Source: Elusimicrobiota bacterium
GTDB lineage: Bacteria; Elusimicrobiota; Elusimicrobia; UBA1565
Reading direction: 5' to 3'
Assembly (NCBI GenBank): GCA_043819795.1
Contig: JBDREN010000149.1
Span: 1 to 20,122 of the forward strand
DNA length: 20,122 nt
The notes beneath the pieces were generated by a model. That model had not been told where the DNA came from. It saw only the letters and a program-made list of their open reading frames with translations, and did not search any database. This document shows, one piece after another, positions 1 to 20,122 of the stretch (positions are counted from its first letter, which is position 1; every line of letters begins with the position of its first letter). A program made the translations under genes and the position numbers.

Positions 1-420
1 AACATCCGCACCCGCCCGCCGTCCGGGAAGCTGCCCAAGGTCGCCGGCAGGGTCACCTCGCCCACCGCCGGGTAGTCGATGCGGGCCCAGTCAGCTGCGA
101 CCGGATCGCCGTTTCCGTCCACCAGCTCGACCGTCAATAGAGTGCTGTTCGCGAATACGAAGCGAACCGTGCTCTGCCCCGGCGTGGGGACAGTTCCCGT
201 GATCTGCCCGGTCCCCAGGTCGACGAGGTTCGTCACATCGGCGGCAAAGGATTTATCAAGACCGAACGTCACCCCTCCGATGCTCATGAACATGCGCAGG
301 CGCCCGCCGTCGGGGAAGCTGTCCAGTGTCGCGGGCAACGTCACCTCCCCCACACCCGGGATGTCGATGCGCGCCCAATCAGCGGCGACCGGGTCGCCAT
401 TCTCATCCACGAGCTCGATC
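1..420 (-). repeat. Second intragenic repeat, 288-bp (96-aa) period
   Basis: Positions 289-420 encode ELVDENGDPVAADWARIDIPGVGEVTLPATLDSFPDGGRLRM. Positions 1-132 encode ELVDGNGDPVAADWARIDYPAVGEVTLPATLGSFPDGGRVRM. Confidence 0.88.
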
Positions 421-2393
421 AAAGGCCCCGGGGTGAAGGCGGATACGGTCAGGAACGGATCGGCGTCCACGTTCCCGGTGACGCGGTCGCCGCTGCCGGC
501 CGGGGCCGGGCCGTCGGCGGAGCCCCAGTAGTTGTTCTCAGCGTTCACGAGGGGCGTCTCGCTGTTGTACAGCCCGTTGCTCGAGTTGCCCACGATATCC
601 GAGTGGTGGATGGCCAGCCCGGAGCTGCCGTTCGTAGACCGGATCCCCGTGACGTTGCCCGAGACCAGGTTCCGCTCCGCGAGCGCCCCCGCCAGCACGT
701 TGAGGTAGAGCCCGATCCCGCAGCCCTCGATCGTATTGTCGTGGATCTGGGCGTCGCTGCCGTTCACATGCAGGCCCACTTCGCTCCCGTTCCGGACGAC
801 GTTGCGGAAGGCCTTCGACTCCGGCCCCCGCAGATCCATGCCCCAAAACGCGTTCTCCACCAGCGAGTCCTGGATCACGTCGCGCTCGCCGATGAGCTGG
901 ATCCCGTACTGCCGGTTCGACGCCGTCGCGCTGTCCACCAGCACGTCGAACGCGCTCCGCCACAGCCGGATCCCCATCCCTTCGGTCGTCCCCGCGGGGC
1001 CCGAGGCGTCCACGTCTCGAATCGTGACGCGCTCCACGGTCGTCCCCAGGATGCCGTTGGCCGGGTTGTCCAGACGCATGCCCTCCAAAAGGATGTCGCT
1101 CGCGCTGCCCAGGAGGATGCCCGTATCCGAGCCCGAAACGTCGTTGCCGTCCGCACCCGTCACCGTCACGCTGCTGGCGATGTGCAGGTGCAGCCCCGTC
1201 GTCGAGCTGTCGACCCGGTTGCCCAGGATGCGCGTGCGCGCCCCCTGGCAGCGCACCCCGGTCCCCGACGCCTCCACCAGGTTCCCCCGCACCAGCCCGT
1301 CATCGCCGCTGGTGAATATCCCGACCTCGGCCGCGTTGCGGACCGTATTGTTGAGCGCCTTGAGATTCACCCCGCGCACGTCCATCCCCGTGACCGCGTT
1401 CTCCACCAGCGAGTCCTGGATCACGTCGCGCTCGCCGATGAGCTGGATGCCGATCTCGCGGTTGGACGCCGTCGCGCTGTCCACCAGCACGTCCAGCGCG
1501 CTCAGCCACAGCCGGATCCCCATCCCCGCCGTCGCGCCCGCGGCGCCCGAGGCGTCCACGTCCTGGATCGTAACGCGCTCCACCCCCGTCCCCAGGATGC
1601 CGTTGGCGGGGTTGTCCAGGCGCATATTCTCCAGAAAGATGTCGCTCGCGTTGCCCAGCAGGATGCCCGTATCGGAGCCCGAAACATCGTTGCCGTCCGC
1701 CCCCTTCACGCTCACGTTGGTGGCGTAGTGCAGGAACAGCCCCGTCGTCGAGCTGGCGACCCGGTTGCCCAGGATGCTCGTGCGCGCGCCCTGGCAGCGA
1801 ACGCCGTAACCCGACCCCTCCACCGTGTTGCCCTGCACCAGCCCGTCGTCGCCACTCGTGAAGATTCCGTCCTCGGTCGCGTTGCGGACGGTGTTGTTGA
1901 GCGCCTTGAGACTCACCCCTCGCAGGTCGATCCCCGTGACCGCGTTCTCCACCAGCGAGTTCTGGACCGTATTTCCGTCGCCGCTCAGGAACAAGCCCGT
2001 CTGGCGGTCGGACGCCGTAACCCCGTCGATCAGGAGGCGGTTGCCCGCGTTGAGGTGGATGCCGTAGGCCGAGTTCGTTCCCACGGGGCCCGATACGTCG
2101 AGGTTCCGGATCGTCACGTCGTCGCGGCCGCTGCCGCTGACGGCCGTGCCGGGCGTGAGGATGCGATGTCCGTTGCCGTCAAGCGTGATGCCCGCGGCCC
2201 CGATGATCAGCCCGTTGCCGGTCGCGGTGCAGTCCAGGTCCGCGGTGAGCGTGGTATCGGCGGTGATCGTGTCGCCGCAGCTCAAGGGTGGCGGGCTCTG
2301 AGCCCAGGCCCCCGAAGCGCCGAGAACGCCGCTTAGGAGCAACGCGCGGGAAAGCCGCGTGAATGTGCGTGGAAAAGTGCCCTGGTTATCCAT
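1..2393 (-). CDS. Large secreted right-handed parallel beta-helix repeat protein (NosD/pectin-lyase-like fold) with C-terminal repeated domains; truncated by the window edge
   Basis: Manual translation from ATG at 2393 (GGAG upstream) is open to position 3, at least 797 codons. It begins MDNQGTFPRTFTRLSRALLLSGVLGASGAWA/QSPPPLSCGDTITADTTLTADLDC...GLIIGAAGITLDGNGH, i.e. a signal peptide plus a typical beta-helix N-cap. It has repeated G-I-x-L and N-T-V turns and a closing NAENNYWG motif. The ORF track lacks it because it has no stop in the window. Confidence 0.9.
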   Translation of the reverse strand, partial: MDNQGTFPRTFTRLSRALLLSGVLGASGAWAQSPPPLSCGDTITADTTLTADLDCTATGNGLIIGAAGITLDGNGHRILTPGTAVSGSGRDDVTIRNLDVSGPVGTNSAYGIHLNAGNRLLIDGVTASDRQTGLFLSGDGNTVQNSLVENAVTGIDLRGVSLKALNNTVRNATEDGIFTSGDDGLVQGNTVEGSGYGVRCQGARTSILGNRVASSTTGLFLHYATNVSVKGADGNDVSGSDTGILLGNASDIFLENMRLDNPANGILGTGVERVTIQDVDASGAAGATAGMGIRLWLSALDVLVDSATASNREIGIQLIGERDVIQDSLVENAVTGMDVRGVNLKALNNTVRNAAEVGIFTSGDDGLVRGNLVEASGTGVRCQGARTRILGNRVDSSTTGLHLHIASSVTVTGADGNDVSGSDTGILLGSASDILLEGMRLDNPANGILGTTVERVTIRDVDASGPAGTTEGMGIRLWRSAFDVLVDSATASNRQYGIQLIGERDVIQDSLVENAFWGMDLRGPESKAFRNVVRNGSEVGLHVNGSDAQIHDNTIEGCGIGLYLNVLAGALAERNLVSGNVTGIRSTNGSSGLAIHHSDIVGNSSNGLYNSETPLVNAENNYWGSADGPAPAGSGDRVTGNVDADPFLTVSAFTPGPLIELVDENGDPVAADWARIDIPGVGEVTLPATLDSFPDGGRLRMFMSIGGVTFGLDKSFAADVTNLVDLGTGQITGTVPTPGQSTVRFVFANSTLLTVELVDGNGDPVAADWARIDYPAVGEVTLPATLGSFPDGGRVRM
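849..1960 (-). repeat. Intragenic tandem duplication, 546-bp (182-aa) period
   Basis: CGCGTTCTCCACCAGCGAGT occurs at 849, 1395 and 1941. Units 849-1394 and 1395-1940 are visibly near-identical; both encode GADGNDVSGSDTGILLG and RLDNPANGILGT. Confidence 0.92.
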
Positions 2394-2678
2394 GGTTCTT
2401 TCTCCGTGGCCGGCCGCCGGCCGGATTATGCACTAAGGTTACCCTGCGAAGCGCTGATTATTCAAGGACAAGTCGCTGACAAACACTAAAAAATACCGCT
2501 TTCCCTGCAAGCACATTTTTTATTGGTCAGGTCAACGAATCTACCAGAAGGCTCATGAATGAATACGGCGACCTGGAAATACAAAAAGAATCGCCCATTA
2601 TCGACCGACCGCGTGACGGGAAACAGTGATCGCCATACGCTCTATCCGGCCGCACGCGGGAATGATGGGCGGAAGCGT

Positions 2679-4094
2679 CTAATCAGACGCGTTCTTGGCC
2701 CGCTTGAGCGCCGCGAGCATCTCCGTAACCCGCGAGAACTTCTCGCGCACCTTGCCTTTGGCCTTGCCGCGCTCGATCTCCAGGCGGTCGAGCACCTTCC
2801 AGTCCTGGAAGCTCACGAGTTCGGGCTGCCTCGAGCGCAGCATCTTCTCGGCTGCCTCGGGCGTCCTGTCGGGATCGCAAGGGGCCTCTTTGCGGCGAAC
2901 GTCCTCCAAAAGGGCTTTCACCGTGGCCACGGAGCAGGCGCGGTTGGTGCCCACCAGGCCGGAAGGACCGCGTTTCGCCCAGCCCACCACGTACTGGCAG
3001 GGGAGCCTCTTGCCCTCTTCGTCCAGGACGCGCCCGCCGTCATTGGGGATGATCCCCGCTTTTCTATGGAACGGAACACCGGGAACGGGCACGCCGTGGT
3101 AGCCCACCGAGCGCAGGATCAACCCGACGGGCAAAGTCTCGAAGCGTCCCGTGCCCCGAGGATGGATGCGTCCCCGCTCGTCCTCATAGAGCTCGTTTTG
3201 CTCGATACGGACCGCCGCGACACGGCCGTCCTCTCCCACGATCTCCACGGGCGACACGCGCAGGCGCAGGCGGACCTTACGGGGCCGGCTTCCCTCGCCT
3301 TTCTTGGACCGGGCCAGCAGGTATTCGACGATCTTCTTCTGGCCTACGTCCGACTCCTTCTCGTAGGCCGCCCGCGAGACAGGATCGAGCTCGGCCTCCT
3401 CCGGACGCACCACCAAGTCCGCGCCGGGCAGAGCGCCCATCTCCTCGATCTCGGGCGGGCTGAATGCGGCCTGGGCCGGGCCGCGCCGTCCCAAGAGATA
3501 CACCTGCCGGATCCGGCTGCGGCGCAGGGCATCGAGCGCGTAGTCCGCGATGTCGGTGCCGGCCAGGGCCTCGGGGTCTTTGGCGAGGATGCGGGCCACG
3601 TCCAGGGCCACGTTCCCGATCCCCACCACGGCCGCGGCCTCGCAGGAAAGGTCGAAGCTTCGTTCGCGGTAGTCCGGATGCCCGTTGTACCAGCCCACGA
3701 ACTCGGTGGCCGCCCAGCTTCCAGGCAGGTCCTCGCCCGGGATTCCCATCTTCCGGTCGCCTTCGCTGCCCACCGCGTAAATGACGCAGTCGTAGTGCCT
3801 CCGCAGGTCCTGGACCTGCACGTGGGTGCCCAAACGGATGTGGCCGAAGAACTGGAAGCGCGGGTCCGAGGCGATTCGCTCGTAGATCGCGGTGACCCGC
3901 TTGATTTTATGGTGGTCGGGGGCCACGCCCCCGCGGACCAGCCCGTAGGGGGTCGGCAGCCGGTCGAGCATGTCCACCCGCACCGCGAGGCCGCATTGGA
4001 GCAACGCCTCCGCCGCGTAGAAACCCGCCGGACCCGAGCCGACGATGACCGCCCGCAGGGGACGCTCTGGGACGCCAAGGCGCCTCTTCTCCAT
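2679..4094 (-). CDS. fprA: Ferredoxin-NADP+ reductase, FprA/adrenodoxin-reductase type (FAD-dependent oxidoreductase)
   Basis: FAD motif VIVGSGPAGFYAA, PTPYGLVRGGVAPDH, NADPH motif VVGIGNVALDVAR, GRRGPAQAAF and GWAKRGPSGLVG. The true start is likely the ATG at 4094 (471 aa), not the 700-aa ORF-track start. Confidence 0.92.
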   Translation of the reverse strand: MEKRRLGVPERPLRAVIVGSGPAGFYAAEALLQCGLAVRVDMLDRLPTPYGLVRGGVAPDHHKIKRVTAIYERIASDPRFQFFGHIRLGTHVQVQDLRRHYDCVIYAVGSEGDRKMGIPGEDLPGSWAATEFVGWYNGHPDYRERSFDLSCEAAAVVGIGNVALDVARILAKDPEALAGTDIADYALDALRRSRIRQVYLLGRRGPAQAAFSPPEIEEMGALPGADLVVRPEEAELDPVSRAAYEKESDVGQKKIVEYLLARSKKGEGSRPRKVRLRLRVSPVEIVGEDGRVAAVRIEQNELYEDERGRIHPRGTGRFETLPVGLILRSVGYHGVPVPGVPFHRKAGIIPNDGGRVLDEEGKRLPCQYVVGWAKRGPSGLVGTNRACSVATVKALLEDVRRKEAPCDPDRTPEAAEKMLRSRQPELVSFQDWKVLDRLEIERGKAKGKVREKFSRVTEMLAALKRAKNASD

Positions 4095-4107
4095 ACCCGG
4101 TAGCATA
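4095..4107 (-). promoter_or_regulatory. Putative -10 element for a leaderless reductase mRNA
   Basis: Minus-strand TATGCT (4107-4102) lies 7 nt before ATG 4094, and no Shine-Dalgarno is visible. Confidence 0.45.
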
Positions 4108-4177
4108 GCGGAACTGGGCGGGCCGCGCCAGAGCCATTTATGTCGGACGCCCTGAGTATGCGAGAAAAATCGGGAGC

Positions 4178-4206
4178 TTGACACGCGCGGCGGGCAATTG
4201 TATAAG
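4178..4206 (+). promoter_or_regulatory. Sigma70-type promoter of the metal-uptake operon
   Basis: TTGACA (4178-4183), a 17-bp spacer and TATAAG (4201-4206), 26 nt before ATG 4233. Confidence 0.8.
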
Positions 4207-4232
4207 CAAGAGGAATACGGGGCATTTTGGAC

Positions 4233-4526
4233 ATGAGGAAGAACCGAAGCGCGTGGGTGAGGCTGGCGGCCGCGGGGCTCGCGCTTTCCTTCGCATATCT
4301 GTACGCGGTGGTCCTTCCGAGCCATCGTCATGCCGATGGCCGGGTCCATGAAGATTGCGTCAGCTGTATCACGGCGGCGCAAGACCTCCAGGCTCCCGCC
4401 ACCGGCGGGACGCTTCCCGAACCGGGACTCCGCCCGGTCGGAGAGACGCCCGCCTTCCGCATCTCGCCCGTCTTGCGGAGGGTCTTCGCCTTCTTCCGCC
4501 TGCGCGCCCCTCCCCTCTTGGGCTAG
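4233..4526 (+). CDS. DUF2946-like small leader protein with a membrane/signal segment, a His/Cys metal motif and a C-terminal RAPP (putative ribosome-arrest peptide)
   Basis: 97 aa: basic N-terminus, hydrophobic LAAAGLALSFAYLYAVVLP, HRHADGRVHEDCVSC, a Pro-rich spacer, then FFRLRAPPLLG*. It is the first gene of a metal transporter operon. Confidence 0.8.
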   Translation: MRKNRSAWVRLAAAGLALSFAYLYAVVLPSHRHADGRVHEDCVSCITAAQDLQAPATGGTLPEPGLRPVGETPAFRISPVLRRVFAFFRLRAPPLLG

Positions 4527-4596
4527 CGGCCGTCCCTCGCTGTAAACAGACGGACAGAGACACCCGCTCCGCGGGTCCCCGACCGATACCAAGAGG
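4514..4596 (+). promoter_or_regulatory. Predicted anti-SD/SD stem sequestering the RBS of the barrel gene
   Basis: CCTCTTGG (4514-4521) is the exact reverse complement of CCAAGAGG (4589-4596), which contains the AAGAGG SD 6 nt before ATG 4603. A small hairpin (ACCCGC-TCC-GCGGGT, 4562-4576) lies between the arms. Confidence 0.6.
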
Positions 4597-4602
4597 TTCC
4601 GC

Positions 4603-5850
4603 ATGATGAAACCATTCGCGAAAAGCGTTCTACTTTTCGGCCTATGCTCGATGATGCCGGCCGCCGTGATCCGAGCCCAAGAGCCGGAGTCCGCCGAGCT
4701 CGAGGCGCTTCGGCGCCGTGCCCGGTCCGAAGCCTCCCAGGAGGAGGCGCGCGAGGAAGTCGAGCAGCTCCCCGTATTCAAGTCCGGAGCCGTGGGGCTT
4801 CAGGCGCTCAACCCGGAGATCAGCGTCACCGGGGACATGTGGGCCCAGTACAAAGACGACCAATCCACGGGCGACACGCACAGGAAGTTCAACTTCCGCG
4901 GCCTGGGGCTGCACATCGAGTCCTACCTGGACCCCTACACTCGGTTCAAGACGGCGATCGGGTTCAATGGGAACGGCGCCGAGTTCGAGGAGGCCTATTT
5001 CATCCGCTACGGGCTGCTGCCGGACGTCAACCTCATGGCCGGCAAATTCCGGCAGCAGTTCGGCGTGGTGAACCGCTGGCACAAGCACGGCCTCGACCAG
5101 TTCGACCACCCCCTGGCTCTGCGGCGGATATTCGGCGACGAGGGGCTCAACCAAATCGGGGCCTCCTTCGAGTGGGCCATGCCCGAGCTCGGGGCGGCCT
5201 CCCAGCAGCTCGACATCCAGACGACGAACGGCACGAACGCGTCGCTGTTCTCCGAGAACAACCGGGAGAAGCCGTCCATCCTCGCGCGCTACAAGAACTA
5301 CCGCGACCTCACGGACGCCACCTACCTGGAGATGGGCCTGAGCGGCCTGGTGGGCTGGAACGACCGATGGACCCTGGCCAGCGGCGCAAAGGTGAACGGC
5401 ACGCGGGCTACCGGCGTCTACGGGGCCGACCTGACGCTCTTCTGGGAGCCCACCGGACGCATGCGCTACCGCGACTTCCTCTGGCGGACCGAGGGCTATG
5501 TGATGACCCGGAGCATCCAGGCCCCGGACGGGTCCGGGCAGGACACCATCAACGCCTGGGGCATGTACTCCAATATCCAGACCAAGGTCTCCCGGACGGT
5601 GGAGGTCGGCCTGCGGGGCGACTTCTACCGCCCGGACACGAAGGCCTATTCGTCCGGGAACCACGCGGTGACGAGGCCCAACCCCTATCAATGGCAGGCG
5701 GGCCCCTACCTCACCTGGCACCAGAGCCCGTTCATCCGTTTCCGCATCGAGTACGACCACCTCGCGGTGAGAGGTCTCGGCGCGCGCGAGGACGTCGTCA
5801 TCGGGCAGGCGATCTTCTCCGCCGGCCCGCACAAGCACGATCGGTATTGA
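4603..5850 (+). CDS. Outer-membrane beta-barrel/porin-like protein associated with metal (Zn-type) uptake
   Basis: Signal peptide (..AVIRA/QEP), a short coiled segment, QALNPEISVTGD, amphipathic beta-strands, His motifs WHKHGLDQFDHP and C-terminal GPHKHDRY with a terminal aromatic residue. It lies directly upstream of a metal-binding protein gene. Confidence 0.72.
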   Translation: MMKPFAKSVLLFGLCSMMPAAVIRAQEPESAELEALRRRARSEASQEEAREEVEQLPVFKSGAVGLQALNPEISVTGDMWAQYKDDQSTGDTHRKFNFRGLGLHIESYLDPYTRFKTAIGFNGNGAEFEEAYFIRYGLLPDVNLMAGKFRQQFGVVNRWHKHGLDQFDHPLALRRIFGDEGLNQIGASFEWAMPELGAASQQLDIQTTNGTNASLFSENNREKPSILARYKNYRDLTDATYLEMGLSGLVGWNDRWTLASGAKVNGTRATGVYGADLTLFWEPTGRMRYRDFLWRTEGYVMTRSIQAPDGSGQDTINAWGMYSNIQTKVSRTVEVGLRGDFYRPDTKAYSSGNHAVTRPNPYQWQAGPYLTWHQSPFIRFRIEYDHLAVRGLGAREDVVIGQAIFSAGPHKHDRY

Positions 5851-5878
5851 TCCTCGTTTTCCCGAAGGAGGCACGCAG

Positions 5879-6931
5879 ATGAGACTAAGCAGACCGATCT
5901 CGACGCTCCTGGCCCTCGGCATCCTCGCCGCGGCGGCCGGCCCGGCCGCGGCGCGGCTGCGGGTGGTCACGACCCTCCCGGACTACGCCGACTTCGTCAA
6001 GCGCATCGGAGGCGACCGCGTCTCGGTCGAGCATATCGTGCTGGGCGACCAGGACGCGCACTTCATCCGGCCCAAGCCGTCGTTCGTTAACCTGGTCCGA
6101 AAGGCCGACGTCCTCGTGGAGACCGGGCTCGACCTGGAACTGTGGCTTCCCACCGTGGTGGACCGGTCCGGCAACACGCGGGTCCGCAGCGGGCAGGAGG
6201 GCTACGTCTCCGCGGCGCAGGGGATGCCCCTCCTGGAGAAGCCCGGCGTCATGTCCCGCAGCGAGGGCGGCGTGCACATCTACGGCAATACCCACGTGAC
6301 CTGCAGCCCGCTGCAGATGCGTATCGCGGCGCGCAACATCGCCAACGGCCTGATCAAGAACGACCCAGAGGGCAAGACGGCCTACCTTGAGAACCTGAAA
6401 GCGCTGGAGGACGAGCTCGACAGGCGCATCTTCGGCGCGGAGCTGGTCCGGCTCCTGGGCGGCGAGACCCTCGCGGACCTGGCCCAGAAAGGGCGGGTCG
6501 TGGCCTTCCTTGAAGAGAACGAGTACAAAGGCGCACCCATGATCGAGCGGCTCGGCGGGTGGATGAAGGAGATGCTTCCCCTGCGCGGGGCATCCATCGT
6601 GAGCTACCACAAGAACTGGGTCTACTTCCTGAGCCTTTTCGGCCTCAACGAGGCGGGGACGATCGAGCCCAAGCCAGGCATCCCCCCGTCTCCCAAGCAC
6701 GTGACCCGGCTCGTGGAGCTCATGCGCGAACGCGGAATACGCATCATCCTGGCCGCCAATTACTTCGACAAACAGCATGTGCGGACCGTGGCGGCCAAGG
6801 TCGGCGCGGAGCCGGTGATCGTGCCCTTGTACGTTGGAGGCGCGCCCGGAGCGGATGATTACTTCCAGCTCGTCGACCACTGGGTGGCTTCGCTGCTCAA
6901 GGCCGCCCGGAAGGTCGAAGTCGCGCGATAG
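5879..6931 (+). CDS. Metal ABC transporter substrate-binding protein (ZnuA/TroA/PsaA cluster A-I family)
   Basis: Signal peptide, LRVVTTLPDY, GDQDAHFIRPKP, GLDLELWL, GGVHIYGNTH, SYHKNWVYF and IEPKPGIPPSPKH. A GGAGG RBS precedes it. Confidence 0.92.
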   Translation: MRLSRPISTLLALGILAAAAGPAAARLRVVTTLPDYADFVKRIGGDRVSVEHIVLGDQDAHFIRPKPSFVNLVRKADVLVETGLDLELWLPTVVDRSGNTRVRSGQEGYVSAAQGMPLLEKPGVMSRSEGGVHIYGNTHVTCSPLQMRIAARNIANGLIKNDPEGKTAYLENLKALEDELDRRIFGAELVRLLGGETLADLAQKGRVVAFLEENEYKGAPMIERLGGWMKEMLPLRGASIVSYHKNWVYFLSLFGLNEAGTIEPKPGIPPSPKHVTRLVELMRERGIRIILAANYFDKQHVRTVAAKVGAEPVIVPLYVGGAPGADDYFQLVDHWVASLLKAARKVEVAR

Positions 6932-6942
6932 GAGGAGGCGGA

Positions 6943-7761
6943 TTGCCCGAAGTCGTCACGTTCTTTCTGGCCCAGCTGTCGCTCTTGGCGGTGGTTCTGG
7001 TGCTCCATACCTATATGGGGCTGCACATCATCCGCCGGGGCCTGATCTTCTGCGACTTGGCCCTGGACCAGCTGGCGGCCCTGGGAGCCATCGTCGGGCT
7101 GGGCCTGGGGGTCGAGTACGGCTCCGCGGGGTCCTACCTGCTCTCTTTGGCGGCCGTGACGGTGGGCGCGGCGCTCCTGGCCGTGGTCAAGCCCAAGAGC
7201 CGCCTCATCCCGCGCGAAGCGGTGATCGGCATCCTCTACGGCTTGGCCCTGGCGGCCTCGCTCATGACCACAGACAAGCTCTCGCGAGGGGCGGACTACC
7301 TCACCAAGACCCTGACCGGTTCGCTCCTGTGGGTCACCTGGCCGCTCATCGTGACCACGGCGGTCGTCTACGCGGGCCTCATCGTGTTCCACTTCGTGTA
7401 CCGCGAGAGGTTCGTGAGCCTGGCCGAAGAGCCCGGCAAGCTGAAGCGGGAAGAGCTATGGGACTTCCTGTTCTTCGCCTCCCAGGGCGTCATCACGATC
7501 CTCATCGTGCCCATCGCGGGGGTCCTTCTGGCCTTCGGTTTCCTCATGATCCCGGCGGCCATGGCTACCATGTTCACGCGCGGCTGGGTCCGCGGGACGG
7601 TCCTAGGCTGGTCGCTGGGCTTCGTGGCCTGCGTGCTCGGCGTGACGGCCTCATATCTACTGAACTGGCCCTACGGGCCCACGCTGCTGCTCTCGCTGGG
7701 CCTGTTCTTCTTCTGCGCCTTGGCCCTGCGCGCCCTGCTCCCGACGGGAGGCTCCGCATGA
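6943..7761 (+). CDS. Metal ABC transporter permease (ZnuB/ABC-3 family), subunit 1
   Basis: TTG start after GGAGGAGG. Motifs GLHIIRRGLIFCDLALDQLAALG, EAVIGILY and GVLLAFGFLMIPA; highly hydrophobic. Confidence 0.88.
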   Translation: MPEVVTFFLAQLSLLAVVLVLHTYMGLHIIRRGLIFCDLALDQLAALGAIVGLGLGVEYGSAGSYLLSLAAVTVGAALLAVVKPKSRLIPREAVIGILYGLALAASLMTTDKLSRGADYLTKTLTGSLLWVTWPLIVTTAVVYAGLIVFHFVYRERFVSLAEEPGKLKREELWDFLFFASQGVITILIVPIAGVLLAFGFLMIPAAMATMFTRGWVRGTVLGWSLGFVACVLGVTASYLLNWPYGPTLLLSLGLFFFCALALRALLPTGGSA

Positions 7762-8582
7762 CGGGCTTTTTGCAGTTCATGCTCTTGCCGCTCTGCGCGT
7801 GCCTGCTGATGATCATGATCCTCGCCTACCTGGGCATGCACGTGCTGGAGCGGGAGATCATCTTCATAGACATCGCCCTGGCCCAGATCGCGGTGGTGGG
7901 CGCCATCGTCGCCATGGTGGCCTTCCACGCCGAGCATCACACCCTCCTGGCCAACCTGTGCGCCTTCGGCGCCACGCTCCTGGCGGCGGCCTTCTACGCC
8001 TTGGCGCAAAAAGGGGTGCGGGGGCTGTCGATCGAGACGATCATCGGGATCAGCTACGCCGTGGCCGCGGCCGCGGCGCTCCTCTTCGTGGGCCTGAGCG
8101 CGGAAGGCCACGCCCACGTGCACCATATGCTCAGCGGCAGCCTCCTTTGGATCAGCTGGAAGGAGCTCCTGTATTGCTGCGCCGCGGCCTTGCCGGCCGG
8201 AGGCGTCTTTCTCGCCTTCCGCGGAAGGTTCTGGGAGCTCTCGCGCGGCCACGCGAAGAGCGGGGCGAAGGCCCGCGAGGGCGCGCTCGGGTGGAACCTC
8301 CTGTTCTACGCGCTCCTCGGCGTCGTGATCACCGCCTTCGTCCGGATCGCCGGGGTCCTGGTGGTGTTCTCCTTCCTCATCATGCCCGCGACCTTCGCCG
8401 CCATGTTCTCGGAAAGCCTGGGGCGGCGCTGGGCCGTCGCCTGCCTGTGCGGAGCCGCGGCGTCGGTCGCGGGCCTTCTCTTCTCCTACTATCTCGACTT
8501 CTCGGTGGGACCTTCGGTGGTGTCCTTCCTCGGCGCGGCGCTGGTCGCCGGCGCCGCGGTCAAGCGCCTCACCGCCGGATAG
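7758..8582 (+). CDS. Metal ABC transporter permease (ZnuB/ABC-3 family), subunit 2, with His-rich loops
   Basis: ATGA overlap with the previous gene, 274 aa starting MTGFLQFM. Motifs YLGMHVLEREIIFIDIALAQIA, ETIIGISY and GVLVVFSFLIMPA. Loops FHAEHH and EGHAHVHH. Confidence 0.88.
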   Translation: MTGFLQFMLLPLCACLLMIMILAYLGMHVLEREIIFIDIALAQIAVVGAIVAMVAFHAEHHTLLANLCAFGATLLAAAFYALAQKGVRGLSIETIIGISYAVAAAAALLFVGLSAEGHAHVHHMLSGSLLWISWKELLYCCAAALPAGGVFLAFRGRFWELSRGHAKSGAKAREGALGWNLLFYALLGVVITAFVRIAGVLVVFSFLIMPATFAAMFSESLGRRWAVACLCGAAASVAGLLFSYYLDFSVGPSVVSFLGAALVAGAAVKRLTAG

Positions 8583-8632
8583 GCGGCCGCCGGCGGGCCG
8601 CTCGTCGTCCTTCTTGGGGTCCTCGGAGCGGT

Positions 8633-9664
8633 TTACAGCGCGGAAAGGAGCGCCTTCGCGCGGGCGGCCCAGCTGGAGTCGCCCAAGATCGAGACCGCGC
8701 CTTGGAGATAGCCGACCGCCCTGGAGCGCGTCTTCTTCTTCTTGAGGTAGTGCTTCCCCAGGCGGAACGAGATTTCCGCCTCCACATCCTTCTTGTCCCT
8801 CTCGCGGTAGGTCTCGGTGTTCCACCAGCGCGCCTCGTCGCCGCGCACCAGCTTCTCCAGGAAGTGGAGGTCCTTGACGCCCCGCTTGCGGCGCAGCCGC
8901 CACCGCGGCAGGAACATCTGGTTGGTGGCCCGGGTCACCCGGACGGGCACGCTGTTGGGCGCCCGCTCGACGGCCTTGTCCATCCGCCGGATCCCGCGCT
9001 GAAGCCAGAACCACTTCTTGATGGGGTTCCACGAGTCCCGCGCGACGAGGACCTCGGAGCTCCCAAGATAGGCCGGCAGCTCCTCGTCTTCGGGCGCGAG
9101 CTTGACGGCCCGGCCCAGATACTTGAACGCCATCTTGGAGAAACCCTTGGACCGATGCTTGTAGCTGGCCTGATGGTAGGCGATCCCGAGCCGCTTGTTC
9201 GCCAAGGGATCGTCCGGACGCGCGGTCACCGCCTTCTCCAGATGCTCGATGAAGCGCCCCCATGCTTCGGGGGCGTCGGCGCCAGCGGGGCCTCCCGAGC
9301 CCTTGGGACCGCTGGCGGCCCTGGAGCCCTCCGTCGCTTTGGGGGCCTCGGCCGCTTTGGAGCCCTCGGCGGCCTGGGAACCGCCCGAGGACTGGGAACT
9401 ACTGGCGGCCCTGGAGCCCTCCGTCGCCTTAGGGGCCTCGGCCGCCCTGGACCCCTCGGCGGCCTGGGAGCCGTCGGCCGTCTGAGGTCGGTCGAAGTGA
9501 TCCAGAGTGATCTTGCCGTCCCCGCCTATGACCTTCTTCTCGCCGTAATCGATGAGGACGATCTCGCCCCCCGGCGGCCGGCACGCCGGCGAGGACACCG
9601 CCACGGAAGCCGGCAGGAAGGCGGCGGCCAGACCGCCGGCAAGCATCCATACCACTCTGTTCAT
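8633..9664 (-). CDS. Exported hypothetical protein with a low-complexity Ala/Ser/Glu/Gly linker and a TPR-like helical domain
   Basis: Start MNRVVWML at 9664 after GGGAGGG, with a hydrophobic N-terminus. TPR-like segments LEKAVTARPDDPLANKRLGIAY, LGRAVKLAPED and MDKAVERAPNS. Confidence 0.75.
   Translation of the reverse strand: MNRVVWMLAGGLAAAFLPASVAVSSPACRPPGGEIVLIDYGEKKVIGGDGKITLDHFDRPQTADGSQAAEGSRAAEAPKATEGSRAASSSQSSGGSQAAEGSKAAEAPKATEGSRAASGPKGSGGPAGADAPEAWGRFIEHLEKAVTARPDDPLANKRLGIAYHQASYKHRSKGFSKMAFKYLGRAVKLAPEDEELPAYLGSSEVLVARDSWNPIKKWFWLQRGIRRMDKAVERAPNSVPVRVTRATNQMFLPRWRLRRKRGVKDLHFLEKLVRGDEARWWNTETYRERDKKDVEAEISFRLGKHYLKKKKTRSRAVGYLQGAVSILGDSSWAARAKALLSAL
9312..9472 (-). repeat. Intragenic 90-bp-period duplication in the low-complexity linker
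   Basis: CTGGCGGCCCTGGAGCCCTCCGTCGC occurs at 9312 and 9402. It encodes GSQAAEGS(R/K)AAEAPKATEGSRAAS twice. Confidence 0.85.
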
Positions 9665-9825
9665 GATCCCTCCCCGCCCCTCAGAAAGAAGCCTGCGGCA
9701 TTGTACGTATTGACGATGACGCCCGGCAACCCGGCTCCCGGGACGAGCGCTCCGGCGTCGGGACATCGCTTTTCGAATTGTTAAAATGTCTTATCCGCCG
9801 CTTGAGCGGAGCCGCCGCCCATACC

Positions 9826-10728
9826 ATGACCGCAGACGGATTTCCGAAGAGCTCCAAGAAACGCCGCGGGCGCGCCGCGCCGGAGGACGGGACACTGGTC
9901 GAACGCGGGTATATCCGCGTGGCCCGCGAGGAGGCGATGAGGAAGCTCCGGGACTACCAGCTCCCGGAGGAGGTCAGCCCCCTGCTGTTTTGGATCCGCT
10001 GCGCGGTGGCCGCGGGAGCGACGCATATCCGGATCAAGCAGTATGCCGCCTGGTGCGAGATCCGCTTCGACGGACGTCCCTTCGACCGCCGGGACTTGAG
10101 CGACCCGTACGGAGTCCTCTTCGGCGTGAGGGCTCCCTCCGGCGTCATGACCAAGTTCCTGGCCTTGGGGCTCCTGCGGGCGAAGCGGGCGCTCCCGCAA
10201 CAGATAACCGTGCGCTCCGGAACCAGTCCGAGACGCTATATCCTCCATTGGAGGCCCCCGGAGGAGGACGTCCTTGAAACGTCGACGGATAACGAAACCG
10301 AAACCGCCATCCAGTTGGCCTGGAAGGAACCGTACAGCGAGTTTTGCCGCCCGCTATACCTTTCCGCGGAAGGATATATGGAACATTGCATCATGAGCCC
10401 GGCGTCCATCGCCCTGGGCGACCGGCTCATCTTCGATCCCGAGGAGGACGGACCGCCGGGAACCCCGATCGAGGCCGAAAGGCTTCGGGGAACCGTGGTG
10501 GCTGGCGAGGGGCCCGACGGCAAGGCGGGCTATCTGGATCTGTGCGCGTATGGGGTGCGCGTCGCTCAGGTGCGCATCCCGGACCTGGAATCCCCGGTCC
10601 GGGCCTGGGTCAATTGCGACCGCTTTCTGATGAACGCCTCGCACACCGGTGTCGTGCGCAATGCGCGCTATACGACGGCCATGTCGGCGGTCCAGAGCCT
10701 GGCCAGGCGCCTGTCCGCTGAGAGCTAG
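9826..10728 (+). CDS. Hypothetical protein, possibly a degenerate Hsp90/GHKL-like fold
   Basis: 300 aa from ATG 9826. N-terminal EAMRKLRDYQL..LLFWIRCAVAAGATHIRI resembles the GHKL helix region. C-terminal AWVNCDRFLMNASHTGVVRN resembles the Hsp90 middle-domain GVVDSEDLPLNISR. An extended -10 (TGtTAAAAT, 9779-9787) lies upstream. Confidence 0.6.
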   Translation: MTADGFPKSSKKRRGRAAPEDGTLVERGYIRVAREEAMRKLRDYQLPEEVSPLLFWIRCAVAAGATHIRIKQYAAWCEIRFDGRPFDRRDLSDPYGVLFGVRAPSGVMTKFLALGLLRAKRALPQQITVRSGTSPRRYILHWRPPEEDVLETSTDNETETAIQLAWKEPYSEFCRPLYLSAEGYMEHCIMSPASIALGDRLIFDPEEDGPPGTPIEAERLRGTVVAGEGPDGKAGYLDLCAYGVRVAQVRIPDLESPVRAWVNCDRFLMNASHTGVVRNARYTTAMSAVQSLARRLSAES

Positions 10729-10735
10729 ACCGCGG

Positions 10736-11044
10736 CTACTTCCCGCACTTCCAGCACGCCTTGAACTGACGCTCGATCACCTCGCCGCAGCTCGGGCAGG
10801 TCCAGGCCTTGACGCATGACTGTTCGGGGTCGGACCGTAGGTGCTCCTGGATCAAGGCCTCGGCGCGCTCGAGGTCCTCATCGTTCCGGATCCATACCGC
10901 CGGGCAGGCGTCGATGCCCGATCCCACCCCGAAAAGGCCGTGCAGGACGGCGCCCCGCACCTCGCCGGGGATGCCCGCTTCCTGAAGCATCGCCTGAATC
11001 AATCCGGCCTCGGGCAGGTTCGTTCCCGTGTAGACCTTTTTCAT
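10736..11044 (-). CDS. DUF2007 (putative signal-transducing, PII-like fold) protein with a C-terminal RanBP2-type zinc finger
   Basis: 102 aa starting MKKVYTGTNLPEAGLIQAMLQEAGI. C-terminal WTCPSCGEVIERQFKACWKCG. RBS GAGGGAG upstream. Confidence 0.85.
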   Translation of the reverse strand: MKKVYTGTNLPEAGLIQAMLQEAGIPGEVRGAVLHGLFGVGSGIDACPAVWIRNDEDLERAEALIQEHLRSDPEQSCVKAWTCPSCGEVIERQFKACWKCGK

Positions 11045-11121
11045 CTTCGCTCCCTCGTCGCGAGCCGGCCGCGCCGGCCTCACGCCGCCGGTCGTCCGCG
11101 GCCACGCGGCCCTCATCCAAG

Positions 11122-11150
11122 AGTATAGGCGACGTCCGCCCGCGAGGCAA
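11122..11150 (-). promoter_or_regulatory. Sigma70-type promoter for the DUF2007 gene
   Basis: Minus-strand TTGCCT (11150-11145), a 17-bp spacer and TATACT (11127-11122). Confidence 0.6.
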
Positions 11151-11155
11151 GGTTG

Positions 11156-11164
11156 TGCTAGAAT
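11156..11164 (+). promoter_or_regulatory. Extended -10 promoter for the amylase gene
   Basis: TGcTAGAAT lies 13 nt before ATG 11178. No SD is visible, implying a very short 5' UTR. Confidence 0.5.
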
Positions 11165-11177
11165 CTTCTTTCCACCC

Positions 11178-13686
11178 ATGAACGCGATATCCTGGCGGGA
11201 CAAGACGATCTATTTCATCCTCACCGACCGCTTCTGCAACGGCGATACGTCCAACGACGATTTCAGGAAAGGCGAGTACGACCCCGGCAACGACGACTGC
11301 TATCAGGGCGGCGACCTCAAGGGCGTCGCCCGGAGGCTCCCCTTCATCAAAAGCCTGGGCTTCGACGACATCTGGATCACCCCGCCCGTGCACAACCAGT
11401 GGATCAACCCGTACGTTCCGACGCGCGGCTTCCACGGCTACTGGGCCTACGATTTCATGCGGGTGGACCCGCACCTGGGGACGCTGGCGGACTACAGGGC
11501 GCTGGTGGCCGAGGCGCACCGCCTCGGCATCAAGGTCATCCAGGACATCGTGGTCAACCACACGGGGAACTACTTCACCGTGGACGAGAAAGGCTACGAC
11601 CCGAAGCATCCCGAACGGAACTGGAGGGAGCTCGCGGAGTCCTATCCGCCCGGCGAATCGCCCAAGGCGCCCAACGATCCCGTGTTCCGCATGAACAACC
11701 CGAACATCCCGGAGCACCGGAAGGCGGCGGCCTACAACTTCACGCCCAACATCTCGGACTTCAAGAGCCGGAAGCAGACCCTCACCTATTCGATGGGGGA
11801 CCTCGACGACATCAACCTGCGCAGCCCCCATCGCCGCGCGGCGCCTCAAGGAGATCTACCGGTACTGGATAGACGAGGTGGGCATCGACGGCTTCCGCGT
11901 GGACACCGTCTATTACACGCCCGAGGACTTCTACGAGGGCTTCCTTTACGACAAGGACCCCGAGAGCCCCGGCGTCAAACGTTTCGCCGAGAAAAAGGGG
12001 ATCAAGGACTTCTTCGTCTTCGGCGAGGTCTGGTGCTACGACTACGCGGCGATCAACCGCTACCTCAAGGACGGCCGCACGGTCCGCCTGGATTCGGCCA
12101 TCGACCTGCCGCTCAACGAGGTCCTGAGCAAGGTCTTCTTCCGGAAAGGCCCGACCGATGAGCTCCGGGAGGTCCTCGGGGCGCGCCGACACAACCGGAA
12201 CCTCTGGGTCAACTTCCTGGACAACCACGACGTCGAGCGCATCAACAGCCGGGCCGGCCGGCCGGCGGTGAGGCAGTCCTTGGCGGCCCTCTTCACGCTC
12301 CCGGGGATCCCCTGCGTCACCTACGGGACCGAGGCGGGTTTCAAGGCGGCCAGGCAGAACATGTTCCGGGACGAATGCTGCGATAAGCGCTCCGAGCACT
12401 TCGCATTCCTAAAGGAGATGATCGATTTCCGGAAGAGGCACCCGGCGCTGCGCAGGGGCAGATGCAAGGTCGAGCGGACCTCGCCCGCCGCGGGCGTGCT
12501 GGCCTACTCGGTATTCCACGAGAACGAGCGCTATTTGATGGTGTTCAACACCTCGGCGGACAGGATGTTCCACGACCCCGGATTCCGGGGCCGTGCCGAG
12601 GCCCGGGTTCTGCTCTCGTCGGAAAAAAGAAAGACCGTCTCCGGCCCCATGATCCTGGGGCCGGACTCCTACCTGGTCCTGCGGACGCGCACCCGGAAGG
12701 CCGCGCGCGCCAAGAAGGCGCGCCCTCCGGTGCGGCGTCGACCCCGGCAGGGGCGCCATGCCGGACGCCCTCTGGTCGTGCGTTGGCGGCCGGTGCGGAT
12801 GAGCGCGCTTCCGGGCAAGACCCGCAAGGGCAAGATCGCGATCGACTTCAAGGTCCGCGAGCCGAAGAAGGTCTCGACTCTGTGGCTGCTCGCCGACGAC
12901 GACTACGACGCCAGGCTCCGGGTCCCCGACCCCGCCTCCGGCCGCTACGAGCTGGACACGGCCGGGCTCGGCAACGGAAGGCACCGCATCGCCCTGCTGG
13001 CAAAGACGAAGTCCGGCGCGCTCGCCGCCTCCAACGAGGTCTTTCTCAACGTGGCCAACGACTACCGCCTGATCGCGCGGGCGGCCGTGCCGGAGGAAGG
13101 CAGGGCCGGCGTGGCCCGGAAGCTCCACGCGCCCGGCGATCCGAGCTACGACCGCCAGGTGTCGATGGAGGAAGTAAGCATCCTCACTAGTGGCAAGGAC
13201 CTCCGGATAAAGATTAGAATGTCCAACGTCACCGACGATTGGAACCCGCCCAACGGCTACGACCATGTCTATTTCAGCGTCTTCTTCGATTTCCCGGGAC
13301 GGCCGGGCAAGCGCTTTTTTCCCAAGCTGGACTACGGGCGGGACGATTTCGAGTTCAACGCCGGGTTCCTGCTCTACGGCTGGGGCGCGGTGTCCTTCGG
13401 CGCGGACGACTCGACGCAAGACGCGTACGGGAGCCCCCTGATCGGCGAGGCGGCTCAGCACGCCGACCTGAAGGGCGGGACGATCTCCTTCACGCTCTCG
13501 AAGAAGATCTTCGACGCGCTCGAGACTTTCGCCGGGACGAAGGTATTCCTGTCCACCTGGGACGGCTACCTGGCGGACCTGCGGCCCGTATCGGACAAGA
13601 AGGAGGAATGGAGCTTCTACGCGCTCGACGGCAAGGACGCGAAGGGGCTCCCCAAGGTCTTCGACCACGTGATCATCCGTCTCTGA
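11178..13686 (+). pseudogene. GH13 alpha-amylase/cyclomaltodextrinase-like glycosidase with a C-terminal glucodextranase (DOMON-like) domain; frameshifted near 11829 (pseudogene or sequence error)
   Basis: The first frame has IYFILTDRFCNGD, YQGGDLKG, FHGYW and DIVVNH. The second frame has the catalytic motifs GIDGFRVDT, FGEVW and FLDNHD, plus C-terminal TDDWNPPNGYDHVYFSVFFD. Deleting one C from CCCCC (11825-11829) gives DINLRSPIAARRLKEIYRYWIDEVGIDGFR and a continuous 835-aa ORF. Confidence 0.85.
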
Positions 13687-13699
13687 GAGGCATCGCCAC

Positions 13700-14965
13700 A
13701 TGACCGCCCATCCGGAAAAGAAGCTCGGCCTCCATAACGAAAGCCCCGTGGTCCTGGCCCTGGACACGCCCGTCGTCAGGACCCGCAAGGGGGTCAAGGA
13801 GACCGCCTTCAAGCGGGAATTCTTCATCGGCAAAGGGTCGAGCCTGAACGAGGCGAGCGGCCGCTCCTTCACGAAGACCAATCTCGGAGAGCTCTTCACC
13901 AAGAACAGGAAGGCCTTCGGGTCGACCGTCATGCCGGATTCGACCGAGAAGGTATTCGTCTTCCTCTATCCGACCCGGACCTACTCGGAAGGGCTCGGGG
14001 GAGGCCTTTTCTCGGACATGGCTCCCGAGGACCGCGGGCTGATCCGGAAGCTGCGGAGCAAGTTCAAGCGAAGAGCGGAATGCTACCACATCTCCCTGAT
14101 GGACACCGGCCTCTTCGAGGGCCTCCAGGACTATTTCGAAAGCGAGCATCAGCAGAAAAAGTACCACAGCCAGAAGAAAACGCGTCCGGCCGCGCCGAAG
14201 GGCGCCTTCAAGAAGAAGCCCGGGCTGCTGGGCTTCGACGCGAAGTACCTTTCCGGCATGAAGGACATCTTCGTCAGCTGCATGACCCGGCCGAACCGGC
14301 AGGACTACATATATCTATGGACGAAGACCTTCGGTCTCAACCTCGTCGTCCGCTTGGTTTTCGTGACCAAGGGCGTGATGAGCGGCCAGCTCCCCCTGGC
14401 GCGAGCGGTCATCTCCACGTCCTGGTACCAGATCCAGGACGCCGTCTTCACGGTGTTCGGCCAGACCTACATGAAGTTCCTGGGCAAGATGACGGGGATG
14501 CTGCGCCTCCACAACGCGTACGTCGGGGATTTCGCCTTCGTCTACATCCAGCTCTGCCTCTTCGAGTTCCTCAACCGCCTGCTGCTCGGCCCGCTGGGGG
14601 AGAACCCGCTCGTCTATACCTGGACCGGCGTGGGCCTGATCTTCCTGAACATCCTGCAGGGCATGATATCCGGCGGGCCCCTCATCCCCGCGATCAACAA
14701 GATGCGCCGGGTGGGGCTCATCAGCCATCCGGTGATGATGCACCTCTACCAGCTCACCAGCCTGACCATGCACTTCGGCCTGTTCGCCAGCTTCGGCTAC
14801 CAGACGTTCTACGCGGTCCTGACCGGCTCCGTGCTGGTCCTGTCCTGGACGGCCTACGTCTTCTTCTCGGTATTCTTCAAGGACCCCGTGGTGGGAAAAG
14901 TCGAGGACCCCACGCTCATCGCCAAAATCGACCGCCTGGCCGCCGGCTGCTACGCGGCGGGCTAG
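13700..14965 (+). CDS. Hypothetical membrane protein (soluble N-terminal half, multi-TM C-terminal half)
   Basis: 421-aa ORF with GAGG RBS, 13 bp after the amylase stop, and GC3-rich codon usage. Several hydrophobic segments occur in the C-terminal half. Confidence 0.75.
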   Translation: MTAHPEKKLGLHNESPVVLALDTPVVRTRKGVKETAFKREFFIGKGSSLNEASGRSFTKTNLGELFTKNRKAFGSTVMPDSTEKVFVFLYPTRTYSEGLGGGLFSDMAPEDRGLIRKLRSKFKRRAECYHISLMDTGLFEGLQDYFESEHQQKKYHSQKKTRPAAPKGAFKKKPGLLGFDAKYLSGMKDIFVSCMTRPNRQDYIYLWTKTFGLNLVVRLVFVTKGVMSGQLPLARAVISTSWYQIQDAVFTVFGQTYMKFLGKMTGMLRLHNAYVGDFAFVYIQLCLFEFLNRLLLGPLGENPLVYTWTGVGLIFLNILQGMISGGPLIPAINKMRRVGLISHPVMMHLYQLTSLTMHFGLFASFGYQTFYAVLTGSVLVLSWTAYVFFSVFFKDPVVGKVEDPTLIAKIDRLAAGCYAAG

Positions 14966-14973
14966 CCAAACCC

Positions 14974-15034
14974 GCGCCGCGGGCTCGCCCGGCGGCGCGC
15001 AGTCATGCCGCCGCCGCAGGCTCGCCCTGCGGCG
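14974..15034. terminator. Pair of related GC-rich hairpins between convergent genes (terminator or REP-like)
   Basis: GCGCCGC-GGGCTCGCCCG-GCGGCGC (14974-14998) and CGCCGCAGG-CTCGC-CCTGCGGCG (15012-15034). Neither has a U-tract. Confidence 0.45.
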
Positions 15035-15112
15035 TCCAGTCCGCTGCGCTATCGGGAACTCCATCACAAGAGCGCCGTTAGCCTTCCGGCGCCCGAAGCA
15101 GGCGACATCCGG

Positions 15113-15754
15113 TCAGTCTTTCAGGAACCGCTCCCACGCCCGCTCGACGGCGACCCGCGATCCCATGCCCACCGCCACCACGAACGCGAGGCCCAGGGCT
15201 CCCATGAGGACGGAGAACGCGATGAGGATGACCTCCCTGGCGATGTCCAGCTGCGAGAGCGCCATCGCCAGGAAGAAGGCCAGAAGCACCCACCGGACGA
15301 AGTGGGTCAGGAGCCCCGCCCGCCGGACGCCTTCCCCGCGCAGGGTGCCGGCGACCGACGTCGAGACGAGGTTGGACAGCAGGTAGCCGACCCCGGCCGT
15401 CACCGTCGCGCTCAGCAGGCGCGGCAGGAGGAGGACCGCGCTGTGGATGAACTCGGAGAGCGCGGTCAGCTTCCAGATCAGCAGGGCGTTGTTGAGGAAG
15501 ACGAGAAAGATGGGCAGGGCCAGAAGCGCGCCCAGGGCCCGGTAAATGGTATGCCGGACGTCCGCTTTCTCGAACGTATGCCGCAGCCCGAGCCGCTGGA
15601 ACAGGCGATCGATCCGCAGCACGATGCACAGGCGGTACGTGACCTGCATGATCAGCCATGCCAGGATCAGGCCCAGCAGCGCGAGCACCATCCCCGCGAG
15701 CAGGGTCGGCAAATAGGCCGCGATTTGTTCAATGCCCCTTTGAAAGATGGTCAT
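15113..15754 (-). CDS. CmpX-like / MscS N-terminal TM-helix membrane protein
   Basis: ATGA overlap with the APC gene, 213 aa. Repeated TM_helix motifs AYLPTLLAGMVLALLG and LLLPRLLSATVTAGVG, and C-terminal ALGLAFVVAVGMGSR. Confidence 0.78.
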   Translation of the reverse strand: MTIFQRGIEQIAAYLPTLLAGMVLALLGLILAWLIMQVTYRLCIVLRIDRLFQRLGLRHTFEKADVRHTIYRALGALLALPIFLVFLNNALLIWKLTALSEFIHSAVLLLPRLLSATVTAGVGYLLSNLVSTSVAGTLRGEGVRRAGLLTHFVRWVLLAFFLAMALSQLDIAREVILIAFSVLMGALGLAFVVAVGMGSRVAVERAWERFLKD

Positions 15755-18030
15755 GCCGCCTCCCTTTCCTTTTCTCTCGTCTCGGGCCTCACGAAAAGCA
15801 GCTCCCTCAACCAGCCCGGTCCCGGCTCCTCGTATTCCTTGAAAAGTATGGAGGGCACCGTGATCCGCTGCAGGACCTCCGAGACCACGTTCGCTCCGAC
15901 CAAGTACTCGAGCGGAGTGGCCGAGCTGCCGCCCATGAGCACCAAGTCGAAGGTCCAGCTCTGCGACACGATGGCCCACGCCGGGCTTTCCGCGTAGATC
16001 ACGCGGATCTCGGGATCGAGGCCCGCCGCCTTGCTCAGCCCCTCGGCCTGAGCGCGATCCTTCTCCACCTCGCTGGAGGGCGCGTCCGGCGGGAAGATCA
16101 GTCCCATGGTGAGCTTGGCGCCCGAACGCTCGATCAGCGCGGGCGCCAGCTCCAGGGCCAGGCGCGCGTTGCGGTCGTTCTGGAACGGCAAGAAGACGCG
16201 CTTGACGCCCGCGAGGTCGAAGGACCCGCTCACGATGGCGACCTCGGCCGTCGACCGGCTGACCACCTCCTCCACCACCACGTTGAACAGCCGGGCGACA
16301 AGGCTCCGTTCGGAGGCCCTGCCCATCACGATGAAATTACAGGCCTCGTGCTGCGAGGTCTCCAGGATGATCTGCGACACGCGGTGCCCGACCACGAGGA
16401 TCGGCCGGACCGGGACCCCGCCCATGGCCACCGTCTCGCAGGCGTCCTCCAAGAGAGACATCCCGTGCCGGGCCTGCTCCAGATTGGTGTGCAGCGGCTC
16501 CCCGTCGCCGACCTCGACGGCGTGAAGCACGAGGATCTGCCCCCGGTGCTTGCGCGCCACGGCCATCGCGGCCTGCAGGATGCCGCCCATCTGCTCCTTG
16601 CGGTTGACGCACGCCAGGATGCGGTATTTCTTCTTCTCCAGCTGGCGCAGGAGGGTCTGCTGGGTCACGAACTCGATCTCGCGTCTGGAGGCGTACCACT
16701 TGTACACGGCGAGGCCCACCGCCACCCAGGCGGCGCAGATGAGCCCCGCCTTGACGCTGTGGAAGAACAGGAAGACCGCGAGCGCCCCCTGCACGGCGAT
16801 GCCGACGGCCGGCAGGACGGGAAAGAGGGGCATGACGAAGCCGCGGTCCAGCTCGGGCCGCTTGCGCCGGAGGCTGATCATGGCCGCCTGCACCTGCAGG
16901 AAGAGGAGCAGGAACATGATGTCCGCCGCCATCGCTACCTCCTCGATGGGCAAGGAGAGCGCCATCAGCAGGATCACGACGATGGAGATCGCGATGGCCC
17001 AGTGCGGCGTGCGCCGCTCGGGATGGACGCTCGCGAAGAGCTTGGGAAAGTTGCGGTCGCGGCCCATGGCGAAAGCCACCCGGGAAGAGGAGTATATGGT
17101 CGCGTTGAGCGCCGAGACCGTGGAGATGACGCCCGCGAAGAGCAGCATGACGCCGCCCCCCTTGAAGAAGGTCGTCGCCACCTCCACGAGAGCCACCTCT
17201 TTCTTCGCCCCGAGATACTCCCAAGGCCGCATCCCCGCCTCCTGGACCGCGCCGATGGCGGTGAACGCCACGAGGAGGTAGACGGGGATCACGATCAGCA
17301 GCGACAGGAAGATCGCCCTCGGGACGTTCCTCTTGGGGTCGACGAGCTCCTCGCTGCACTGGGTGATGATCTCGTAGCCCTCGAACGAGATGAAGGTCAG
17401 GCCCATCGCGACGAAGACGCCCCCGGCCCCGTGGGGAAGGAACGGCTGGTAGGAGGCCTGCCAGTCGACGCGCCCCAGGACGGCCGGGATCCCCACGGCC
17501 AGGAAGACGCCCAGGATGAGGAGCTTGCCGATGGTCACGATCGCCCCGACCGAGCCCGTCTCGGAGGCCCCCTTGTAGTTTACGTAGGCCATCAGGAGGC
17601 AGATGACCAGCGCGTAGAACTTCTCCGGGCCGAGCAGGGGGATGTTGACCGAGATCCCCAAGCTCCCCATCATCCAGTTGAGATACGCCCCGAAGCCCAG
17701 GGCGTAGACCGCGCAGGCCACCGCGTGGGCGAACCAGCTCATCCAGCCGCTCAAAAACCCGTTGGCCTTGGGGAGCCCCTCCTTCACCCAGAGGTACCCC
17801 CCGCCGGCGTCGTGGAAGCAGGAGCCGAGCTCCGCGTACGCCATGGCGCTGAAGAGCGTGACGACGCCGTTGAGCCCGAAGGCCAGGATGAGGCCGGGGC
17901 CGGCCAGCCCCGCCGCGATGCCCGTGAGGACGAAGATGCCCGCGCCGATCATCGCGCCCACGCCGATCATCGTGACCGAGAACAGCGACATCTCGCGGCT
18001 CAGGCGGACTTGGGTCTCGAATTTGCCCAC
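15751..18030 (-). CDS. APC-family amino acid/polyamine permease fused to tandem universal stress protein (USP) domains
   Basis: GTG start with GGGAGG RBS. APC motifs IGVGAMIGAGIF, YAELGS..AGGGY, SFEGYE and SSRVAFAMGRD. USP motifs RILACV..LHAVEV, FIVMGR and FDLVLMG. Confidence 0.92.
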   Translation of the reverse strand: MGKFETQVRLSREMSLFSVTMIGVGAMIGAGIFVLTGIAAGLAGPGLILAFGLNGVVTLFSAMAYAELGSCFHDAGGGYLWVKEGLPKANGFLSGWMSWFAHAVACAVYALGFGAYLNWMMGSLGISVNIPLLGPEKFYALVICLLMAYVNYKGASETGSVGAIVTIGKLLILGVFLAVGIPAVLGRVDWQASYQPFLPHGAGGVFVAMGLTFISFEGYEIITQCSEELVDPKRNVPRAIFLSLLIVIPVYLLVAFTAIGAVQEAGMRPWEYLGAKKEVALVEVATTFFKGGGVMLLFAGVISTVSALNATIYSSSRVAFAMGRDRNFPKLFASVHPERRTPHWAIAISIVVILLMALSLPIEEVAMAADIMFLLLFLQVQAAMISLRRKRPELDRGFVMPLFPVLPAVGIAVQGALAVFLFFHSVKAGLICAAWVAVGLAVYKWYASRREIEFVTQQTLLRQLEKKKYRILACVNRKEQMGGILQAAMAVARKHRGQILVLHAVEVGDGEPLHTNLEQARHGMSLLEDACETVAMGGVPVRPILVVGHRVSQIILETSQHEACNFIVMGRASERSLVARLFNVVVEEVVSRSTAEVAIVSGSFDLAGVKRVFLPFQNDRNARLALELAPALIERSGAKLTMGLIFPPDAPSSEVEKDRAQAEGLSKAAGLDPEIRVIYAESPAWAIVSQSWTFDLVLMGGSSATPLEYLVGANVVSEVLQRITVPSILFKEYEEPGPGWLRELLFVRPETREKEREAA

Positions 18031-18046
18031 GTCGGCTACCTCCCTC

Positions 18047-18763
18047 TCATCTCCGGGCGCACATCCGCACGAAGGACCGGAAAAGCCCCTTTGTCGGGCC
18101 GCTCCCGGGCGCGCGCTCCGGGTGCCACTGCACCGCGAGGATCTCGGCGCGGTCGCTCTCGATGGCCTCGATGATGCCGTCCTCGGCGAAGGCCACGGGG
18201 CGGAAGCGCGGAGCGACCCTCGAGACGGCCTGGTGATGGTCGCACAGCACCCTAAGGGAGGTCGTCCCCAGTATCCGCCGCAGGCGCGAGCGGGGGTCGA
18301 TCCGTATCCTGGAGCCGACTCCCTTGCCCCCCTGGTGGATCTTCTTGGACTTGGCGTCGCGCTTGATGTCTTGGAACAGGGTGCCGCCCTCCAGGACGTT
18401 GATCAGCTGCATCCCGTAGCACACTCCCAGGATGGGCAGCTTGCTCAGCCGGGCCCCCTGGTAGAGCTCACGCTCGAAGCGGAGGCGCGGGGGGAACACC
18501 GCACCCGTCCCCGGCTTGGGGCGCTCGCCGTAGAGCCGGGGGTCCACGTCGTCCCCGCCCACGATGATGAGCCCGTCGATGCCGTCGAAGTAGCGCCGGA
18601 TGATGCGGGGACGGCGGCCTATGGGTAGCAGGACCGGGAATCCCCCCGCCTCCTTGACCGCGTCGGGATAGCGGTGGTCGCAGAACAGCTCGTAGGCGCG
18701 CGGCTCCGCGGACGGGATATGGACATCGCACGTGATCCCGATGAAAGGCTCCCGGACGGTCAT
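18047..18763 (-). CDS. Gamma-glutamyl-gamma-aminobutyrate hydrolase family protein (PuuD-like, peptidase C26 class-I glutamine amidotransferase)
   Basis: ATGA overlap, 238 aa starting MTVREPFIGIT. Motifs DGLIIVGGDDVDP, nucleophile PILGVCYGMQLIN, HHQAV and AVQWHPE. Confidence 0.9.
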   Translation of the reverse strand: MTVREPFIGITCDVHIPSAEPRAYELFCDHRYPDAVKEAGGFPVLLPIGRRPRIIRRYFDGIDGLIIVGGDDVDPRLYGERPKPGTGAVFPPRLRFERELYQGARLSKLPILGVCYGMQLINVLEGGTLFQDIKRDAKSKKIHQGGKGVGSRIRIDPRSRLRRILGTTSLRVLCDHHQAVSRVAPRFRPVAFAEDGIIEAIESDRAEILAVQWHPERAPGSGPTKGLFRSFVRMCARR

Positions 18764-19863
18764 AGAAGCTTGAGCCTCCGCCGGCCCAGCCAGGTGTCCT
18801 GGAGGCTGGGGAGGTCGACCTTCAGCTTCCGGGCGAAATCGAGGATGGTGTCCCCGCTGAGCAGGGTGTCCAGCGCGGCCGCGTACCGCTTGGCGAAGCG
18901 GCGCTGCCACGTCTGCGGATGCTCCTCATAGGCCCCGCCGGCGGCCTCCGCGATCAGGGCGCTCCCGCCGACCCCTCTCTTGAGGAGCTTGAACGTCGTC
19001 CAAAGCTCCTGGGGGATGTCCATGTCCGCCAGCTGCCGCCGGAAGGTCCAGACGAAGCGGTCGAGGTACTCCGTCGCGGGCAGCCATCTGCCGTTCCAGC
19101 ACAGATGCGCCCGCATCCCCTCGGCGGCGGCGCGCTCGCGGCTCTCCAGATAGGCGCGATGGGTGATCTTGTTGGCCGCCTTCTCGCCCGCCCGCCAGGC
19201 CAGGGCCGCGGCCTTCAGCAGGCAGACGCCCGCCATGACGTACTCGGGGATGTTCGCGTCCATCACCCGGACCTCCAGGGTCGCGGGCTTCGTCTTGCGG
19301 CCGGGGCTGAAGACCACCTCGTCGAGGGCGCGGGACGTGAGCTGGTGGCGGCGGACGGGCCGGAAATAGAGCTTGCTCGCTCTGAGGATCCGGTTGGAGG
19401 CCCGGTCCGTGCGCTCGTCCGCCCATACCGGCGAGTTGGCCCCCACGGCGACGAGCAGGGGTATGTGGTCGTGCAGGTGCCAGGAGAGGTGCCGCGCCCG
19501 CTCCCTGGTGAGCCTCTCGTCCGCCAAGGACAGGTGGACGTGGGCGCCGGCGAACCGGTCCCGCCAGCCGCCGACCAGAAACAGCTTCTTGGACTTGCGC
19601 GAGGCCGATTTTCTCCGGTAGAGATGGGTGTTGTACTTGCGCAGCCCGGCCCGCAGGAGGAAGAGGCCCTCGCGGATGCTGTGGAACGGCCGGCTGTTGT
19701 ATTCGGTGCCGATGCTCCAGTCCCTGCCGAAACGCTCGCCCTTCTCCCCGAGGCCCTTGCGCGGAAAAGCCGACTCCCGGCTGATGGTGAACTCGGGGAG
19801 GAGGATGGTATAGCTCTCCACCTCGATCCCGGCGACGATACGCCGATGGGAATCCTCTCCCAC
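18760..19863 (-). CDS. Glutamate-cysteine ligase family 2 (GCS2/YbdK-like) carboxylate-amine ligase
   Basis: Motifs VAGIEVE, GTEYNS, AGAHVHLS, GANSPVW and TLEVRVMD. GTG start, 367 aa. Confidence 0.8.
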   Translation of the reverse strand: MGEDSHRRIVAGIEVESYTILLPEFTISRESAFPRKGLGEKGERFGRDWSIGTEYNSRPFHSIREGLFLLRAGLRKYNTHLYRRKSASRKSKKLFLVGGWRDRFAGAHVHLSLADERLTRERARHLSWHLHDHIPLLVAVGANSPVWADERTDRASNRILRASKLYFRPVRRHQLTSRALDEVVFSPGRKTKPATLEVRVMDANIPEYVMAGVCLLKAAALAWRAGEKAANKITHRAYLESRERAAAEGMRAHLCWNGRWLPATEYLDRFVWTFRRQLADMDIPQELWTTFKLLKRGVGGSALIAEAAGGAYEEHPQTWQRRFAKRYAAALDTLLSGDTILDFARKLKVDLPSLQDTWLGRRRLKLL

Positions 19864-19977
19864 CCCGCCTTACCCGTTCCCGGACGTCATTTCCCGCAAC
19901 ATTAGCATTTTTGCCGGGGCCGGAAGCGCCCGGGCCCGCGGGCGCTCCTAGGCCCTTGGACCCACCTTCCGGGGGGG

Positions 19978-20122
19978 CTAAGCTGAAGTTCCCCGGCAAT
20001 TTCCGAGAGATGTCCTGATAATATTAGAGGATTTCGCAAGAATCGACTTCGCCGTTCTGTCTACACCGCGATGGTCTCCAAAAGGTCGTAGGCGCGTTGT
20101 TGCTTCGCGTTCGGCGTAGTGA
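19978..20122 (-). mobile_element. Right end of a probable IS1634-family insertion sequence
   Basis: A transposase-like tail is followed by about 80 bp of AT-richer DNA ending in GGGGAACTTCAGCTTAG (minus strand), a candidate terminal inverted repeat. The other end lies outside the window. Confidence 0.5.
20061..20122 (-). CDS. C-terminus of a probable IS1634-family transposase (partial)
   Basis: The minus strand reads ..TTPNAKQQRAYDLLETIAV*, matching the T-T-P-x-x-x-Q-x-R-A-F/Y-x-L-L tail I recall for IS1634 transposases. Only 19 residues are visible. Confidence 0.6.
   Translation of the reverse strand, partial: TTPNAKQQRAYDLLETIAV

Follow-up and report, generated by a model that had tools for sequence, protein, structure and literature searches.

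A predicted metal importer operon without an ATPase gene, headed by a CruR-type leader, in an Elusimicrobiota bacterium

The ATP-binding cassette is what defines an ABC transporter, and the Tro gene set includes two permease genes together with the ATPase TroB. The operon described here, found in a stretch of DNA of 20,122 nucleotides (the window), resembles the ZnuABC, PsaABC and MntABC importers (cluster A-I) in combining a ZnuA-family binding protein with three aligned histidines and permeases of the Pfam ABC-3 family, and it resembles TroABCD in having two different ABC-3 permease genes side by side, which implies a heterodimer. Unlike ZnuABC, PsaABC and MntABC, it has no ATPase gene to go with these parts, either in the operon or in the genome (90% complete), and TroB likewise is without a counterpart; furthermore, the operon takes in genes for a porin and a leader. 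The leader is akin to CruR (Bp2923) of Bordetella pertussis and CutF of Rhodobacter capsulatus, DUF2946-type leaders whose genes, in the available parts of the reports on them, open metal-related operons; there, a TonB-dependent transporter or a multicopper oxidase lies downstream, in contrast to the porin, binding protein and permeases of the present operon. A literature search returned nothing relevant on an ATPase-less ZnuAB system; the neighbourhood data of PMC9426467 (Table S1 and Fig. 7), outside that search, may list ABC-3 or ZnuA neighbours, and the word "ABC" does not occur in the main text of that paper, which describes CruR.

The coordinates of the operon are compiled in Table 1. 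All its reading frames are intact, the intergenic gaps from the leader to perm2 amount to 76, 28, 11 and -4 nt, and the stop codon of perm1 overlaps the start codon of perm2. An earlier note on this DNA had described five tightly linked genes devoid of any ATPase motif, situated between a clear promoter and a convergent gene. The linkage and the missing motifs were borne out, as Walker A, an LSGGQ-type signature and the pattern hhhhDE are absent from all five proteins. With regard to the boundaries, the convergent gene is indeed present (its end, at 8633, lies 50 nt past the operon), while the "clear" promoter was recognized by sequence reading only: a stricter consensus scan listed 0 sites because the final base of the -10 hexamer is G. 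The five genes make up a predicted metal importer lacking an ATPase gene, and the metal transported is likely zinc, or else copper.

Table 1. Positions of the operon and its associated features, numbered from the first nucleotide of the window.
Feature	Position	Strand	Remarks
Five-gene operon	4227-8582	+	all genes co-directional
Promoter-like site TTGACA-17 nt-TATAAG	4178..4206	+	by eye, from sequence
Leader ORF, 99 aa, CruR/DUF2946 type	4227..4526	+	
Anti-Shine-Dalgarno CCTCTTGG	4514..4521	+	within the last leader codons; base-paired to 4587-4594 in the fold of minimum energy
Shine-Dalgarno region CCAAGAGG of the porin gene	4587..4594	+	8 nt ahead of the ATG at 4603
Predicted outer-membrane porin, 415 aa	4603..5850	+	
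ZnuA-family periplasmic binding protein, 350 aa	5879..6931	+	PF01297, E 2.6e-44
perm1, ABC-3 permease, 272 aa	6943..7761	+	PF00950, 60.4 bits
perm2, ABC-3 permease, 274 aa	7758..8582	+	PF00950, 76 bits
Terminator-like hairpin with T-rich tail, 3' of perm2	8591..8607	+	consensus scan only

No Walker A-like motif was found in a six-frame search of the whole 20-kb window, and PF00005 had no match on the contig. The arrangement is not a chance one, because the full set of genes recurs, in the same order, at 58 of 96 related two-permease loci. At none of these 96 loci does an ATPase gene lie inside the operon, and 57 of the 59 loci having at least 2 kb of downstream sequence show no ATPase match within those 2 kb. 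The one-permease version of the system is common in the window's own phylum; at the 20 such loci surveyed, the binding-protein gene adjoins the permease gene in every case, a porin match is present at 19, and an ATPase match occurs in the flanks of 2. A different picture is given by sister operons of the same phylum (L193-L197 and L208), which likewise combine outer-membrane and periplasmic components of these kinds with an ABC-3 permease, but which have their own ZnuC-type ATPase gene, placed between those of the binding protein and the permease (order: porin, binding protein, ATPase, permease), and a nearly invariant docking helix, VSYDRDMAVTLGR. Use of an ATPase goes together with a gene for it in cis.

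These neighbourhoods bear on the possibility that the importer is an ordinary ABC system powered by ATP, with its ATPase gene at another place, the ATPase being either shared or of a type that probing with ZnuC and FecE would not pick out, a reading which we regard as a serious one although doubtful on balance. Several sugar importers sharing one ATPase are known in other bacteria. In 8 of the 96 two-permease loci, all belonging to one lineage, a ZnuC gene paired with an ABC-3 gene is found at a distance of 0.8-3.5 kb from the cluster, and the flanks hold no second binding-protein gene, which would fit a sharing of parts; against such borrowing, the sister operons that use an ATPase keep its gene within the operon.

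The search took in the whole genome, whose assembly comprises 241 contigs and is 90% complete; a gene could be unassembled, and this too leaves room for a borrowed ATPase. We used a ZnuC-type profile of 8 sequences, checked by withholding its members one at a time, in which known ZnuC proteins scored 173-376 bits. The genome of the window contains 34 ABC ATPase reading frames, and the best single-domain score among them was 138 bits, below the range of the known proteins, which speaks against borrowing; moreover, this 138-bit ATPase is PotA-like, adjoins a 12-TM permease and belongs to another transporter. Proteins 1-27 of the 34 were covered by an NCBIfam scan, and proteins 28-34 were judged by the ZnuC-type profile alone. 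No ATPase of the ZnuC type or of the FecE/BtuD type was found in the assembled genome; homologues of FecCD and PBP2 are lacking from it as well, and it has no FecCD-type importer. The other better-scoring ATPases of this genome also have their own permease next door, a further point against their being on loan. Among ten related genomes, the best profile match in seven (163-178 bits) was a FecE-type ATPase residing in its own PBP2-FecCD-ATPase operon; being a type II ATPase, it would in principle be shareable. Conversely, three nearly complete genomes carrying the one-permease version (97-100%) yielded nothing above 150 bits with the ZnuC-type profile, which argues against a borrowed partner there. 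When orphan ATPases were sought in the window's genome by the TM-rich reading frames around them, a crude measure as it relies on a hydrophobicity count, no convincing candidate emerged; contig C182 carries four tandem Opp/Dpp-type ATPase frames, two of which overlap, and three of them, having no TM-rich reading frame within 3.5 kb, could be counted in favour of a shared ATPase. In all, neither the window's genome nor seven of the ten related ones revealed a ZnuC-type ATPase. Two earlier leads were discarded. A single ZnuC probe, taken from locus L013, performed weakly across phyla, giving 99-144 bits with true ZnuC proteins of the window's phylum, near background; and the ATPase matches of about 280 aa in related genomes, for which LptB had been considered, are of the FecE/BtuD type and lie inside PBP2-FecCD-ATPase operons.

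Both permeases score above the ABC-3 Pfam cut-off (20.1 bits), and they are about 33-35% identical to each other. The model of perm2 (pLDDT 88) adopts the PsaC/ZnuB fold, for which nine TM helices and a periplasmic helix following TM4 are typical, superposing on PsaC of PsaBC 7kyp with a TM of 0.76-0.78 over 260-271 columns and aligning with ZnuB of ZnuBC 9oko. In the available part of PMC8346216, the metal coordination site in TM2 of PsaC is given as D-x-x-x-H; unlike PsaC, perm1 and perm2 read D..LDQ (DLALDQ) and D..LAQ (DIALAQ), respectively, with the Asp kept and the His replaced in both. The invariant residues of TM2 are H28, R32, E33, D38 and Q43 in perm2 and D..DQ in perm1, and past TM4 perm2 has a histidine cluster, GHAHVHH. 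At least in the part of the ZnuB report available (PMC12236471), the coupling helix comprises residues 154-162. In contrast to ZnuB, the equivalent region is degenerate in perm2 (LSRGHAKSG, in which the motif's D, A and G are lost) and shortened in perm1 (FVSLAEEPG, with a 4-residue deletion and loss of the A and G), and neither protein carries the conserved coupling-helix motif S.D..A...G. In some relatives, the C-terminus of perm2 is extended by one more TM helix and a fused domain, which is methyltransferase-like and about 540 aa long in one type of fusion, and about 170 aa long with a His-rich linker in the other; the positive-inside rule predicts a periplasmic location for the fused domains.

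In order to compare the docking helix between groups, permeases were sorted by verified neighbourhood, leaving out one mistranslated row (L063), and identity in the helix block was divided by identity over the whole protein. This ratio was 1.14-1.25 for permeases having an ATPase, and 0.74, 0.73 and 0.52 for the one-permease form, perm1 and the perm2 family, respectively, all ATPase-less. These values supersede those from a first "conventional" permease set, which had been contaminated by one-permease forms lacking an ATPase and by two rows with a wrong translation. In the ATPase-less groups, the TM2 pathway is 88-96% identical and the docking helix is the least conserved block. The docking helix is under relaxed constraint in ATPase-less permeases; this, together with the deletion in perm1, counts against a borrowed ATPase. 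On the other side, one-permease relatives retain the docking skeleton S.D...A...G (A in 20/20, G in 19/20), many perm2 homologues read IS.DY..A...G at this place, and in the perm2 model a helix after TM5, at 155-168, is predicted to be still present. Because of the skeleton kept by the one-permease relatives and of this modelled helix, a cytoplasmic partner is possible.

A further alternative is that the membrane pair is not a metal importer at all, but a sensor, a device for metal release or a chaperone serving periplasmic or outer-membrane proteins, or the decaying remnant of an ABC importer. The predicted periplasmic position of the domains fused to perm2 in relatives hints at work on the outer side. 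Nonetheless, we find this unlikely: decay is at odds with intact frames, with a TM2 block as conserved as that given above, with a gene order maintained at 58 of the 96 loci, and with more than 800 homologues of perm2 and more than 1400 of the porin, and the joint presence of a porin, a metal-type leader and a binding protein of the high-affinity type is best accounted for by uptake.

The prior for ATPase-independent transport is low, because no ABC importer membrane domain is known to us to work without an ATPase. It is the relaxation of the docking helix that makes us lean toward this branch, and we tentatively propose, at not quite even chances, that perm1, perm2 and the binding protein mediate a binding-protein-dependent transport of metal across the inner membrane without ATP hydrolysis. 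The earlier note had left the choice between a borrowed ATPase and an ATPase-independent transporter, and the data support this either/or reading; a ZnuC-type ATPase consistently co-occurring with such operons, which the note had named as refuting, was looked for and not found.

As for the leader, which is the first gene of the operon, it consists of an N-terminal hydrophobic segment (LAAAGLALSFAYLYAVVL, preceded by basic residues as read from the sequence), H33xH35, C44xxC47, 45 residues, R93APP96 and LLG before the stop, RAPP thus being three residues ahead of it. This closely follows the description of CruR in the available part of PMC9426467, where CXXC and the RAPP at the C terminus are about 45 residues apart and RAPP is about three residues from the end, and CruR and CutF share with it, as far as the parts available describe them, an export-type N-terminus, CxxC, the 45-residue interval and RAPP three from the end. 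The design recurs at 47 of 50 related loci, with a CxxC-RAPP spacing of 44-49 residues. The identification of an arrest-peptide leader stands as regards the CruR hallmarks and the published spacing, while the Pfam family DUF2946 (PF11162) was matched below threshold only (15.7 bits, the cut-off being 23.7; E 0.026), over residues 31-96, a match which reaches the end of the profile and finishes on RAPP. Overall, the leader carries the hallmarks of copper-sensing ribosome-stalling peptides, and control of the operon by it is predicted; the binding protein being of the zinc type, the metal sensed here may differ from the copper of CruR and other DUF2946 leaders. The end of the leader gene is complementary to the Shine-Dalgarno region of the porin gene (Table 1), and mRNA pairing is predicted to mask the ribosome-binding site of that gene, as it does for the gene following CutF in the part of the report available. 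A complement of 8 nt was reached in 31 of 5000 shuffles; among 42 loci, 5 had a complement of at least 8 nt, against 0.6 expected, and 10 had one of at least 7 nt. The overall fold energy of the leader-porin spacer was no better than that of shuffles (z -0.27).

The label "porin" for the second gene product also proved apt, at the level of a predicted 16-strand barrel. A signal peptide and a short helix at 30-49 precede the barrel, which ends in Y; the AlphaFold model of the protein (pLDDT 82) has 16 beta-strands, and the best structural matches of the protein were the phosphate-selective porins OprP and OprO (2o4v, 4rjx; TM about 0.58), with which it shares the predicted 16-strand barrel. It differs from these in that the identity is merely 10-11%, in that Pfam and NCBIfam searches with the protein gave no family match, porin families of Pfam included, and in having a helical segment N-terminal to the barrel, which is longer in relatives. 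Its homologues number at least 1438, all unnamed. In the binding protein, His61, His139 and His244 align with histidines of Synechocystis ZnuA (2ov1/1pq4), positions which we take to be the zinc ligands.

Taken together, perm1, perm2 and the ZnuA-like protein may represent a new transporter class, in which the membrane domain of an ABC importer has lost its ATPase, relies on the membrane potential and operates as a metal uniporter gated by the binding protein, or as a proton-coupled carrier, equipped with its own porin and a metal-sensing arrest-peptide switch; we put this forward with some reserve, rating its chances just under even. In such a scheme, the leader would be made as an exported or membrane-anchored peptide, and the ribosome would stall on it while its P site holds R-A-P and its A site the final Pro codon, the arrangement seen in the solved RAPP stalls (in the available part of PMC10951233). 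The stalled ribosome would cover the anti-Shine-Dalgarno sequence (4514-4521), leaving the ribosome-binding site of the porin gene free and allowing the operon to be translated. Binding of metal to the HxH/CxxC portion of the nascent leader would lift the stall, as it does in CruR, whereupon the anti-Shine-Dalgarno would pair again and the uptake genes would be turned off under plentiful metal. The porin would admit the metal ion, the binding protein would hold it by means of three histidines and dock on the perm1/perm2 heterodimer, and the ion would then move past the histidine cluster of perm2 and the invariant residues of TM2, with the membrane potential or proton coupling, instead of an ATPase, as the driving force.

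If the predicted function of the leader is correct, RAPP arrest-peptide control would extend from operons of TonB-dependent transporters and multicopper oxidases to a porin and binding-protein system. Above all, the existence of widespread and conserved ABC-importer membrane domains and binding proteins that are never accompanied by an ATPase gene, while the genomes offer no ATPase to match, would call for an explanation: either ATPases are shared among metal importers, or secondary transport is within the reach of a type II ABC membrane domain. Sister operons of both kinds, ATPase-bearing and ATPase-less, make a direct comparison possible. Should secondary transport be true, the annotation of these proteins, all of them currently "metal ABC transporter permease", would change, and they would offer a natural system in which to ask what the ATPase contributes to type II importers.

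Five forward-strand genes lie within positions 4227-8582 of the window (see the first table), with intergenic gaps, in gene order, of 76, 28, 11 and -4 nt. Walker A, the ABC signature and hhhhDE are absent from all five operon proteins, no Walker A-like motif occurs in any frame of the whole 20-kb window, and none of the 37 PF00005 matches found genome-wide falls on the window's contig. Gene calls, motif scan and PF00005 search thus confirm the claim of the earlier note that five linked genes stand together without an ATPase motif. A stricter automated promoter scan gave no site for the operon. The product of the convergent gene carries N-terminal repeated units, SQAAEGS(R/K)AAEAPKATEGSRAAS, and the split of the alpha-amylase family gene may reflect a frameshift or faulty assembly.

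Features of the operon and its surroundings in the window
Feature	Position	Strand	Remarks
Promoter-like TTGACA-17-TATAAG	from 4178	+	reading of the sequence
Leader ORF, 99 aa	4227-4526	+	
Predicted porin, 415 aa	4603-5850	+	no Pfam or NCBIfam match
ZnuA-family binding protein	5879-6931	+	PF01297, E 2.6e-44
perm1, ABC-3 permease	6943-7761	+	60 bits, cut-off 20.1
perm2, ABC-3 permease	7758-8582	+	76 bits, cut-off 20.1
Convergent gene	8633-9766	-	weak, below-cut-off TPR matches; ends 50 nt downstream of the operon
Flavoprotein-type gene (Pyr_redox_2)	upstream of operon	opposite	
Alpha-amylase family gene	11178-13686	+	split between overlapping frames 11178-12161 and 11878-13686

The neighbourhood survey, asked for earlier, comprised 96 two-permease loci, namely 16 species-representative loci (Planctomycetota, Pirellulales, Phycisphaerae, Sedimentisphaerales) and 80 metagenome loci. 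Both permeases were present in 85 of them, and porin, binding protein, perm1 and perm2 were complete and in order in 58, the rest being cut by contig ends. An ATPase match was found inside the operon at none of the 96 loci and anywhere in the flanks at 10, and, among 59 loci whose downstream sequence extends to 2 kb or more, 57 had none within 2 kb downstream. The operon, with this composition and no ATPase gene, is widely conserved. Eight of the ten flanking matches represent a single lineage, 89-100% identical (L013, L118, L121, L122, L135, L137, L145 and L148), in which a conventional ZnuC is situated 0.8-3.5 kb away from the cluster that lacks an ATPase, in either orientation; in L013 it adjoins another ABC-3 permease, and the fetched flanks of these eight loci showed no second binding-protein gene. 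This proximity lends some support to the main rival reading, in which the ATPase is unlinked or shared with another transporter, a reading that we regard as a real if doubtful possibility and that also draws on the incompleteness of the window's assembly (4.99 Mb, 241 contigs, 90.3% complete).

As a single ZnuC probe was too weak across phyla, it was replaced by a profile of eight ZnuC-type ATPases, each from an operon where it adjoins an ABC-3 permease (leave-one-out scores, 173-376 bits). Among the 34 ABC ATPase reading frames of the window's genome, the top scores were those of two-domain ABC-F proteins (167, 155 and 130 bits, two domains summed), followed by a PotA-like protein with a 12-TM neighbour (138 bits) and by GldA-like and DrrA-like proteins (124 bits), each with its own permeases. 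The search for a ZnuC-like ATPase proposed in the earlier note thus yielded a best single-domain score of 138 bits, against 173-376 bits for the profile members. FecCD and PBP2 homologues were likewise missing from this 90.3% complete assembly, in which no type II importer ATPase was found. Another of its contigs carries a tandem array of four Opp/Dpp-type ABC ATPase reading frames (C182:2045-6100), two of them overlapping; by a crude hydrophobicity count, three of the four have no TM-rich reading frame within 3.5 kb. Of ten related genomes that carry the two-permease operon, (i) three harbor a true ZnuC (254-321 bits) beside a conventional ABC-3 permease, and (ii) the other seven reach at best 163-178 bits with the ZnuC profile. 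At all eight such loci fetched (from those seven genomes plus one other, G068), this best match is a FecE/BtuD-type ATPase adjoining FecCD, with PBP2 in seven of the eight.

Within the window's phylum, a perm2 profile match at E <= 1e-40 was obtained in 61 of 332 sampled genomes at least 90% complete, including the window's own; all the others carry a single full-length copy. In the one-permease loci fetched (n = 20), the binding protein always adjoins one permease, a porin match is present in 19 (L190 is cut by a contig end), and flanking ATPase matches occur in two. When the ZnuC profile was run on five genomes with this form, nothing above 150 bits was found in three of them (G013, G195 and G083; 97-100% complete), a 202-bit match in G252 sits in a FecCD operon, and a 244-bit match in G075 sits in a second operon, of the ATPase-containing type, so that this genome carries both the sister operon and the ATPase-less one. 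The sister operons are ordered porin, binding protein, ZnuC-type ATPase and ABC-3 permease (L193-L197 and L208, the last with one extra gene between binding protein and ATPase), which implies that the ATPase, when used with this kind of operon, is encoded internally. Their permeases display the TM2 motif GVALPQ, with neither Asp nor His, and an almost invariant docking helix.

According to PMC12236471, helix alpha2 of E. coli ZnuB (residues 154-162) serves to dock ZnuC; its counterpart in the alignment is perm2 162-169. Permeases of ATPase-containing operons show VSYDRDMAVTLGR at this position, nearly unchanged (see the second table). In perm1 the docking block has a 4-residue deletion and has lost A and G, and D, A and G of the motif are gone from the window's perm2 as well as from the two homologues closest to it. 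The one-permease form retains S..A...G (A in 20/20, G in 19/20), IS.DY..A...G is found in many perm2 homologues, and helix 155-168 is still predicted in the perm2 model, at lower confidence. Decay of the docking helix in the ATPase-less permeases is thus incomplete, the helix being relaxed and not simply lost; the residual motif is a further point for an unlinked or shared ATPase.

Conservation of the docking-helix block (identity ratio, docking-helix block over whole protein; mistranslated row L063 left out)
Permease group	n	Identity ratio	TM2 block identity
ATPase-linked permeases, mixed	8	1.14	0.58
ATPase-linked permeases, one clade	15	1.25	0.91
One-permease ATPase-less form	20	0.74	0.88
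perm1	14	0.73	0.96
perm2 family	60	0.52	0.90

The perm2 model, built from 60 sequences (pLDDT 88, pTM 0.85), superposes on PsaC of PsaBC with a TM-score of 0.76-0.78 and more poorly on BtuC-type chains; perm2 can also be aligned with E. coli ZnuB (9oko). According to PMC8346216, Asp46 and His50 in TM2 of PsaC form a metal coordination site conserved in Mn and Zn importers; here the Asp is retained and the His is not (DLALDQ in perm1, DIALAQ in perm2). H28, R32, E33, D38 and Q43 are invariant in the perm2 family, as is, almost, the His cluster GGHvH..H that follows TM4. In some relatives perm2 bears an added TM helix and a C-terminal domain, in two forms, neither of which is an ATPase. The first is a SAM-methyltransferase-like part of about 540 aa (PF13847, E 1.4e-17; e.g. 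L008:7998-10436), matched over its full length in L008, L013, L014, L015 and L018 and over a shorter stretch of 330 nt in L130; by the positive-inside rule it is predicted to be periplasmic, which is odd for a methyltransferase. The second is about 170 aa long with a His-rich linker; in three perm2 homologues of 437-450 aa (P0077, P0087 and P0109) the added helix comes with a linker rich in His and acidic residues and with a conserved domain, about 90 aa long, that matches no Pfam family.

The porin model, built from 44 homologues (pLDDT 82), has 16 strands besides a signal helix and a further helix at 30-49, and Foldseek placed OprP and OprO on top (TM about 0.58, 10-11% identity), then other 16-strand porins, supporting the prediction that the 415-aa protein is a porin. 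In L098 and L099 a second porin homologue, partial and with 48% identity, occupies 7892-8482 (- strand), just downstream of perm2. When the binding protein is aligned with Synechocystis ZnuA and further members of cluster A-I, its His61, His139 and His244, which we take to be zinc ligands, occupy conserved His positions. We infer from these components that the operon imports a metal; that the membrane pair has some role other than import seems improbable.

The leader ORF runs from a basic N-terminus through a hydrophobic segment, H33xH35, C44xxC47, 45 residues, R93APP96 and LLG to the stop, and agrees with all sequence criteria of the paper on CruR, the DUF2946 leader of Bordetella pertussis (PMC9426467), where such leader genes come first in copper-related operons. 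Its Pfam DUF2946 score is 15.7 bits against a cut-off of 23.7 (E 0.026), the match reaching the profile end. Among 50 related loci in which 450 nt or more of sequence precede the porin match, 39 have a strict leader (CxxC, 44-49 residues, R[AG]PP, 1-8 residues, stop), 8 more have RSPP or RPPP instead, and 3 (L003, L095 and L006) have no leader ORF of the CxxC..RAPP type; the strict pattern occurs in 14/20 one-permease loci. In L003 and L095 the place of the leader, some 300 nt before the porin, is taken by a small zinc-ribbon ORF (MPTYEYECAKCGHH...); L006 has neither. In L101 the leader directly follows a Fur-family gene (2745-3170, PF01475, E 1.8e-11), itself preceded by a 233-aa His-rich membrane protein, and, judged by eye, a Fur-family gene also stands directly before the leader in seven more loci (L094, L098, L099, L106, L109, L154 and L017); the window itself has no such gene.

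Published stall geometry would place the ribosome over 4509-4514 of the window's leader. The segment CCTCTTGG (8 nt from 4514) is perfectly complementary to CCAAGAGG at 4587-4594, in the porin Shine-Dalgarno region, and pairs with it in the minimum-energy fold; an 8-nt complement was reached in 31/5000 shuffles. Perfect complements of at least 8 nt between leader end and porin start region occur in 5 of 42 loci (0.6 expected from shuffles; none once the leader segment is shifted 72 nt upstream), and those of at least 7 nt in 10 of 42 (shuffles, 2.5; shifted segment, 4). That the pairing partners vary from locus to locus speaks for selection on the mRNA pairing in a subset of loci. Overall fold energy of the leader-porin region is unremarkable versus shuffles (z -0.27). 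The leader probably controls the operon by stalling: a ribosome stalled on it would uncover the porin ribosome-binding site, much as a stalled ribosome is proposed to free the next ribosome-binding site in the case of CutF, the Rhodobacter capsulatus leader (preprint 10.1101/2025.02.05.636593). Metal would relieve the stall and expression would fall, the CruR direction being a sensible guess for an uptake operon.

Our own leaning, held tentatively, is that the membrane pair works without ATP: the binding protein would deliver metal to it, and transport would then be driven by membrane potential or protons. The parts are of known kinds (ZnuA-family binding protein, ABC-3 permeases, RAPP leaders, porins); their combination, and the missing ATPase, are not. 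DUF2946 gene neighbours named in the CruR paper include TonB-dependent transporters, PepSY_TM and copper chaperones, among others, and the word ABC is absent from its main text (PMC9426467). Our literature search found no paper on a ZnuAB system lacking an ATPase or on an arrest-peptide leader linked to zinc. One-permease operons without an ATPase and sister operons with one both occur in the window's phylum, and the window contributes a two-permease, heterodimer variant together with the comparison of operons with and without the ATPase.

Follow-up and report, generated by a model that had tools for sequence, protein, structure and literature searches.

The first gene of the metal-import operon described here very likely encodes a cis-acting arrest leader, and this much we hold with high confidence. 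The fuller reading that we favor, and consider probable, is that the arrest peptide works as a switch, in which a stalled ribosome would open the SD of the next gene, a metal (likely zinc) would release the stall, and an RNA stem would then shut the import operon. The gene lies in a stretch of 20,122 nucleotides from an Elusimicrobiota bacterium (the window). Its features and those of the operon that it heads are collected in Table 1.

Table 1. Features of the leader, the intergenic stem and the import operon in the window
Feature	Position	Strand	Basis or remark
Candidate sigma70-like promoter, TTGACA-17 nt-TATAAG	4178-4206	+	read from the sequence
Alternative leader start, TTG	4227	+	
Leader ORF, 97 codons, CruR/DUF2946-like	4233-4526	+	ATG 4233, stop TAG 4524-4526
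Hydrophobic membrane/signal segment, leader residues 11-29	4263-4319	+	sequence; AlphaFold helix
Candidate His/Cys metal site, HxH-x5-H-E-D-CxxC	4323-4367	+	HRH-ADGRV-HED-CVSC, residues 31-45
Spacer of 45 residues, CxxC to RAPP	4368-4502	+	length conserved, sequence not
RAPP arrest motif, residues 91-94	4503-4514	+	followed by LLG, then TAG
Predicted P-site and A-site codons	4509-4511 (P), 4512-4514 (A)	+	geometry transferred from the CruR toeprint
Anti-SD arm, CCTCTTGG	4514-4521	+	inside the footprint predicted for a stalled ribosome
Stop codon and 76-nt intergenic region	4522-4588	+	predicted inner hairpins bring the arms together
SD arm of the barrel gene, CCAAGAGG	4589-4596	+	6 nt ahead of ATG 4603
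Outer-membrane barrel gene, 415 aa	4603-5850	+	Atlas
ZnuA-family substrate-binding protein, His61/His139/His244	5879-6931	+	PF01297, E 2.6e-44
ABC-3 (ZnuB-type) permease 1	6943-7761	+	PF00950
ABC-3 (ZnuB-type) permease 2	7758-8582	+	PF00950; no ATPase gene after it

Anatomy and identity of the leader

A preliminary description of this DNA had outlined a membrane segment, an HxH..CxxC motif, 45 further residues and RAPP, and each of these elements can be read directly in the sequence at the positions given in Table 1. The CVSC motif occupies residues 42-45. Four basic residues stand ahead of the hydrophobic stretch, for which an N-in/C-out orientation is predicted. The AlphaFold model of the leader contains a helix at residues 5-32 with high pLDDT and, with a pTM of 0.34, is informative for the membrane helix alone; the export signal was judged from hydrophobicity, the basic residues and this predicted helix, and not with a dedicated signal-peptide predictor. 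Upstream of the gene, the promoter candidate was not called by a promoter scanner that demands T at position 6 of the -10 element, and a palindrome scan of 4095-4240 found no operator-like palindrome.

The leader had also been described as a CruR/DUF2946-like cis leader, to be checked against the DUF2946 profile. A Pfam scan of the window leader returned DUF2946 (PF11162) as its sole match, at E 0.026 and 15.7 bits, which is below the gathering cut-off of 23.7 bits. Among syntenic leaders, 22 of 61 gave (weak) matches to DUF2946 at E<=0.1, and the cut-off was passed by three (L009, L025 and L031) of 25 that were rescanned, these 25 having been picked mostly from the matches at E<=0.1. The 97-aa protein is present in the Atlas, with a feature match of 0.95 to a cluster that is 44% DUF2946. 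The profile check thus succeeded for relatives of the leader and failed for the window leader itself, which we treat as DUF2946-like but divergent, short of formal family membership; the likeness as such is borne out by the weak match, the Atlas cluster and the passing relatives.

Among characterized systems, CruR (Bp2923 of Bordetella pertussis, DUF2946/PF11162), as presented in the available text of PMC9426467 and PMC12992588, is likewise the first gene of a metal-uptake operon. Both leaders have an export signal, a CxxC, exactly 45 residues and RAPP three residues from the C terminus, and in both loci a long intergenic region leads to an outer-membrane transporter. CruR responds specifically to copper; its operon continues with a TonB-dependent transporter and a PepSY_TM gene, its output is Rho termination, and its signal peptide is dispensable (PMC9426467). 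Unlike CruR, the window leader is not in a copper-homeostasis operon but heads a barrel/ZnuA/ABC-3 operon, with a 415-aa barrel and a ZnuA-type ABC importer, an added His cluster and a predicted, conserved anti-SD stem. CutF of Rhodobacter capsulatus, in the accessible portions of PMC9973294 and bioRxiv 10.1101/2025.02.05.636593, is also a cis-acting exported leader with a periplasmic Cys motif, and its stall opens a stem that hides the SD of the next gene, a property which the window shares by prediction and conservation only. CutF differs in its CxxxC, its poly-Pro end, a stem described as intergenic, a Cu-induced stall and a detoxifying multicopper oxidase as target, whereas the window leader has CxxC, RAPP, an anti-SD in its last codons and an importer as target. 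SecM, ApdA/ApdP and related RAPP-type monitors (PMC10987492, PMC12992588) share an RAPP-type arrest motif, an N-terminal localization signal and an SD exposed by the stall, but they precede sec or yidC genes and respond to the force of translocation, and the available text of these sources describes no conserved His/CxxC site at fixed spacing. No secA, secDF or yidC was found among the window genes downstream of the leader. The window leader is likely CruR-like in anatomy, and probably in sign, and CutF/SecM-like in RNA output.

The downstream operon

The barrel has no Pfam match and no solved relative by profile search, and its fold was assigned from the Atlas; its 415 aa are presumably short for a plugged TonB receptor. 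In the substrate-binding protein, His61, His139 and His244 line up with the conserved His of a zinc-binding protein and are kept in 68/68, 94/94 and 89/89 aligned homologues. We take such a three-His site to mark Zn-type and not Mn/Fe-type binding proteins.

The two operon permeases are the only ABC-3 permeases of the genome, and the ORF map contains no ATPase gene in the window operon. An operon ATPase is also missing from all five close homologous stretches (L118-L122) and from four of 12 kin stretches (L106-L117), and a linked ATPase is present in the other eight; the best match to the kin ATPase in the window genome, which is 90% complete, is only 33% identical. A quick tree places the binding protein among 38 non-kin sequences (99% SH-aLRT), separate from 28 kin sequences, and the window barrel is 24-33% identical to that of kin as against 50-58% for most non-kin loci. 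These sequences suggest that the operon (4233-8582) may have been horizontally acquired. Beyond the operon, 8633-9664 on the minus strand encodes a TPR-like protein whose N-terminal part has short repeats rich in Ala, Ser, Glu and Gly, and an alpha-amylase-family gene is split across two frames (11178-12161 and 11878-13686), likely by a frameshift or an assembly error.

Conservation of the leader

A barrel scan of GTDB genomes gave 69 loci, 36-58% identical, whose record titles include Planctomycetota, Verrucomicrobiota, Kiritimatiellota, Lentisphaerota, Acidobacteriota, Omnitrophota, Hydrogenedentota and Myxococcota. The preliminary description had named a lack of conservation of RAPP and the stem in homologues as grounds for rejection; at the protein level the leader is conserved, with an upstream ORF that has a hydrophobic stretch and a terminal motif close to its stop codon in 60 of the 69 loci. 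For two of the nine leaderless loci the upstream DNA is missing, and several of the rest have a different gene directly abutting the barrel. A further observation concerns a barrel homologue (L053:3001-4155) that has an in-frame stop and no leader.

Together with the window, the 60 loci form a set of 61 leaders, with terminal motifs RAPP (35), RPPP (9), RSPP (6), RGPP (5), TSPP (4) and HSPP (2); PP is invariant and was the search criterion. The CxxC stands 43-47 residues ahead of the motif in 54 leaders, the window included, and six of the seven without a CxxC at this spacing end in HSPP or TSPP. The leaders with a single Cys at the CxxC position and an HSPP or TSPP end are mostly myxococcal (L061-L063, L065, L066, L069). 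C42, C45 and one His column are at least 90% conserved, all 61 leaders have one to eight His between the membrane segment and the CxxC, and 58 carry net positive charge ahead of the membrane segment. Mean column identity is 18%, and the conservation is therefore one of length and motifs and not of spacer sequence. The Arg and Pro of the motif are encoded by varied codons among the loci, so that selection acts on the peptide.

A profile of the 61 leaders retrieved 2028 representatives at E<=0.001, and among the best 150 of these 2028, 149 end close to a PP motif that a CxxC precedes by 41-49 residues. Of 60 kin genomes, 39 have distant barrels only; the same kind of leader occurs in 19 of 29 distant loci fetched from kin genomes.

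The anti-SD stem at the window locus

The perfect pairing that had been claimed between CCTCTTGG (4514-4521) and CCAAGAGG (4589-4596) was confirmed as an exact 8-bp complement. With the P and A sites predicted at 4509-4514, positions 4514-4521 would, given the size of the ribosome footprint, lie inside the ribosome, so that a stall would mean a free SD. For the calculations this footprint was set at P site -12 to +15.

Folding of 4480-4620, proposed earlier as a check, supported the stem in one respect and not in others. The stem closes the minimum-energy fold, but the fold overall is no more stable than shuffles (z = -0.25), for which reason global fold stability is not used as evidence here, and the probability of the stem varies with the folding window, from 0.98, 0.91, 0.78 and 0.53 in four local folds to 0.02 in the 500-nt window 4200-4700. 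Masking of the footprint lowered the cost of SD opening in the three shortest windows (5.0 to 2.5-2.8, 6.0 to 3.6-3.9 and 3.4 to 2.4 kcal/mol), and in the two widest folds shifted it by at most 0.5 kcal/mol in either direction. When the eight codons of the window were recoded synonymously, about 1% of recodings matched the real pairing with the SD (z -2.9 to -3.6); one of four control windows in the window leader (-36) was also low under one null (p 0.026). No close kin were found for covariation of this particular stem, kin barrels being only 24-33% identical.

Other RNA elements were also considered. Rfam gave no match at E<=1 in 4050-4700 and, in 20 of the 69 loci, a single tRNA at gathering score and nothing else. 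A riboswitch was rejected for lack of an Rfam match, and an intrinsic terminator between leader and barrel was rejected, with none on the plus strand there.

SD pairing across loci

For the comparison among loci, start codons were chosen by SD strength and signal peptide, with nine corrected by eye, and one of 19 kin loci was dropped for a weak SD. SD-footprint pairing at P>0.5 is predicted in 34 of 61 loci and 9 of 18 kin loci, compared with 12 of 150 own-genome control gene pairs, and masking lowers the cost of SD opening by over 1 kcal/mol in 39, 13 and 26 of these, respectively; the controls are the first 150 same-strand pairs with an SD among 622 shuffled pairs from a crude gene caller, and are unmatched for GC or for Pro codons, which are C-rich by necessity. 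Predicted pairing is absent in the remaining 27 loci.

The synonymous control is matched for peptide. With two codon nulls, recoding at the stall site gave a mean z of -0.93 or -0.83, and 13 or 12 of 61 leaders reached p<0.05, compared with a mean z of -0.05 to +0.16 and 0-5 of 61 leaders in four upstream control windows. With loci clustered by barrel identity, the stall-site bias has p values of 0.055, 0.054, 0.006 and 0.002 for 8, 17, 22 and 25 clusters. Ser codons after the motif are TCC or TCT in 46 of 53 cases, most of them stemming from one planctomycete clade, versus 37% of 465 elsewhere in leaders and 25% in barrels. CCT encodes the first Pro in 26 of 61 leaders, in 7 of 22 after de-replication (a weak signal) and in 12 of 19 kin loci. 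The position of the anti-SD arm shifts among loci between the PP codons, the tail codons, the stop and just past the stop.

In nine RPPP planctomycete loci, the only helix found by RNAalifold joins the stop region to the SD. In this helix 90% of cells are paired, compared with 35-52% in slid controls, and three of 13 pairs have changed on both sides, the structure having been named from the same nine, related sequences. Cognate SD pairing exceeded non-cognate pairing in an unmatched comparison (0/10000 permutations), but with one locus per cluster (22 clusters) and GC bins the difference was not significant (p 0.08), and therefore no cross-phylum covariation is claimed. Conservation of the stem, put forward earlier, is thus upheld by codon-level selection and by the loci with predicted pairing, and not by the loci that lack it or by locus-specific covariation. 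Synonymous codons at the predicted stall site are biased towards SD complementarity beyond chance, although not universally.

Proposed mechanism and alternatives

In the switch that we favor, scarcity of the metal (likely zinc) would leave the ribosome stalled at RAPP, holding the barrel SD open. Once the His/CxxC site bound metal, the stall would be released, the stem would hide the SD and the import operon would be turned off, with Rho or decay probably silencing the remaining operon. Two features, a stall with one Pro codon in the P site and the other in the A site and its relief by metal through the CxxC, are transferred by analogy from CruR, which is described as arresting in vitro with the third and fourth RAPP residues in the P and A sites (PMC12992588). 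The membrane segment may anchor the chain in SecYEG and so bring the CxxC to the point where the channel opens into the periplasm; folding of the His/Cys site upon metal binding could there exert a pull on the arrested chain.

The spacer of 45 residues had been judged about long enough to put the metal motif outside the exit tunnel. This estimate stands in a refined form, as roughly the distance from the PTC to the SecYEG exit, because C45 and C42 lie 48 and 51 residues from Pro93, the P-site proline, and about 50 extended residues are reported to span the PTC to the periplasmic exit of SecYEG (PMC7513700). The LepB periplasmic domain is reported to fold only about 70 residues from the PTC (bioRxiv 2021.02.06.430026), and therefore the CxxC may still be inside the channel. 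With CruR, moreover, functioning without its signal peptide, periplasmic sensing is no more than plausible.

The best-surviving alternative, which we nevertheless regard as unlikely, is the mechanism of CruR proper, where a stalled ribosome would shield a C-rich rut, metal would release it, and Rho would terminate in the intergenic region with SD complementarity being secondary. This is the demonstrated mechanism of the closest characterized relative, and the genome encodes Rho. C exceeds G around RAPP in 60 of 61 leaders, with a skew of 0.18 in the window (top 2-5% of the coding windows of the genome), yet four-fold sites in the spacer contain C and G about equally (C 362, G 360), and the skew therefore mostly tracks Pro/Leu/Ser content. 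The regions between leader and barrel are long enough to fit such a scheme (38-259 nt, median 113), although that of the window is predicted to be structured and the synonymous bias is specifically towards SD pairing.

The direction of the favored switch is suggested by its target: the downstream genes form an importer, and therefore metal should end the stall, as in CruR. The same genome holds a second leader (L104, G000:C21:1646-2050), in which RAPP occurs twice and a Cys-Cys site is present. It is flanked by the gene of a metal-sensitive repressor (PF02583) and by that of an outer-membrane efflux protein (PF02321), and at its second RAPP the SD is predicted to be masked (ddG 6.2). This leader may have the opposite sign; because it heads a probable efflux gene, anatomy alone gives no polarity.

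We consider it quite improbable that the window leader has the polarity of CutF or another signal, such that copper or CxxC redox would induce the stall and turn the operon on, or that Cu, Ni or Co would be sensed and not Zn. CutF provides a precedent with its SD-hiding, Cu-induced system, and the second RAPP leader, by its link to a repressor and an efflux gene, is compatible with it; the downstream genes of the window, however, are uptake components with a three-His ZnuA-type site, for which induction by metal would be the wrong logic. His-only relatives are reported to be linked to Ni/Co genes (PMC9973294). CbiM cobalt/nickel-transport genes adjoin two of our loci, upstream in L025 and L057, and these genes together with the copper specificity of CruR keep Ni, Co and Cu as candidates.

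Leaderless kin operons also argue against the polarity of CutF by their Fur-family repressor arrangement, seen in five of ten, where a Fur-family gene is divergently oriented and a Fur-like box overlaps the promoter. These five (L086, L088, L091, L096 and L098) share a 16-base AT-rich box; L091 has what looks like a frameshift in its Fur-family gene. The five loci, four of them close kin, are themselves the source of the box, and 16 planctomycete loci have a Fur-family gene ahead of the leader and in its orientation, so that the Fur arrangement is a hint only. Operator control of leader-bearing promoters was considered and rejected, with no palindrome in the window and Fur-like boxes (<=3 mismatches) at only one of 61 close and one of 19 kin leader-bearing loci. 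Typing of the Fur-family neighbors as Zur, Nur or Fur gave no assignment. Ahead of the Fur-family gene or the barrel, L052 (439-1191) and 16 further planctomycete loci encode a His-rich membrane protein that matches nothing in Pfam or NCBIfam. Zinc is our best guess from the sequence of the binding protein, with about an even chance of being correct.

A leader that senses no metal at all, acting as a SecM-like monitor of membrane insertion or as a coupling device by which the SD is constitutively kept open, would fit the Sec/YidC-monitor anatomy of RAPP with an N-terminal localization signal and the seven of 61 leaders without CxxC at the usual spacing, but is very improbable given that the genes downstream are not sec or yidC, that CxxC, His and spacer length are conserved though spacer sequence is not, and that CruR is reported to need the same CxxC and spacing for its metal response (PMC9426467).

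The favored switch in its most extended form, as a membrane-anchored nascent-chain zinc sensor at the SecYEG mouth that occurs in many little-studied phyla, fills the role that a Fur-family repressor has where the operon lacks a leader and serves an importer without a linked ATPase, is a tentative and somewhat doubtful proposal.

Relation to published work and significance

The leader family and both outputs are already in print. The pairing of such a leader with a ZnuA operon is present in the 4B source data of Fujiwara 2025 (PMC12992588), in at least nine rows, one of them annotated DUF2946; in the available portion of that source these rows are list entries only, none described as tested, and the main text, as far as available, has no occurrence of 'zinc', 'Znu' or 'Shine'. 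Ozturk 2023 (PMC9973294) already suggests that the family has non-copper members, and the available text of Roy 2022 (PMC9426467) notes the lack of a described riboswitch for either zinc or copper. A search of the literature exclusive of most subscription papers found no paper that describes or tests a zinc-linked RAPP leader or its stem.

The characterized leaders of the CruR/CutF family respond to copper. If the leader described here reads zinc or another non-copper metal, nascent-chain sensing would be extended to a second metal, and a zinc-reading leader would also join the polarity of CruR to the RNA output of CutF. The importer leader and the efflux leader of this one genome offer a ready-made pair for comparison. 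More broadly, the loci form a natural series in their terminal motif (RAPP, RGPP, RSPP, RPPP, HSPP, TSPP), in the presence or absence of CxxC, and in leader versus Fur box, which makes it possible to test where metal is sensed and how one architecture yields opposite signs.
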